From: Macrostomum hystrix | Lineage: Eukaryota > Animalia > Platyhelminthes | Direction: 5' to 3' | Length of the DNA stretch: 64,000 nucleotides | NCBI GenBank assembly: GCA_950097015.1 | Contig: CATNEN010000009.1 | Span: 930,001-994,000, forward strand | In this document: piece by piece, positions 1 to 64,000 of the stretch | Layout of the letters: every line of letters starts with the position of its first letter | How positions within the stretch are numbered: position 1 is the first letter of the stretch | Notes under the pieces: generated by a model | What the model was told of the DNA's origin: nothing | The model's database searches: none | Seen by the model: the letters and a program-made list of their open reading frames with translations, nothing else | Translations under genes and position numbers: made by a program

Positions 1-1092
1 TTCTGGCTGGACCCCTCTGCATCTGGCCATCTGGCTGGAGCTGCCGCACATCGCAGTTCAGCTTGTTGAGTCATCTGCTCTAATTTTACCTGATTTGGAC
101 GCTCTGACGGCCACCGATTTGGCTGTTTTGCGAGGATCGTCCGTCTCGTATTCGCTGTTTAGCAATCAGCAATCGGTGTTGCCCTGTTCCGCATCCGACC
201 AGCTGCCAAGACACATTTGGCTTCTCTGTTGCTTCGGAAATGCTGACTTTGCAGCAGTTCTGAGCGGTCATGCCGTCGATCCAATGTCGATTGATGCTCG
301 TGTCGACATCACGTGAGTAGCGCCTGATGCTTGCTTTTTGTTTTACCAGTGCCACCGCAACTTCCCATTTTGTACCTGGACTTGGTTATACATCGTAATA
401 TTTTTAAATACTTCTAGGGCAAATACTCGTATCTTTCTCTAAGGGCAGATGTGCATTCCAGTGTAGGTGAGTGCATGCGTAACTTTTCCATGTGTATTTT
501 TGATTAAAAAAGTTTCTCGTGTAATATGCCTCTCAAATATCTTGGATATACCAGGCAACAGAACTCAAGTAACAGTATAAATACTTGTTTGCTAATTTAC
601 TTTCTACTATCGGTTTCATTTGGCAACAGGTCCGATAATCTTGACATGCAGCAGATTGGAATGCAGTTTATTCTTGTTGCTGACACACAGGTAAATGATT
701 CTGACCCCACTTAATTATTTTCTCGCCAGCATCTAGCTTCGATCTTTGAAAGTCTTTGGAATTCCGTTTGAGCCATTCCGTCTGTGCATTTATTTTTTAA
801 GCGGTCTTAAAAGTGATGTGATTGTTCTTGTAGACCACTGTACTCGATGTGCACACCAGGCTCTATGTGACATTCGTAGCTGGCACTCATTTGGAAGCGG
901 ATAAATGCGACAGCGTTCCAGGAAACTCAAACTTAAACGGGCTTCACTTGAGGAAGGCGCAACAGGGTGCAGGGCAGCTGGCAACATCCGCATGAGATTG
1001 TGCTGGTTGGCTGAGTGGAAATCGTCCTGTAGGTCTGCAGATCAGTTGGAATTGCTTTAACTACAATTTAGATAAAAGGAGACGCGGATGCT

Positions 1093-1422
1093 GTGGTCCT
1101 TCTCACGATCAAGCGCATGCTGTCTGTTCTTGTGGTCTCGATTGTTCCAATCAAACTGATTCATCTGCTGGGCAGAATGAAAATTGACAAGAACTATGAC
1201 AAGGAGGAACTCAATCGAATTAAGCGGGGATCTGGACTTTTCCCAGCAGGCCACTATCCGTGGAAAGAACGCCCAGACAATGGTCTTGCTGATATAATTG
1301 CACAGGGTGCTCGGATCTTTAAAGTTATTAGTGATAGCAAAGACAATATTAAGAACGTAGCAGAATCAGTTGGCAGTGTTGTTACTGCGGCTAAAAAGAT
1401 AAAGGATTCTGTAACTGAATGA
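1093..1422 (+). pseudogene. Polinton/adintovirus-like small core-type protein remnant
   Basis: ORF contains RIKRGSGL. A second K-K-E-S-G-F-K-F-stop stretch follows at about 1512-1540, resembling the G-S-G motifs of Polinton/adintovirus small ORFs. Lies directly upstream of the A32 ATPase. Confidence 0.4.
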
Positions 1423-1659
1423 AAAACACTCCCAGAGATTCAACCACTTGCTCCAAATCCAGACAGTGTGGATCTGCAATCTATGAGAAGATACGAGTAA
1501 GAGCTAGTTTAAAAAGGAAAGTGGTTTTAAATTTGACTAGAGGGTACTTTCCGAGGGTACAAGACTAGTCCCAGAATGACAAATAAAGTCCCGGAATGAC
1601 ACCTCTTGACCTCTTGACGAGATTCTAAATTAATTTTTTAATTTTTTCCTGGGTGAAAA

Positions 1660-2470
1660 ATGGACATCAATCTTCACTGGACGCGTAATCAGCTTAAAGT
1701 TTTCTCATAATGAGTCAATCCCGAGTCACTTCAGATGCATTGTTGTTGGAACATCTGGCAGTGGAAAGACATTCAGAGTATTTGATATGCTTCTGAGACC
1801 TGGATTCCTAGACTATGACACTCTGCAAATCTACTCTCCCACACAGTGTCAAGATGAGTGTCAAGATGAGTGTCAAGATGAGTGTCAAGCTGAGTGTCAA
1901 GATGAGTGTCAAGATGAGTATCAAGATGAGTATCAAGATGAGTATCAAGATGAGTATCAAGATGAGTGTCAAGCTGAGTGTCAAGATGAGTGTCAAGATG
2001 AGTATCAAGATGAGTGTCAAGCTGAGTGTCAAGATGAGTATCAAGATGAGTATCAAGATGAGTGTCAAGATGAGTATCAAGATGAGTGTCAAGATGAGTG
2101 TAAAATGCTGCTTGCAGGACTTCAAAACAAACTGGACAAAGAGGACATTAATGCATGCTTTAATAACCAAAAAGCCTTCACAATAACCCAGAAATTGTAG
2201 CTGCCGAATGTGCAAAACGCATGCAAGACAATGACGAATGGCAGCACATTAAAGTGCTCACCTATGGAGATCCACAGGTTCATCCAAAGACCAAACTTCT
2301 ACCCCAACCAGATGAGCTAGAAAAGGGGAGAAAGCATTTGATTGTCTTTGATAATTGCATGACAGGCCCACAGAAGCAGATAGAAAACTATTTTACAAGA
2401 GGACGGCATAACAATTGTAATGTAATTTACATCGCCCAGAACTGGTTCGAGCTCCCGAGCAAAACAATTG
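1660..2470 (+). pseudogene. A32-like genome-packaging ATPase of a Polinton/Maverick (adintovirus-like) element, frameshifted and 3'-truncated
   Basis: Walker A GTSGSGKT at 1748-1771 (in frame with ORF 1787). Walker B-like HLIVFDN and family motif YFTRGRHNNCNVIYIAQNWFELP in ORF 2221. Frameshifts near 1700 and 2170. Confidence 0.85.
1850..2101 (+). repeat. 12-bp minisatellite (CAAGATGAGTGT/TAT), 21 copies, in frame inside the ATPase
   Basis: Translates as (QDEC/QDEY/QAEC)x21. Confidence 0.95.
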
Positions 2471-2519
2471 GATGGTCGCATATTCGTCGATCCACCGTTC
2501 AAGCCCGGTGCCGAGCTCC

Positions 2520-3015
2520 TGCCTTCCAATGTCGGCTACACACTCTTCTCGTCAAGATAGAGGCCATCCTCAACTGTCGGCCACTGAACACCGTCTCCAA
2601 CGACCCAGACCGAACAGATCCGTTGCCGCTGACTCCGGCTCATCTTCTTGAAGTAGGCCCTCACCTGCTCCTTCCAGTCATCGACGACACCTTCCTGCCT
2701 GCCGACACCTCCACTGCGGACCGCCTACCGCCTAGCTCTTCATCGTCGCCGCAACGCCATCTTCAACGTGTTCTGAAGCCAGTGGAGCCAGGAGTATCTC
2801 AATCAACTCCGCTCTATCCATATTTAGGAGCGGCGTCGACACCGCCAGTACGCCAGTCAGTTCCACCTGGACAAGGCCTGCCTTCTTGCCGAGCCAACGC
2901 TCCGAGGGACGTGGAAACTGTGCCGTATCCCGCTGGCATCCTGCGTTACGTCACCGTTCGCACTGTTTCTGGCCACGAGGTCCGCCTGTCCGTTGCCCAC
3001 CTCGTCCCGCTCTAG
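2520..3015 (+). mobile_element. BEL/Pao LTR retrotransposon integrase C-terminal fragment (DUF5641-type), degenerate
   Basis: LHTLLVKIEAILNCRPL...DP...PLTPAHLL, then frameshifted WSQEYLNQLR and TWKLCRI, ending YVTVRTVSGHEVRLSVAHLVPL-stop. Confidence 0.8.
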
Positions 3016-3359
3016 TGCGACACCGGCGCTGCGCAGCCCACTGCGATGACTGCAGATCCATCCGCCGACTCGCCCGCCGGCTCGACGGTTGGCCCCACTG
3101 CCCGCGACCGTCGTGCGCTCCACCGTCAGAAGATTCGAGTGGGATCTCCAATAAGAAAGATTTTATTGCGCCTTCCTATTTTATAAATTAAAAAAAAATC
3201 AAACAGAAAGATTTCACAGGAGTAATTTGTTAATCTTTGCTTTTGAAAAGTGGAATCAACCTTACCAGTTTGTAAGGAAAAACTGACGATCAATAAGGAA
3301 AAAGAAACAGTTATTTAAAATTTTAAATTAAAATGTAAATTAATTTTGCAGGTGAATCG

Positions 3360-3938
3360 TTGGATCGCGGAAGCACACTCACTAGTGCTCAAGTTTCATT
3401 CCTTGACAGGCGCAACATTTATATAGCTATAAATTTTTACAACTATATAAATTTTGACGAAAAAATTCCAGAACTCAAACCCATCAGAGATCACTTGAAG
3501 GCTCTAGAGCGGGCAACACACCAACAACAAATAAACATGGAAGACCTGCGGTTGAACGTAGCAAAGCAGAAGGAAGAGAGTGACAGACTATATTTACAGT
3601 TTGCTTGTGATCGGGATACACTTGATACTCTTGTTGCAGTGATAACCACTCTGAGATCAGACATCGCCACTCTGAGATCAGACATCGCCACTCTGAGATC
3701 AGACATCGCCACTCTGAGAACCGCCACTGATAATCGAGCAAACTTGGTGGAAGGAAGAGTAGCAGAAAATACAACTAGAGTTCGAAATTTAGAATTTAGG
3801 TCATCCACCCTGCATGATAGATTGAGTTCGAGACTCACAGCAGCAGAGTCAGATATAACAGCATTGCGAGCAGCATTGCGAACAAAAGTGCGAACAAAGA
3901 TTGAAAGAATCGAACAAACCGTAACAAGACACACCTAG
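3360..3938 (+). CDS. Coiled-coil ORF with 21-bp heptad repeat (LRSDIAT x3), possibly element-derived
   Basis: 192 codons open, non-ATG start in track, heptad periodicity, no recognisable family. Confidence 0.35.
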   Translation: MDRGSTLTSAQVSFLDRRNIYIAINFYNYINFDEKIPELKPIRDHLKALERATHQQQINMEDLRLNVAKQKEESDRLYLQFACDRDTLDTLVAVITTLRSDIATLRSDIATLRSDIATLRTATDNRANLVEGRVAENTTRVRNLEFRSSTLHDRLSSRLTAAESDITALRAALRTKVRTKIERIEQTVTRHT

Positions 3939-4170
3939 TATTGAATAGGATATTCAACAACTGGGGGAAAACGAAAAGAAGACTCAGCCGACTAGAGAGA
4001 CTGCACAATCCAGACTTTGACATTCAAGATGCAAGTGCAGCTTTTGGATCACGGCGACTGCGTAAACGTTTGTCCCAGATAGCCCCTCTCGCATACTACT
4101 CATGCACACATTTGTACAAACCCCATTTTATTATTATTATATAAACTATGTCAAATAATTTCCTTGCAAG

Positions 4171-6808
4171 CAGCTGTGCTCACGTGTGCTCATACTCCAT
4201 TTTCGCAGCAAACTTTCCTGCCGGCTCCACGAGTCGCTCAGCAGGTCGGGGTTCACTCGAATCAACGCGGCCGTTCAGAGCGGCACCGCGGCTGTCCTGG
4301 AGCAAATTCTCAGACGGAGGAGCGTCGGTGAGTGCCATTTGATCGGCAGCTTCGCTGACGGCTGGGGCAACTGCCTCAGTGGAATCTGCGGACAGACTGA
4401 TGCGGACTCCGACATGGATGTCACTGTGATGGACACTCGAGTGACGCTGCATCTGGCTGGAACTGTCAAATGCAAAAGTTGTTTAGAGGGGAAATGCGTT
4501 GAAGTTGAGCTCAGCGACGGCCATGTTGCACATCGGATCGACTGTGAGTGAATTGTGGCTAGTTTGTGAGTACATTTAGGGACTGTACAAGGCATGAGAG
4601 CAGCTTGAGATCGCTACTCTGCTGGACACCCATTCAGTTTATTTTATCATCCTTTGTTGTGAGCGAGCGAAAAATTTTAAATTTCAGGGAAGCTAGATAA
4701 TATGTAAAAATATTGCAAATGATAACATTTTAAATGGATTCATTCATAAAACTACATTCGTGAAAAGCATTAGTTTTCTAGCCTTGGAATTTCACAGCAG
4801 TTGCCATTTCCTGAAGAACATAATTCCTGAGAAGCAAAGCAGTGAGATGTGGAGAGGGAGAGATGGCAGTGGATGCAGAGAACTCGTCAGTCCACAGTCA
4901 CTGCATACCATAGGATGCGGCCTCTGCAAGTGTGCCCAATGTGGTCTCTGGGCACTGGTTGGTGTCACTAACTACTCCCATGGGACCTGCCTGTCCACCA
5001 TCAATTTCGAATAGCTCAAAGTACAAGTTGAAGAAAAGCACAAAAAACAGAAACGGGTTAGGGTTAGGTGAGAGAATAGAAATTTGCCAAGACATTTTGA
5101 ATTATTAATTTATTACCATTCAACAGATTAATTTTCACTCACAATTTGCAGCCATCAAGCCGAACATTGCATCCAAAGGAATGACTCTGACGCCTTCAGT
5201 TGACCAAGTCAAGGCCATCCCGTGCTGTCGATATCCGGATTTCGAAGTCTTTGCATACCGCTACAAGTCCTGCATTCCTCAGAATATCCTTAAGAACATA
5301 AAATACGGCACCCAGTGCCACGTGGTCTCCGCAGCTCCTCCAGGCCAGGAGGGCCGCCGCATGCGAGTCAGCACCACTCTGATGGAGAGGGGGCTGATGC
5401 ACAGTCTCACAACACTCCAGGGTCAGCTCTTCATCTTGCTCAAGTACCTCATCAAGCGAGTGATCGCAAAGCGAGTCAAGGGCCTGAAGACCTACCACGC
5501 GAAGAACTTGCTCTTCTACATGCTGGACAGGACACCAGCTGATGAGTGGCAGCCGCAGAATCTGATGAAGCTGCTGAGACAGTCACTGGAGCTGCTGCTC
5601 GGTTCCCTCACTGACTCAAGCAGCAGTGAGCAGCAGTGCATGCGCCACTTCTTCATGAGACACGCCGCCATTTACCTGCGCAAGGACCACGAGGGAAGGG
5701 CCGAGATTGCTGAAGTTGTGCGTCACGTGATGGATGAGCTGCCGCAGCTGATGGCAGAGTTTGAGCAGACACTGATGAAGAACTCACCGACTGTGATCGA
5801 GTTCCACCCGTTCCTCATCCTGCCGCTCGTCAATGAACTCAGGATCCCAGAATCAAATGAGGAGTTTGAGTATCACCAGATCTATGACGCGGTGAGGAGA
5901 GCTCTGGAGATGCTGGGTGATGAAGCGAGTCACCTGCAGCAGATCGACTCGCTGCTCAGTCGGATTCCAGACTGCGCCAGGACTGCCAGAGAGAGTCTGA
6001 GAGCTCTGCTGCGGCTCAGAGAGGAAAATCCCATTGAGTCGTGTGTCGGTGATGCTTTTTCCTTCAGCCCGAGTTGTGGGGTCAGCTGTCCTGAAGTCGA
6101 GCAAGATGACTTTTTTGAATTCGGATATGAAAGTAGATTTCTTGAAGCCCGAGTGGATTTCGTCTGGAATTCTCTGAAGTCATCGGACTCGGCGTGGAAG
6201 TTCATGTTCAGCTTTGCCCGGAAGCCAGATCTCCACTTCCTGCCTGACCACATGAGAGCGGCCTTCCCGTGGAAGGTGCCCCACAGGAGCAGCAGCTCTG
6301 TCTACATCAACTTTCATGCGCTGATGAAGTCGCTGCAACTCGAGTCCAGGAAGCTGAGCGGAGATGAGGAAGGAGTGAAGGCGCTGCTCACGGACTTCGG
6401 CCATAGGAGCAGTTCTGGCCGACTGGACAGTCAGGAGCTGCTGATGATGCTGCATTACTGCAGCGATGAGGCGAAGTTGGTTGAGGCGATTCATGGCAAC
6501 CGGGAGATGATTGTGGACACTGGGCTGGCTGGCACCGTGATCAGCTTCCTGAATGACAATGTGAGTCTGCTCATGACTTAGTGTAACTGAAGCCTTGCTG
6601 GTGACTCTGATGGCAGATAACAGTTTGAATTCCGTTGCAGCCGAGTCTGCGACGCCGATGCGTGACAACCACCTGGCAGAAGGTCGAGAACCTGATCGGC
6701 CAGCAGCGATTCTCATCGCCTGATGAGCGAGATCGGGTCCACCTGGTCATGCGGAGAGCGAAGGACTACCTGCGAGAGAAGGAGGGGATCGAAGGAGCTG
6801 ATGAGTGA
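4171..6808 (+). CDS. Mab-21/cGAS-like receptor (cGLR) nucleotidyltransferase, 3 exons (about 4171-4543, 5152-6560, 6641-6808)
   Basis: NTase motif GSFADGWG...DSDMD, third acid in SVDQVKAIP, Mab-21 C-terminal motifs (LLKYLIK, LKTYHAKNLLFY, WQPQNL, HFFM). GT-AG junctions 4544/5151 (phase 1) and 6561/6640 (phase 0) keep frame. 5' end uncertain. Confidence 0.85.
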
Positions 6809-7205
6809 CAGGTGAGAGACTGGAGCTGATGAGTGACAGGTGAGAGACTGGAGCTGATGAGTGACAGGTGAGAGACTGAAGCTGATGAGTGACAGGTGAG
6901 AGACTGGAGCTGATGAGTGACAGGTGAGAGACTGAAGCTGATGAGTGACAGGTGAGAGACTGGAGCTGATGAGTGACAGGTGAGAGACTGGAGCTGATGA
7001 GTGACAGGTGAGAGACTGAAGCTGATGAGTGACAGGTGAGAGACTGGAGCTGATGAGTGACAGGTGAGAGACTGGAGCTGATGAGTGACAGGTGAGAGAC
7101 TGGAGCTGATGAGTGACAGGTGAGAGACTGCAGCTGATGGGTGACAGGTGAGAGACTGGAGCTGATGAGTGACAGGTGAGAGACTGAAGCTGATGAGTGA
7201 CAGGT
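6795..7205 (+). repeat. 28-bp minisatellite GGAGCTGATGAGTGACAGGTGAGAGACT
   Basis: About 14 tandem copies starting in the last codons of the Mab-21 gene. Confidence 0.95.
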
Positions 7206-8222
7206 GTTTGGTTATTCAGCCGTTGAATTTCGGTTTACAGGCTCAGGTCCATCATTCGGCACTCAGCTGGGCCCGAAGCGCTGACAGCGGGAAACTGACG
7301 ACGAAATTGTCGGATGGAACTTGCCTTGGGAAGCTTTTGGCTCAGCAGCATGTACTTTTGCTTCTGCTGCACATGTTGTCTCCTTCCTGCCGCTTTTTTG
7401 ACACTTGATTCTCTTTTTGTTTCACATTTGCTGCTCTGTTTATTTGCTATTTGCTGTTCCGTTTATTTCACATTTGCTGTTCCGTTTATTTGCCATTTGC
7501 TGTTCTGTTTCCTGTTGTTTCCTGTTGCTCTGCTTAATTAATTTTATTCACGGTTCAATTGCAAAATGTCAAGAAGCATTAATCTGCAGTTACAGCTGAG
7601 CCGTTAGAATTGAAATCTTACAAGTTTTAGAAAGAAATCTGTTATACAGGTAGTGTGGTGTTAGAATCGAACTCAGGGTGTTAGACAGGAAGTCAGCGTG
7701 CTAGTCAGGAAGTCGGGGTGTAAAACAGGAAGTCGGGGGTTGAGCACATCAATCCCAAAGCCCAACTCACAGGATGTCAGCTCGAGTTAATTGGATTTCT
7801 GTCCTGTTATGCACACACATCAATCCCAAAGCCCAGCTCACATGATGTCAGCTCGAGTTAATTGGATTTCTGTCCTGTTATGCACACACATCAATCCCAA
7901 AGCCCAGACTGCAAATTTTAGCGGTGGCCGTAACACCAGCCGGTGCAGGACTGTCTGTTCATGAAAAAAGGCAAGCTACTTACAGTAGTCAGCTTATCTC
8001 GAACTTAAAGCAGTGACCAGCTTTAAATGAGCCCAAAATATAATTTGCGATCTCAGACGAGTTGGGCCGTGTTGTATTTCTTTCTGCAAAATATAATGCA
8101 ATGGGCAAAAACAAAAGTGGCTGGGCCAAACAAATGTGCAGCAGTGAGATTCGGGCCGCTCTGGAGTGGAAGTGAATTGAGCAAAAATCTGTCCCGCAGG
8201 TTTTCTCCGATTCATTGTTCGG

Positions 8223-10397
8223 TCAGACGACTTCATACACGAATCGCTTGCTCAGCCGCACACAGGAGCTGCTGGCGCAGACATCGGCAACCTCCTTGTC
8301 CGTGATGCAAAATGTGAGCAGAGGACTGAGGCCACCCGCTTCCACGCACTTGACCTTGTACTTGCACCAGTGCTTCAGCTTGAACGCCTGGCCCATGATG
8401 CAGGGCGTGGAGCGCAGCTTGCCGTCGAAGCTTTCTTCGTAGATGACAAACCGCATCGACTTCAAATGGGGCGCCCCCAACGCGTCCCCGCCAGGCAGAA
8501 GGCGCGCCTTCAGCGCCGGCAGGTCGACATCCAGGTTGAAGCTAGTCGCGATGGACGATTTCATGCTCGCACTTCGGCCGAGCGAATCTATCGAGGGCGC
8601 TGGTAGCGCGCTGGAAGCAAGTGTCGAAGTCTCGGCCGTGTCTATATTATCGAGAGGTGACGTGCTCTTATCCTCGACGGACCTACGGCAAGCGTGGGCG
8701 AGAATGTCATCGGAGGTCGTGGCGTGATAGATGCGGAAACCGCTGGAGCCGCTCTTGTATGCACACTGGAACGGCGAGGTGGGGTCCTGCGGATCCTGTC
8801 GTCCGACGGGCATCAGCGAGGAGTTGATGGTGCGCCGGTTGTTAGCGTTAGATGACTGCGATATTGTGGGCTGCCGTTGCACCGACACGTGCAGACGGAC
8901 CTCGCTATTTTTTATCTCCTTTACGTACAGAGCGTTGCGCTGAAAGGACAGCACACTGGTCGGCAGAGATTGCTTGGTAACAGGGTCCACCACAGTGATG
9001 AGGTAGTCCGACATGCGCTCAATGGGGATGCTTTCATGAATTGTGAGGCTTTCGGGGTCCACGCCGTCCTCGAACAACAACTGTTTCTCGGCCAGTAGGA
9101 TGTTGGGGTTGGTGTCCTTCAGCACCTTCTCCACGCGGTAGTGCTTGGAGGCGTGAGACTTGGTGGTCCCGATGGCCATTCTGTGCGTGTCCACATCAAC
9201 GTCCACGTAGAACTCACCGAGTGGCTTTGTGCCGACGTCCACAATTTTCTCATCGAAGGTGATGTGCAGGACGTAGGTGCCGCGATGTTCAACCAGCCGC
9301 TCTATTAAGAAGTTCAACTGCTTGGGTGCGTCCTTGGACTCTTGAACTCGGAGAATCTTCTGCTCGGTGATGAAATCGAGCAGGTCGATTGGATTGCCGC
9401 GGTTGTGCAGCTGCACTCGCAGGGTGTAGGCCACGTTGCGCACTGCCACCAGGCTGTTGCTGCTTTTCAACGCTCCGGGCTCCATCGTGACAGACTGCAC
9501 CTTGCTGTTGCCCTCCTCGTGCGAGACCAGGATGATGTCGATAGGCCGCGTGAGCTGCATTGGTTTAGGCAGAACAATCCCCAGCTGGTCATTCTTCACC
9601 TGGTAGACGATCTGCATGTTGGGCAGGTACGCGCTGGTCTGCTTGTGCAGGCACTCTTCAGAGGATTGGCCCTTGCCCACATCATCTTTGTTGTAGTCAT
9701 CGGCATCATGACCTCCTGGTTTCAACTGCCCATGCGAGTCCTTGGTTTCTGAACGCGCATTGTAGGACGGAGGCGGTGGCAGCCTCTTTTGCATATCCGT
9801 CTCCATAGAGGTGATAGGAGCGCCAGAAAACGTCCCGATCTCCAAAGTATTATTCTTGATTGCACCATCAGCCCAATTCGAATTCAACATCTTGTCGCGC
9901 TCTAACCACTTCATGAACCAGTAGGCCATGACGCCCTTTTCTTGCACCTGAACGTCCTGCTCCCGCGGTGTTAGAGCCAGCAGTGCGGTTACGGGCTGCT
10001 TTCCGAAGCGCAGGCAGTACAGGTACTCCTGGTGCGGCGTGTACGGCACGGCGCCCTGCGGATCGCCCGCCCGGTCCTGGTAAAGCTTCCTGGTGCGACA
10101 CTTGGTGCAGCCGCGGTCTTCGCAGTCGTCGCGGCATTTCTCCCTCGTGAAGAGCAGAACATCCGCGCCCTCACCGGCCACCACGCCCAGCACGCGGAGC
10201 AGACGCATCTCCCTGGCCTGGAAGTTGATGTGCACCTGGATCTCATAGTCACCAACATCGGCGAAGGGCGGGTAAGGCCCCGCCGGGCAGTGTGAGCAGT
10301 TGTTCGGGCTGAGAATGTCGGGGCTGTTCTGATCAACCAGTGTGGCAGGCGCGGCAGCCTGCATCGTTTGAGTGATGATTCCGGAGCTGGCAATCAT
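8223..10397 (-). CDS. Intronless 724-aa protein of unknown function
   Basis: Long non-repetitive ORF with ATG, GC-rich coding-like composition, possible acceptor TTTTTTACGAAAGCAG just upstream. Confidence 0.8.
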   Translation of the reverse strand: MIASSGIITQTMQAAAPATLVDQNSPDILSPNNCSHCPAGPYPPFADVGDYEIQVHINFQAREMRLLRVLGVVAGEGADVLLFTREKCRDDCEDRGCTKCRTRKLYQDRAGDPQGAVPYTPHQEYLYCLRFGKQPVTALLALTPREQDVQVQEKGVMAYWFMKWLERDKMLNSNWADGAIKNNTLEIGTFSGAPITSMETDMQKRLPPPPSYNARSETKDSHGQLKPGGHDADDYNKDDVGKGQSSEECLHKQTSAYLPNMQIVYQVKNDQLGIVLPKPMQLTRPIDIILVSHEEGNSKVQSVTMEPGALKSSNSLVAVRNVAYTLRVQLHNRGNPIDLLDFITEQKILRVQESKDAPKQLNFLIERLVEHRGTYVLHITFDEKIVDVGTKPLGEFYVDVDVDTHRMAIGTTKSHASKHYRVEKVLKDTNPNILLAEKQLLFEDGVDPESLTIHESIPIERMSDYLITVVDPVTKQSLPTSVLSFQRNALYVKEIKNSEVRLHVSVQRQPTISQSSNANNRRTINSSLMPVGRQDPQDPTSPFQCAYKSGSSGFRIYHATTSDDILAHACRRSVEDKSTSPLDNIDTAETSTLASSALPAPSIDSLGRSASMKSSIATSFNLDVDLPALKARLLPGGDALGAPHLKSMRFVIYEESFDGKLRSTPCIMGQAFKLKHWCKYKVKCVEAGGLSPLLTFCITDKEVADVCASSSCVRLSKRFVYEVV

Positions 10398-11019
10398 CGA
10401 TTTGCGGCAGATTGGCTGCTTTCGTAAAAAAGGCTTGGACGTGCAGCCCCTGGGCCTTGTGCTGCTGCGATTGTTAAACTCGCGTTCGAAGTGAAAGCTG
10501 GAAGGCCCTCCCTAAATTAGAGCAGACGCAGGCCGTCGCTTCGCTCGCAACTGACTGTACTCCAGAAACCCATAGAGCCACTGCGGGACCTCATGCTCAG
10601 CAGCACTTTGGGCGTACCTCTTAGCCATAGACTAAACGCTGCTGCAGCCCATACAGTGGCTAAATTTAGCAATACCAGGAAGGAAGATTAAAGATGAGGA
10701 AGATTGAGTGGGCGCTCTGCACTAATCAATCAGAATTTGAAAGCAGGCAGTCGGATACTATTTTTGTCGGTAAAAAACACAGTTTGGCGGATTAAAAGTA
10801 CTTTTTAGAAAGCATTGCTGGCAGCCGGGTCACTGCTTTTAATACTGAGCAGGTGCATTAGTTGATAAACATATTTTTTATAAGTCAGCATGACAGAGTG
10901 CACAATATTGTTTTCCTTTGGCCCCACAGGTAATTAGTTACTAACAGGCAAAAGTGCCAAGTTGCATTGATAATTTTTCTTCATTGTGACCAATTATTTG
11001 AATCTTAATTTACAGCGCC

Positions 11020-12790
11020 TGCACCCTGTGCAATGACTTAACTAGATATAGTAGTAGCTGCAGTGTCCCTGTGCAATGACTTAACTAGATATAGTAGTAG
11101 CTGCAGTGTCCCTGTGCAATGACTTAACTAGATATATTAGTAGCTGCAGTGTCCCTGTGCAATGACTTAACTAGATATAGTAGTAGCTGCAGTGTCCCTG
11201 TGCAATGACTTAACTAGATATAGTATAGTAGCTGCAGTGTCCCTGTGCAATGACTTAACTAGATATAGTATAGTAGCTGCAGTGTCCCTGTGCAATGACT
11301 TAACTAGATATAGTATAGTAGCTGCAGTGTCCCTGTGCAATGACTTAACTAGATATAGTATAGTAGCTGCAGTGTCCCTGTGCAATGACTTAACTAGATA
11401 TAGTATAGTAGCTGCAGTGTCCCTGTGCAATGACTTAACTAGATATAGTATAGTAGCTGCAGTGTCCCTGTGCAATGACTTAACTAGATATAGTAGTAGC
11501 TGCAGTGTCCCTGTGCAATGACTTAACTAGATATAGTAGTAGCTGCAGTGTCCCTGTGCAATGACTTAACTAGATATAGTAGTAGCTGCAGTGTCCCTGT
11601 GCAATGACTTAACTAGATATAGTAGTAGCTGCAGTGTCCCTGTGCAATGACTTTAGTAGATATAGTAGTAGCTGCAGTGTCCCTGTGCAATGACTTAACT
11701 AGATATAGTAGTAGCTGCAGTGTCCCTGTGCAATGACTTAACTAGATATAGTATAGTAGCTGCAGTGTCCCTGTGCAATGACTTAACTAGATATAGTAGT
11801 AGCTGCAGTGTCCCTGTGCAATGACTTAACTAGATATAGTATAGTAGCTGCAGTGTCCCTGTGCAATGACTTAACTAGATATAGTATAGTAGCTGCAGTG
11901 TCCCTGTGCAATGACTTAACTAGATATAGTAGTAGCTGCAGTGTCCCTGTGCAATGACTTAACTAGATATAGTAGTAGCTGCAGTGTCCCTGTGCAATGA
12001 CTTAACTAGATATAGTAGTAGCTGCAGTGCCCCTGTGCAATGACTTGACTAGATATAGTAGTAGCTGCAGTGCCCCTGTGCAATGACTTAACTAGATATA
12101 GTAGTAGCTGCAGTGTCCCTGTGCAATGACTTAACTAGATATAGTATAGTAGCTGCAGTGTCCCTGTGCAATGACTTAACTAGATATAGTAGTAGCTGCA
12201 GTGTCCCTGTGCAATGACTTAACTAGATATAGTATAGTAGCTGCAGTGTCCCTGTGCAATGACTTAACTAGATATAGTATAGTAGCTGCAGTGTCCCTGT
12301 GCAATGACTTAACTAGATATAGTATAGTAGCTGCAGTGTCCCTGTGCAATGACTTAACTAGATATAGTATAGTAGCTGCAGTGTCCCTGTGCAATGACTT
12401 AACTAGATATAGTATAGTAGCTGCAGTGTCCCTGTGCAATGACTTAACTAGATATAGTATAGTAGCTGCAGTGTCCCTGTGCAATGACTTAACTAGATAT
12501 AGTATAGTAGCTGCAGTGTCCCTGTGCAATGACTTAACTAGATATAGTATAGTAGCTGCAGTGTCCCTGTGCAATGACTTAACTAGATATAGTATAGTAG
12601 CTGCAGTGTCCCTGTGCAATGACTTAACTAGATATAGTATAGTAGCTGCAGTGTCCCTGTGCAATGACTTAACTAGATATAGTATAGTAGCTGCAGTGTC
12701 CCTGTGCAATGACTTAACTAGATATAGTAGTAGCTGCAGTGTCCCTGTGCAATGACTTAACTAGATATAGTAGTAGCTGCAGTGTCCCTG
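11020..12790. repeat. 43/45-bp minisatellite (AGTAGCTGCAGTGTCCCTGTGCAATGACTTAACTAGATAT core)
   Basis: About 40 near-identical copies in two length variants. Confidence 0.97.
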
Positions 12791-12879
12791 TGATTAAGGC
12801 GTGCACGCAAAGTGGAGGGATGCGGAGAACATAAAAACTACAGGGAGAGAAGGACAGAGGTAGAGGGTAAAGGGACAGA

Positions 12880-13275
12880 AAGGTAGAGAGACTTAAAGGT
12901 AGAGGGACAGAGGGGCAGAGGGAAAGGATATAGGGGCAAAGGGACAGCACAAAGGGGCAGAGGGGCAGAGGGACAGAACATAGGGGCAGAGGGACAGAGG
13001 GGCAGGACATAGGGACATAGGGGCAGAGGGGCAGGACATAAAGGCAGAGGGGCAGAGGGACAGGGCATAGGGGCATAGGGGCAGAGGGACAGGGCATAGG
13101 GGCATAGGGGCAGAGGGGCAGGACATAGGGGCAGAGGGGCAGAGGGGCCGGACATAGGGGCAGAGGGACAGGACATAGGGGCAGAGGGACAGGACATAGG
13201 GGCAGAGGGACAGGACATAGGGGCAGAGGGACAGGACATAGGGACAGAGGGACAGGACATAGGGGCAGAGGGGTA
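12880..13275. repeat. Degenerate short-unit purine-rich repeat (GGGCAGA/GGGCATA/GGGACAG)
   Basis: Visible 7-bp-based mosaic; ORFs here are repeat artefacts. Confidence 0.85.
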
Positions 13276-14061
13276 GGGGCAAAAAACTCGGTGAGTGAGA
13301 GCCGATGAAGATTTCACCCAAGAAATCACACAATGTCGAGCAGCAGTCTGATTAGCAATCAAGTTTGAATGAGCCGGACATCAAAAGAATAAGATTCTGA
13401 GCGCAAATCCCTGGAGACTCGGGAAAATACATTAAATTATGACAGGCACAAATGACGCAGGTGCTAATTTGAATTAATTTGGAACTTGATTGAGTCCAAA
13501 GCGGATCGCTACTCTAAGCTGCACGGTTGAGAATGGGTTCTAATTCAGTGAGCAGTTACAACATGATGCATTCCAACAAACTTCCCACACATTTTTCAAG
13601 GACAACCAAGTGTTCTTAAGTACGAGTAAGTCCTTGGGATTTTCAAGCCAGCCTAGCCATTACTGTCAAGACAAGCCTTTCAGTGCATTTCCATTAGGTA
13701 GTTTGAGTCATTTTAGCTGAGGTGTGAGGGGGCTGAGTGTCAGGGGGCTGTGTCAGGGGGTTGAGTGTCAGACTGGCTGGGTGTCAGGGGGTTGAGAGTG
13801 TCAGGGGGTTGAGTGTCAGGCTGTCTGGGGTTCAGGGGGCTGAGAGGGTCAGGGTGGCTGAAAGTGTCAGGGAATGAGTGTCAGAGTCAGTCCTGACCCA
13901 AACAAACTAAACGAAAGCAAAGCCGTCAGTTATGCTGAATTTCAACTAAAGTGGTATGCAAATCGAGACGTGCCCGAAGGCAGGCTAAGAGTTTTATTTC
14001 TCTAGAAGTGTCCACTGCCACCCATCAGTCAGTCAGCCCATGTTCTGTTAGCCGGGGCTCG

Positions 14062-16966
14062 TCAGTTCTCCCAGTACGGCCGGCGGCTTCTGGCCGCGCG
14101 AGCCTCGTCGGCTGCCTCGCCACCGTGCCACCGGCTGGTAGGGCCCGACGGCTCCTTGGGCTGCTCCGAGTCGTCGAAGAAGGTGTACTTTACCGGCCAC
14201 CAGCGCTTCCTGTGGGTTGGGAATGCGGCGGCGGTACAGAAAGAGCTTTGGGTTGGGACAGGGGGTTGGTGGCAGAGCGGTTAACGTGTCTGCCTCTCGC
14301 ACCAAGGTGTCTAAGCTCGATTCCACAGCGAGGCCCCATTAATTTGGGGAGCAGCCGCGGAGAGAAGGCTCGGGGCTTGTCGTGCAATTTACGCCCTTGA
14401 GGACCAACCTCCAAGGCACAGTGAAGTGTAAACTGCCTGTCGATAAGAAAGTCAGGACAGATATACACACTGGGTGATCGCGTGCCTGTGTACAGTATCT
14501 GTGTGCGTCTGTGCTCAGGGGTAAGCGAAATGGGGAGATGGGAAATGGTTGAGGAGGTGAAATCAGAATGGAAAGAGGGGAAGAAGAGAAAATAATGGGA
14601 AGTGAGTAAGTTGAGGTGGTGAAGTGAGAAGGGGGTGAGAATGGGAAGTGGAGAAGTGGAGATAAGAATGGGAAGTGGAGAAGTGGAGATAAGAATGGGA
14701 AGTGGAGAAGTGGAGATAAGAATGAGAAGTGGAGAAGTGGAGATAAGAATGGGAAGTGAAGAAGTGCAGATAAGAATGGGAAGAGGAGAAGGGGGTGAGA
14801 ATGGGAAGTGGAGAAGTGGAGATAAGAATGGGAAGTGGAGAAGTGGAGATAAGAATGGGAAGTGGAGAAGTGGAGATAAGAATGGGAAGTGAAGAAGTGC
14901 AGATAAGAATGGGAAGAGGAGAAGGGGGTGAGAATGGGAAGTGGAGAAGTGGAGATAAGAATGGGAAGTGGAGATAAGAATGGGAAGTGGAGAAGTGGAG
15001 ATAAGAATGGGAAGTGGAGATAAGAATGGGAAGAGGAGAAGGGGGTGAGAATGGGAAGTGGAGAAGTGGAGATAAGAATGGGAAGTGGAGAAGTGGAGAT
15101 AAGAATGGGAAGAGGAGAAGGGGTGAGAATGGGAAGTGGAGAAGTGAAGATAAGAATGGGAAGAGGAGAAGGGGGTGAGAATGGGAAGTGGAGAAGTGGA
15201 GATAAGAATGGGAAGTGGAGATTAGAATGGGAAGAGGAGAAGGGGGTGAGAATGGGAAGTGGAGAAGGGGAGATAAGAATGGGAAGAGGAGAAGGGGAGG
15301 TGAGAACTGAAGGGGGCATTAGAATGAGGGGTTTATGTGGGATGGGGCAATGAGAAGGGCTTTGAGAAGTGAATGAAAATGGGTTCAAGTAGCTGATGTA
15401 GCAGTAGCACCGACTGAAGTGCTTCGAATCGATGTCTCAGATGCAGAATGCAGTAAATGTGAGGCAGCTGCAATCTTCATCAGGGATGAGGGGGGGAAGG
15501 TATATCATGTGGTGTCAGCAGACAGTGGGCAAGACACAGCTGCTAATGTCCTCCCATTATCAACAGCGGTGCAGCCTGTGTGCGCCAGCAGGTTCCCATA
15601 TTTGCCAATAAATGTAGCTGAGCCAGCAGACCTGAGAGCACCTCGGAAACTCACGGGGATTGTGTAGCTGAGCCAGCAGACCTGAGAGCACCTCGGAAAC
15701 TCACGGGGATTGTGTAGCTGAGCCAGCAGACCTGAGAGCACCTCGGAAACTCACGGGGGATTGTGTAGCTGAGCCAGCAGACCTGAGAGCACCTCGGAAA
15801 CCCACGGGGATTGTGTAGCTGAGCCAGCAGACCTGAGAGCACCTCGGAAACTCACGGGGATTGTGTAGCTGAGCCAGCAGACCTGAGAGCACCTCGGAAA
15901 CTCACGGGGATTGTGTAGCTGAGCCAGCAGACCTGAGAGCACCTCGGAAGCTCACGGGGGATTGTGTAGCTGAGCCAGCAGACCTGAGAGCACCTCGGAA
16001 GCTCACGGGGATTGTGTAGCTGAGCCAGCAGACCTGAGAGCACCTCGGAAGCTCACGGGGATTGTGTAGCTGAGCCAGCAGACCTGAGAGCACCTCGGAA
16101 ACTCACGGGGGATTGTGTAGCTGAGCCAGCAGACCTGAGAGCACCTCGGAAACTCACGGGGATTGTGTAGCTGAGCCAGCAGACCTGAGAGCACCTCGGA
16201 AACCCACGGGGATTGTGTAGCTGAGCCAGCAGACCTGAGAGCACATCGGAAGCTCACGGGGATTGTGTAGCTGAGCCAGCAGACCTGAGAGCACCTCGGA
16301 AACTCACGGGGGATTGTGTAGCTGAGCCAGCAGACCTGAGAGCACCTCGGAAACTCACGGGGATTGTGTAGCTGAGCCAGCAGACCTGAGAGCACCTCGG
16401 AAACTCACGGGGATTGTGTAGCTGAGTGGTCTGGATATTGGAGACTTCAGCAGCTGCACCCCCAGCAACCGGGGCCGGCATTTGCCCAGCTGCGGACAGG
16501 GTCTGACGCTGCCCAGCCAACCTGCCAGGCAGCGGGGGCGAGCCACGCCTTCCTGAAATCCTTTCCAACTGACTGACAGGTAATGAGGCCTCGCGCCTCG
16601 GACTGGGGAGTCATCCGAACCGTTTGATCCCAAGCGTGCCCAAGGGAAAAGACTTCCTCAGGTAAAAACTCTTTGAAGTAGCCGAATGAGAAACATTCTA
16701 GCCACGGAATACTTAATTACTAATTAGTACACCTGCCTGTTGGACAAGGACTCACCCGTGAAGCCAGGGCTCGTCGTTCTCGGAGCCAAGAGCCGCTGGC
16801 AGGGCGTCAGCAGTCGGCAGTGCCAGAAGGCAGGCTGCAATGGGAGTTCGGGGAGGAAGGTCATGGCAGCAGTGTAGCCAGCTGTACAGGAAGGCTGGGT
16901 TCGTGGCCGAGACTCACTAGCCAGTTCTAGGGTGAGCAGGCAAGTCAGCAAGTGTAGTCGCGGCAT
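14062..16966 (-). CDS. Candidate multi-exon gene of unknown product
   Basis: Terminal exon 14209-14062 after CCCACAG reads KRWWPVKYTFFDDSEQPKEPSG...RPYWEN-stop. Upstream exon-like blocks at 16966-16757 (donor GTGAGT) and from about 16697 (CFSFGYFKEFLPEEVFSLGHAWDQ). Exact model unresolved. Confidence 0.35.
14261..14540 (+). mobile_element. tRNA-derived SINE, family A
   Basis: A-box GGTGGCAGAGCGG and B-box-like CTCGATTCC; inverted related copy at about 60700-60980, fragment at about 56263-56315. Confidence 0.7.
14590..15310. repeat. Purine-rich approx. 27-bp minisatellite (GAATGGGAAGTGGAGAAGTGGAGATAA)
   Basis: Tandem mosaic copies. Confidence 0.9.
15613..16425. repeat. 50/51-bp minisatellite
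   Basis: About 16 copies of TGTGTAGCTGAGCCAGCAGACCTGAGAGCACCTCGGAAACTCACGGGGAT. Confidence 0.97.
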
Positions 16967-17502
16967 GGTTCTCCTGAGTTGACTGCAGTGCTGAATGTTG
17001 ATGATCGGCTGGGGAGAAGGGAGGGCCTGACAGGGCTGCGGCGGGTCCGCTGACTTCATGGCTGCAAAGTCCGGTAGCAGCAAAGCTCCGATTGGCTGCT
17101 GGGCTGCCTGCCAATCAGAAGCCGCGCTAAGGCAGTTTGGGGATTCTGATCCCTTATCTTGAACTGCTCAACCATCCTTGAGTGCTCAAAGTATTCGTTA
17201 GTGGAAAAAATGAATAACAAACAGATCCAGGTGGGCCCGATGGCACAGTTGATGGATAGATTAGCAGAATCAGCCAGTATAACAATGCAGCAAGAAGTTA
17301 CCGATTTAATTTATTTATAGGCATCAGCACGGAAATGACAGATATTGTACACGCGGCTCACGGGGGGATTGGACAGAAAACTGTAGCAAAGGACACAGTA
17401 AAACATTTGCACTGAGTGAGCGCCTGCGAATGCGAACTCCCTAGCTCCCCCGCTGCAATAGGAAAAAATGGCTAAACCAGAGGGGCTGCGAGTCCTATGC
17501 GG

Positions 17503-18006
17503 TCAGGTGAAGTACGGCGGCCGCTGCACATTGATGCCGCACTCCTGGAAGGCCGGGCCAAGGTCCTCCATGGTCAGTGTCAGCCGCTTGCCTGAGGAGC
17601 CACCGCCTGCTGCCGCTGCGGCTGTACCGGCAGCACCGCCGATTGCAGCGGCGCCGGCAGCCGCGGAGCCTCCAGCAGTCGAGGCTGCTGAGCCGCCGCC
17701 GCTGAGCCGCTTGAGCACCGGGCCGCCCTGCCTGGCGCGGCAGTGGTGCATGGCGTCACTGACAATGTCAGAGATAAACTTCTGGCCGGCCAGGGAGACC
17801 AGGCGCAGCAAGCGCTGGTCCGTGACCTCCAGGCCGCTGCGCTCCAAGTAGTACTGGGTCACGCGGTCCGGAATGGTCGGCTGGTACTCGTCCAGCTGAA
17901 GGAAGAAGTCAGACAGAGACACTGGCTGCTGGAACTGTGGCCGTTGCTGCTGCTGCTGCTGGTCAGTCGGCTGCGCCGAGGCGGCCTGGAAGCTCTCGTC
18001 ACCGTT
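17503..18006 (-). CDS. TAF10: TFIID subunit 10 (no genomic ATG; starts at acceptor 18007)
   Basis: LDEYQPTIPDRVTQYYLERSG...RLVSLAGQKFISDIVSDAMHHC...LTLTMEDL...GINVQRPPYF matches the TAF10 histone fold. Confidence 0.93.
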   Translation of the reverse strand, partial: NGDESFQAASAQPTDQQQQQQRPQFQQPVSLSDFFLQLDEYQPTIPDRVTQYYLERSGLEVTDQRLLRLVSLAGQKFISDIVSDAMHHCRARQGGPVLKRLSGGGSAASTAGGSAAAGAAAIGGAAGTAAAAAGGGSSGKRLTLTMEDLGPAFQECGINVQRPPYFT

Positions 18007-18065
18007 CTGAAGGCGAGAGCGTTGGGGGCGAAGTACAACAATGAGAGTCGGGGAGCCGGTTAACA

Positions 18066-18430
18066 GGTGAACCAGGCGAAAGGGAAGATGGGACAGCCAG
18101 TGAGCCAGGTGAAAGGGAAGATGGGACAGCCAGTGAACCAGGTGAAAGGGAAGATGGGACAGCCAGTGAGCCAGGTGAAAGGGAAGATGGGACAGCCAGT
18201 GAGCCAGGTGAAAGGGAAGATGGGACAGCCAGTGAGCCAGGTGAAAGGGAAGATGGGACAGCCAGTGAGCCAGGTGAAAGGGAAGATGGGACAGCCAGTG
18301 AGCCAGGTGAAAGGGAAGATGGGACAGCCAGTGAACCAGGTGAAAGGGAAGATGGGACAGCCAGTGAGCCAGGTGAAAGGGAAGATGGGACAGCCAGTGA
18401 GCCAGGTGAAAGGGAAGATCGGACAGCCGG
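18066..18430. repeat. 33-bp minisatellite upstream of the TAF10 acceptor
   Basis: About 11 copies of GCCAGGTGAAAGGGAAGATGGGACAGCCAGTGA. Confidence 0.95.
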
Positions 18431-19046
18431 TAACCCAGAATTCGGCAGTCAGTCAGTCAGCAGGCTGAAGCTGCTTCAGAGACGTCATTGATGAGGCTGG
18501 CAGCAGATCCAGCTGAGAGCACTTCAGGAGGTGATGGTGGCCACAACCGCGGCTGCACTCATTTTGAGCACTGCTTAGCACAGGGGTCAAGGAACAAGCC
18601 AGATGGAATAAAGCAATAAGCTGAGTGGCCTCAGCCCCATTCAATTTGCAACTGCAGAAGCAGCAGAAGCAGCGGACCCCGCAGGTGACAGTTATGGTCA
18701 GTGGGAAGATGATAAATGATGACAGGTATGCAGGGCAATCTAAGCTGATAAATAAATTGAAAGGCCGGGCTTGAGCAGTGTTTGTGTGGCGATCCGTGCG
18801 AGCTCAGTTCTCACGTTTATTTCACCAGTCGGCGCGAAGCACAGTAAATGCGTCGGAGAGACTGGCAGGGCGGGTTTGGCCATAGACTTTTTAGTTAGGC
18901 ATCAAGGAAGATAAGACAAATTGTATATTATAAACGTACAAATACAAAGGGTCTCAGGGAAATCAATTTAACACGGAAAAAATGTTGTTGTGTGTTATGT
19001 TAAGTTTTGAAACATGGAAATCTGTACATAGCATCTATAGTTGCTA

Positions 19047-19200
19047 GGGGGCTGTAGCCTTGTGGTTAGGGCGAAGACTCGAAGGTTGGGGGTTCAATCC
19101 CTGACTCCAATAGAACTGTAAAATGGGTGCAATCATTAGATTGGGTAATTGAGGGTGGGTGCGGCGTCCCCCAGTCTATGGACTGAACAGCTGTACGTAG
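19047..19200 (+). mobile_element. tRNA-derived SINE, family B
   Basis: TAGCCTTGTGGTTAG and GGTTCAATCC boxes; 3' part GGGTGGGTG...CCCCAGTC(T)ATGGACTGAACAG shared with copies at 30350-30560 and 33435-33585. Confidence 0.65.
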
Positions 19201-19421
19201 ACTTTAGATCTGGCCTAATTGGGCAGGTGAAATCAATGCTAATAATTATCATAGATATAGTATAGATGCTATGCATAGATGCCCATGGTTTGGTTTAAAA
19301 GGATTTAGTGATTGACAGATAAATGGCAAGCCATGAGAAAAGCAGAAGACAAAGATCAGGCAGCGCAGGGATTCGGATTGGTAGCAATGGAAGTGTTTCA
19401 GCTGAGCGAAAGTCTGAGAGC

Positions 19422-21206
19422 TCAACCGAGGGCTCCGTCGGGCTTTCGCTTTGGCAAAGACGCGATGCCGAAGCCGGCGGTCCCGGCGCCTCCGCCGAAG
19501 CCTCCAAACAACGAGGGGACAGTGCCGGTGCCGCCTGCGGCTGGCGCAGCGGCCGAGAAAGCCGAGAAGCCACCGAAGCCGCCACCGCCGATGCCGCCGA
19601 AGAGGGAGGGCGCAACGGCGGCCGGCTGGGTGACGGAGGCTGCAGCGGCCGCGGTGGCGGCGGCAGCTGCGGCGGCGGCGAGCGAGTCGTCGCAGGGCGG
19701 CGGTCCAAAGCCGGAACGGCGACCCCCGCTAGAGGAGGCGGCGCGAGGCGCTGACTGCTCGGCAAAGTCAGCGAAAGGATTGCGGAAGTCGCCGCGAGCC
19801 CGCCGGTAGGCCAGGAAGTTGGCGCGGAGCCGGTCGCAGGCGGAGCACGTGGCGCCAAGCTCGGCGGCGCAGGCGACGAGAGCTTCGCGGGCCTGCCGAA
19901 GGGCGTTCAGGAGCTCCTGCCCGCTGACGCGACCGCCGGAGCCGTCCAGGCAGAGCGCCGCCTCGAGGTCCTCGATCTCCGCCTTGAGCAGCCGGATCTT
20001 CCCGCCCGCCTCCGTCACCAGCCGGCCTAGCAGCTCCAGCGCCTCCTGGCTCTCCGCCTGCTGCCAGGCGGGCAGCTCGAAGCTTCTGCGGGCCACGGAC
20101 AGCTGCTGGCCGAGCTCGGCCAGGTCGCCGCGAAGCCTGACCGCGGCGCCGATGCTGGCAGCTCGGCTGGTGGCCAGCCGCCTGACCGACTGCGCCACTG
20201 ACTCCGCCTCCTCCGCCACGCGGCCGAGCTCCTGCGCCAGGCCGGCCCGCTCCGCCTCCATGCGGGCGCGCAGCTCGCGCTGGGACGTCAGGTGCCGGCG
20301 GAACGCCTCCACGGTGGCCAGGACCTCGTGAGGGATCTCCGACTCCAAAACGCTTTTCACCTCAGCGGCGCCCGAGCTGCCAGCCGTTCCGCCTGCGCCG
20401 CCGATGCCGAAGCCGCTGACGCCAGCTGCACCACTGCCGGCGGCACCACCAATTCCGCCTCCGACGCCTCCGCCAGGCAGGCTCGAACCCGGGACGCCGC
20501 CAAGTCCTCTGAATGCGGTCGCAGCTGCTGGAGCTGCCGCCGCCACCGCCAATCCGGCAGTCGCCGGGGTGCCCCCGGCAGTCGTTACCAAGGCGCCGAA
20601 AGAGAAATTGCCTGAGCCGAGTCCCGGAGCTGCGTTGGCAGCCGGCGCGGTCCCGAAGGACAGGCCGAGTGGCGGCTTGGCAGCCGGAGCTGCCATGGAG
20701 AACGTCGTAGTGGACGACAGATTCAGCCCGCCAATCGTTGACGACTGCGTTGCGGCTGGCGCGGTGGCTCCGCCGGGGGCTTTGCTGGCGGAGTTGGCCG
20801 CTGCGCCGAGGCCGAGGCCGAATGCGGGCGCTGCCGGCTTAGCCGCGGCCGCAGCGGGGGAGGCGCTAAAGCCAAAAGCTGACTGCTGCTGTTGCTGCTG
20901 CTGACCGGCGGTTGCCGCGTTCGGAGCGAAAGAGAAAGGCGTTGTTGACGACAGGTTGAGGCCAACGATGGTGGAGGATTGGCCGGCCGCTGCGGAGCCT
21001 CCGGCAGCTCCCGGCGTCCCGCTGGCAGCCGCTACTGAGGCTGCATCGGCAGCTCCGGTACCAGCGGTGCCAAACGCCGTCTGCGGTGGCACGGATAAGT
21101 TGAGGCTGCCCAGAGTGCTGGAACTGCCGGCGCTGCTCAGCGGAGCGACTGCGGCCAGCTTGGGGCCCGCCTGGCTGGCGCCGAATGCGAAGCCGGTGCT
21201 AGCCAT
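19422..21206 (-). CDS. NUP58: FG nucleoporin p58/p45
   Basis: FG-rich N- and C-termini; central coiled coil (KSVLESEIPHEVLATVEAFRRHL...LRANFLAYRRARGDFRNPF) resembles NUP58; single exon. Confidence 0.85.
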   Translation of the reverse strand: MASTGFAFGASQAGPKLAAVAPLSSAGSSSTLGSLNLSVPPQTAFGTAGTGAADAASVAAASGTPGAAGGSAAAGQSSTIVGLNLSSTTPFSFAPNAATAGQQQQQQQSAFGFSASPAAAAAKPAAPAFGLGLGAAANSASKAPGGATAPAATQSSTIGGLNLSSTTTFSMAAPAAKPPLGLSFGTAPAANAAPGLGSGNFSFGALVTTAGGTPATAGLAVAAAAPAAATAFRGLGGVPGSSLPGGGVGGGIGGAAGSGAAGVSGFGIGGAGGTAGSSGAAEVKSVLESEIPHEVLATVEAFRRHLTSQRELRARMEAERAGLAQELGRVAEEAESVAQSVRRLATSRAASIGAAVRLRGDLAELGQQLSVARRSFELPAWQQAESQEALELLGRLVTEAGGKIRLLKAEIEDLEAALCLDGSGGRVSGQELLNALRQAREALVACAAELGATCSACDRLRANFLAYRRARGDFRNPFADFAEQSAPRAASSSGGRRSGFGPPPCDDSLAAAAAAAATAAAAASVTQPAAVAPSLFGGIGGGGFGGFSAFSAAAPAAGGTGTVPSLFGGFGGGAGTAGFGIASLPKRKPDGALG

Positions 21207-21596
21207 GCTGGCACTCGGATGTCACTCTATGAACTGGCTGAGAAGTCACTCGGATTTCACTCTCGGGACTAGCTGAGAAGACACTGGGAAGTCACTCTGT
21301 TGCGCCGAGCTAAAATGGATGGAGACATTGTCAAGTGGTAGCCTGCAAAAAAGACAGCAGACCATGAGACAGGAGGCAATGTCACAGCCAAAGAAAAACT
21401 CAAGCAGTCCAACACCCATTTTAGAGAAATTCAAAGACAAAAAAACGAAAGTTTTAGAGGCCCATTAAAGATATTATTATGTATTTATAGCAGTCTAGCA
21501 GGCAATTTAAGAGCAAAATAATTGTTATTAATTTACTGTAAAAACATTTGGGCCACAGACCATGTGCAACTGACATTGAGAAGACAGTCTGTGTCA

Positions 21597-21870
21597 GGAG
21601 GCAGTGGGATGAGAGGCTGGAGGCAGTGGGATGAGAGGCTGGAGGCAGTGGGATCAGAGGCTGGAGGCAGTGGGATCAGAGGCTGGAGGCAGTGGGATCA
21701 GAGGCTGGAGGCAGTGGGATGAGAGGCTGGAGGCAGTGGGATCAGAGGCTGGAGGCAGTGGGATCAGAGGCTGGAGGCAGTGGGATCAGAGGCTGGAGGC
21801 AGTGGGATTAGAGGCTGGAGGCAGTGGGATGAGAGGCTGGAGGCAGTGGAATGAGAGGCTAGAGGCATTG
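21597..21870. repeat. 22-bp minisatellite GAGGCTGGAGGCAGTGGGATCA
   Basis: About 12 copies between CWC25 and NUP58. Confidence 0.95.
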
Positions 21871-22465
21871 AGGATGAGAGGAAGGAGGCAGTGAGGTTAG
21901 ATAAGCATAAGCAGACTCAGGAAGAAGACACAACGTATAGCAAAATTGCAACAGATAAGTTATCAATAAAGCACAGGACAAACGTAGGCAGCATTGCCAC
22001 AGGACATGATGAGGCCGCACAGCTACTCAGCCGGTGCCATAAAAAACTGAGACAATTGATATTTGGCTCCGAGCTGTGACAGCAGGAAGTGTATGAATGC
22101 TGCCGTGACAGTCATGCTCAGTGGAGCGACATGTGAGGACACTGATATTACCTATCAGCTAGTGGGTTGCCAGGAGCTTCTGATGTGTCAAAATCGGCGC
22201 CTGAGTTCTCCCAAATATTTTCATAAGCTTGGCTTAAAAAATGCAAATATGAGGCGCGGGATTTGGCCCCGCTGCCTCTCGCTTCAGAATAACGGGATTG
22301 GGAAAGCTGGGCAAACATTCACGGATTTGATGCTGAGTGCATAGGAATCAAATGGGGCGGCTGGGACAGCAGCTGCGGCAACCCGCAAGGCAGAACTGGG
22401 GCAGCAGCAGTCCGTGGGTCAGTGAAGTCGGGCAAGTCAGCAAAGCCCTAAGCGACTTTCACGAT

Positions 22466-24214
22466 TCACGTCTTCCGGAAAGCCTGCCTCTCCATGTCGC
22501 CATGCCGCCGCTGCACCTGACTGGCCCGCCGACGCACCGCCTCCTCCAGGCTGCACTCCGCCGACCGGTTCGCCAGGCCGCGAATTAACTCCCCGCCGGA
22601 GCTGACGTTGGCAGCTTCGCCACCGCTGTTTGCCAGCGCGGCCGCTGCGGCCGCCACACGCGATTCGAGCCTGGCACGCCGCTCCGCCTCGTGTTTGCGC
22701 GCGTCCTGCATCATCTCCTCTAGGCGGCGGGCCCGCTCCTCGGCGGCCGATGCTTTGGAAGCTTCTGGCGGAGAATGGGACTGACGGCTGGGCTTTGGTG
22801 ATTTGGCAGGCCGGTCTATGTGTCTCGGTGGTGACGCAGCTGATGACCGGTCTCTGTGTCTCGGTGGTGATGCAGCTGATGACCGGTCTCTGTGTCTCGG
22901 TGGTGATGCAGCTGATGACCGGTCTCTGTGTCTCGGTGGTGATGCAGCTGATGACCGGTCTCTGAGTCTCGGTGGTGATGCAGCTGATGACCGGTCTCTG
23001 TGTCTCGGTGGTGATGCAGCTGATGACCGGTCTCTGAGTCTCGGTGGTGATGCAGCTGATGACCGGTCTCTGTGTCTCGGTGGTGATGCTGCTGATGACC
23101 GGTCTCTGTGTCTCGGTGGTGACGCAGCTGATGACCGGTCTCTGTGTCTCGGTGGTGATGCAGCTGATGACCGGTCTCTGTGTCTCGGTGGTGATGCAGC
23201 TGATGACCGGTCTCTGTGTCTCGGTGGTGACGCAGCTGATGACCGGTCTCTGTGTCTCGGTGGTGACGCAGCTGATGACCGGTCTCTGTGTCTAGGAGGT
23301 GACGCAGCTGATGACCTTTCTCTGTATCGGGGCGGAGGCGACCTGTCATTCTGACGGTCTCTGTGTCGGGGCGGAGGCGACCTGTCATTCTGACGGTCTC
23401 TGTGTCGGGGCGGAGGCGACCTGTCATTCTGACGGTCTCTGTGTCGGGGCGGAGGCGACCTGTCATTCTGACGGTCTCTGTGTCGGGGCGGAGGCGACCT
23501 GTCATTCTGACGGTCTCTGTGTCGGGGCGGAGGCGACCTGTCATTCTGACGGTCTCTGTGTCGGGGCGGAGGCGACCTGTCATTCTGACGGTCTCTGCGG
23601 CTCACTGGCGAACGGTCTCCATCAAGGTCTCGCTGTCCCCGATCGGACGTCGCGGACTCCGCAGCCGGCTCCTTGTTCACAATGGCCAAGTACTGCTCAA
23701 GCAGCTCGTCTCCGCTGGACTCATCGGAGTCGGAGGAAGACGAGGAGCCGGACGAGGAAGAGGCGCCGGCCTTCTTCCTCTTCTTCTTCTTAGCCTTCTT
23801 ATCGCCCTTTCTCCGCTCCTTCCGCTGCATAGCCAGCGCCAGCTTGCGCATTCGCACCGGGTTCTGCTGCAGCCGGTGCAGCCGCTCAGCCTCCTGCTGC
23901 CTGATGAGAAACAGCGGGTCCTCCCGCATCTTGGCCTGCATGTCCAGCATGGCTCGCCGCTCGATGATGCCCGAGTCCAGCTCCTTAGTGACGCCCTGAA
24001 GCTTGGCCGAGTCGTCAATGGCAGCCAGCTTGGAGACGTCGGTGATGCGCTTGCCCCTGAGGTAGTCCTCAGCGCTGGGTCGGCTCATGTCTTCGTTGTA
24101 GAGAAACTCAACTCGCTGCTGCCCGTCTGAGGTGTACTTCTCCCTGAGCAGCTTCAGCATCTTCTCGCGCTCCTCCGAGTCCAGATGCTCCATGTCGGGC
24201 ACTTGGCGTGACAT
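22466..24214 (-). CDS. CWC25: Pre-mRNA splicing factor CWC25 homolog
   Basis: RVEFLY...EDYLRGKRI, LDMQAKMREDPLFLIRQQE...NPVRMRKL, K-rich/S-rich tract, C-terminal EERARRLEEMMQDA. Confidence 0.88.
   Translation of the reverse strand: MSRQVPDMEHLDSEEREKMLKLLREKYTSDGQQRVEFLYNEDMSRPSAEDYLRGKRITDVSKLAAIDDSAKLQGVTKELDSGIIERRAMLDMQAKMREDPLFLIRQQEAERLHRLQQNPVRMRKLALAMQRKERRKGDKKAKKKKRKKAGASSSSGSSSSSDSDESSGDELLEQYLAIVNKEPAAESATSDRGQRDLDGDRSPVSRRDRQNDRSPPPRHRDRQNDRSPPPRHRDRQNDRSPPPRHRDRQNDRSPPPRHRDRQNDRSPPPRHRDRQNDRSPPPRHRDRQNDRSPPPRYRERSSAASPPRHRDRSSAASPPRHRDRSSAASPPRHRDRSSAASPPRHRDRSSAASPPRHRDRSSAASPPRHRDRSSAASPPRHRDRSSAASPPRLRDRSSAASPPRHRDRSSAASPPRLRDRSSAASPPRHRDRSSAASPPRHRDRSSAASPPRHRDRSSAASPPRHIDRPAKSPKPSRQSHSPPEASKASAAEERARRLEEMMQDARKHEAERRARLESRVAAAAAALANSGGEAANVSSGGELIRGLANRSAECSLEEAVRRRASQVQRRHGDMERQAFRKT
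22816..23595 (-). repeat. Coding minisatellites in CWC25: 39-bp (RDRQNDRSPPPRH) x7 and 36-bp (RDRSSAASPPRH) x about 14
   Basis: Both units are multiples of 3 and remain open in the CWC25 frame. Confidence 0.9.
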
Positions 24215-24929
24215 GGCGGCGACTGCTTTGATACAAGAGATTCGGCTCCGTCTGCAGAAGCTGCGGGATCTGGAATAGAGAACAGTGAGACGTCATTTCT
24301 ATTCCGGCCTATTTCATTGTCTATGGGCTATATTAGCAATCCAGCTATTTCATTGTCTAGGGGATAGACTAGCAATCCAGCTATTTCATTGTCTATGGAC
24401 AAAAACGACAGTCTAGTTTCAGCGGGTTAGAAAATAAATCCTATCTATTTATTAGGCCAGTGATTGAAACCCCACTTCCTTAAATATTCAATTTTAAAAG
24501 TGCTGCATCATCTCCTAATCGTCCTATTCTGAGCTCGCAGATTGCATCCGGCAATCCGAAATGCCAAGAAGCCAGACTTTTCTCTCAAGAGAACTTAACA
24601 GAGCACTGGCTCTCCGCGAGAGCGGTGAAGCGGAAATTGAGCTGAAAGTGAGTCTTCGGCTCTGTCGATAACTTCGCCTCACGGCACTGCCCAATGAAAT
24701 TGAAGGCCAGAGAGAACACAGATTAGCGATAAATCTCTTAAAGCTATTCTTAACGTTTTAGTTTATTATGCATGAAGCTGACATGAAATATCAAATTGTG
24801 CAACATGGAAGCAGCAGTAATGCATAGGCTAGAATAGGCTAGTCGTGCACCTGGAATATTTTATTTTGCATGAAAATTCATTCGGGTGATTGGCAGCCTA
24901 TGAATAAAAATAAAGCGATCCCACGATCA

Positions 24930-25750
24930 GCTGTCAATCAGCAGCCTCAGCTGTCAATCAGCAGCCTCAGCTGGCAATCAGCAGCCTCAGCTGGCAATCA
25001 GCAGCCTCAGCTGTCAATCAGCAGTCTCAGCTGGCAATCAGCAGCCTCAGCTGTCAATCAGCAGCCTCAGCTGGCAATCAGCAGCCTCAGCTGTCAATCA
25101 GCAGCCTTAGCTGTTAATCAGCAGCCTCAGCTGTCAATCAGCAGCCTTAGCTGTTAATCAGCAGCCTCAGCTGTCAATCAGCAGCCTTAGCTGTTAATCA
25201 GCAGCCTCAGCTGTCAATCAGCAGCCTTAGCTAACAATCAGCAGCCTCAGCTGTCAATCAGCAGCCTTAGCTGTTAATCAGCCTCTAAAAACAAGTCAGC
25301 CAATCAGCAGCCTCAGCTGTTAATCAGCAGCCTTAGCGGTTAATCAGCAGCCTCAGCTGTCAATCAGCAGCCTTAGCTGTTAATCAGCAGCCTCAGCTGT
25401 CAATCAGCAGCCTTAGCTGTTAATCAGCAGCCTCAGCTGTCAATCAGCAGCCTTAGCTAACAATCAGCAGCCTCAGCTGTCAATCAGCAGCCTTAGCTGT
25501 TAATCAGCCTCTAAAAACAAGTCAGCGAATCAACAGCCTCAGCAGCCAATCAGCCTCTAAAAACAAGTCAGCGAATCAACAGCCTCAGCAGCCAATCAGC
25601 CTCTAAAAACAAGTCAGCGAATCAACAGCCTCAGCTGTTAATCAGCCTCTAAAAACAAGTCAGCGAATCAACAGCCTCAGCAGCCAATCAGCCTCTAAAA
25701 ACAAGTCAGCGAATCAACAGCCTCAGCAGCCAATCAGCCTCTAAAAACAA
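24930..25750. repeat. Composite 20-bp and 45-bp minisatellite starting at the IDI1 stop
   Basis: AATCAGCAGCCTCAGCTGTC units grading into CTAAAAACAAGTCAGCGAATCAACAGCCTCAGCAGCCAATCAGCCT-type units. Confidence 0.9.
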
Positions 25751-25751
25751 G

Positions 25752-27287
25752 TCAGCCAAACAGCAGCCGCCGGTGCTTGTCCAGCACCAACTCGAACCAG
25801 GGCGTGGGCGGTTGGCCGGCAGCGCGCCGCTCTGACAGGAACTCGTCCAGCTGGGAATCTGACAGCCAAGCCGTCTCGACCACCTCGTTGGGATCCGGGC
25901 GCAGGCTGTCAGTGACTGCCGAGTCGGGCAGCCGCAGGCGCAGCAGGTGGTCGACCTCGTGCTCGGCCCAGTCGCCAGTTGAGTCGCAGTCGGCCTGGTA
26001 CACAATGGTTGCCAGGTGGTCAATGGCTTCTACGGGCAGCTGCAGGCCCAGCTCAAGCCGAGTCCGCCTGACTGCGGCCAGCTTCACACCCACACCTGCG
26101 GGCAGGGCGGATAATCAGCTGTTCTCATTGTGCATTCACTCAGATTCTCATTGTGTGTTCACTCAGATTCTCATTGTGTGTTCACTCAGATTCTCATTGT
26201 GTGTTCACTCAGATTCTCATTGTGTGTTCACTCAGATTCTCATTGTGTGTTCACTCAGATTCTCATTGTGTGTTCACTCAGATTCTCATTGTGTGTTCAC
26301 TCAGATTCTCATTGTGTGTTCGATCAGATTCTCATTGTGTGTTCACTCAGATTCTCATTGTGTGTTCACTCAGATTCTCATTGTGTGTTCACTCAGATTC
26401 TCATTGTGTGTTCACTCAGATTCTCATTGTGTGTTCACTCAGATTCTCATTGTGTGTTCACTCAGATTCTCATTGTGTGTTCACTCAGATTCTCATTGTG
26501 TGTTCACTCAGATTCTCATTGTGTGTTCACTCAGATTCTCATTGTGTGTTCACTCAGATTCTCATTGTGTGTTCACTCAGATTCTCATTGTGTGTTCACT
26601 CAGATTCTCATTGTGTGTTCACTCAGATTCTCATTGTGTGTTCACTCAGATTCTCATTGTGTGTTCACTCAGATTCTCATTGTGTGTTCACTCAGATTCT
26701 CATTGTGTGTTCACTCAGATTCTTATTGTGTGTTCACTCATTCTCATTGTGTATTCTAAGCCTCAGATCTCACTGTCCCGAGCCTCAGATCTCACTGTCC
26801 CCAGCCTCAGATCTCACTGTCCCCAGCCTCAGATCTCACTGTCCCCAGCCTCAGATTTCACTGTCCCCAGCCTCAGATATCACTGTCCCCAGCCTCAGAT
26901 CTCACTGTCCCCAGCCTCAGATCTCACTGTCCCTAGCCTCAGATCTCACTGTCCCCAGCCTCAGATCTCACTGTCCCCAGCCTCAGATCTCACTGTCCCC
27001 ACCATCGCCGCACCTGGCTGCAGCTCCTCGGCGGTGTGCAGGGGGTGTGAGCAGCATGAGTTGGTCCAGCGGCCCGGGAAGGTGAGCTTAAGCAAGGAGC
27101 GGCGCTGAAGCAGCAAGCGGTCCCGGCTGTCCATCAGGAAGAGGCTGAAGGCGCGGTGCAGGGCTTTGCCGGCGCGGACGTTGTCAGCCCGGTGGCAGAA
27201 CTCCTTGCTGGCGGCGCCGAGGACGCGATCGGTGGAGTCAACCAGGATGCACGGCTCCGACAGCAGCGCCGCTTGCGAAGGGTGCAT
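25752..27287 (-). CDS. IDI1: Isopentenyl-diphosphate delta-isomerase, 2 exons (27287-27014, 26095-25752); possible extension to 27383
   Basis: CILVDSTDRVLG, LHRAFSLFL, LLLQRRS..KLTFPGRWTNSCCSHP, RLELG, WAEHEVDHLL, PDPNEV, TPWF. Phase-1 GT-AG junction keeps frame. Confidence 0.95.
26118..27000. repeat. Two adjacent intronic minisatellites (23-bp TTCACTCAGATTCTCATTGTGTG and 22-bp CAGCCTCAGATCTCACTGTCCC)
   Basis: Fill the IDI1 intron; long plus-strand ORFs here are artefacts. Confidence 0.96.
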
Positions 27288-28109
27288 CGGCGTCTTCGAA
27301 AACGTTGCCGAGCTACTGGACGATGACAGAAGGCGCTGTGGGCAGCACCTGCGAAGACTGGCGATGGCCAAAGTGACGCGTGGCTGAAATGAGACATGAT
27401 AGGTACGGGGTTGAGATTTGGATCCGCATCCACTTGAAAACTAACATTAAACCTACAGCAGCAGCAGCAGCAGCCAGTCCCAGCAGTGCTCCGGCACATC
27501 ATAGCAGTCATAGCAGTGAAAGTGCAGCCAGCGGAGGGATTAACCGGGAATTCTCGACTCGGCTTTCCTCGCTACTCGCATCTCCCCAACCTCGGGGAAG
27601 GAATAACAGCAGGTGCTGAGAGCAGATTAGCCTGAGCAGGCCAGCACTCAGCACTTCCCCCCATCGCAGCGCTAATAGTCCCAACTGATTGCATTCCAAT
27701 AAGAATGCCCAGCTCACCCATTCTGGCACTCGGCCATCGCTTCCCCTGCCCCTGAAGGCCTGGTATTCACTCCGCGGATTTCATCCGCCCCGGCACGAGC
27801 TCAACAGCCAGCCAAAACAGCCGCGCACCAATGAAAAGCTTCAAAGCCAAGCCGACGGAAGCAGCTGAGCAACAATGACCGGCTTTTTATTGTAAGCCAT
27901 TTTTTAACAAGAGACAGACAGACAGAATACTTTCATTTGTTAATGACAGCGTGCGGGCACATCACAATGGCTTGAGTTGCAGTAAATCATAAGTTAGCGG
28001 CATCAGAACTATTGCTTTGATATAATAACCTAACTAAGAATATGTTCAACACAATAGACACTTCCAACACCTTAACTAGAGACTTGTCAATCAAAATGAG
28101 GATACGGAA

Positions 28110-28720
28110 AGTGACTTATCAAACTAATTGGCGACAAAGATCTCACATGACTTATCAAACTAATTGGTAATAAAGATCTCACATGACTTATCAAACTAAT
28201 TGGTGATAAAGATCTCACATGACTTATCAAACTAATTGGTGACAAAGATCTCACATGACTTATCAAACTAATTGGTGATAAAGATCTCACATGAATTATC
28301 AAACTAATTGGTGATAAAGATCTCACATGAATTATCAAACTAATTGGTGATAAAGATCTCACATGAATTATCAAACTAATTGGTGATAAAGATCTCACAT
28401 GAATTATCAAACTAATTGGTAATAAAGATCTCACATGTCTTATCAAACTAATTGGTGACAAAGATCTCACATGACTTATCAAACTAATTGGTGATAAAGA
28501 TCTCACATGACTTATCAAACTAATTGGTGACAAAGATCTCACATGACTTATCAAACTAATTGGTGATAAAGATCTCACATGACTTATCAAACTAATTGGT
28601 GATAAAGATCTCACATGTCTTATCAAACTAATTGGTGATAAAGATCTCACATGTCTTATCAAACTAATTGGTGACAAAGATCTCACATGACTTATCAAAC
28701 TAATTGGTGATAAAGATCTC
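28110..28720. repeat. 36-bp minisatellite ACATGACTTATCAAACTAATTGGTGATAAAGATCTC
   Basis: About 17 copies between BLOC1S6 and IDI1. Confidence 0.96.
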
Positions 28721-28903
28721 CCATGCGCTCGTAAGAGTTGAAATATGAAAAAATAGCAACAATTTTTACACAGGAAGCAAATGGAACAAAAAATCTTTGA
28801 TATGAATTTACAATTGATAGCAAAGCAGCGAACGGTTAGAGAGGGAATGCCCATTGTGCCAGATACACCAGCACACAATCGCAGGCCAGATGTCAGCCCC
28901 GGT

Positions 28904-29383
28904 CTAGGAGGAGGCAGAGGCCTTTGCCGCCGGCTCGGCTGGCCGGGCGATGAGCTGCCGCTCGGCCTCGAGCTCCCGCTCGCGTTCCGCCTGGCGCTTG
29001 AGCAGCTCCGTCTGCTTGGCCTGCTGCAGCTGGATGGCTCGCTTCTTCAGCCGCTGCAGCCGCTCGGCCTGGCGCTGCATCTCCTTGCGCATGCGGCCCA
29101 GCCGCTGCTGGTACTCCCGCACCTGCTCCAGGCGGCAGTCCATCTCCTGCAGGCCGGAGCAGTCCGCCAGGCGGGCCCGCTCGTGCTGGATGCTCTCCAG
29201 GAACGACTGCTGGCAGGTCAGCAGCTCCGACAGCGCTGACTCGCGCGCTGACAGGCCTGGACGGTGGAAGGCCAGCGCGCCGGCTGCCAGAGCGTCTATG
29301 GTGGCAGTCGCGGCGGTGTCGGCAGCGTCGGAGGAGGTGGCAGCCGGTACGGCCGCGGAATCCGTGGTGCTCGATGCCTCAGA
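28904..29383 (-). CDS. BLOC1S6: BLOC-1 subunit 6 (pallidin); no genomic ATG at the 5' end
   Basis: LAAGALAFHRPGL..RESALSELLTCQQSFLESIQHE...YQQRLGRMRKEM...RLKKRAIQLQQ...ERQLIARPA parallels pallidin. Confidence 0.88.
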   Translation of the reverse strand, partial: SEASSTTDSAAVPAATSSDAADTAATATIDALAAGALAFHRPGLSARESALSELLTCQQSFLESIQHERARLADCSGLQEMDCRLEQVREYQQRLGRMRKEMQRQAERLQRLKKRAIQLQQAKQTELLKRQAERERELEAERQLIARPAEPAAKASASS

Positions 29384-29444
29384 CTGCGGGTGTTCAGAAG
29401 ATGTACAGAGAGAAGTGTTTACAGGATAGCCTGTGTTGTTGTTG

Positions 29445-29660
29445 GATGGGATAGGGTGTTAAGAGGATGGGGTAGGGTGTTAAGAGGATGGGGTAGGGTG
29501 TTAAGAGGATGGGGTAGGGTGTTAAGAGGATGGGGTAGGGTGTTAAGAGGATGGGGTAGGGTGTTAAGAGGATGGGGTAGGGTGTTAAGAGGATGGGGTA
29601 GGGTGTTAAGAGGATGGGGTAGGGTGTTAAGAGGATGGGGTAGGGTGTTAAGAGGATGGG
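29445..29660. repeat. 21-bp minisatellite GGGGTAGGGTGTTAAGAGGAT
   Basis: About 10 copies upstream of the BLOC1S6 acceptor. Confidence 0.95.
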
Positions 29661-30349
29661 GCATTTACAGGATGGACAGGGTTTATCCTATTTGGGCAGG
29701 CTACAGTAAAAATTAAGCAAGCCAGTGAGACGATCGCAATGAGTACGTAACGGTAGCATAATATATATTAATAATGAATAGTTAGACAGTCAGTTAATAT
29801 AGTGCGGTCTCGCTCTCTAGCAGAAATGTAAGTAATGTGTACACAACCTGGTGACGCGGGATGCTTGAGAAGCCGGGCAGCAAAAACACGAGAGGCGAAC
29901 TTACAATTGGTCACAGAACAATTTGCTTCTACCGCATTGTAACAGTTTAGGAGGCAAATAAGAAGCGAATAAAATAATGAATAACAATTCTATGAAACTT
30001 TCGCCTAGCTATCACTAACATACTACTAACCGCAGCAGTTCAGTAGTGTTTGATGATCATCCATCTGTTTACACTGAACTAACAATAATAGAAATAATAA
30101 GAACTCGGAATTCTAATATGATTATGCAGACAGCAGGGCCGGTGAAATCACAGTTTAAGACGAGGAACAACAAAAAAATGCTTAGGCAACACTGTCATGC
30201 AATATAAGCACAGGAGCAATTAAAAGATAATAAACAACTGTGTGCCTTGGGTTCGACACCTGCTTGGTGCAGTAATAATTCATTACACCTGCCCCAATTA
30301 GGCCAGATGTGCAGCCGCCAGCGCAGCAGCAGCTATTGCGCGGCGCATC

Positions 30350-30560
30350 TGAAGGCTCCATACGGCTGTTCAGTCCATGGACTGGGGAGCACAACACCCA
30401 CCCTCCATTTCCCCTCCTGATGCTGGTTGGTACCCATTCAACAGCTGCTTGAACTCAAGCAATGCAGAGTTAAGTGTCTTGCTAAAAGACACAAATTGTA
30501 CCAATGAATGCGGGAATCGAACCCCCGACCTTCAAGTCTTAACCGGCACCATTTAGTGCA
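30350..30560 (-). mobile_element. tRNA-derived SINE, family B
   Basis: Reverse strand reads GGTCGGGGGTTCGATTCCC...GTGTCTTTTAGCAAGACACTTAAC...AATGGGTACC...CCCCAGTCCATGGACTGAACAG. Confidence 0.7.
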
Positions 30561-30954
30561 GTGTTAAGTCTGGGTATAGTTACTCATTTGCCCCTTAAAT
30601 GCCGAATTCAAAGTCATATTCTCTATTCGCTCCAATCAGGTAAATCGTAGAGTAAGATATCTGTAAGGTGCGCCACAACATCGAATTATAGCGTGGGTAA
30701 AGTGAGCGAAAAAGCTGAAACTGTCAGCAGCAATGATGCTACTGTAAGTAGTGAAGGTATTGTTCTAGCAGCAATTATTAACTAGGGCATGTTAGGCAAA
30801 GCAGTTAAATGGATAGCAGGTTAAATTAACTCGATGCAAGACTGCAGTTGGACTAGATTAATGCAGGGCTGATTACACATGCTTAGAGTGTGCCAAGCGG
30901 TTTTCAAAGCCGTTTGCTAGATAGTTTTATTACCCTCATCTTACAGCCTGTACA

Positions 30955-31415
30955 ATGTGTTTATAAACCTGTAAAATGTGTTCATAAGCCTGTAAAATGT
31001 GTTCATAAGCCTGTAAAATGTGTTCATAAGCCTGTAAAATGTGTTCATGAGCCTGTAAAATGTGTTCATTACTCTATTCCAACAGTGAGTACCACAGTGA
31101 GTACTTATTACTCATAAGTAAGATCTAGTGGCAGCGCTCATTACCCACACCTTACAGGAAGTAACACAGTGCTCATTACCCACACCTTACAGGCAGTAAC
31201 ATAGTGCTCATTACCCACACCTTACAGGAAGTAACACAGTGCTCATTACCCACACCTTACAGGCAGTGACACAGTGCTCATTACCCACACCTTACAGGAA
31301 GTAACACAGTGCTCATTACCCACACCTTACAGGCAGTAACACAGTGCTCATTACCCACACCTTACAGGCAGTGACACAGTGCTCATTACCCACTCCTTAC
31401 AGGCAGTAACACAGC
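30955..31415. repeat. 21-bp (CCTGTAAAATGTGTTCATAAG) and 35-bp (CAGTGCTCATTACCCACACCTTACAGGCAGTAACA) arrays
   Basis: Downstream of the DnaJ stop. Confidence 0.9.
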
Positions 31416-31510
31416 AGGCCAAAGTTAATCCGGAATGAAGGGGACAAGAGGACAAACAACAGTTCGCGTCAACAGTCTGATCTGTGAGCTGCTGATCCCA
31501 GTCTGGGAAT

Positions 31511-33359
31511 CTACTTGAACAGCTCGCCGAACAGACCGCCCAGTCCGCTCTTCTTAGGCGAGTTGTTGACACTGGTTACCGTTCCGTGCTTGACCTGGGC
31601 GGCCGCTATGAATTCCTGGTAGTTGAGCTCGCGCTGCCGGATGAGGTCTTGCACCTCCTTGGTCTCTGTCTCCAGCTTCTGGCAAGCGGCCTGGTACTTC
31701 CTGACTGCCTCCATGTACTCGTCCTTGAACTTGGCCAGCTCCTCCTTCTTGGTGCGCAAGCTGGCCTCAACTGACTTGATCTGCTGCACCGGCTGACAGT
31801 TGGAGGGCTCGCCAACCAGCATGCGCAGCGAGTACTTCACGTCCTGCAGCCAGTTGTCACCGTACAGGCAGACCAGATGCTTGCCCGGCTGCAGGGTGAT
31901 GCTGTGAGCGGGCTCGTACATGTGCAGCAGGTAGAAGCTGATGGGCGTGTCCTTGTCCTCCTGCAGGCCAGTCAGCGAGCGGAAATGATAGATCGAGTAG
32001 AGCTAATGGGGAACTGGTGAGGATTCGTGGAACTGGTGAGGATTTGGGGAACTGGTGAGGATTTGGGGAACTGGTGAGGATTTGGGGAACTGGTGAGGAT
32101 TCGTGGAACTGGTGAGGATTCGTGGAACTGGTGAGGATTTGGGGAACTGGTGAGGATTTGGGGAACTGGTGAGGATTCGTGGAAGTGGTGAGGATTTGGG
32201 GAACTGGTGAGGATTTGGGGAACTGGTGAGGATTTGGGGAACTGGTGAGAATTTGGGGAACTGGTGAGGATTTGGGGATCTAATTAGAATGAGAATCTAA
32301 ATGAGGATGGGATCTAATGAGGATGGGATCTGATGAGGATTGGGGATCTGGTGGAGATAGGGTAGCTGAGGATTGGGGATCTGATAAGGATCTGGGTATC
32401 TGATGGGGATCAGGGCCCTGATTATTACTTCGGATATTCAATGAGGGATCTGAGCAAGACTTATAAAACTGATACTTTGTACACAAACACATTGTGTGAG
32501 CCTCACAATCAGCAAAAGACAATAACTAACATTACCTGAAGGAAGCGCAGCGGGAACAGTTCGGACAGGTGCATGCGGTCGAAGGGCACCAGAAACATGT
32601 CAGCGTGCGTCCCGGATGGCCGGCCGGCGCCGCTGCGGCAGGACTCCTCGATGGTGCGCACTTCGCCCTCCTTGTCGAACACCACGAGCTTGAACTTGGA
32701 GGAGGAGGCGCTGTGGGCCAGCAGCAGGACTCCGTTAGCTGCGGCAGCCTCGTCAACCGTCAGCCAGTAGAACCTGGCCGACTGGCGTTCCACGCGGTCC
32801 TCCACCTGCCTGCAAGATTGACAGAAAATGCTTAGCAAATACCATAGATAATACCTTCTGCCTACTGACAGTAGCGTGGTAAGCTACTTCAGCGTCAGCC
32901 AATCAAAAATCCGAACCTTCCGGGCACCAGCGTGGCGACCGTGTCCGGTGGCGTCTCGCCCGTCACCAACTGGCGCGCCTGCGACAAAACCTTCGGCGCA
33001 ATCTGGGTGGGTATCGGCACGCCGAGGCTGCTGAACAAAGCGCCGAAGACTCGCCCGAGGCCGCCGACCTCGTCCATGTTGACACCCTCGAAGTCCATAA
33101 GGTTGGTGCCTTCGCCGAGCTGGCGGCCGCGGTCATACTGGTGGCGCTTGTTGGGGTCGCTCAGCACGGCGTAGGCGATGCTGACCTCCTTGAAGCGTTC
33201 GGCAGCGGCCGGGTTTCCGGGGTTCTTGTCTGGATGCAGCCGGATGGCGAGCTTCCTGTAAGCGTTCTTGATCTCCGCCGCGCTGGCCGTCTTTTCAACA
33301 CCCAGCAGTTCATAGTAGTCCGCCCGCTTGCTGCCTCCATTGCTGCCCCCGCTGGCCAT
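31511..33359 (-). CDS. DnaJ protein of the ARG1/DnaJ15-16 type, 3 exons (33359-32917, 32809-32536, 31960-31511)
   Basis: J domain with HPD (DYYELLGV...[14 protein letters not shown]), [21 protein letters not shown] motif, C-terminal coiled coil. Splice phases (2, 0) consistent. Confidence 0.9.
32025..32280. repeat. 19-bp intronic minisatellite GGGGAACTGGTGAGGATTT
   Basis: In DnaJ intron 2. Confidence 0.95.
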
Positions 33360-33434
33360 CGCTGCTGCTGCTGTTGTTGCTTTTAACTTGCTATTCGAGA
33401 AGAAACTTAAGCCAACTGAAATTTAAGCAATTAT

Positions 33435-33585
33435 AGTGATTTGAGTGTCGGACTCACAACTTGAAGCTCGTGGGTTCGATTCCCGACTCCACTGGAACTG
33501 TGTCATTTAGCATCTTGACAAACCACTTGGATAGCAGCATTAGCTGGGATAATTGATGGTGGGTGTGGCATCTCCCCAGTCAATA
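33435..33585 (+). mobile_element. tRNA-derived SINE, family B (partial)
   Basis: GGGTTCGATTCCCGACTCC B-box and GGTGGGTGTGGCATCTCCCCAGTC tail like the other copies. Confidence 0.55.
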
Positions 33586-36500
33586 GTCAATTATTGTTAT
33601 TTATGAATTACAATTACAGCCATGAAAGCTAATAGACACTTGATAAAATCCCTTTAAAACTTTTCATGTCACAGAAAGCATTTTAAGTTTATTTATTCAA
33701 CCACTTTCATTTTACACTTACATTAGTTAGACTGTAGTATGTTGCTACTGCAGTCTAACTAATGAACTGCTTTCCAAGCTTGCTTAGGTTTGGAATTGTT
33801 ATTGGAGTTGAAGACAGTGAAGATGTCAGGCTGGTCTATATAAGGCTCTTTGTCCCAGGCAAGGTGAAAAGCACATTCTGCCTTTTTTGCAAACTAAAAA
33901 ATCACAACTATTGACAGCCAATTTGGCAAACAGCTACATCATACAATGACAACTGCATATTATAGTTAAATTGTTATTATCATAGCTACTGCTCTAGATA
34001 AATCAATAGCTATATTTTTAATTGGCTTTTTGTATTAGGAATATGCCTTAGTAAGCACCAAATAGCAATAACAATATAATACAACCAATAGTTCATTTGA
34101 TAGATTTAGAAATGCAACCACATAAAATTTGTCTAACTCATTGTAGTATCATGAAGATTGAAGAGTTAAATAAAAGAGATATTATTCATTAAAACTTAAT
34201 CTAGACCATTTTATTTTGTTTTTAGCTACCAAAAAGCCTATTATATGTATAACTAAAACAATTGTTCACAGGGGCACCACATATCAAGAGATTTTTTGTC
34301 TCAGTTTCATGGAAAGCTTTAAAACAATAATCAATAATTTTTTGATACTTCAAAATGTATATTTTGGTGGATAAGAAATGACTAAGTAAATAGTTTTAAT
34401 GAATACACTTAAACTATAATTGAACCTATGCGAACATTTGTAGTATTTCAAGCACATCAAATTTACAATTGATACTTTTTGTGATTGGTTGAGCAGTTTT
34501 ATTATAGCTTGTACTTAAAAATGTCACTTCTGACTTCTCATCTCAGATCTTGTACTCAACCAAATTTCAATTTCTGATGGTTCTAATTGCTAATAGCCAA
34601 TAGCCAGCAATAATAAACAAAAGCTACATAGTCTTGAACCATAAATAGTAACAGTAGGTTTGCTAAGCCATTTGCTATTTATTCAATTATGTAAATATGT
34701 ATATAAACAGATCAAATAGATTATTGTAAATGGGAAAATTGGACTTTAGGCTTGAACCATTGTATTGGATTTTCTTGCCTCAGATACTTGTCTAAGTCAG
34801 TTTTTCAGTGTCTACTGTATACTATATTTGCATTTTACCTGTTTATTCAAATAAATAATATATTTAACTGGAACAATAATGTTCCTTTTAGAAGCTTCTT
34901 GGTATATCATTTACCGTATTTGAAGGCTACATAGAGCCATATAGGAGTTTAAGTGATGTCACATTCATTAGAACAGCAATCAGGCTTTCACAATGAAACA
35001 ACCATGCTGTACTGGCTTCATAATTACTATAGCTAATGTTGGCATTCCTTCAGTTTATGATCATTTTTTCACCCATATTTCGGTTTATGATCCCCATGTA
35101 TTTTTCCAATTCAGTAATCATGGCCTGCTTGAAAGAAGCAAAAATTGAGAAACCAGGATTATTTGTTACACTAAAACCCCCTACCTTCGTTACACAATCA
35201 TTTACATGTATTTCTGCCATTTAAATGATCATAATCTGAAGTGGATATATAGGATCCTCTTCATGGAACAGTTCTGAAACAAGTTCTGTAACAAGCAACT
35301 CTTTCAATTTGATGAATGTACGCGAATGAGCAGATCTCTTTGCATTGTTTCATTCTGGTTGGCATTTGATCGTTTGACAACAAAAAAATAAAAAGGCTTG
35401 GAGTGATTTTCAGTGCTGGTTTAAAATATGATTAAAACATGAATTTCTTACTCTTGTGTATCTTTCTTATGGGGATCGTCACCAATTTCAGGGATTGTAA
35501 ACCAAAGGAATGCTGCCAATGTCTATGATAACAAGGCCTGACTAATGCCTACCCACTAGCAAACAAATAACCAATGCGCTGACTCTACCACCATGGGGGC
35601 TTGGGCCATGTTAAACATAACTATAGTACCTGGTAAATTTCATTTATGTAAATAAACAAATGAAAAAGACAGTTGGCATTGAAAACAGACTCAGACAAGT
35701 GAAAAAATGAGAATACAATTTCTCTGCTAAAAAATCTTTTCAACAGAAAAATACAGAAAAAAAATGATAAAGATTCTGTTTCTACTCTTTGACTGTCTTT
35801 CTAAACAAGGATCATATAATGAAAGTGTTTAAAAACTGGGATAGTAGAATGAAAGAATGTCAATATCACATATGTTAGGGCCTATATCTATTAGCTAATT
35901 GTTGCTAGGGGCTTAATAATACTATATAAAAGTAATAGTAATTTATTCTCCAAGACATTGACTAATTATAATAAATAAAGTTAGGTCTAGTCTAGTTAAT
36001 TTGCAATTATTTGGAAGCAATTTCAAAACTAAAGGTTATTCTAAAAATTGACCTTGAATAGAGAATAAGGCAAGAGGCCATAATAATTGGTGCTTAATTT
36101 CCCACCCTAGGCTACAGACTACTGAACTACTTGCCCACTTGATTCCTGAAGATTACAGTCACAAAAGTAGTAGTAGTAGATTGTTTGGCTCTAGCCAAAA
36201 AAGAAATTGACGTCAGAATTTAAATTTTGGAATGAATTCATCGTTTAAAACGAAAAAGGCGAATAGAGTTTATTAAGTGATTATGCTCAAGCACTTGTAG
36301 AATACGTGTCGTTTAAAATGTTATATGTATTATTTTATCAGTTCACTATTTCAGTTATTAATAACCTTGGCTACTTTTTAATTGTAGCTAATTTTGTTTG
36401 CACAGTTGACTTAATTGCCTTTAAATTTTAACGCTATGCACCATTTAAATAACTTTTCTTTACATTGAAATTATAAAGCAAGCACTCTCTCATTATCTCA

Positions 36501-37841
36501 TTACTCTCTATAAAGCAAGCACATCTCAAGTCTTACATTTATAATTTTTCTATATTTACCGTTCTATGCAAGTCTCTGATTTTAATGAACGCTAAAAAGT
36601 ATGTACAGCTGCTTACTATTGCCCGATTTTTTTAAACATGTCTTTTGGGACCCACTGAAAGTTGTGCGGGGGTTAAATTGTATACTTTTACCCTTCTCCA
36701 GACCTCAAAATATGTATTTTGTGTAGTAAACATAAGTAAGTTTAAAGATTAAATTTCCAGGTAAAAAAGAATTTTGAGCTCTAGGCTTGTAAATAACTAA
36801 ACTATCAAACACAATGCAGATGAAAAATGTAAGATTAATATATAGAAAGATTTCCATTTGCTGGAGTAGACCCACTTATAAAATTGCAATATAATTGTAC
36901 TTCAAACTTAACAAAATGTGCGAAAGTTCAAAAGTTTAGAAAGTGCAAGGACATATAGACGCAGTTAAAAGCAAAAAGAGCTCAATTTCGAATGACTCAT
37001 AAAAGAATTAGCTTTAGGGTTTATTGTACACAGTGCAATAGATAATGATGGACTCCAATCTTTATCGAATACAATTGCTGAATCGGCTATGACAAATTTG
37101 CAATATATAATGCTAATAAATAATTAATGTACATAACATTGTTAAAATGATTAACAACAAGCATACAACAGGCATAAAAAGCTACAAAACAAATACACCA
37201 AACAAACAAGTTGCTAGCAGCTAGCATTGCACTAGCAATAAAAGCGAGTGCTTATCAGACACAACATGTGACAGCATGTGTAGGTATCGGGAACAACAGA
37301 CTGAGTCTAACTGCATCAGAGGTCAAGGGAATACAAAATGAAGTTGGGCTGACTAGAATGACAACACAGGAACGAGATTCAAAACGATACAACGGAGCAA
37401 ACAAAAGCAAGACGCTAACAATGGGATAACGGCAAACGCGTAGCAGCTGGGCTGCGGAATACATCGGCGGTGGCATGCGAGTTAAAAACAAAGGGCTCAC
37501 AATCAGGCAGATGCCAGACAATCAGCTGTGAATAAAAAGTTCATGCAAAATACACTACTAGTCAGTAGCCAGAACAGATTGCATGCGGTACAAATAAGAT
37601 AAAAACCGATGAATCATGACGCAGATTAAAATTGTTTAAAAGTTCTTTGTGCAGACGATCTGAAGCGGCTGCCCTGAATTGCTTTACAGAAATTAGCCTG
37701 TTGATATCAGCGAAATTTGTTTCTAAAATTAACTAAAGAATAGATGGTTTTATACAGCAGAAGTGGCATGAAGCCTCCCTGTACTCAGCTTGCAGAAGGC
37801 ATTGTTTAATTATCTACTAGAAGGGCGGCTCAGTTCATTTC

Positions 37842-39226
37842 TCAGGTTGGCGGTGAAGCCTCCGCCTCTTCGGCTGAGGTCTCGGCAACAGTTGCTGCGG
37901 GAGCTTCGGAACCATCGGCCATGGGGGCGGCCGGGGCTTCGACCAATTGGGAGCTGTCGGCGGCAACGGCAGTATCGGCGGCGGAGGCGACGACGGTTTC
38001 AACAGCCTCGGCGTAGCCTTGCTCATCCTGTTGAGCGATGATCGGCTTGACGTCCATCACCAGGGCGTCGGAGTCGACCGCACACGCGCCCTGCTGCTCC
38101 AGGGGCTCCTCCAGCTGCTGCTGCTGCTGCTGCTCCTGCGCGGCCAGAATGGCGGCGGTGTCATCATCCGTCGAGTTGTTGAAGAAGATCTGCACGGCCT
38201 GGCCGTTGGCCGGCCCGGCAGCGCTGACGGGCAGCTGGATGACGTACTGCACCGGAGCCGCCACGGCCGCCTCTGACGGCTGCACCTGCTGTGTCAGGTG
38301 CGCCTGCTGGTCGGCGACGGCCGTCACAGACGAGGACTGGCGAGTGATTTAAGAGGGGGTTCTTTCAGTCATGAGCTGCTGCACAATGAGCTGCCCACAG
38401 TCAGCAATGGGGGATCTCTATGGGATGTGATCTGAGGGATCAGAGAAGGGATGTGATCTGAGGGATCAGAGAAGGGATGTGATCTGAGGGATCAGAGAAG
38501 GGATGCGATCTGAGGGATCAGAGAAGGGATGCGATCTGAGGGATCAGAGAAGGGATGCGATCTGAGGGATCAGAGAAGGGATGCGATCTGAGGGATCAGA
38601 GAAGGGATGCGATCTGAGGGATCAGAGAAGGGATGTGATCTGAGGGATCAGAGAAGGGATGTGATCTGAGGAATCAGAGAGGGGATGTGATCTGAGGGAT
38701 CAGAGAAGGGATATGAGCTGAGGGATCAGCGAAGGGATATGAGCTGAGGGATCAGAGAAGGGATGTGATCTGAGGGATCAGAGAAGGGATGTGATCTGAG
38801 GGATCAGAGAGGAAAATGCTCCTTTCAGCTCACCTGTTTGCCACCCTCGGTGTGCCCAGCAGGCCGCATCTCCTCTCGCGGCACAATGTCGATGAGGAAG
38901 TCGAACTGGTCGGTGTCGGGGTCGCCGACGCTCATGGCGATGTCGTTTCGCTGCAGGGTGCGCCGGCGGGCTCGCTCGGTGTGCGCCCAGGCACGGATGG
39001 TAAGCTCGCGGATGAAGATCTCGGCAGCCTTGGAGAACAGCAGCGGCGCCTCAGCCGCGATCATCATCCCTTTGACATCGTCGTCCAGCTTCATGATCTT
39101 CTTGATGCGCGCCAGTGGCAGCTCGGCATTCTTGAAGGCGGACAGCTCGGCCGGCATGGACTCGATGGCGCGCAGCTCCTGGTTCCAAAACAGCATCACG
39201 CGGGCTTCGATCTCGCTGCGGGCCAT
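37842..39226 (-). CDS. NFYC: Nuclear transcription factor Y subunit gamma, 2 exons (39226-38834, 38336-37842)
   Basis: LPLARIKKIMKLDDDV..MIAAEAPLLFSKAAEIFIRELTIRAW.HTE...RRTLQRNDIAM...FDFLIDIVPR; Q-rich second exon. Confidence 0.93.
38440..38810. repeat. 26-bp intronic minisatellite GATGTGATCTGAGGGATCAGAGAAGG
   Basis: In the NFYC intron. Confidence 0.95.
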
Positions 39227-39364
39227 GTCGCTGGCGCTGGCGCGGGCGCCTGAAGTCTGCTGATGCTGCTGAATAGGAGAGGAGTCGGCTTTGCTGAGCG
39301 ACCACCTTCATCCAATCAGGCCGTTGAGGCCATTCATCCAACTAGTTGAGACACTTTATTCAAT

Positions 39365-39610
39365 AAGAGGTTGAGACCCTTTATCTTAATCAGAGGTTGA
39401 GACCCTTGATCTTAATCAGAGGTTGAGACCCTTTATCCAATCAGAGGTTGAGACCCTTTATCCAATCAGAGGTTGAGACCCTTAATCTAATCAGGGGTTG
39501 AGACCCTTTATCCAATCAGAGGTTGACACCCTTTATCTAATCAGAGGTTGAGACCCTTTATCTAATCAGAGGTTGAGACCAGTTTATCCAATCAGAGGTT
39601 CAGACCCTTT
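39365..39610. repeat. 25-bp minisatellite AATCAGAGGTTGAGACCCTTTATCC
   Basis: Between LYRM7 and NFYC. Confidence 0.93.
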
Positions 39611-40137
39611 ATAAAATAAGAATGTTTCATCCAATTAAGGAAGCTTAAAAAAGAACTATTAAGCAATTAAGGTGCTTCAAACTGTGCCGCTAATCTCACT
39701 ACATTAAAGGCAGAAAGGCATTTGTGTGGGCATAAAATCGATTGAAGTAGCCGATTGAAGCAGTAAAGTCAGGTGTTAGTACAGCAGTTATAACGGCAGA
39801 CAATACTGTGCACCTGCTTTGCCCACTATGTGGCTGGCGGCGCAGGCAATCTTATATTTAGACAAATGCGACAGAGAAATTAAGATTTGCTATGATCAAG
39901 CTATCATGCTATGAACAATGAGCTCAGTAATTATACAGTGGATAAGCCAAAAGTATGCTAGGTTCTAGTGCAAACAATATGGCGGGATGGCATGTTCAGC
40001 AATCAGTTCATTGAAAATATCAGGTAGACTAAGTGAGTAAACGGCGAGCATAACAATGCCTCGTCATCTAATTAGGGCCTTCTAAAACGGCACGGCACAA
40101 TGGGCAAAATAAAATATCGAGAAGCAAACGCTGGCGC

Positions 40138-40512
40138 CTATGCCGCTCCGCCGCATCCGCCGCTTCGGCCACCTCCGCCAGTCGCCTCCTTGGCGGCGTG
40201 GCTGGCCGGCGTGGGAGTCGGCGAGTCCTCCAGGTAGGTCTGGTCGCCCAGCTGAACGCGGAATGCCTCGGCCTCAGACTGGCGGGTAGCCCGGACAACA
40301 TGGGTTCGCAGCATGGCGGCGCAGTCGCGGGCGATAACCAGCTGCTTGGATATCGCTGCCGGATCCGATAGGTTGCGCTGCTCACGGAAGCCGGCCCGAA
40401 TCCTGTCGCCGACAACGCCAAGCGCGTAGGCGTCGCCAGCGAAGGTGGCTTGAGCAGCCCGGTGTAGCGCTTTGTAGGCCTGCAGCACCGCCCGGCTCTG
40501 CTGACTGGCCAT
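40138..40512 (-). CDS. LYRM7: LYR-motif complex III assembly factor (LYRM7/MZM1-like)
   Basis: VLQAYKALHRAAQATFAGDAYAL...IRAGF...LRTHVVRA; ATG at 40512, acceptor CTCCGTTGCAG ending at 40531. Confidence 0.82.
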   Translation of the reverse strand: MASQQSRAVLQAYKALHRAAQATFAGDAYALGVVGDRIRAGFREQRNLSDPAAISKQLVIARDCAAMLRTHVVRATRQSEAEAFRVQLGDQTYLEDSPTPTPASHAAKEATGGGGRSGGCGGAA

Positions 40513-41835
40513 GCCGACTGTGGCTGCTGACTGCAACGGAGTTCGCGGCGGTTAGAGCCATCTTCTGACAGAGAGGTTCGGGAGTTCGAATCTCATCTCC
40601 AGGTGATATCATTGCAATAGTACAAGAGTAAAGATGCTTTACTACCCATTGTTTTAGTTTACCGATGGCTTAGCACAAGGTCCAACCATTTTTCATGCAT
40701 GGACAGATAATTGGGGTGTTCATCTCATGGCTTTTCAATCAATGAACCGCAGGGACTCAAAAACCACAGGAAAGTAGTGCAGCAAATAGGTTACCACATT
40801 CCTACATATACTTATAATTAACAGCATAATTTGAATTTGAGTTAAAAAGTTGTAAGTTTTACCAGTCTCATTTAACAATGCTAACAGGAAGTCCACTTAA
40901 CAAATCAAAGTAGAAGCAACACTACTACCAAATACACTACCAAGAAATTCTTTGAAATATATAATATACATTCTAAGAGACTAGTTAAAAAAACTATTGA
41001 AATTACTTAGACATTATATAAAAATACCACTGTAAACAACTTTCTTAGGATATTAGAAATTAGAACTACCACAACTGGTGGCATCATTAGGATAAAAACA
41101 TTACAAAGAAGTTAGGCCTACAACAACTTTATTGGCATCGTGAAGATTAAGTTAGAGTAGTAATTAACCCTAGGACAACTTAGGTGACATCATATACTTA
41201 GAGTAATAATTAAAGAGAAAAGAACTAGAACAACTTTGGTGGAATCAGTGAGATTTAAACATATTTAAGGTCATTCAGAAGCCAATATAAAGTCTATAAA
41301 GAGACTAATAAAATAATACCCCTACAACAAATGGCCAAAAATATACCAAAAAGAACAAACTGGTACCAAAATGCATGGCACTCACATTCTAGCATACGTC
41401 CAACATGATCTTGAGTATAATAGCAAACAATAGTTTTAAAATTGTGGTAGGCCTACCTGAATATGCCTTTAAAACATAAAACTAACAGCTAACAACAAGC
41501 TTATAAGAACTAACTTTGAAACTATTTTTTATTGCTTTGACTGATTAAAATAGAACATCACAATAACAGCTAGAGTATCTTAGTGATAAAAAATATCAGC
41601 AAAAATGCACTTATTGATAAAGTGGCAGCTGTAGAAATTATTGGCATTACAACTCCCCAGCTGGCTCCTCTGAAGCTAACTGTTTTATATAAAAAAACAA
41701 ATTTGTTTGATAAGCTAAGCCTATCAAACATTAAGGACAAATGACTTTGCATTCAATACAAAAAATGAATATATAATATTTAAAAAGCACTGTTGAAAAA
41801 ATTTTTAGATGACAACAAAAATATTATATATTATA

Positions 41836-42271
41836 GGCCTAATCGGGTACCAATCACTTTGGCGACAAGTCACTTCAGTGACACTCATTTTGGCAACAAG
41901 TCATTTTGGCAAATTGAATTGGGTGACAAGCTTTGATCACTTAGGTGACAATTAATTATCAGGTAATAATTATACCCAACTTGATCATAAAAAACAATGC
42001 TGATAAAATATTTGCTTTTTATATTTAATATTTTATATTAAAAGTTTTATTTAAAAACTTTTTGCATAGTTGATCATGCACATAGTTTCAGATCACACTG
42101 AAACTCTAGGAACAGTTCACCTGATTTGTGCTGGTAATTAAATGGTCAACAAGTGATCCTTTTGTCGCCTAAGTGATCAAAACTTGTCCCCGAAGTCAAT
42201 TTGCCAAAATGACTTTTTGCCAAAATGACTGTTGCCGAAGTGATTTGTGGCCCAAGTAATCATAATTGGCC
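41836..42271. mobile_element. MITE with long internally repetitive TIRs and TA target site
   Basis: TCATTTTGGCAACAAGTCATTTTGGCAAATTGA...GACAAG.TTTGATCACTTAGG.GACAA is mirrored at the right end; termini GGCC flanked by TA. Confidence 0.75.
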
Positions 42272-43602
42272 TATTCTCAACTGATTACTTGAATTCTTGA
42301 GATGACAACATACTAAAAATTGATAGTACACTTGGTTAGGTAGGCACTAGTCTAGTACAAAAAAGTGAAAATTTTACTAAGTGAATTTTTACTAACTGCC
42401 CATGCCAGTATACTAAAGTTCCAGATGGATAGGCTAATTTCATTAAAAAATCACTTATTTTATATCGAAAAAAAATTTTTTACATTTATAAAGCACTCAT
42501 AACATAGTATATTCATTCAATATTAAATTAAAAATAAAGTAGTTAAAATTTTTAGTAAAATTAAGAATTGTATTTTAATATTTGAAAGATTGTCAGCACA
42601 GCACTGTCAGCACAATGTCACTCAGCAGTAGGTCGAAATTTATACTCAGTAAAAGCATAAGCAACGTATAAGCAACGCTAGACCTTAAGCCTTAATGCTC
42701 GTGGGTTTAAGCACGAGGTCGAGCCGTTTTCAACACGGCCACAAATTCTTAAAATTTTAATGTCATTAAATATTAAATACAAAATTTCCATGAAAATTGA
42801 AAACTACAATTGTAACTTAAACTAGGAATTGCGATCATAGAATTCTTGAAATATTTTTACTTCAGTAAAGCCAATTATAAAAAAGCGAAAGGAAAATGTA
42901 ATACTTATTAATAAATATCGCAATATTTCAATCCATATTCTATAAAAAAAGTCGTTGCACTAAGCTTTTCAAATAATCTCAGTGTCGAAAAACATTACGT
43001 CGTAAAAAACGATTTTTACTTGTTCGCCCACGCGAAGTCTGAATGTCACCAACCGAAATGTATCTGACTATTCTGAGTGTATAATAGTACTTGTAATGTT
43101 ATTATTAGTCTCACAAATGCAAAAATATGCGAATGAAACATTTTTGTTACAATTAACTATCTAATATAAATATCCTGATTTTTTCAGGGGCTGTCTCATA
43201 ATTTTCCGTCTTCAATTCAAGACAAATTTGATTCCCTCGACCTCTGAGAACATCGCGCACACCGATCGATTATACGGCTTCTTTTAAGACAGTGTACACA
43301 ATATGCGCCTGTTCGTGTTGGCCCACTTAACCTTACACAATGATTGCATAGTGTCCTTTTGTAGCATAATTGTAGGTAGCAGTTTAAACAGGTCAGCCAG
43401 ACAATTGGCTGACAGCCAGACAGCCAGACAGCCAGGCGGTAGTAATTAGTGACAGCGCCTGAAGCCGAAACGGCATGGCCTGGTTTAGGGCCCTGTCAAA
43501 CACCATCGCCATGAGGTTAGATGCCCATGATCAACTACAGACCCCGAGTCACATCTCTTTTATCAAGGGATTTAAGGAGAGTTTATCGTCTAAGCAAAGT
43601 GG

Positions 43603-44430
43603 TTAGCAGTGAAGACCCAGCTGCACTAAGAGGCCCAGCGTGGCCCAGGCGGTGACGCAGTTGCCGAACAGGCCGTCAAGAGTGGCAGCAGCAGGCCGGT
43701 CACCCACACAGTAGGCGGTTGCTGATTGGACAGAGGATCTGCCTATTGCAGTGATGTGAATTCCGGAATGTTGAGAAAGGGATGCAAAATAAAACAGCTG
43801 TGACCTACAGACCATCAGCACACACAATTTCTTGGCTTCAGTTTACAATATTTCTCAGTTTTTAGAAGCTGTTTTTCATAGAAATTTAGTGGGAAAAATT
43901 TATTTTACTTGTTGCTTTAACGTAGTTAAACTAAAGCAGAATTAGGCTTTTGGTGCATTACAATGATTGACCCATCATCGTGGAGCAGCTATTCCTCACC
44001 CCGAAGACCAGAAGCCGGACATTTCATCCTAGCAGCAAATAATCTCAACTTAGGCGTTGCACAGACGGTGCAGCTGCTGGAACTGGCTCTCATGACCAAG
44101 CCATCGAGCGGCTCCACGCCGCTTGTCATGCAGTTCCCAGTGAGCAGCGTGTCGTAAATCTTATGGGCCGGATTCGAACCATTTCTCCGTACCTTTTGCT
44201 CCAAGAGCTGCGACCAAGGGCAGAGCCGTTTAAGTACAACTCGGTCACTGTACTTTAACTGTACTTAAAATTCACTGGCCACGGCTACACACGCGGCGCA
44301 GAGCCGTTTCGTTTGATCGGACAGCCGCTGCTGAGCTGCGCGAACTCTGCGGACCGCTCGTCGCAGCCTGCCGAAGCGTCGCAGACGAGACAGAGAATCA
44401 GGCACACGCAGGCAGTTGTTGCATTCACAC
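43603..44430 (-). CDS. Candidate small Cys-rich secreted or GPI-anchored protein (exons about 44430-44290, 44207-44000, 43721-43603)
   Basis: Signal-like TACVCLILCLVCDASAG; phase-1 junction 43999/43722 keeps frame; hydrophobic C-terminal tail VTAWATLGLLVQLGLHC. Start codon not located. Confidence 0.4.
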
Positions 44431-45254
44431 TGTATCCTAATGGAATTTACACTACCTAATTCAGCCCGCCTTGTTTGTTTGTTTGTTTGTTTGTTTGGTT
44501 GTTTGTTTGTTTGTTTGTTTGGTTGTTTGTTTGTTTGGTTGTTTGTTTGTTTGTTTGCTGTCTTCCTGCCTGGTGCAGAAATTCCTGCATGTTTTGTTTC
44601 AAGTGAAGAGCTGCAATTTGCACACCTGCTATTGAGGCTTTGTCAAGTGCTGTTGTATGATTTTCTACAGACCCAGGTGAGAAGTCAGCTGCCGGTTTTG
44701 ACAAGGTGCACCCAAGTCTAACCGAGTTAGCTCAATGTTATAAAAGCATTTGATGAATTCAGTAGAAAAGCCGAGATCCTGCGAAATATAATAAAATATA
44801 ATAAAGCGTTGTTTTAAAGTGCTGATTTGAGACCTCATTGCAATAGTATTACTGTCACATTTTTTCTTATTCGCACATCCATCACTCACAGCTCGATTAA
44901 TTTAGTAGTGCAGCTGGCATTTGTACTTTTGGAAGAATCCTAGGCGGATTTTATCTGGCTTCTTTCTAAAGAAGTGAGATAGGAATGAAGGAATGCTGCA
45001 TGTAAGCATGTTCATTCATCATGCTGAAATTCTCCGCCAGGCCAAGACTTGGCGCATGTTACTCGGTTCTCTCTGCTCCACATGATCGAACTCTTGCTTT
45101 TTAAGCCCGCTGTGATGCCAGACAGCTGAACGATGCCACAAATCTCATGGGGGTCAGGCCTGCTTGTCCCAACAATTAGTTAATTCGAGTATTTGGATTA
45201 TCTTGAAAGACTGCGAAGATCCTAGAAACTAAAACGACACTTGCTTTGTCTCGA

Positions 45255-45690
45255 GGAAGAAGAAGAGGAAGATGAGGAAGAAGAAGAAGAGGAAGATGAG
45301 CAAGAAGAAGAAGAGGAAGATGAGCAAGAAGAAGAAGAGGAAGATGAGCAAGAAGAAGAAGAGGAAGATGAGGAAGAAGAAGAAGAGGAAGATGAGCAAG
45401 AAGAAGAAGAGGAAGATGAGGAAGAAGAAGAAGAGGAAGATGAGGAAGAAGAAGAAGAGGAAGATGAGCAAGAAGAAGAAGAGGAAGATGAGCAAGAAGA
45501 AGAAGAGGAAGATGAGCAAGAAGAAGAAGAGGAAGATGAGCAAGAAGAAGAAGAGGAAGATGAGCAAGAAGAAGAAGAGGAAGATGAGCAAGAAGAAGAA
45601 GAGGAAGATGAGCAAGAAGAAGAAGAGGAAGATGAGCAAGAAGAAGAAGAGGAAGATGAGCAAGAAGAAGAAGAGGAAGATGAGCAAGAA
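45255..45690. repeat. 24-bp purine minisatellite GAGCAAGAAGAAGAAGAGGAAGAT
   Basis: About 18 copies; open in several frames. Confidence 0.95.
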
Positions 45691-46957
45691 GAAAAGTGTG
45701 CGATTCGAACCGCTGCACTGCGACGAAAGCTTTTCATCGCTCCAGTTGCTGGGGATTTCGAGGCTTTTTAAGAAGCGTTAAATTTTTTTATTAAAAGTTG
45801 AAAAGCTTAGTCTGAATCAGAAAAAAGTATATCTTAAATGGGCCTAAAAATAGCTACTTACGATATGATGATTCTGTGTAGGATGCTAAACCATATCACT
45901 AATATATTAACTCAAAACTCGAAAAAACATAATCATTTGACGAAGCACGTGCATCATCCAGCGAAGCACGTGCATCATCCAGCGGCGGCGTGGCGAGATT
46001 GCACCGTTATGTCGACCTGCTATTGAATGACGCAGGCATTTCTCACGCTTGCGGACTCGCGATTCTGCGCTGTTCTGGGTTTGCGCGCGCATTTTGACAG
46101 AAGCCCGTGTTGGCCTTTCTGGTGTAGTTTGTTGCTGTCATTTTTATATGTACATGCAGCAAACTTGTAATTCAGATTTCGCTTACGCGCACTTTCCCAG
46201 AATTCCGCAGTGCCTTATCACTGCACACAAATACATATACATGTTAAGCTTCGGTAACCATGAAGCTAGCAAGTTCTTTATCGCATTACGCTGTGCATAT
46301 CTTTTTAAACAATCTCTGCATTCAATAAGAGCAGAGAAACTTTGAACTTTAAACGCCTGGTTCAAAAGCGCAAATTTTCTGGCCCTGTTTGGATACTTGT
46401 GAGTCATTGCAAACAGAGGTAAGCTTCATTTAAATGTTTGTTTGTAAATCTTGACAAACTAATGTATTACAAGCTAGTTTTTTGTGTCCATGCCTGCTCC
46501 CGATCCTCTTCGCCTGAAAGTTATTGATAGATTGCGAATAGCTGCCAGCGCGAAGCGAGGTGTGCCAGACGTCATACAGAAAGGGCTAATATGGTTTGAG
46601 ATTCAGACTTCCTGTCGGACTCAGTGGTTGAATGCTTAAATATCAGCCCAACAGGAAAATAGGCAATGACTTTTGAGTTACGCAGCAAAAATTTGAGATT
46701 GGTTCAGTACCACCAGGAATGAAAATTGGTACCGCATTAGAAACTCGGGTGCAGGGCTTTCGCAGCAACCTTCCCCACAATGAGCAGTCCCTGCGCTGAA
46801 CAGCTGTACGCGGTCTTCTGAATAGCTGCAGCTGTCCCACTGGCTGCACGTTGATCCCAAAACTGTAGACTGTAGACAGTTCTTGTGTCCCAAAAAGTAG
46901 TTCTGATACTGCAGTTAAAAAGTTTAACAGTAAAATTATTTTCAAAATCTCACAGAA

Positions 46958-47923
46958 ATGGCGAACTCATCAAAGAAAGAAATTATTCAAGAGGAGCTCG
47001 GAGGCTGGAGCGTCACCGCCTTGGCAATAAACGCGGACGCTACAAATCGCATTGGGGAGCTTCAGAAAGACCTGGTCGGCGGGCTGCAGAAGCTGATTGA
47101 GTCAACACAGGCGGAGACTAAGCACAAACTGAGCATTGTCACGGTTTCTGAGCTGAACAGCACAAAGAATGGTGAAGAGCTAGCTAAAAATCTTGGTTGG
47201 AGTTGCGCCACCGAGTTCATAGGGAAAAACGACGCCCTTTTCACAGCATATGACCCGGCAGTGTGGGAGCTATGCCCTGAAACCAACAAGTCTTCTGAAC
47301 GGTCAGAGGGTGCCGATTATTCAAAAGTTGGTCGGTACCTCGCAATGAAGCTCCAAATGAAGACGAAAGGCCATAAGCTGCTCTACATCTCCGAGCACCT
47401 GCCCCACAAATCAAATAAAAAGGAGGCTTACGATGCCCTGAACAGGATGATAAAAGACCGTGGAAGTGATGTCGACGGCATCATGATTGGAGGCGACTGG
47501 AACATGAAGCCGGATGACATCAAGAGTGAGTTCCCAGTTGAGCAGCTGGCTTTCGAGTCTGGCGGTACATCGGAAAGTGGAAGGACAATAGACAACTTCG
47601 CACTGATGAAGCTTCCGAAAAAAAACCGGAAGGCTAGTTTCGGCTCTCGTAGAATCATGACGGAGAAACAGAAGGTGTACACGACACACGCTCCGATTGT
47701 TGCTGAAGCCAAATTCACCGCGGCACCCTTGGAACCCGCGGCCGAGTCCAGTGTGAAGAGCGAGAAAGAGAAGGTGCTGGTTCAAGCGAGCAGTGGCGCT
47801 AAGCAGGGCCTTAGCTTAGCTAAGCTTACAGCGAATGCCAGTCAGGAACAGGAAGACAAAAGCGGTGCTGGAAAAAGAACTAGGAAAAAGAGAGGAGAAG
47901 CAAACGATGCCAGAGAAAGTTGA
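46958..47923 (+). CDS. Intronless endonuclease/exonuclease/phosphatase (EEP, DNase I-like) protein
   Basis: ALAINAD, IVTVSE, IMIGGDWN, GRTIDNF, TTHAPIV match EEP catalytic motifs; acceptor TCTCACAG 2 nt before ATG; basic C-terminal tail. Confidence 0.75.
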   Translation: MANSSKKEIIQEELGGWSVTALAINADATNRIGELQKDLVGGLQKLIESTQAETKHKLSIVTVSELNSTKNGEELAKNLGWSCATEFIGKNDALFTAYDPAVWELCPETNKSSERSEGADYSKVGRYLAMKLQMKTKGHKLLYISEHLPHKSNKKEAYDALNRMIKDRGSDVDGIMIGGDWNMKPDDIKSEFPVEQLAFESGGTSESGRTIDNFALMKLPKKNRKASFGSRRIMTEKQKVYTTHAPIVAEAKFTAAPLEPAAESSVKSEKEKVLVQASSGAKQGLSLAKLTANASQEQEDKSGAGKRTRKKRGEANDARES

Positions 47924-48769
47924 GTTAAGAGAAAATGCTCGATCACAGAATGGCAGAGCTCTTGTGCACGCAGAAATCCTCAACGGTGACGTGACGCGCA
48001 AAGATAAACGACAGTTTACAACTCGTACAAATTCCTGTTTATTCCGGCATCAAGACTGTGATAACAATTTTGCTTCCATAAACACTCCGCCCAATTGTAG
48101 TTTTGTTAAGGTGATCATGCAAGGCAATTTTGCTTCCATAAACACTCCGCCCAATTGTAGTTTTGTTAAGGTGATCATGCAAGGCCTGTTTTCTCACAGA
48201 AAATAATTCTTCAATGCGTATTCGATAAACACTTTTGGCCCCCCTTTTGCGGCCGTCGCATGAGCCTCCTCGCGTTGTTTCTACGATGTAAGATGATGAA
48301 AATATGACAAAGATGATTAAACCAATATATTGTTTACTTTTATTGCTTTCCAGTTGATATAACAATTCAGAGAAACCTATTCAGTTATGTTTGAAATAGC
48401 GCTTAAAATATAATCAGCAAAAGAGGCTGTCATAAAATTCTAGTCATACCCTAGGCCTAGCTGTCTTCATTCTCGTCCAACGTTAGATCTATTGTTAGAT
48501 TAGGCCCAGCCTTGCTGAAGGCTTCAGTCGAGCTTAAAATGAAGTTTAGTTTACACCGATTCTATAAATTACAATACATTCTTATAATTTACAAGCAGTT
48601 AGCTGATGACTTAAGCTCTAAGTGCGGCCTACAATTTTCAAGCTCGATGAGCAAGGTGATGTGGCTCACCGTGTCGAACTCAGTGAGTCCCATGAGCTCC
48701 TTGTTGCAGATGTCGAAAAGACCTCCTGCAACAGCTTTCGCGTGGTCGCCGGCTGAGCCGCGCTGAGTC

Positions 48770-49070
48770 TGAGTCTATGGATCTGAGTCTCTATTGAATC
48801 TGAGTCTCTATGGGATCTGAGCCTATGGATCTGAGTCTATGGGATCTGATCAGTCTCTATGGGATCTGAGTCTCTATTGGATCTGAGTCTCTATGGGATC
48901 TGAGTCTCTATGGGATCTGAGTCTCTATGGGATCTGAGTCTCTATGGGATCTGAGTCTCTATGGGATCTGAGTCTCTATTGGATCTGAGTCTCTATGGGA
49001 TCTGAGTCTATGGGATCTGAGTCTCTATGTGATCTGAGTCTCTATGGGATCTGAGTCTCTATGGGATTAA
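48770..49070. repeat. 17-bp minisatellite CTGAGTCTCTATGGGAT
   Basis: Tandem copies with small variants. Confidence 0.92.
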
Positions 49071-49963
49071 TTTTTACTGTGTATGAAAAGGGACTAGATT
49101 AAAAATTTGAGATACTATTTCACACAGGTGTCGATTACGAATTGTGTCCCAACGGACTCGCTCACGGATTCACATATTTTCTTGCACAAAGACTGCAAGG
49201 AACTGCGCATTGCTGCTGATTTTTTATATTACTGTATCTATATCTAAATACGGATGACACGCGCTAACATCAGTCACACATAATGTTTGCTTAAAATAAC
49301 AAAGTTTAATTATTAAAAAATCTGCTTTACTGAACTGAGCGTACTAATAGTAGGCAGTGCAATATGTTGAAAACGATGTAGTAAAACATCACTTTACCGC
49401 AAGGTCTCCTTTGATCTGGCCATGGAAATAATATATAGAGAGATTCCCTCCTCGTGTCAGTGGTTTATTACTCATTACTCATCGCTAAAAGATTAAGCGA
49501 ACAATGACCTAGTGGTTTATAATGGCCATATCGACCTAACGAACAACGACCTAATTGGCCCCGGTGCTGCTCCTGTTTCTCACTGTTTTTGTGTGCGTTC
49601 TTTCCGTCAGTTTTTTTGTTCCTCCCTCCTTTCGTCTCTCTGCATTCTGATTGACTGTCCTACTAGCCATTTAGCCACCCTCCAGGTGGCCTTTATCCCC
49701 TAAGCAATGAAGTTAAGCTTATTAAAAATTAGTGTACCGATTCGGGCCCATTTGACATATTTTGGTGATGGAACGGTTAAAATCGGTTGAGCCGTTCGGG
49801 AGATAGTAGATTGCAAGCCAGCAACATTTTTATTATTTGCATATTGGAAATCACTCCACCGTGCACTCTTCGTCGCCTCGGGAATTCGTATCGCTAAATC
49901 TGCAGTTTAAAATGTTTTTAAAGCTGTGCTTCGAGCCAGTTCCACGCGAATCAAAGCAGCAGT

Positions 49964-51282
49964 TCAGGCATTGCAGAGACTCCGCAGCTCGTCAAACTGA
50001 CTCAGAAGGAGGTTGCCAGTCAGCAGACCCCAGCACTGCAGCCACCCGTCAAACGGTCCGACGAGGCTGTTCGCGCAGTTCCCAAGCAGCAGGTTGTCGT
50101 GAATGTTCAGCTGAGCTCTACTGGTGCTTCCAGAGCTCTGGCCCCTTCGCAAAGTATTCAAGGCTGTGCCATTAAAGAAGGCCTGAGGGGCGAACTGCGT
50201 TCCCTCAAAGTTAACTCCCAGACTGACCAGTCGCATCGCAGTGCCCAGCGCCAGAGCTGGGTGGCTCGACCAGGACGCGGAGTAGAACGTGCCGTTCGGG
50301 AAATAGGTTTCGGCGCCCAGCGCGCCGTCAGACCTGACATACAAGCTGCTTTCGTAGTCCCTCGTGATCAGGTCGCTAAATGTGCTGATGCATTTGCCGC
50401 TGAAAATTTAACAAAATGCTGTTTGTTAAATAAGTTTACTTAAACGCACCTTCTCTCAAACGTGAAATACTTGGCTTTTTGCACATTCTGACAACAAGTA
50501 TAGGTCCTAATTTTTTAGAAGCTTCCGAGTTGTTTGGGGTCAGTAGCGGATTGGTAAAGCGACGGATTCTCGATCGTTTCTCGATTGTACCAAATTATGC
50601 TCAATACCTTCAGCCCCACAGAATATTTTGTTCTTTACATATAAGACAAGAATTTGATAAGCAACCTATCAGCTGACAACATGTACAGCGTCTTAAATTT
50701 CAGCATCGTATTGATCCCTTACGCTAAGTTAGATGAAAATCTCCCTTGGAAGAAGACGCTGTATCCAAGGCCATAGAAGAAGTAGCGATAAAAGCCAGGT
50801 GTGGCAACCTTCACGTAGGAGCCGCTCGAGTTTCTTAGTAGGACGCCATCAGACGCGGTTCGCTGAGCGACATTCACCGGTTCCGCAGGGTACAGTGACG
50901 GATTGGCTAGGTTTTCATAGCCCTTTTTAAAGTTGTAAAACAGAACCACCCGTGACGAAAAGCTGAGAATTTGCACAGCAGTTGATGGAGGGACCAACTT
51001 TCGACGCACGATGATCCCAGAGCCGCAGCTGCCACTAAATGACGTTAAATCCGACTGGAGCAGGCTGGAGCAGGCAGCGCTCTCTGTGAGGTAAACGGAC
51101 ATTCGGCATTCACGGCTGAGAGTGCACCGTAGCACACACTCAGGCTCATTAGGCACAGTTTCCGATGCCAGACCAATGGGTGTGGATGGGCAGTTGCGAG
51201 TCAACCGCTCGAACACAGCGAAGCACTCGTTGCACGCGGCCGCACCGCCGCAAGCGAGCAGCAGCAAGCAGACTGCAAGCAT
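49964..51282 (-). CDS. Secreted PAN/apple + LamG/concanavalin-like lectin domain protein, 2 exons (51282-50723, 50399-49964)
   Basis: Signal peptide MLAVCLLLLACGGAAA; ECVLRCTLSRECRMSVY..AC PAN pattern; LLLG..FDGWLQCWGL LamG-like end; phase-2 junction keeps frame. Confidence 0.72.
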
Positions 51283-53608
51283 CTCGCAAGGCTTGGCCAA
51301 ACAGACAGCCCAGTTGACTCCAAGCTCAGTTTTATTCCCTTAAGCTTACGAAGTGAATTCAAACGAAGTTCTAAGCGCACAGAAATACATTTCTTAGCGA
51401 AACAAGTCTGGAAGCCTTGTTTGCAACCCAATCAATAGTACTATGCTTAAACAATTCCCAGTTTGACTTGCGCAACCAACGCGAGTTTATTTGCATTGCG
51501 TTGAGTTTCCAGGCAAATATGCTTGCCATCTGCAAGGAAACGAAATCAAAGCTACTGCCGATTGGATCTGGTTCCACCAAATCCACTTCCACTCGTATTT
51601 GCCTTGCCACTCGGGTATCTTTTTAAACAACTGCGTTTGTTGACTGTATCGCACAGTCGTGTACTGAAAGATATTCTATTAATCAGAGATCCATGCATGA
51701 CAGGGATTCTCACTCGGTGGAAATTTATTGAATTTATTGAATTTATTGAATTTCTTGAATTTATTGAATCTTACGCACCCAAAATTTTATCTATTTTTAA
51801 TTAAACGACTCATCCTTTCGAAATTGATTATTTTCACAATGATTGTGGCAAAGCCGCGAGTTGTGCCAGAAATAAAAACATTAACTTCAGAACTAGCTAT
51901 CAAGTTTTTATTGGGACATGTTTCGCCTCGAGTCATATGCAGGCATCGAAGGCTCTTAATTCATTCGATCAAATGCATTCATTTATTTACAAGAAATTCA
52001 GTCTTCATTCTCTGATCGTCATCGATGCCGCAATGCGTTTATAGGCTATGATCACCCCAGATGATTAGGCCATGATCACTCCGGAATGAATTGTTGGCGA
52101 GGTCACGAATTCGGTATCGGTGGATGTTGCAAATCCTGCCACTGCCAGCACTCAGCAGCAAGATCGGAGACGAGCTTGCAGACTCCCCTTAAGAGTGCAA
52201 ATAAATTGGCATTACCCCTAAAGTTTCAACTGAAAGTGCAAGCTTGCCTGGTGTCTGCGCAAGTAGCACGATGCCAGCATTTTCTATTAAAGTTTCTTGA
52301 GTCCCATTAATGATTGGAAGAGCTGTTGTGGAATATTTGCAGAACTGAAATGGCACATCTGCTCTCCGTGATGATAGACTTCCCCGTGGCTTCCCTGCAG
52401 CCCCTATATTGAAGATGCTGAGGTACAGGGGATCGGAAATCATGAGTTTATTATAGTTTATCGATAATTTAGTTACTCGTACAGAGCGTGAATTGTTATT
52501 TCGATTTTTTCGTAATTTAAGTGCTTTTTTCCTTTGGCTAAGAGAATAAGTTACTCAAGAAAAATTTTCTACTGTGTTCAACGCCTCGAGAATACCAATG
52601 CTATATGAGAGTTCTGGGGTGGAATTTAATAAATTGAAGAAACAGAGCAACTTATCAGTTTTTTCCTGTGTTCATGTGCGCAGGCATGCAGTGTAGCAGT
52701 TCTAATAGTATCCCAGCACATACTTTCGAACTCAATTTGACTTAAACCGATTTTGTGCGCAGTTTCAATCTGCAATGTATATATAATAAGCTCATGGATT
52801 TTTCTTTACTGGAACTATAAAAGCGGATGTCAACTTAGGGCTCTAAAATGGTGCCCGATGTGAATTCTCGAACCAAACCAACTGAAGTCAGCTAGGTAGC
52901 TGGTCGATCTAGCCGACTAGTACAGCCGAGACATCTCACCCCAGTCCTTCCCATGCAGTATCGACCAGCTACTGCAGATTTCAATCGGTTTGTTTGAGAA
53001 TTGACCTCGGGCCCCATTCTAGAGCCTTTAAGTAGGCACGAAATCCCATCGCATCCCTCTCGATCAGGGTACCATACATTCTTTATAGAGCGGTACTTTA
53101 GGTACTTCGGCAGCCTCCTTTTCATGCCTTTATTGGCGTTCATCGCCAGCAGATGTCCGCCGTCTAGGACTTGACCCACAAACCGGTCCATGTCACTGCC
53201 CAATCAAATCGCCTTATTGTCGTCCTGTCCTGCATTGCCTTGAGAGGGGAATGAACGCATGAACGTTAATCAATCTTTCTGTCTAAGTCGATTAAAAATT
53301 TACAATTGTAAAAGTTTGTCAAATTATTTTCTAATTTTTCTAATAACTTTTGTAACATGCCTAGTTGCACAGGAATAGATTACATATCCATCATATACAT
53401 GAGGTCATCTGAATTATCAATCCCCTCGTTACTGATAACTAATCTTTCGGCTACCTTGCTTATTAAAAACAGTTCACAGTATTGATTATTGTTAAAGTTT
53501 TAAACAATCAACAGCTAGATACTTTCCTGTTAGTCTTTATGGAGAATTTATAAAGGTATTTGTTTAAATTAGTTATTTAAAAAGCTTATTCGTGCCTTCG
53601 TGAGATAT

Positions 53609-54624
53609 GGGTGTGTATAATCTATGGGTCTGGGCACACTGGGCTCACTGGGTTTAAAATAATAAAACAAAGTATATAAGTTCGAAAAATTACTAAAGGT
53701 TATTCTGATATCGCTAACAGTAAGAAAATCACTTATAATAAAAATTTTCGTATTCTAATTTGTAACCTTGCGCTATTTTTTGCTGACACTTGATTTTGCC
53801 GTATTTTTATTTTTTTAGCGTGCCAAAAGCTAAAGCTGAAACTATGAGGCCGCCATAGCATGCAAAATATACAACTATTAAATTATGGTTTTCATTTATT
53901 TTTCATTCATTTTTTGTACACTAGGCATTTAAATTTTTTTATTAAAACATTTGTTTCGAAATGTAACTTGTACGTTTTCAATGTTTTTGTCTTAAAGTTT
54001 TTTACACACTTAGCATTTCAGCATACTTTATTTAAATTGTGCGGATATTGCTACATTTTTTTGTAGTTCTACGGTTCTGTTTTTTTTGTTTTTTTCTTTT
54101 CTAACCAGTCGGCAAATATTTTCCTATTTGCTGGGCTCCACAAATTAGTTTTAACTTTCTAGTCAGCTCTATATGTGTTCCACAGCGTATGTATTATCCT
54201 TACTTTTGTTGGTAAATATACGTAATTGGCAGCTTGTTGGCACGGATTTTTTTCCATGCCTTCTTCTTTAACAGAAACTATTAGAAACAAAAATCATTAC
54301 AAAGTAAATCATTTTTATAATTTACCAGCAAACAAGTTGAGTAATTACTACAGCTTTCTCGTTGCTTTTCGAGAAAAAGTAAAGCTTTCAGTTGAAAGCA
54401 AATATTTTATCGAAAGGAAGTTGAAAATCGTTGTTAAAACATTTGAGTTATCAAGTAAAGACGTAGCAATTTAAAATAAACGTTTCTGAAAATAAAAAAT
54501 ATTTTTATATTTTTCTCTTCTTGCATTAAACGCTGATGAATGTAAAGAAATGTATTTTTTGTTATAATGTTTCAAACCCAGTGGTCCCAGTGTGCCCAAT
54601 GCGAGCCCATGTTTTATACACCCC
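53609..54624. mobile_element. Non-autonomous DNA transposon, about 60-bp TIRs, 10-bp TSD (Mutator-like)
   Basis: GGGTGTGTATAA...TGGGCACACTGGGCTCACTGGGTTTAAAA mirrored at 54560-54624; CGTGAGATAT duplicated at 53599-53608 and 54625-54634. Confidence 0.8.
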
Positions 54625-56544
54625 CGTGAGATATCAAACTTTTTTAACTGTATAACTTCAACTTTAGGACTGATAATTAACGTAAGTCCGCTTTAGACGT
54701 TAATAACTTAAACCCTATTTTATACCGGTTATAAATCATTATATCTGCTTAGTAGCGCAAGTTTTTTGTAAACATCAACAAAATTTAATAACTGTTATTG
54801 CTAACTCGATGTACTTGGCTAACAATCATCAGAACCAGGCCTTTTATTAAAAAAAGTTTTTCTGCATAGTTTGTTTTTATGCTGCAGTTTTTATTTGTGC
54901 ATGGTGCATTTTAAATTGACAATATAAAACTATACTGTAGGAAGTGACAATGTGACATTAGGGTCTTTGGGGGTCCTAGCATTTTATTCACATACATAGA
55001 TCATATGAATATGAACTCTATACATATCCAGACTCCACTCCAGATTGATAATAATATACCTTGAATGTTAACTTGGGCACAACAGTCTTTGCAGGCCCAG
55101 GCCAAGTTATCAATAAACTGGGCACCTTCTCAGCATTGCAAATGCATTTGAGCACCCAGCTGGCATCCACACTGCAGGCAAGCAGCCTGTGGGTGGCAAA
55201 CCAACAAATAGTAGCCAGCATATCAGTTGTCACGGCTGCCAGGTCCCTCATCGTGAGGTCCAGTTGGCATAGCTCTGCAGGCGGATGCAAATCACCTACT
55301 GGAATGATTGTTGCAGGAGCCTATGGTTGTCCAGCCATTTCTTTGTGCGCTGGAACAAATTTGAAACAAGAAATAATATAACAAACGAAAGCATAGTTAT
55401 GCTGTGGGGTGAAATGTGTGGAATCAGCTTAGGTTAATCCAAATTTTCCAATTCAATAGTTACTGCCATAACAATGTTAAGCAAAGTTTGTACATCATCT
55501 TTAAACCAATTACATTATTATGTTTTTTATTAGAACTATAAAACAAACTTTAACAAAAATATTTTTTCATTTTTTCCCAGAAAAACTTTAAACCATTGGT
55601 GATTAAAAAATGGAAGACTATTTTTTCTGAGCAAAAAGGATCAAAACAGAAAGATGTTTGTTTTGTGCAAGAATTACCTAAAATATGCTTTGCTTAAATT
55701 ATAAAACTGCTAACTTACTTGCTCATTTACTTCCTATCCCTCTTATTATCTTCCTATCCCTCTCATTATAGGTTACTTCTTAATCTTGGTTTAACCTTTG
55801 CAATTTAAGCTTATTATTTTAACATAGTGCCATTGCCATGGGATGTATAGCATATAGCAAATGGTACTGAGTGCATAGCTTTATAAGCAAATATGTAGCA
55901 GTTAGCCCAACAATTTATTATTAAGACTAATTAGCAAAATTAAAGAAGTGATGTGTTAGTCTTTATTAATTAAAAATGTTCATTTATATTTTTAGATAGA
56001 ATTAGAAGCTTTTTAACAAGTAACAACAAATAATATCTATACATAGCTATCTTATCTATATTACATGTAGATTATAGATCCTAAGTAATGATTGTAAAAA
56101 TTATCAACATGATAATCAAGGCATGCCCCCATGCCGCATAGGAGCCTGAGTTTATGGGCCAGGGGCTATAACAGGTCCTTGGAAATATAGAGTGCTAAAA
56201 AGTGGCAAAAACATTAACAAAAATTAACAATAAAGTGCAAATAGTATAATAGTGGACTGAAGTGGGACCTTGGTGCGAGAGGCAAACACGTTAACTGCTG
56301 TGCCACTGACCCCAAAGAAAATATTATATTCAAGTTAAAACAGTGATACATAGTTAAACAAACATTCTAGAAGTTGTCTCTGAAAATCCATTTTGAAATG
56401 AATTTCGAACACTACAATTGATTATATGAATCTATACAAAAATATTTTTGGACCTGTAAATAATTTATAACTTATCACTGAAGATCCCCCAAATCGCAGC
56501 TTCCCTGGCGCCAAAAGGCGCCTGCGGCAGCATTTTTGCTGCAG

Positions 56545-59016
56545 TCGCGAGCCCCGCCTTCCTCATTGCCGCGGCTGATTCTGCTGCCTGTTACTCTGTG
56601 CGTGCTGACCGCGCTGTCAGCAGCTCTAGTCTCCATCCAGGCTGGAGTTTATGAGCAGCTCATGCGGGGCGGGCTGGGGCGGACGGCCTGGCCAGGCTCC
56701 GACGGCGCCCGCTACCGCGCCTGGATGCCCGCGTCCGAGCGGCTGCGCTACCGTCACCTGGTCCGCGAGATGTTCGTCTTCGCCTACGACGGCTACATGC
56801 AGCATGCCTACCCGGCTGACGAGCTCAACCCGATTCTCTGCCGCGGCCGAGGGCCCGACCGGGACAACCCGGACAACATCAACATTAACGACGTGCTGGG
56901 CGACTATTCGCTGGGCCTCGTGGACAGCCTGACCACGCTGGCCGTGATTGGCAACGCCAGCGAGTTCCGGCGAGCAGTTTGGCTCCTGGCGAGCCGGCTT
57001 AGCTTTGACTCCAACTGCACCGTGCAAACCTTTGAGGCTGGCATTCGCGTTCTCGGCGCCCTCCTCAGCGCGCACCTGCTGGCGACGGACAGGTGGGCCT
57101 GATTTGAAATTCATTTATCTATTGCGTTCTTGGCGTTAAAAAGTCGAATTTTAAAAATTCTCTAAGGGGATGCGCCTTTGCACCCGAGGCGAGGGCCAGA
57201 CATGGCGGCCCAACCAATCAGTGCGCATCAAGACAACTAACTACTGCTAAATGGATAACAAGATAACAAGATAAAGTATAACAAGGCCTTTTGGCCTCGG
57301 AGTACCGCATGCCGTGTGGGGCAATGTGCCTGCACTGCAAAGTGCACGGACACAAAAATGTTATTCACAGAAAGTACGAAATTTAAGCATTTGGCCTTTA
57401 ATAGTGCATGTTATGCATTTGACCTTTTAATGGTCATGTAATGAATTTCACATTACGTGTGAAGCATTTGACCTTTAAATGTCCACTAGCCGTCTGCCGG
57501 AGCTGCGCATCCCCGGCTACGACAATCAGCTGCTCCTACTCGCTCGCGATCTGGGCGGCCGCCTTCTTGCCGCCTACGACCGGTCGCCAACCGGCATCCC
57601 GCATCCCCGGGTGAACCTGCGCCGCGGCGTGCCCGATGGCGGCCGCCTGGATACCAACCTGGCCGGCGCCGGCTCCCTGCTGCTGGAGTTCGCCACCCTC
57701 GGCCGTCTGGTTGGCGATCCCACTTTCGAGAGAGCCGCCAGGCGCGCCGTGGCATCTCTATGGGATCTGCGCTCCCGCGTCACCGGCCTGTTGGGCAGCT
57801 CGCTCAACCTCACGACAGGCTCCTGGCTGCACGAGGGCCTCTCTGGCCTCGGCGCCGGCTCTGACAGTTTTTACGAGATCCTGTTGAAGTCGGCCATCTA
57901 CCTGGATGATCCGGCGCTGGGCAGCCTGTTCTCTCAGGCTCTGGACAGCGCCGCCTGGCATCAGCGAGCCGGCCGAGCCGACTGTCTGGCAGGCGTGGGG
58001 CAGCATCCCATCTGGCTGAACACTGAGGTGCTCACCGGACACCTGGCCAATAGCTGGTGCGATGCGCTGCAGGTAGGACTTTCCGATTGGCGAACTCATC
58101 TATGGCTAGCTTCATTATATCCGATTGGCATCCTATCTCTGTCTCTGATTGGCTAGATCAGGAGGTCAGTGCATCCTATCTCCGTCTCTGATTGGCTAGA
58201 TCAGGAGGTCAGTGCATCCTATCTCCGTCTCTGATTGGCTAGATCAGGTCAATGCATCCTATCTCCGTCTCTGATTGGCTAGAAAGTCCCTCGCCCGCAA
58301 TGCACCGCAGGCCAGCTGGGGTGCCGTGCTGCTGCTGGCTGGCCGGCTTGACGAGGCCGTCTGCCTGCACGCCTACTTCGCCAACCTTATGCACCGCTAC
58401 AAGCTGCTGCCCGAGCGCTTCAACTGGCGCCTCCGCCAGCCAGAGGTGCTGTTCAGCCCGCTGCGGCCGGAGCTGGCGGAGACCAACTACTTTCTGTACC
58501 GGGCCACCCGCAACCACCACTTCCTGCATGTGGGTGCCGCCATGGTTGACAATCTCAACAAGTGAGCCGCCTTTTCTGTCCTTTTCTAGGTGTTATTTCT
58601 GTCTATGCCCACATTGCACTCACCTCTTCTGCCCCTCAATCAGATACGCCAAGTCCGCCTGCGGCTATGCCACCCTGCACAATGTGCACAACCTCACCGA
58701 CCTGGAGGACAGGCAGGAGTCCTTTTTCCTGGCCGAGACCGTCAAGTACCTCTACCTGCTGTTTGACGAGTCCAATTGGGCCAACCGCTTGGAGACAGAC
58801 CTGGTCTTTACCACTGAGGGCCACCCGCTCTCCATCTCCCGCTTCCGCGCCCTGCCCGACCCGTTCGCCGGCCTTCTCAATGTGTCAAAGGGCGGCGGCA
58901 GCTGGGCCGTCAGCACCTGCCGCAATGTGAACCAGGGCGGCGAGCTGACTCACCTGTTACCGTTCGGCACCACCCAGTGGCTTGAGTTGGATAAAGCCAC
59001 TGGCTTCACTGACTGA
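56545..59016 (+). CDS. EDEM1: ER degradation-enhancing alpha-mannosidase-like protein 1 (GH47), 4 exons (56545-57092, 57490-58072, 58311-58561, 58644-59016); no genomic ATG before the signal anchor
   Basis: [85 protein letters not shown]; all junctions keep frame. Confidence 0.93.
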
Positions 59017-59569
59017 ATCAAAGCCTTCAAATATGAGCAGTGCCAAATTTGCCTCGAGTCATAGAGCTCATTCTCTGTTTATTTCCTGTTGTCCCAAAAC
59101 TTGTTCTGCCAAATGGTGCCAGTGTCTTCCCTGTCTATTGTACGCGGATTTTATCGCATTGCTGTTAGAGCAAATGGGAGTGGATCCCTGAGATTGCCAA
59201 TCGATTTCCTCCTTCATGTCAAACACGCGCTTCGCCCACCCTGACTCAGTCTGCCTTGCTGTTGAGTCCTGCTCACAGCTTAGCCTGCTCTCGCTACTCT
59301 GCTGTTCACAAAAATGCTCTTTAACGTTTTGCTCTGCCTTTTTATGAGCAGAGTATGTTGTCTATTATGGTGAACTGCTACATCACCCAAAATAAAAGAT
59401 GATATTCACTGATGCTTTACAAGGTCATTGGTTGCGCTCAATCACCATTGTAGGTGCTCATTCGGGTTCTTATTTGCCTTGAAAACTTTTAGTGCGTTTC
59501 GGACTGACGTAGCCTTCTATAACTCAACCAGTCAGGCAATCTAATTCGGCAAGTCTAGCAATCCACCCA

Positions 59570-60100
59570 TCAGCTTGTCAGTCTAGCAATCCACCAATCA
59601 GCTGATCAGCCTAGCAATCCACCAATCAGCTGGTCAGTCTAGCAATCCACCCATCAGCTGGTCAGTCTAGCAATCCACCCATCAGCTGATCAGTCTAGCA
59701 ATCCACCCATCAGCTGGTCAGTCTAGCAATCCACCCATCAGCTGGTCAGTCTAGCAATCCACCCATCAGCTGGTCAGTCTAGCAATCCACCCATCAGCTG
59801 GTCAGTCTAGCAATCCACCCATCAGCTGGTCAGTCTAGCAATCCACCCGTCAGCTGATCAGTCTAGCAATCCACCCATCGGCTGGTCAGTCTAGCAATCC
59901 ACCCATCAGCTGATCAGTCTAGCAATCCACCCATCAGCTGATCAGTCTAGCAATCCACCCATCAGCTGATCAGTCTAGCAATCCACCCATCAACTGATCA
60001 GTCTAGCAATCCACCCATCAGCTGATCAGTCTAGCAATCCACCCATCAGCTGGTCAGTCTATCAATCCACCCATCAGCTGGTCAGTCTAGCAATCCACCC
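59570..60100. repeat. 28-bp minisatellite CAGTCTAGCAATCCACCCATCAGCTGGT
   Basis: About 19 copies ending immediately before the RPL37 acceptor. Confidence 0.95.
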
Positions 60101-60121
60101 GTTTCTCCCGCAGCTCCGGCC

Positions 60122-60409
60122 ATGACGAAGGGCACAACCTCGTTTGGTAAGCGGCACAACAAGTCACACACGCAGTGCCGCCGCTGCGGACGCAAGTCCT
60201 ACCACATCCAGAAGAAGACCTGCTCGTCCTGCGGCTACCCCAGCGCCCGTATTCGCCATTTCAACTGGGCCAAGAAGGCGCAGCGCAGGCGCACCACGGG
60301 CACCGGCCGCATGCGCCACCTGAAGGCTGTGCACCGTCGGTTCAACTACGGCTTCCGCACTGGCCTGACGAAGCCGTGCGCGCCAAAGGCTGTGGGAGCT
60401 AGCGCTTGA
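60122..60409 (+). CDS. RPL37: 60S ribosomal protein L37
   Basis: [40 protein letters not shown]...[14 protein letters not shown]. Confidence 0.98.
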
Positions 60410-60699
60410 GCAGCGACTCAAATTAACTGCAGGCGTGGAAACTGTTGACTGGAAAATTTGCTAGCCGCTGGCAAGATGTGACACCCAACCTTTGTTGAGT
60501 AAAATACAAGCGTGTGTGGTCTATAGTGTGTTCGCTCTGATTGGAAATCCGGCCTTCTCTGTTTCATTCATTTCTTTGCCTTTGATTTTCAGATTGAGTT
60601 ACAGTCAGCTATTGTTCTCCTAATAGTAATAATAACTGCAGTTATTGACGATGGCACATCATTTGGTGACACTAGACCCGCAGCTAGCGAGGAGGCAAT

Positions 60700-60980
60700 T
60701 CTGCCCATTTCGCTAACTCCTGAGCACACACGCACACAGATACTGTACACAGACACATGCTCATACAGGTGTGTACATCTGCCCAGATTTTTTCATCGTC
60801 AGTGTACATTTAACTGCGCCTTGGAAGTTGGCCCTCAATGGCGTAAATTGCACGACAAGCCCCCAAGCCTTCTCTCCGCGGATGCGCCCCAAATGAATGT
60901 GGCCTCGCTGCAGAATCACACCAGCTCAGGGACCTTGGTGCGGGAGGCAAACACGTTAACCGCTCTGCCACCGCCCCCCC
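60700..60980 (-). mobile_element. tRNA-derived SINE, family A
   Basis: Reverse-complement similarity to 14261-14540 along its length. Confidence 0.7.
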
Positions 60981-61200
60981 CCTATGTACTTGTGAAGCTG
61001 TGTACTTGCCATCATAACTGGCCCTACATCTCGAACAATTATCTCTGGTTCACATCGTGACACACCTTATTTGATCGCACTATTGCGCTAATCCCACTTT
61101 CAGCCCCTAATCCACCACAGATGCCGAAAATAGCAGTGACGTCTGCGTAGCCAGGGCCAGGCCAAGCAAGCTGACTGTTACAGCCATCAGCCACTCACTG

Positions 61201-62139
61201 ATGCAGCAGCAGCGGCTTTTAAATGGCGGAGGCGGCCAGCAGGGCAAGAAGTTTCGGAAGCGGCGCGAGTTGAACGCTCTCGTTCCGCTGGGCAGGCAGC
61301 AGCAGCAGCAGCAGCAGCTGGCTCTGCAGCCGTTCGGCGGTAGTCGACGAAGCCTCCAGGCCGGCCGGAGCTCCGCATCCGCATTTACGTCGAATTCGTC
61401 GTCCGACGAAGCGGCTGCTGTGGCGGCTGCCAACCTGGACGGCATCGAAATTGCGACAACTGAGAGTGGCAGCAGCAGCAGCGATGGCGGTGACGACTGC
61501 CCGCCCGACAGTCGCAAGCTGCTGCGACCGAGGGACCGGCGCAAGCGCTGCCACCGGCGTCGGGGTCGGTGCGAGGCCGCCCTGTCGAGGCACTGGCGGA
61601 GCGGCAACTCGGGTAGCGGAAGCGGTGGCGGCTCCTGCAGCTGGTGGCCCGTGCAGCTGCTGAGCAGCGCTGTCTGCCTGTCCCTGTGCGCCCTGCTGCT
61701 CTGGCTGACGCTGGGCCTGAGGTCCGGCTCCGCTGACCTGGCCTACCGCCTGCAGTCGCTTAGCCGCGAGTCCAGACGGCTCCAGGAGGAGCTGGAAGCT
61801 CTGCGCGCCGCCCGCCAATCAGCGTCCGGCAACCTGACCCGGCTGGCCGCGCGCGCAGCCGGCGCCGAGGCCCGCTCGGCCCGCCTGGCCGGCGCCCTCA
61901 GCCGTCTGGGCGCCCGCGTCGCCAAGCTGGTGCAGGACAGCGCGGACCGCGCCGCCGGCCTCGCCCGCCTGCGCGACCAGCTGGACCGCCTGCGCGCCCG
62001 GCTCAAAGCGTCGACGCAGTCAAAGCCTTCGCCGACGGAGACTGTGGCAACGACGGCGGTGGTAAAAAATTCGAGCTCAGCTGGGTCCGCAGCACGCAAC
62101 CAAACGGGCATTCCCGCCGTGGCTGCTGGTTCCATTTGA
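61201..62139 (+). CDS. EFCAB14/KIAA0494-like type II membrane coiled-coil protein
   Basis: KKFRKRRELNALVPLG resembles the EFCAB14 N-terminus; followed by S/D-rich tract, single TM (LLSSAVCLSLCALLLWLTLGL) and coiled coil; no EF-hand visible. Confidence 0.65.
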   Translation: MQQQRLLNGGGGQQGKKFRKRRELNALVPLGRQQQQQQQLALQPFGGSRRSLQAGRSSASAFTSNSSSDEAAAVAAANLDGIEIATTESGSSSSDGGDDCPPDSRKLLRPRDRRKRCHRRRGRCEAALSRHWRSGNSGSGSGGGSCSWWPVQLLSSAVCLSLCALLLWLTLGLRSGSADLAYRLQSLSRESRRLQEELEALRAARQSASGNLTRLAARAAGAEARSARLAGALSRLGARVAKLVQDSADRAAGLARLRDQLDRLRARLKASTQSKPSPTETVATTAVVKNSSSAGSAARNQTGIPAVAAGSI

Positions 62140-64000
62140 CGCTGGTTTCAGAGAACTTCGGGTCCTGCGTAACTGTAAGAACGACCACGCAATCCCCCCT
62201 GGGGAAGACCACGCGGTATTTCAAATACCGCAGCGGCACCCAGTGCCCACTTCAAGACAGCTCCCAAACCAAATAACAGATTTTCGTGAAAGTCCACCAT
62301 ACGAATCACAATTTTCTCAACGAGACGAGAACCGTTGAATACCTCGACGATGCCGATGTATTCTGGTTATGGAAGCTGTCTCATTGTATACAGCGTTTCA
62401 TGGCCATTTGTTGAATATCCACTGCTAAAGCTTGTACTTATTACCCGGCTCTGCCCAATGGTTTGCCACAATTCACATTTCCAGCAGAATTTCAATGACC
62501 TTCATACACTACTGTTAGTAGCCTCCTTAACATTTGCAACAATTCAAGCGAGTTCAGTCTCGGCTTTGTCCAGCTGGCTAGCTAAACAAATTGTTGGCCT
62601 CAGGCCCGGCTCTTTTAAGACTCAAAAGCAATGCAAGTCGGTTTCCGCCGGCTCTAGCTATTCAAGCTGTGCATGAACTCTTGTTATTCCAAGGCTATAT
62701 TTACTCATTGATTGAATTCCTGTCGTTCAGCGCTAAATATCAAAATGGTCTGTTCTTATCTAGGAATTTCTGATCAGCTGATTGGCTCGCTCTTTCTCTA
62801 TTAGCTCTTTCTATAAAGATTTATACTGCGACGCCTATTGTTATATTTAGAGTTCATTTCTTACAACCGCTTTTAACATTACCTGGCATCTCATTGTCCA
62901 TTGTCTGTTCTGCCCCTGCCTACAATCCACCGCGTGATTGGTTTGCTTGCAATTCGATGCTAGTCAAAGATGCAATCCAAGTACGTAGCTGATCATTTTG
63001 TGTTTTGCATGCCTGATGTTAGTCAGTATTTGTTGTTCTGTCTAGGCGTCCATTCCAGCTGTTTTATTTTTGGCACCTGTCTTTGCGCGTTTGTCGCTTT
63101 TCTCTGCCGCACTTCCCCGGTTTGAGTTCCAGTGGCTAGTCGGAACTCATGATCACGGATAGCGGGAGTGTCACACAAGTGTTCCGAGAGCTGCTTTTTA
63201 GTCACATATTTTGTCAATTTTATCAATATCTTCAACTGTTTTGTGCAGTTCAGTTTTATTTTTTGTCGTTCAAAGCGCGCCTGCACAATGGGAACGAGCA
63301 ATAGACTTATTATACCTTGATTCTATTTTTTCCTCACTGTTTTGTGTTTCTTTTTAAACTTTTATTCGTTAATTTTCTTTTGCACACGTGTTCCGTGAGT
63401 CAGTACGAATAGTTACAGAGGTGTACAGGTTTTTCTACTCGAGCTTTGCCACCGACTTCTGTCTCTTTTATTTCACTAGGACTATTGTGTTTAGGTATTA
63501 GGTAGACAGTTGGTTCATTGTACTCAGTCTGTATTTCTTGGAATAGGCAAATGATTATAACAAAAGCCCGAAATGGCCAGCCATGTCATTCCCTGTTCCA
63601 TGTCCTGTGTTTTATCCCTCACAAGCGAATTTGCATTTTACTCGGCGTATTTGCTTAAACAGGCTAATCACCTCATGGGTACAGCTTCTAAGTTGCATTT
63701 TAGGTTCTCGAGGCTCACAATTGACCATTGCCTGAATACTGGCTCACCTGGTCATGCTCACCAGTCATCATGAGTGCTAAGCAGCTGTGCCCTGCATTAG
63801 TGAAATTAAATAGTTATTGATTTACTGTAGTGCTTCAGTGTTGCTAATGGTGATCTGAGTACCTGAGTTTGCCTGCTAAATAGCAAAATTGCAGCCGTTC
63901 TGAGACCCACTGCCACTCAATTATCACGTATAAGCTTCTGGCCTCCCTAACTCCTGCCAAAATCATCAGTAATTATAGACTTCATAATACTTGCCCTGGC

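What the first reader, a model, noticed from the sequence alone, without database searches (positions are those of the whole stretch)
17503..18460. TAF10 has no start codon of its own and begins at a phase-0 acceptor (candidate SL-donated AUG)
Seen: in the TAF10 frame there is a stop near 18458, then no ATG until DAMHHC, deep in the histone fold. The acceptor GCTCTCGCCTTCAG (ends 18007) is followed in phase 0 by NGDESFQAASAQ. Established: flatworm spliced leaders end in a conserved AUG that can initiate translation (shown in Schistosoma). Inference: the mRNA is SL-AUG + exon, giving MNGDESFQ..., so a core TFIID subunit would depend on trans-splicing for its start codon.
Basis: partly seen in the sequence, partly recalled or inferred. 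Interest (0 to 1): 0.8.

Follow-up and report, generated by a model that had tools for sequence, protein, structure and literature searches.

The report
Spliced leader supplies TAF10 start codon
In this Macrostomum flatworm the gene for the core transcription factor TAF10 has no start codon of its own; transcript assemblies show the trans-spliced leader, which ends in AUG, joined in frame to the gene's single coding exon, a mechanism already known in flatworms.

Summary

- **The gene.** On the minus strand, one exon (18006..17503) encodes a complete TAF10 histone-fold protein. It follows an AG acceptor at 18008-18007. There is no in-frame ATG between the stop at 18459-18457 and Met86, which lies inside the fold.
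- **The transcript evidence.** Assembled contigs from three public runs in two studies cover 17254..18007. They then continue with 11-25 letters that equal the 3' end of the published Macrostomum lignano spliced leader (...CTCAATTTATTGCATG). The mRNA therefore reads SL-AUG|AAC GGU GAC, giving MNGDESFQ... as a 168-codon open frame.
- **Conservation.** M. lignano is a diverged relative (TAF10 coding DNA 79% identical). It keeps the same upstream neighbour (an FG nucleoporin gene), the same phase-0 acceptor (CAG|AACGGTGACGAGAGC) and the same lack of an ATG. Its two gene models are labelled "partial". Similarity begins at the acceptor, the indels in the N-terminal tail are multiples of three, and no upstream exon is conserved.
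- **What is not shown.** Translation from the leader AUG is inferred. The precedent is Schistosoma mansoni (Cheng et al. 2006, read only through citing papers).
- **Verdict.** This is a new, well-supported member of a known kind. An earlier follow-up in this scan (s1-316733) reported the same mechanism for other genes of this genome. Interest is modest.

The parts
17503..18006 (-). Single TAF10 coding exon: 167 codons plus a TGA stop, with no ATG of its own upstream of Met86
   Evidence: Sequence and frame. Pfam PF03540 at 2e-34 over the full profile. Covered by transcript contigs with 0 differences in X5 and X6.
18007..18020 (-). Trans-splice acceptor: pyrimidine-rich tract gctctcgccttc followed by AG (18008-18007). 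The leader is joined between 18007 and 18006.
   Evidence: One search gives the sequence. In one search the loose ends start behind 18007 in three runs. The G at 18007 coincides with the last G of the leader, so the laid match runs one base past the true junction.
17254..17502 (-). 3' untranslated region, as far as the transcript contigs reach. AATAAA lies at about 17316-17311.
   Evidence: Contigs of X5 and X6 end at 17257 and 17254. Contig ends are not proven RNA ends.
18067..18428 (.). Minisatellite of 33-bp units, 11 copies, in the segment removed by trans-splicing (the outron). It is 76% pyrimidine on the sense strand.
   Evidence: It is absent from the transcript contigs.
19422..21206 (-). 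Upstream same-strand neighbour, an FG-repeat nucleoporin gene (context only). Its stop lies 1,414 nt before the TAF10 acceptor.
   Evidence: ORF. Pfam Nucleoporin_FG2 at 4.6e-13. The same neighbour sits upstream of TAF10 in both M. lignano loci.

Best explanation
TAF10 of this Macrostomum flatworm is made from an mRNA whose 5' end is the trans-spliced leader. The primary transcript may start at a promoter of its own or continue from the upstream nucleoporin gene. It is cut at the AG at 18008-18007, and the leader exon of the SL RNA, encoded elsewhere in the genome, is ligated to base 18006. The leader ends in AUG, and this AUG lies in frame directly before AAC GGU GAC, so the 168-residue protein MNGDESFQ...PPYFT starts at the leader's AUG. 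The gene itself carries no usable initiation codon.

Shown: the gene anatomy, the leader-exon junction in assembled transcripts, and the same anatomy in M. lignano.

Inferred: that ribosomes initiate at the leader AUG, and that no other isoform supplies a start.
For: 1; contigs of 776, 778 and 502 nt from X5, X6 (study P2) and X1 (study P1) end on the exon at 18007. They run on with 25, 24 and 11 letters identical to the 3' part of the M. lignano leader CGGTCTCTTACTGCGAAGACTCAATTTATTGCATG (PMC8629364).
2; the window holds no copy of that leader with up to 3 mismatches, so the join is not a local cis-splice.
3; the leader ATG plus the exon is one open frame of 168 codons. The next ATG in any frame is 255 nt downstream, inside the histone fold.
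4; the Pfam domain starts at residue 31, so initiation must lie within or before the first 30 codons.
5; the two M. lignano TAF10 models are labelled 'partial' by the source. Locus L001 has ttgCAG|AACGGTGACGAGAGC in phase 0 and no in-frame ATG in the 127 codons upstream.
6; similarity between the species begins at the acceptor, the intergenic region shows none, and the indels in the N-terminal tail are 6+6 nt, so the frame from the acceptor is kept.
7. Literature: the terminal AUG is conserved in flatworm leaders and can serve as a start codon. Cheng et al. [quoted passage not shown] PMC10468722 notes that the Macrostomum leader likely contains the final ATG as a start codon.
Against: - All RNA evidence consists of assembled contigs from runs whose type is not on record as RNA. 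Contigs give no abundance, drop rare variants and cannot exclude a cis-spliced isoform.
- No ribosome or peptide data were available.
- Two in-frame near-cognate codons (GTG at codon 29, CTG at codon 31) lie just before the domain and could in principle initiate.
- The second M. lignano copy (L002) has CTG instead of CAG at the acceptor, so not every copy keeps the site.
Confidence: 0.85

Rival explanations
1. A small cis-spliced upstream exon in the 1.4-kb interval supplies the ATG. The leader-joined form would then be only one isoform, or a processing by-product.
For: One search lists ten theoretical ATG...GT phase-0 exons between 19421 and 18008. One has a good donor: ATG at 18883, then AAC|GTGAGA at 18816/18815. 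PMC12582326 reports that parasitic flatworms often share acceptors between cis- and trans-splicing. An earlier follow-up on this genome (s1-316733) found one claimed case that did have a tiny upstream ATG exon.
Against: No contig in four runs shows such a join, and all three contigs that reach the acceptor carry the leader. The interval has no detectable similarity to M. lignano, so no upstream exon is conserved. The M. lignano models are annotated 5'-partial rather than with an upstream exon.
Confidence: 0.06
2. The mRNA is trans-spliced, but translation starts elsewhere: at the near-cognate GTG (codon 29) or CTG (codon 31), or at Met86. The in-frame leader AUG would then be a one-in-three coincidence.
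For: Phase 0 has a prior chance of one in three. The leader AUG is in frame in about 28% of S. mansoni trans-spliced transcripts, which is roughly chance. GTG29 and CTG31 precede the Pfam domain start.
Against: A scanning ribosome meets the leader AUG first, and that AUG is in frame with no stop. Starting at Met86 would delete the first half of the histone fold. The tail between the acceptor and the domain keeps its frame across species through indels in multiples of three, and residues NGDES and QQQQRPQFQQPV are shared. That pattern is expected of translated sequence.
Confidence: 0.06
3. The leader-bearing contigs come from another locus, either a paralogue or a processed retrocopy present in DNA, and not from this gene's mRNA.
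For: The run types are not on record. M. lignano is a hidden polyploid with duplicated genes (PMC10468722).
Against: The X5 and X6 contigs match the window with 0 differences over about 750 nt and stop being collinear exactly at the AG acceptor. They are short, transcript-sized records in assemblies of 39-50 Mb. Even if they came from a paralogue, the mechanism would be the same.
Confidence: 0.03

Closest known systems
[quoted passage not shown]
   Same: The leader ends in AUG, is ligated at an AG acceptor directly in frame with a conserved ORF, and the recipient gene has no ATG of its own.
   Different: The species is a free-living macrostomid, not a parasite. The gene is a core TFIID/SAGA subunit. 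Translation from the leader AUG was tested experimentally in S. mansoni but not here.
Macrostomum lignano SL trans-splicing and operons (Wudarski et al. 2017, PMC5730564; Ustyantsev and Berezikov 2021, PMC8629364)
   Same: The leader 3' sequence is identical over the 26 nt seen. A same-strand upstream gene and a repeat-filled intergenic interval are present, as those authors describe for operons.
   Different: Those studies trimmed the leader before mapping and did not analyse leader-donated start codons. As a result the M. lignano TAF10 models are deposited as 'partial'. The window comes from a diverged relative, not from the Mlig_3_7 assembly.
TAF10 (Pfam PF03540), the histone-fold subunit shared by TFIID and SAGA
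   Same: The full-length domain matches, with the invariant LTMEDL and GQKFISDI motifs shared with mammalian TAF10.
   Different: The N-terminal tail is short and Gln-rich, and a long Gly/Ala-rich loop is inserted in the fold. The start codon is not encoded at the locus.

Membership tests
Leader-donated initiator AUG (flatworm slORF) | The organism's spliced leader ends in AUG | tested here: met
   The loose-end letters end in ...TTGCAT plus the G at 18007. They are identical to the end of the published M. lignano leader.
Leader-donated initiator AUG (flatworm slORF) | The leader is joined to the gene at an AG acceptor in RNA | tested here: met
   Three contigs from two studies break collinearity exactly at 18007/18006 and continue as leader. 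Caveat: these are assembled contigs, not raw reads.
Leader-donated initiator AUG (flatworm slORF) | The leader AUG is in frame with the conserved ORF, with no intervening stop | tested here: met
   A 168-codon open frame runs from the leader ATG to the TGA at 17505-17503.
Leader-donated initiator AUG (flatworm slORF) | No genomic in-frame ATG is able to start a complete protein | tested here: met
   There is no ATG between the stop at 18459-18457 and Met86. The domain starts at residue 31. The same holds in M. lignano locus L001.
Leader-donated initiator AUG (flatworm slORF) | Ribosomes initiate at the leader AUG | not testable with these tools
   This needs ribosome profiling, N-terminal proteomics or a reporter assay.
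TAF10 (PF03540) | Full-length match above the curated cut-off | tested here: met
   118.2 bits against a cut-off of 28, covering profile positions 1-102 of 102.
Downstream gene of an SL-resolved operon (criterion of PMC8629364) | Same-strand upstream gene and a trans-spliced downstream gene, with a repeat-adjusted intergenic distance under 1 kb | tested here: inconclusive
   The upstream stop to the acceptor is 1,414 nt, or 1,052 nt without the 362-nt minisatellite. The poly(A) site of the upstream gene is unknown. In M. lignano L001 the figures are 906 nt and about 555 nt without its repeat. No polycistronic precursor was sought.

The most novel reading that the evidence does not exclude
TAF10, a subunit shared by TFIID and SAGA, lost its own initiation codon before this species and M. 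lignano diverged (coding DNA about 70-79% identical). Throughout this Macrostomum lineage it has since depended wholly on SL trans-splicing for translation. Basal transcription machinery would then be hard-wired to the trans-splicing machinery, possibly as part of the reported enrichment of trans-splicing among conserved and stem-cell genes.
Probability: 0.55. Interest if true: 0.4.

Novelty: new member of a known kind. Interest (0 to 1): 0.3.

Why it matters
**Annotation.** Pipelines that trim the leader, including its ATG, leave such genes as "partial" or wrongly truncated. That has happened to both M. lignano TAF10 models. Adding the leader ATG back at mapped trans-splice sites would repair a whole class of gene models in Macrostomum genomes.

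**Biology.** An essential general transcription factor can be wholly dependent on trans-splicing for its start codon, and the arrangement is kept between two diverged species. Because the mechanism has been known in flatworms since 2006, a specialist would not be surprised.

Tried and rejected
1. **Local copy of the leader.** A search of the window with up to 3 mismatches found none, so the join is not a cis-splice within 64 kb.
2. **Theoretical cis exons.** Ten ATG...GT phase-0 candidates exist. None is seen in contigs or conserved.
3. **"Frozen" first five codons.** The first five codons after the junction are 15/15 nt identical to M. lignano. Third-position identity at conserved residues is 0.70, and seven runs of at least 5 identical codons occur in the gene. 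This is not beyond chance, so I make no claim from it.
4. **ATG-free first 255 nt.** About 7% of shuffles also lack an ATG, so the signal is weak.
5. **More Macrostomum or flatworm TAF10 proteins.** A word search restricted to the histone fold found only the two M. lignano proteins. Wider conservation could not be assessed.
6. **Known RNAs nearby.** Rfam (16000-22000) and ARAGORN (16000-21500) found nothing.
7. **Literature access.** The supplement of PMC8629364 and the Cheng et al. 2006 paper are not held. Cheng et al. is cited only through papers that cite it.
8. **Minisatellite homology.** The two species' minisatellite units are no more alike than shuffled units.

Full report
**Observation.** I read the minus strand of 17000-19500 and translated the TAF10 frame from 18468 to 17503.
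- The frame has a TGA at 18459-18457. It then reads through a repetitive stretch and reaches ...gctctcgccttcAG, with the AG at 18008-18007.
- It continues from 18006 as NGDESFQAASAQPTDQQQQQQRPQFQQPVSLSDFF... to a TGA at 17505-17503.
- The first in-frame ATG after the upstream stop is Met86, at 17751-17749, in SDAMHHC.
- The 167 residues from 18006 match Pfam TAF10 (PF03540) at 2e-34. The match covers the whole profile at residues 31-166, so Met86 lies in the middle of the histone fold.
- The repetitive stretch is a minisatellite of 33-bp units, 11 copies, at 18067-18428.
- The next gene upstream on the same strand (21206..19422) is an FG-repeat nucleoporin.

**Is it more than chance?** An acceptor in phase 0 has a one-in-three prior. 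The lack of any ATG in the first 255 nt of the exon is matched by about 7% of shuffles. The sequence alone is therefore suggestive at most, and the case rests on RNA and on comparison with a relative.

**RNA evidence.** The look-up of sequencing runs listed eight runs holding the stretch, from two studies. None is on record as RNA, and all are kept as Logan contigs. I laid four of them on 17100-18066, deliberately stopping short of the minisatellite.
- X5 gave one contig of 776 nt and X6 one of 778 nt. They cover 17257/17254..18007 with no differences from the window.
- X1, from another study and coded as another organism, gave a 502-nt contig covering 17520..18007. It has three substitutions and one in-frame 3-nt insertion at 17947.
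- All three contigs stop being collinear at 18007. They continue with loose letters that read, in mRNA sense, ACTGCGAAGACTCAATTTATTGCAT (25, 24 and 11 letters respectively).
- Together with the G at 18007, which the leader's final G and the acceptor's G share, this equals the last 26 nt of the 35-nt M. lignano spliced leader CGGTCTCTTACTGCGAAGACTCAATTTATTGCATG printed in PMC8629364.
- The window contains no copy of that sequence, even with three mismatches.
- The fourth run, X2, gave a contig that does not reach the junction.

The mature mRNA is therefore leader-AUG|AAC GGU GAC GAG. The leader ATG opens a 168-codon frame ending at the TAF10 stop.

**Limits of the RNA evidence.** Contigs show that the molecule exists. 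They do not show its abundance, its true ends, or the absence of rarer isoforms.

**Comparison with M. lignano.** A word-based protein search found two M. lignano proteins, BOX15_Mlig027959g1 and BOX15_Mlig011002g2. The source labels both "partial", and both begin without Met, at (L)SPAEQQ.... I fetched their loci as L001 and L002 from GCA_002269645.1.
- Both loci have the same order of genes: a Nucleoporin_FG2 gene, then TAF10 about 0.9 kb downstream.
- L001 has ...gacgcttgCAG|AACGGTGACGAGAGCCTC... with the exon starting at 2983 in phase 0. No in-frame ATG occurs in the 127 codons upstream.
- The nearest upstream ATG in L001, at 2946, is out of frame.
- Alignment A2 and blastn give 70.7% identity in the nucleoporin coding DNA and 79% in TAF10.
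- The intergenic interval shows no detectable similarity. Similarity begins at the acceptor.
- The N-terminal tail differs by two 6-nt indels, so the frame from the acceptor onward is kept.

From this I conclude that no upstream coding exon is conserved, that the segment between the acceptor and the histone fold behaves as coding sequence, and that the ATG-less arrangement predates the split of the two species. The 5'-partial label fits the way that genome was annotated. Leader sequences were trimmed from reads and transcripts before mapping, and ORFs were then called with TransDecoder (PMC5730564).

**Which organism.** The window is not from the Mlig_3_7 assembly, given 70-79% coding identity. 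It does share the M. lignano leader 3' end and the local gene order, so it is a Macrostomum-type flatworm. Earlier notes of this scan say the same. The run and organism names were coded, so I do not name the species.

**Mechanism.** Shown: the gene anatomy, the leader-exon junction, and conservation of the anatomy. Inferred: initiation at the leader AUG. The inference rests on four points.
- The leader AUG is the first AUG a scanning ribosome meets.
- It is in frame with no stop before the TAF10 stop codon.
- No other AUG could give a complete domain.
- There is a precedent in Schistosoma mansoni. Cheng et al. 2006 was not held in the library, so I use it as reported by PMC9851317, PMC12582326 and PMC5832876. 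The terminal AUG is conserved in all reported flatworm leaders, is in frame in 28% of trans-spliced S. mansoni transcripts, and is required by more than 40 cDNAs. For Macrostomum, PMC10468722 remarks that the leader likely contains the final ATG as a start codon.

**Rivals.**
- **A cis-spliced 5' exon.** Ten ATG...GT phase-0 candidates exist on paper, the best being 18883..18816 with donor GTGAGA. None appears in contigs and none is conserved.
- **Initiation at near-cognate GTG29 or CTG31, or at Met86.** This cannot be excluded without translation data. The upstream in-frame AUG and the frame-preserving evolution of the tail argue against it.
- **Contigs from a paralogue or retrocopy.** This is unlikely given 0 differences over about 750 nt and a break exactly at the AG.

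**Operon question.**
- The stop-to-acceptor distance is 1,414 nt, or 1,052 nt without the minisatellite.
- In M. lignano the distance is 906 nt, or about 555 nt without its own minisatellite.
- By the repeat-adjusted 1-kb rule of PMC8629364, the M. lignano pair would qualify and this one is borderline.
- I did not test for a polycistronic precursor, so this stays open.

**Comparison with what is known, and novelty.** The mechanism is the leader-donated initiator AUG of flatworms, known since 2006.
- No paper in the searched library pairs TAF10 with trans-splicing.
- The Macrostomum trans-splicing papers did not analyse leader-donated starts.
- This is therefore a new, well-documented member of a known kind.
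- An earlier follow-up of this scan reached the same reading for two other genes of this genome (s1-316733). That is not independent evidence for TAF10.

**Scores.** Confidence is about 0.95 that the mRNA is leader-joined in frame, and about 0.85 that the leader AUG is the functional start. Interest is 0.3.

Noticed in passing
window 18067-18428; L001 2597-2947: In both species a minisatellite of about 350 nt ends 35-60 nt upstream of the TAF10 trans-splice acceptor: 33-bp units x 11 here, 28-bp units x 12.6 in M. lignano. The units are unrelated in sequence, scoring no better than shuffled units. Both are pyrimidine-rich on the sense strand (0.76 and 0.71). This could be coincidence, a general property of Macrostomum outrons and intergenic spacers, or an element that aids trans-splicing.
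   Followed up: partly
L002 2983-2985: The second M. lignano TAF10 copy has CTG where L001 and the window have the CAG acceptor. It also has TISD instead of TIPD in the fold and lacks about 30 residues of the Gly/Ala loop. This may be a decaying duplicate, an assembly error, or a copy that uses the in-phase CAGCAGCAG acceptors 24-30 nt upstream.
   Followed up: partly
window 19040-19200 (-): A tRNA-like stretch is visible (on the + strand, ...GGGGGCTGTAGCCTTGTGGTTAGGGCGAAGACTCGAAGGTTGGGGGTTCAATCCCTGACTCC...). It lies in the spacer between the nucleoporin gene and TAF10. ARAGORN and Rfam do not call it, so it is possibly a tRNA-derived SINE.
   Followed up: partly
window 17947: The contig of run X1 (another study, coded as another organism) carries an in-frame 3-nt insertion in the CAG run of the N-terminal tail, plus three substitutions. 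It has the same leader junction, so it is an allele, a homeologue or a near relative.
   Followed up: no
   Followed up: no

What the first reader, a model, noticed from the sequence alone, without database searches (positions are those of the whole stretch)
28904..29460. BLOC1S6 conserved N-terminal half lacks an ATG; a phase-0 acceptor gives M-SEASS
Seen: the first in-frame ATG (29143) lies after pallidin-like sequence (LAAGALAFHRPGL...). Upstream the frame closes with TAA in the 21-bp repeat, with no ATG in between. The acceptor CTTCTGAACACCCGCAG (ends 29384) is exactly 240 nt (phase 0) upstream of that ATG. Adding an SL AUG gives a natural N-terminus, MSEASSTTDS. This is a second independent case in the same cluster.
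Basis: partly seen in the sequence, partly recalled or inferred. Interest (0 to 1): 0.75.

Follow-up and report, generated by a model that had tools for sequence, protein, structure and literature searches.

The report
Pallidin gene borrows its start codon
A conserved flatworm gene (BLOC1S6/pallidin of Macrostomum lignano) has no start codon of its own for its conserved front half, and RNA data show that the spliced leader, which ends in AUG, is joined exactly in frame at the predicted site; this is a well-supported new example of a mechanism known in flatworms since 2006.

Summary

- **Gene:** The minus-strand exon 29383-28907 encodes 159 codons of a Snapin/Pallidin-domain protein. The domain covers residues 30-120. 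The first genomic in-frame ATG (29143) is codon 81, and the frame is closed upstream by a TAA at 29461-29459.
- **Organism:** Macrostomum lignano.
- **RNA evidence:** Assembled contigs from three public runs of one study cover 28730-29384 without a mismatch. They then continue into 22-24 letters that are the 3' end of the published 35-nt M. lignano spliced leader. The junction reads ...TTGCATG|TCTGAGGCA, so the leader's AUG is in frame (M-SEASS...). The leader is not encoded in the window.
- **Second copy:** A diverged, syntenic second copy in the same genome has the same build: a phase-0 CCGCAG acceptor, an upstream in-frame stop and no ATG. Codons 30-80 are under purifying selection (pN/pS 0.22).
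- **No upstream exon:** No conserved block lies between the upstream gene and the acceptor, so there is no sign of an upstream cis exon.
- **What is inferred:** Translation from the leader AUG is inferred, not shown.
- **Novelty:** The mechanism is known (Cheng et al. 2006, Schistosoma). This scan has also noted many similar cases elsewhere in this genome. This is a new member of a known kind.

The parts
29444..29661 (.). 21-bp tandem repeat (10.4 copies) in the outron just upstream of the acceptor. On the gene strand it carries an in-frame TAA in every unit.
   Evidence: TRF; translation
29459..29461 (-). Last in-frame stop (TAA) upstream of the acceptor. It closes the reading frame 25 codons before the exon.
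29384..29400 (-). Trans-splice acceptor CTTCTGAACACCCGCAG, with the AG at 29385-29384. SL-bearing contigs break from the genome exactly here.
   Evidence: read laying loose ends at 29384 in X3, X4, X5. The CCGCAG|TC core is conserved in the second copy.
28907..29383 (-). Single coding exon of BLOC1S6 (pallidin), 159 codons beginning SEASSTTDS. With the leader's AUG this gives a 160-aa protein.
29024..29296 (-). Snapin/Pallidin domain (residues 30-120). 51 of its 91 codons lie upstream of the first genomic ATG.
   Evidence: Pfam PF14712 E 5.9e-14. Invariant Q58 and E68 and near-invariant P42 in the orthologue alignment A1.
29141..29143 (-). First genomic in-frame ATG (codon 81). Starting here would give a 79-aa fragment lacking about 60% of the domain.
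28904..28906 (-). Stop codon TAG.
28730..28903 (-). 3' UTR covered by the same contigs. The contigs run a further 39-57 nt past 28730 into the 36-bp repeat. The true 3' end was not determined.
   Evidence: table 8
28112..28725 (.). 36-bp tandem repeat (17 copies) downstream of the gene, partly within the transcript's 3' end.

Best explanation
This is the Macrostomum lignano BLOC1S6 (pallidin) gene, a single coding exon on the minus strand. Its pre-mRNA is SL trans-spliced at the AG at 29385-29384. The 35-nt spliced leader ends in AUG, and the acceptor is in phase 0. The leader's AUG therefore becomes the first and only AUG ahead of the conserved reading frame, and it serves as the initiator codon of a 160-aa protein (M+SEASS...).

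Shown: the gene identity, the absence of a genomic start codon, the SL junction and its frame, and conservation of the arrangement in a diverged second copy.

Inferred: ribosomes start at the SL AUG. This rests on the scanning model, on selection acting on the upstream codons, and on the experimental precedent in Schistosoma (Cheng et al. 2006).
For: 1. Three runs hold contigs of 716-734 nt at word depth 29-41. They match 28730-29384 with 0 mismatches and then carry 22-24 nt identical to the 3' end of the published SL. The junction is ...TTGCATG|TCTGAGG.
2. The SL is absent from the 64-kb window, so the join is in trans.
3. In the SL-joined mRNA the SL AUG is the only ATG before 29143. All four ATGs in the first 400 nt are in frame 0, and the SL AUG opens a 160-codon ORF.
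4. The Pfam domain covers residues 30-120. 189 homologues were found at E<=0.001, and most of them align from about residue 20-30. The named ones are BLOC-1 subunit 6 of an annelid, a nemertean, molluscs and insects. Their total lengths (149-238 aa) match a 160-aa product.
5. The second copy, L001 (NIVC01002284.1), is flanked by the same genes (DnaJ upstream, NUDIX downstream). It has CACCGCAG|TCGGAT in phase 0, an in-frame TGA 9 codons upstream and no ATG until the same LQEM. NCBI annotates it as 'partial'.
6. Between the two copies, codons 30-80 show pS 0.35 and pN 0.076 (ratio 0.22), so this stretch evolves as coding sequence.
7. There is no conserved block between the upstream gene and the exon.
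8. Literature: all reported flatworm SLs end in AUG, and this AUG can act as initiator (Cheng et al. 2006, cited in PMC9851317 and PMC12582326). The Macrostomum genome paper itself notes that the final ATG of the SL is a likely start codon (PMC10468722).
Against: - There is no protein-level or ribosome-profiling evidence.
- The RNA support comes from assembled contigs of one study only. The runs' library kind is not on record, although an SL junction can only come from RNA.
- Contigs drop rare isoforms.
- The SL AUG has a weak vertebrate-type context (T at -3, T at +4), so some leaky scanning to 29143 is possible.
- The acceptor (CCGCAG) fits the published M. lignano trans-acceptor motif [T/C]TNCAG only in part.
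Confidence: 0.86

Rival explanations
1. The protein starts at the first genomic ATG (29143), giving a 79-aa C-terminal coiled-coil fragment. The 240 nt upstream would then be a 5' UTR that merely resembles pallidin.
For: ATG 29143 and two further in-frame ATGs exist, and no out-of-frame ATG precedes them. The SL AUG context is weak, so leaky scanning could add this product as a minor form.
Against: The SL AUG is upstream, in frame and reached first. The 79-aa form keeps only profile positions 55-89 and falls below the Pfam cut-off. Codons 30-80 are under purifying selection (pN/pS 0.22) and hold invariant orthologue residues Q58 and E68.
Confidence: 0.05
2. A cis-spliced upstream exon, somewhere in 29400-31500 or beyond, supplies the ATG in a second isoform.
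For: Contigs do not exclude rare isoforms. A low-depth contig in X3 (depth 4.1) reads through the acceptor into the upstream repeat.
Against: No joint is seen at 29384 other than to the SL. The read-through contig is collinear with the genome, which points to unspliced precursor, and that frame holds a TAA. No conserved block lies between 31511 and 29316 in the comparison with the second copy. The second copy shows the same lack of an ATG.
Confidence: 0.04
3. Initiation occurs at a near-cognate codon inside the exon (ACG at codon 7, or CUG at codon 32 or 37), independent of the SL.
For: Several in-frame CTG codons and one ACG lie before codon 81.
Against: It is unnecessary, because an in-frame AUG precedes them on the observed mRNA. 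Orthologue homology already starts at about residue 20-30.
Confidence: 0.03
4. This is a decaying gene copy (pseudogene) that lost its start codon.
For: M. lignano is a hidden polyploid with redundant copies (PMC10468722 abstract). The window copy has no exact match in the protein collection.
Against: It is expressed and processed and has an intact 159-codon frame. pN/pS is 0.23 overall against the other copy. Both copies share the ATG-less build, so it predates their divergence.
Confidence: 0.02

Closest known systems
[quoted passage not shown] I know this paper only as cited in PMC9851317 and PMC12582326.
   Same: The SL ends in AUG and the acceptor is in phase, so the SL AUG opens the conserved ORF. 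The recipient gene has no start codon of its own for the conserved N-terminus.
   Different: The species is a free-living macrostomorph and the gene is different. No translation experiment was done here. [quoted passage not shown] No such count exists for M. lignano in the papers I read.
slORFs (ORFs created by SL addition; slORFfinder, PMC9851317)
   Same: The start codon is supplied by the leader and the ORF is missed by genome-only annotation. The second copy is filed as 'partial'.
   Different: slORFs in nematodes, Oikopleura and trypanosomes mostly use near-cognate NUG codons and are often alternative ORFs. Here a true AUG opens the main conserved ORF.
BLOC1S6 / pallidin, subunit 6 of the BLOC-1 complex
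   Same: It has the Snapin/Pallidin coiled-coil domain, a comparable length, and best named homologues that are all BLOC1S6.
   Different: The N-terminal 29 residues are Ala/Ser/Thr-rich and poorly conserved even between the two M. lignano copies (pN 0.34). There is no genomic start codon.

Membership tests
SL-donated initiator AUG (flatworm type) | The species' spliced leader ends in AUG. | tested here: met
   The published SL ends ...TTGCATG (PMC8629364). The same letters are seen in the contigs.
SL-donated initiator AUG (flatworm type) | The SL is found joined to this mRNA at a defined acceptor. | tested here: met
   Loose ends at 29384 in X3, X4 and X5, three runs of one study. The SL is absent from the window.
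SL-donated initiator AUG (flatworm type) | The SL AUG is in frame with the conserved ORF, with no stop between them. | tested here: met
   ATG|TCT GAG...; 160-codon ORF.
SL-donated initiator AUG (flatworm type) | Conserved protein sequence lies upstream of the first genomic in-frame ATG, and the frame is closed upstream of the acceptor. | tested here: met
   Domain residues 30-120 against the ATG at codon 81; TAA at 29461-29459.
SL-donated initiator AUG (flatworm type) | Translation actually starts at the SL AUG. | not testable with these tools
   This needs proteomics, ribosome profiling or a reporter. Only indirect support is available: pN/pS 0.22 for codons 30-80.
BLOC1S6 (pallidin) | Snapin/Pallidin domain above Pfam's gathering score. 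| tested here: met
   52.7 bits against a cut-off of 29.6.
BLOC1S6 (pallidin) | Closest named relatives are BLOC1S6 rather than Snapin. | tested here: met
   Six of the ten top clusters looked up are named BLOC-1 subunit 6, and no name given is Snapin. No formal reciprocal search or tree was made.
BLOC1S6 (pallidin) | Assembles into the BLOC-1 complex. | not testable with these tools
   No solved structure was found by sequence.
Downstream gene of an M. lignano operon (criterion of PMC8629364: repeat-adjusted distance under 1 kb to the upstream same-strand gene) | Repeat-adjusted intergenic distance below 1000 bp. | tested here: inconclusive
   The upstream stop at 31511 is 2127 nt from the acceptor at 29384. 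TRF arrays in between total about 626 nt, leaving about 1500 nt. The upstream 3' UTR length and the transposon content are unknown.

The most novel reading that the evidence does not exclude
Loss of the gene's own start codon is an old, selectively kept state. It is shared by two copies that have diverged to pS 0.42 (JC-corrected dS about 0.6). Full-length pallidin would then depend strictly on trans-splicing: unspliced or alternatively processed transcripts could yield only the 79-aa C-terminal fragment, so trans-splicing would act as an on/off or isoform switch for protein output. This scan has noted many similar ATG-less genes in this genome. M. lignano may therefore carry an unusually large class of obligately SL-initiated conserved genes.
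Probability: 0.25. Interest if true: 0.5.

Novelty: new member of a known kind. Interest (0 to 1): 0.3.

Why it matters
- **Annotation.** Genome-only or SL-trimmed gene models of Macrostomum truncate such genes or mark them 'partial'. This happened to the second copy, BOX15_Mlig020879g1. Recognising phase-0 SL acceptors fixes the N-terminus.
- **Experiments in this model flatworm.** Transgenes, knock-ins, N-terminal tags and antibodies for BLOC1S6 must take into account that Met1 is not in the genome.
- **Biology.** This is one more documented case, outside the parasitic flatworms, that the conserved 3' AUG of flatworm spliced leaders is likely used as a start codon. The arrangement persists across an old duplication.
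- **Principle.** It does not change any principle.

Tried and rejected
- **Word-indexed protein search.** It found only the second copy. The exhaustive search was needed to find orthologues.
- **Solved structures by sequence.** Nothing relevant was found; the only hit was a chance coiled-coil match at E 0.79.
- **Exact look-up of the 159-aa exon product.** It is not on record. This is expected, because a caller working on SL-bearing contigs would add the Met.
- **Joined model.** I joined the published SL to the exon only inside a local script, to list ATGs and frames.
- **Run X1 (another organism label).** It covers only 28730-28896 and 29012-29187, so it says nothing about the junction.
- **The 34-nt pieces at 29036-29069.** They sit inside about 2.5-kb contigs and are a chance match of a CAG/CTG-rich stretch to another transcript. 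I ignored them.
- **Jukes-Cantor correction for codons 1-29.** It failed because of saturation, so I give raw proportions.
- **Rejected readings.** Pseudogene, non-AUG start and cis upstream exon are treated under the rivals.

Full report
**What is in the sequence**

The gene reads on the minus strand. The reading frame runs from 29458 to the TAG at 28906-28904. It contains no ATG, GTG or TTG before 29143, and the ORF listing therefore reports only a 79-aa ORF, 28904..29143. Upstream, the frame is closed by a TAA at 29461-29459. That TAA sits in the last unit of a 21-bp tandem repeat at 29444-29661. The string CTTCTGAACACCCGCAG ends at 29384. The next base, 29383, is 240 nt (80 codons) before the ATG.

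**What the gene is**

- The 159 codons from 29383 match Pfam Snapin_Pallidin (PF14712) at E 5.9e-14 and 52.7 bits, against a cut-off of 29.6. The match covers residues 30-120.
- An exhaustive HMMER search gave 189 homologues at E<=0.001, and most align from about residue 20-30 to about residue 150.
- I looked up the ten best clusters. Six are named BLOC-1 subunit 6, from Owenia, Lineus, Ostrea, Anabrus, Gigantopelta and Thrips, and no name given is Snapin.
- In an alignment of 17 sequences, invariant Q58 and E68 and near-invariant P42 lie upstream of the first genomic Met, which is codon 81.
- A protein started at 29143 keeps only profile positions 55-89 and scores 24 bits, below the cut-off.
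- The only close relative is a Macrostomum lignano protein filed as 'partial', BOX15_Mlig020879g1. This identifies the organism.

**The RNA evidence**

The sequencing-run search returned four runs that hold at least half of the sampled words of the stretch (X3-X6), all from one study. I laid X3, X4 and X5 of these, plus X1, on 28730-29443.

- In X3, X4 and X5, one contig each (716-734 nt, word depth 29-41) matches 28730-29384 without a mismatch.
- Each contig then continues with 22-24 letters that are not in the window. On the + strand these are ATGCAATAAATTGAGTCTTCGC(AG).
- Reverse-complemented, and joined to the shared G at 29384, this is ...CTGCGAAGACTCAATTTATTGCATG. That is the 3' end of the published 35-nt M. 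lignano spliced leader CGGTCTCTTACTGCGAAGACTCAATTTATTGCATG (PMC8629364).
- The leader has no match in the window even with two mismatches allowed. The join is therefore in trans.
- The mature mRNA reads ...UUGCAUG|UCU GAG GCA UCG, so the leader's AUG is in frame with S-E-A-S-S.
- X3 also holds a 112-nt, low-depth (4.1) contig that runs collinearly through the acceptor into the repeat. This is most simply unspliced precursor.
- The short length of leader seen is what a k-mer assembly is expected to give, because the leader is shared by thousands of transcripts (my inference).
- The three runs belong to one study, so they count as one independent source.

**Frame and start-codon logic**

I joined the published SL to the exon inside a local script only. 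In that mRNA the SL AUG is the only ATG before 29143. It opens a 160-codon ORF. All ATGs in the first 400 nt are in frame 0. Under the scanning model, ribosomes meet the SL AUG first. The AUG context is weak by vertebrate rules (T at -3 and +4), so a minor 79-aa product by leaky scanning cannot be excluded.

**Evolutionary test**

The M. lignano assembly GCA_002269645.1 holds a second copy, L001 on contig NIVC01002284.1. It has the same neighbours in the same order: a DnaJ-domain gene upstream and a NUDIX gene downstream.

- The copies are well diverged: pS 0.42 overall, JC-corrected dS about 0.6.
- The second copy nevertheless has the same build. It shows CACCGCAG|TCG GAT in phase 0, an in-frame TGA nine codons upstream, and no ATG until the same LQEM position.
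- Similarity between the two loci begins at the CCGCAG|TC core.
- Codons 30-80, the domain part that has no genomic start codon ahead of it, show pS 0.35 and pN 0.076 (ratio 0.22). Codons 81-159 show a ratio of 0.12. The low-complexity first 29 codons are much freer (pN 0.34).
- A blastn comparison of window 25500-34500 (minus strand) with L001 finds only the coding exons of the three genes. Nothing is conserved between 31511 and 29316.

**Comparison with what is known**

- All reported flatworm spliced leaders end in AUG. Cheng et al. (J Biol Chem 2006) showed in Schistosoma mansoni that this AUG can act as initiator. There, 28% of trans-spliced mRNAs have it in frame and more than 40 cDNAs need it. 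I take these figures from PMC9851317 and PMC12582326; I did not read the original paper.
- In M. lignano, 30% of genes are trans-spliced to a single SL (PMC8629364).
- The Macrostomum cliftonense/hystrix genome paper remarks that the SL's final ATG is a likely translation start codon (PMC10468722).
- In the papers I read, I found no gene-by-gene account of SL-initiated genes in Macrostomum, and none for BLOC1S6.
- This scan's own notes list many similar candidates elsewhere in this genome. One of them was followed up with the same conclusion (s1-270681).
- The present case is a well-documented new member of a known kind, not a new mechanism.

**Operon context**

The upstream same-strand gene ends at 31511, which is 2127 nt from the acceptor. 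Tandem arrays account for about 626 nt of that distance. The published operon criterion is under 1 kb after subtracting repeats. That criterion is neither clearly met nor clearly failed, because the upstream 3' UTR and the transposon content are unknown. I did not test the TAF10 or EDEM1 cases named in neighbouring notes.

**Verdict**

- Observation: confirmed.
- Interpretation: supported.
- Trans-splicing at the predicted phase-0 acceptor is shown.
- Initiation at the SL AUG is a strong inference (about 0.86).
- Interest is modest (0.3). The main value is for annotation and for experimental design in this model flatworm.

Noticed in passing
window 25500-34500 (minus strand) versus L001 1-10471: The window and contig NIVC01002284.1 are collinear duplicated loci with the order DnaJ-domain gene, BLOC1S6, NUDIX gene. 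Only coding exons are still alignable (78-89% identity). All intergenic DNA has turned over, which fits the hidden polyploidy of M. lignano.
   Followed up: partly
window 29444-29661; L001 3981-4870: In both copies a C-rich tandem repeat lies directly upstream of the trans-splice acceptor. The units are unrelated: 21 bp x 10 in the window and 30 bp x 30 in L001. This may only reflect the repeat-rich intergenic DNA described for M. lignano operons, or it may be a pyrimidine-rich outron feature.
   Followed up: no
window 28112-28725: A 36-bp x 17 tandem repeat starts about 180 nt after the stop codon. The mRNA contigs run 39-57 nt into it and then stop. The polyadenylation site could not be placed, and no AATAAA is obvious in 28730-28903.
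   Followed up: no
window 17503-17922 (minus strand): This ORF is a TAF10 domain protein (Pfam E 1.4e-34) that the ORF listing starts at a GTG. A neighbouring note proposes an SL-donated AUG here as well.
   Followed up: no
window 28730-28896 and 29012-29187: Run X1, which carries a different organism label, holds this gene with a few differences: C>T at 28833, T>C at 29139 and two single-base indels in the 3' UTR. This points to another strain or a close relative.
   Followed up: no
window 19422-21206, 22466-24214, 31511-33359 (all minus strand): The same-strand neighbours are an FG-nucleoporin-like ORF, a CWC25 splicing-factor ORF and a DnaJ-domain gene. Together with TAF10, NUDIX and BLOC1S6 they form a one-strand run of housekeeping genes, the candidate operon of note s1-258455.
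   Followed up: partly

Follow-up and report, generated by a model that had tools for sequence, protein, structure and literature searches.

All reported flatworm spliced leaders end in AUG, and this AUG is able to initiate translation (PMC12582326; PMC5832876). In S. mansoni, according to the account that PMC9851317 gives of the work of Cheng, Cohen, Ndegwa and Davis (2006, J Biol Chem 281:733), the leader AUG lies in frame in 28% of those transcripts that are trans-spliced, and more than 40 cDNAs need it for the start of translation; the term 'slORFs' is used there for such reading frames. The leader of Macrostomum hystrix also ends in ATG, and 10-20% of the genes of this species are trans-spliced (Wiberg 2023, PMC10468722).

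The donation of a start codon by a spliced leader is thus a well-documented mechanism, established in flatworms since 2006, and the gene described here is a further, RNA-supported example of it. It lies on the plus strand of a 64,000-nt stretch of M. hystrix DNA, the whole of which we refer to as the window. We consider it highly probable that this is a four-exon EDEM1 gene to which trans-splicing supplies the leader AUG as codon 1, and that this AUG is needed for an ER-targeted protein. As in the S. mansoni slORFs, the AUG stands at the leader donor and, on joining, comes into frame with an mRNA that lacks a usable start of its own; indeed, the sequence- and RNA-level features of a leader-donated start of the type reported by Cheng 2006 are all found at EDEM1. 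In S. mansoni the AUG serves as the initiator, whereas for the M. hystrix gene, known here from its sequence and RNA contigs, we infer initiation from these two sources. The present case also differs in coming from another flatworm order, the free-living Macrostomorpha, in concerning another gene, and in that the borrowed AUG would be needed for an ER signal anchor.

The join was read in assembled contigs from four RNA runs of one study (X1-X4), aligned to positions 53600-59500; contigs of this kind drop rare isoforms. Each of the four runs provided one contig of about 2.2 kb with zero letter differences to the window, and all four skip three introns with GT..AG ends (57093-57489, 58073-58310 and 58562-58643). 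The exact match and the skipping of three such introns identify the contigs as spliced transcripts of M. hystrix. At the 5' end, three of the four open with 23 letters that do not come from the window (TGCGAAGACTCAATTTATTGCAT), and the fourth opens with the last 8 of these letters. The match to the window begins at 56499 in every contig. Since the G at this position is common to the leader ATG and the genomic AG, the canonical reading is leader...ATG/CTTCCC, with exon 1 starting at 56500. The leader 3' end (...TTATTGCATG) is therefore joined at an acceptor whose context is cccccaaatcgcag/CTTCCC. Position 56500 lies 18 nt past the codon following the outron TGA, so exon 1 begins in the GH47 frame, in phase 0. 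No other sequence is joined 5' of exon 1 in the contigs of the four runs, the leader being the sole 5' extension, and none of these contigs covers 56306-56498.

The leader ATG and the four coding exons together make 1803 nt, an uninterrupted frame of 600 codons closed by a stop (Table 1). Exon 1 encodes residues 2-199, the last codon being finished in exon 2, and comprises the N-terminal flank, the predicted signal anchor and roughly 95 positions at the start of the GH47 domain. The protein ends in ...ATGFTD and carries no KDEL. At the other end of the transcript, an AATAAA is present at 59391-59396, and the contigs finish between 59382 and 59466.

Table 1. Features of the M. hystrix EDEM1 locus, in positions of the window.
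Feature	Position	Strand	Basis
Closing TGA in the outron	56479..56481	+	sequence
Trans-splice acceptor AG in use	56498..56499	+	X1-X4 contigs
Exon 1, 593 nt, 5' end in phase 0	56500..57092	+	contig pieces, GT..AG joint, Pfam PF01532 E 1.9e-23
Further phase-0 AG, use not seen in contigs	56516..56517	+	sequence
Candidate acceptor of the earlier note, tttttgctgcag/TCG, phase 0, unused in assembled transcripts	56543..56544	+	contigs, sequence
Hydrophobic core L27-I47, predicted signal anchor or signal peptide	56575..56637	+	Kyte-Doolittle, flank charge
First ATG, out of frame (+1)	56651..56653	+	sequence
In-frame ATG, Met56	56662..56664	+	sequence
Exon 2, 583 nt, GH47 profile positions 97-250	57490..58072	+	contigs, Pfam
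Exon 3, 251 nt, GH47 profile positions ~300-392	58311..58561	+	contigs, Pfam
Exon 4, 373 nt coding to TGA 59014-59016, then 3' UTR	58644..59466	+	contigs, sequence

The leader is encoded at a distance from the gene. Its 24-mer (including the G) does not occur in the window, even at 3 mismatches, and a search of the genome (220,453,370 bases, 42 contigs) returned 29 exact copies, all of them on other contigs and 0 on the contig that carries the window (C9). With every exact leader copy on a contig other than that of the gene, the join must be made in trans. The two leader copies that we read have ACGGTCTCTTAC before the leader and GTAAGA directly after it (...TTATTGCATG/GTAAGA). This anatomy, with a leader ending in AUG before a GT donor and present in multiple copies, is that of an SL RNA gene. 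The 97-nt leader RNA unit has a folding energy of -31.6 kcal/mol, with z = -5.0 relative to shuffled sequences. In this fold the leader 5' end pairs with the donor region in a helix, two more hairpins follow downstream, and a U-rich, Sm-like AUAUUUUUAG lies unpaired between the last two hairpins. Rfam gave no family match on the SL locus and no match across the whole window. The SL RNA already described for Macrostomum (Wasik 2015, Wudarski 2017, Wiberg 2023) has the same leader, ending in ...CTCAATTTATTGCATG, with no difference in the leader. Tandem copies of the leader gene were seen within the rDNA unit, adjoining a U1 gene.

On the side of the gene, the in-frame TGA shuts the GH47 frame within the outron, and the open run that comes after it extends over 56482-57092. 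This stop leaves no place for a genomic start codon farther upstream in frame. The first genomic in-frame ATG encodes Met56 and is located 3' of the hydrophobic segment. The exon's earliest ATG in any frame is the out-of-frame one, which opens a 93-codon ORF, and the hydrophobic run precedes both of these ATGs. An earlier note, made from the sequence before the RNA was consulted, had pointed to the in-frame TGA, to a first in-frame ATG placed after a hydrophobic segment of 21 residues, and to a phase-0 acceptor that ends at 56544. Re-reading the sequence confirmed all three, the acceptor being a pyrimidine-rich CAG, with the correction that the out-of-frame ATG precedes the in-frame one. Sixty codons without an ATG are not unusual alone, as by chance a fraction of about 0.39 of such stretches is expected to have none. 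The finding rests on the closed upstream frame, the conserved downstream GH47 frame and the RNA join taken together, and not on the lack of an ATG alone.

We compared the product of the leader AUG with that of Met56 by Kyte-Doolittle hydropathy, using a 19-residue window and a threshold of 1.6. In the former, residues 27-47 form the only segment above the threshold, at 2.52 versus a maximum of 1.36 elsewhere, and the flanks of this core have a net charge of +4 on the N-terminal and +1 on the C-terminal side; by the positive-inside rule, the GH47 domain is predicted to be lumenal. In the Met56 product there is no such segment, the highest score being 0.06. GH47 enzymes function in the secretory pathway, and EDEM-type proteins need an N-terminal signal. 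Given that the gene has no usable ATG of its own and that the Met56 product is signal-less, entry into the ER would depend on trans-splicing, and EDEM1 very probably owes this entry to the trans-spliced AUG. The targeting role is deduced from the hydropathy and flank charge together with the established properties of GH47 and EDEM proteins. For the first ~70 residues, no similarity to other EDEM1 proteins was detected (query coverage at most 71%), and their translation is supported by these properties and not by conservation.

The mechanism that we propose runs as follows. A leader of about 36 nt, with its AUG directly before the GU donor, is joined to the AG at 56498-99, and the join removes the outron that contains the in-frame stop. 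The leader AUG would then be codon 1 of a 600-codon frame made up of a basic flank, the 21-residue hydrophobic core and the GH47 domain. Following initiation at this AUG, the signal anchor would insert in an N-in/C-out orientation. Alternatively, cleavage may take place near VSIQA/G; either way, the mannosidase-like domain would be found in the ER lumen.

It is tempting to go further and to propose that trans-splicing gates the localisation of EDEM1, that the phase of the acceptor has been selected, and that two differently localised products can be made, although we regard this extension as unlikely. If it were true, RNA that escapes trans-splicing, or leaky scanning, would yield no product at all or else, from Met56, a cytosolic GH47 protein without a signal. 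The leader AUG has U at -3 and C at +4, a context that is weak by vertebrate rules, and some leaky scanning past it is possible. Regarding phase, the three AGs at 56498-99, 56516-17 and 56543-44, which lie within 45 nt and 5' of the hydrophobic segment, are all in phase 0, so that the borrowed AUG would be in frame whichever of them is chosen. The observation that all three ATG-less genes of the window are in phase 0, also made in the earlier note, is true by ascertainment, since only phase-0 joins can borrow the leader AUG. Moreover, the in-frame fraction of S. mansoni quoted above is close to the chance value of one third, and a genome-wide excess of phase 0 is therefore neither expected nor needed.

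Two other readings are, in our view, very improbable. The first of them, which the earlier note had put forward, would have the leader joined at 56544/56545, so that the main protein would begin with MSRAPPSS. This site has a good pyrimidine tract (tttttgctgcag) and the right phase, and several SL sites are known in 0.2-1% of M. hystrix genes (Wiberg 2023, PMC10468722). However, the contigs of all four runs continue unbroken over 56500-56544 and carry the leader 45 nt upstream, at 56499/56500, which places the start of the frame 15 residues before the proposed N-terminus and makes the use of 56544 for the main product very unlikely. What stands of that earlier proposal is that the leader AUG enters in phase 0, 5' of the signal anchor, and provides the only in-frame start before it; for the assembled transcripts, the acceptor site and the N-terminus were wrong, the product read from them beginning with MLPWRQK. 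The AGs at 56517 and 56544 may still serve a minor isoform, and a rare form made by cis-splicing may exist too. Prediction of an acceptor from the sequence alone can choose the wrong one among several in-phase AGs.

Equally improbable, in our judgement, is a start at the gene's own Met56, which would turn the upstream frame into 5' UTR and give a protein without a signal. One could argue for it from the position of Met56 as the first genomic in-frame ATG and from the weak context of the leader AUG, but the latter comes earlier, is in frame and is followed by no stop before Met56, and the out-of-frame ATG at 56651 also precedes Met56. In addition, such a start would leave unread a 21-residue hydrophobic segment with positive-inside flanks, located precisely where EDEM-type proteins need their signal, and would deprive of any hydrophobic segment an enzyme whose family acts in the secretory pathway.

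A lower probability still is given to an upstream ATG-bearing exon cis-spliced to exon 1, with the leader form being secondary. Low-depth contigs are present at 54508-55480, and cis- and trans-splicing often use common acceptors in parasitic flatworms (PMC12582326); nevertheless, a joint from upstream into 56500 was seen in 0 of the four runs, all of which have the leader there as the only 5' extension, and positions 50000-56400 showed no coding ORF on the plus strand. Finally, initiation at a non-AUG codon, giving an N-terminus that owes nothing to the leader, is the least probable reading, as in-frame TTG (56536) and CTG codons are present 5' of the hydrophobic core but are unnecessary given a cap-proximal in-frame AUG on the mature mRNA, and nothing supports their use.

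The assignment of the gene is based on several searches, which were run with single exons; the joined four-exon model served for counting codons and for the hydropathy. Pfam PF01532 (Glyco_hydro_47) matches exons 1, 2 and 3 at collinear profile positions (E 1.9e-23, 1.1e-28 and 2.4e-8, respectively), and a genome profile scan matched exon 4 to GH47 profile positions 392-454. For exon 1, the best-scoring relative of solved structure is a chain that bears the name 'ER degradation-enhancing alpha-mannosidase-like protein 1' (E 1.3e-25), whereas solved class I mannosidases match at ~6e-11 or weaker. Among the 97 short relatives of exon 1, nine carry a subtype name, and in all nine this name is EDEM1; the word search behind these figures covered proteins of 108-345 aa, a range outside which full-length Macrostomum orthologues fall. 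Looking up exon 1 in the ESM Atlas gave 'GH47' without a subtype. The genome has 8 other GH47 loci, including one with an EDEM2-like domain start (MFYHAYDGYM...TGADTW) and one with an EDEM3-like start (MFQHAYSNYM...CRGRFRG). As these two types are found at separate loci, the locus in the window is left as the EDEM1 type. Taken together, these results fit an EDEM1 orthologue of the GH47 family and bear out the name that the gene had been given from the sequence.

The same paralogues served as a control for the missing start codon. In the open frame that leads up to the domain start, half of the 8 other loci have a hydrophobic segment with their own ATG ahead of it; the remaining 4 lack such a segment there, and their 5' exons presumably lie elsewhere. 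A hydrophobic segment without a preceding ATG is thus found only in the gene of the window (0 of the 8 others). The lack of an ATG belongs to this gene and is not an artefact of how the sequences were read. A DNA search of the M. hystrix genome with 56300-57100 returned the locus itself only, and no paralogous copy with which the acceptor could be compared.

Similarly to vertebrate EDEM1, the M. hystrix protein has its GH47 domain after a hydrophobic N-terminal segment, a predicted signal or anchor, and a linker that is not conserved, falls in the range of ~600-660 aa and lacks a C-terminal KDEL; its N-terminal ~70 residues are unlike those of vertebrate EDEM1 in sequence. The motif CRGRGPD...NININDVLG is shared with the relatives named EDEM1. 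In contrast, the other EDEM1 genes examined (P0001-P0005 and P0017) have their own ATG, while the M. hystrix gene has none that is usable. In the contigs of three of these relatives (P0002, P0003 and P0005) the gene starts well inside the contig and the start ATG is encoded there, a comparison that has no bearing on whether the ATG-less state is conserved among flatworms.

With a mechanism already established in flatworms in 2006, the present result opens no new question. It does provide an RNA-supported case in which trans-splicing of the mRNA would be the sole way for a secretory-pathway enzyme to reach its compartment. The case also matters for annotation, as a gene finder that cuts off the leader, or that looks for an ATG in the genome, would start genes like this one wrongly at Met56 and lose the signal. 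Indeed, it was for such a reason that the ATG was deliberately kept on the reads by Wiberg 2023 (PMC10468722).

As for the genomic setting, the closest sizeable ORF upstream (50719-51300) is on the minus strand, and the G+C content of 54000-56000 is 33%. These two features give no sign that EDEM1 occupies a downstream position in an operon, and trans-splicing here trims a monocistronic outron. In the region before the acceptor, ARAGORN reported no tRNA in 55900-56500, and a short dispersed repeat in the same interval looks tRNA-like.

Some of the spliced leader (SL) RNA genes, whose leader exon ends in AUG, are embedded in the ribosomal DNA. On contig C15 of the assembly (G000), they recur in tandem at a spacing of 11,645 bp, and the repeating unit is the rDNA repeat itself, in which 18S, 5.8S and 28S are followed by a spacer carrying the U1 snRNA and SL RNA genes. 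The SL RNA gene lies approximately 300 bp beyond the U1 snRNA gene in this spacer, with rRNA, U1 snRNA and SL RNA genes all on one common strand. Tandem copies are likewise spaced by approximately 11.6-11.7 kb on C17 and C42, while single, dispersed SL copies are found on C1, C3, C7, C24, C25, C32, C37 and C38.

Among the glycosyl hydrolase family 47 (GH47) paralogues of EDEM1, the EDEM3-like one carries an ATG of its own and a signal peptide (MLLPSRLQASVILLLLLLSC), both in the open frame that also contains the start of the domain.

Features located in the window (positions as numbered there) and elsewhere in the assembly
Feature	Location	Remarks
Cysteine-rich ORF, 193 aa	window 50719-51300	minus strand
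Dispersed repeat, ~50 nt	window 56264-56314	~200 nt upstream of EDEM1 acceptor
28-bp tandem repeat	window 59552-60100	19.6 copies, 95% identity
RPL37 gene	window 60100-60409	single exon, own ATG at 60122
EDEM3-like GH47 paralogue	G000:C8:4154514-4158810	
EDEM2-like GH47 paralogue	G000:C39:8893620-8896687	
Tandem SL RNA gene array	L020:1-10000 (G000:C15:9700-19699)	more tandem copies on C15, C17, C42
U1 snRNA gene	L020 (locus on C15) 368-530	in rDNA spacer, C15

Upstream of EDEM1, the closest neighbour is the cysteine-rich ORF, which lies on the opposite strand and has a signal-like N-terminal start (MAKPCEMLAVCLLLLACGGAAA). The dispersed repeat ahead of the EDEM1 acceptor has at least 343 candidate copies genome-wide, with 89-98% identity. 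In the RNA runs, short contigs covering it reach a depth of 120-245; ARAGORN called no tRNA at this position.

Downstream, the tandem repeat, whose 28-bp unit (AGTCTAGCAATCCACCCATCAGCTGGTC) contains CAGCTG, takes up the space from the 3' end of EDEM1 to RPL37, and the RPL37 ATG follows approximately 20 nt past the end of the repeat. An acceptor-like sequence, tttctcccgcag, ends at 60113, ahead of this ATG. Judging from the sequence, a leader joined there would place its AUG out of frame with RPL37, and this AUG would open a mini-ORF of four codons whose stop overlaps the RPL37 start (ATGA).
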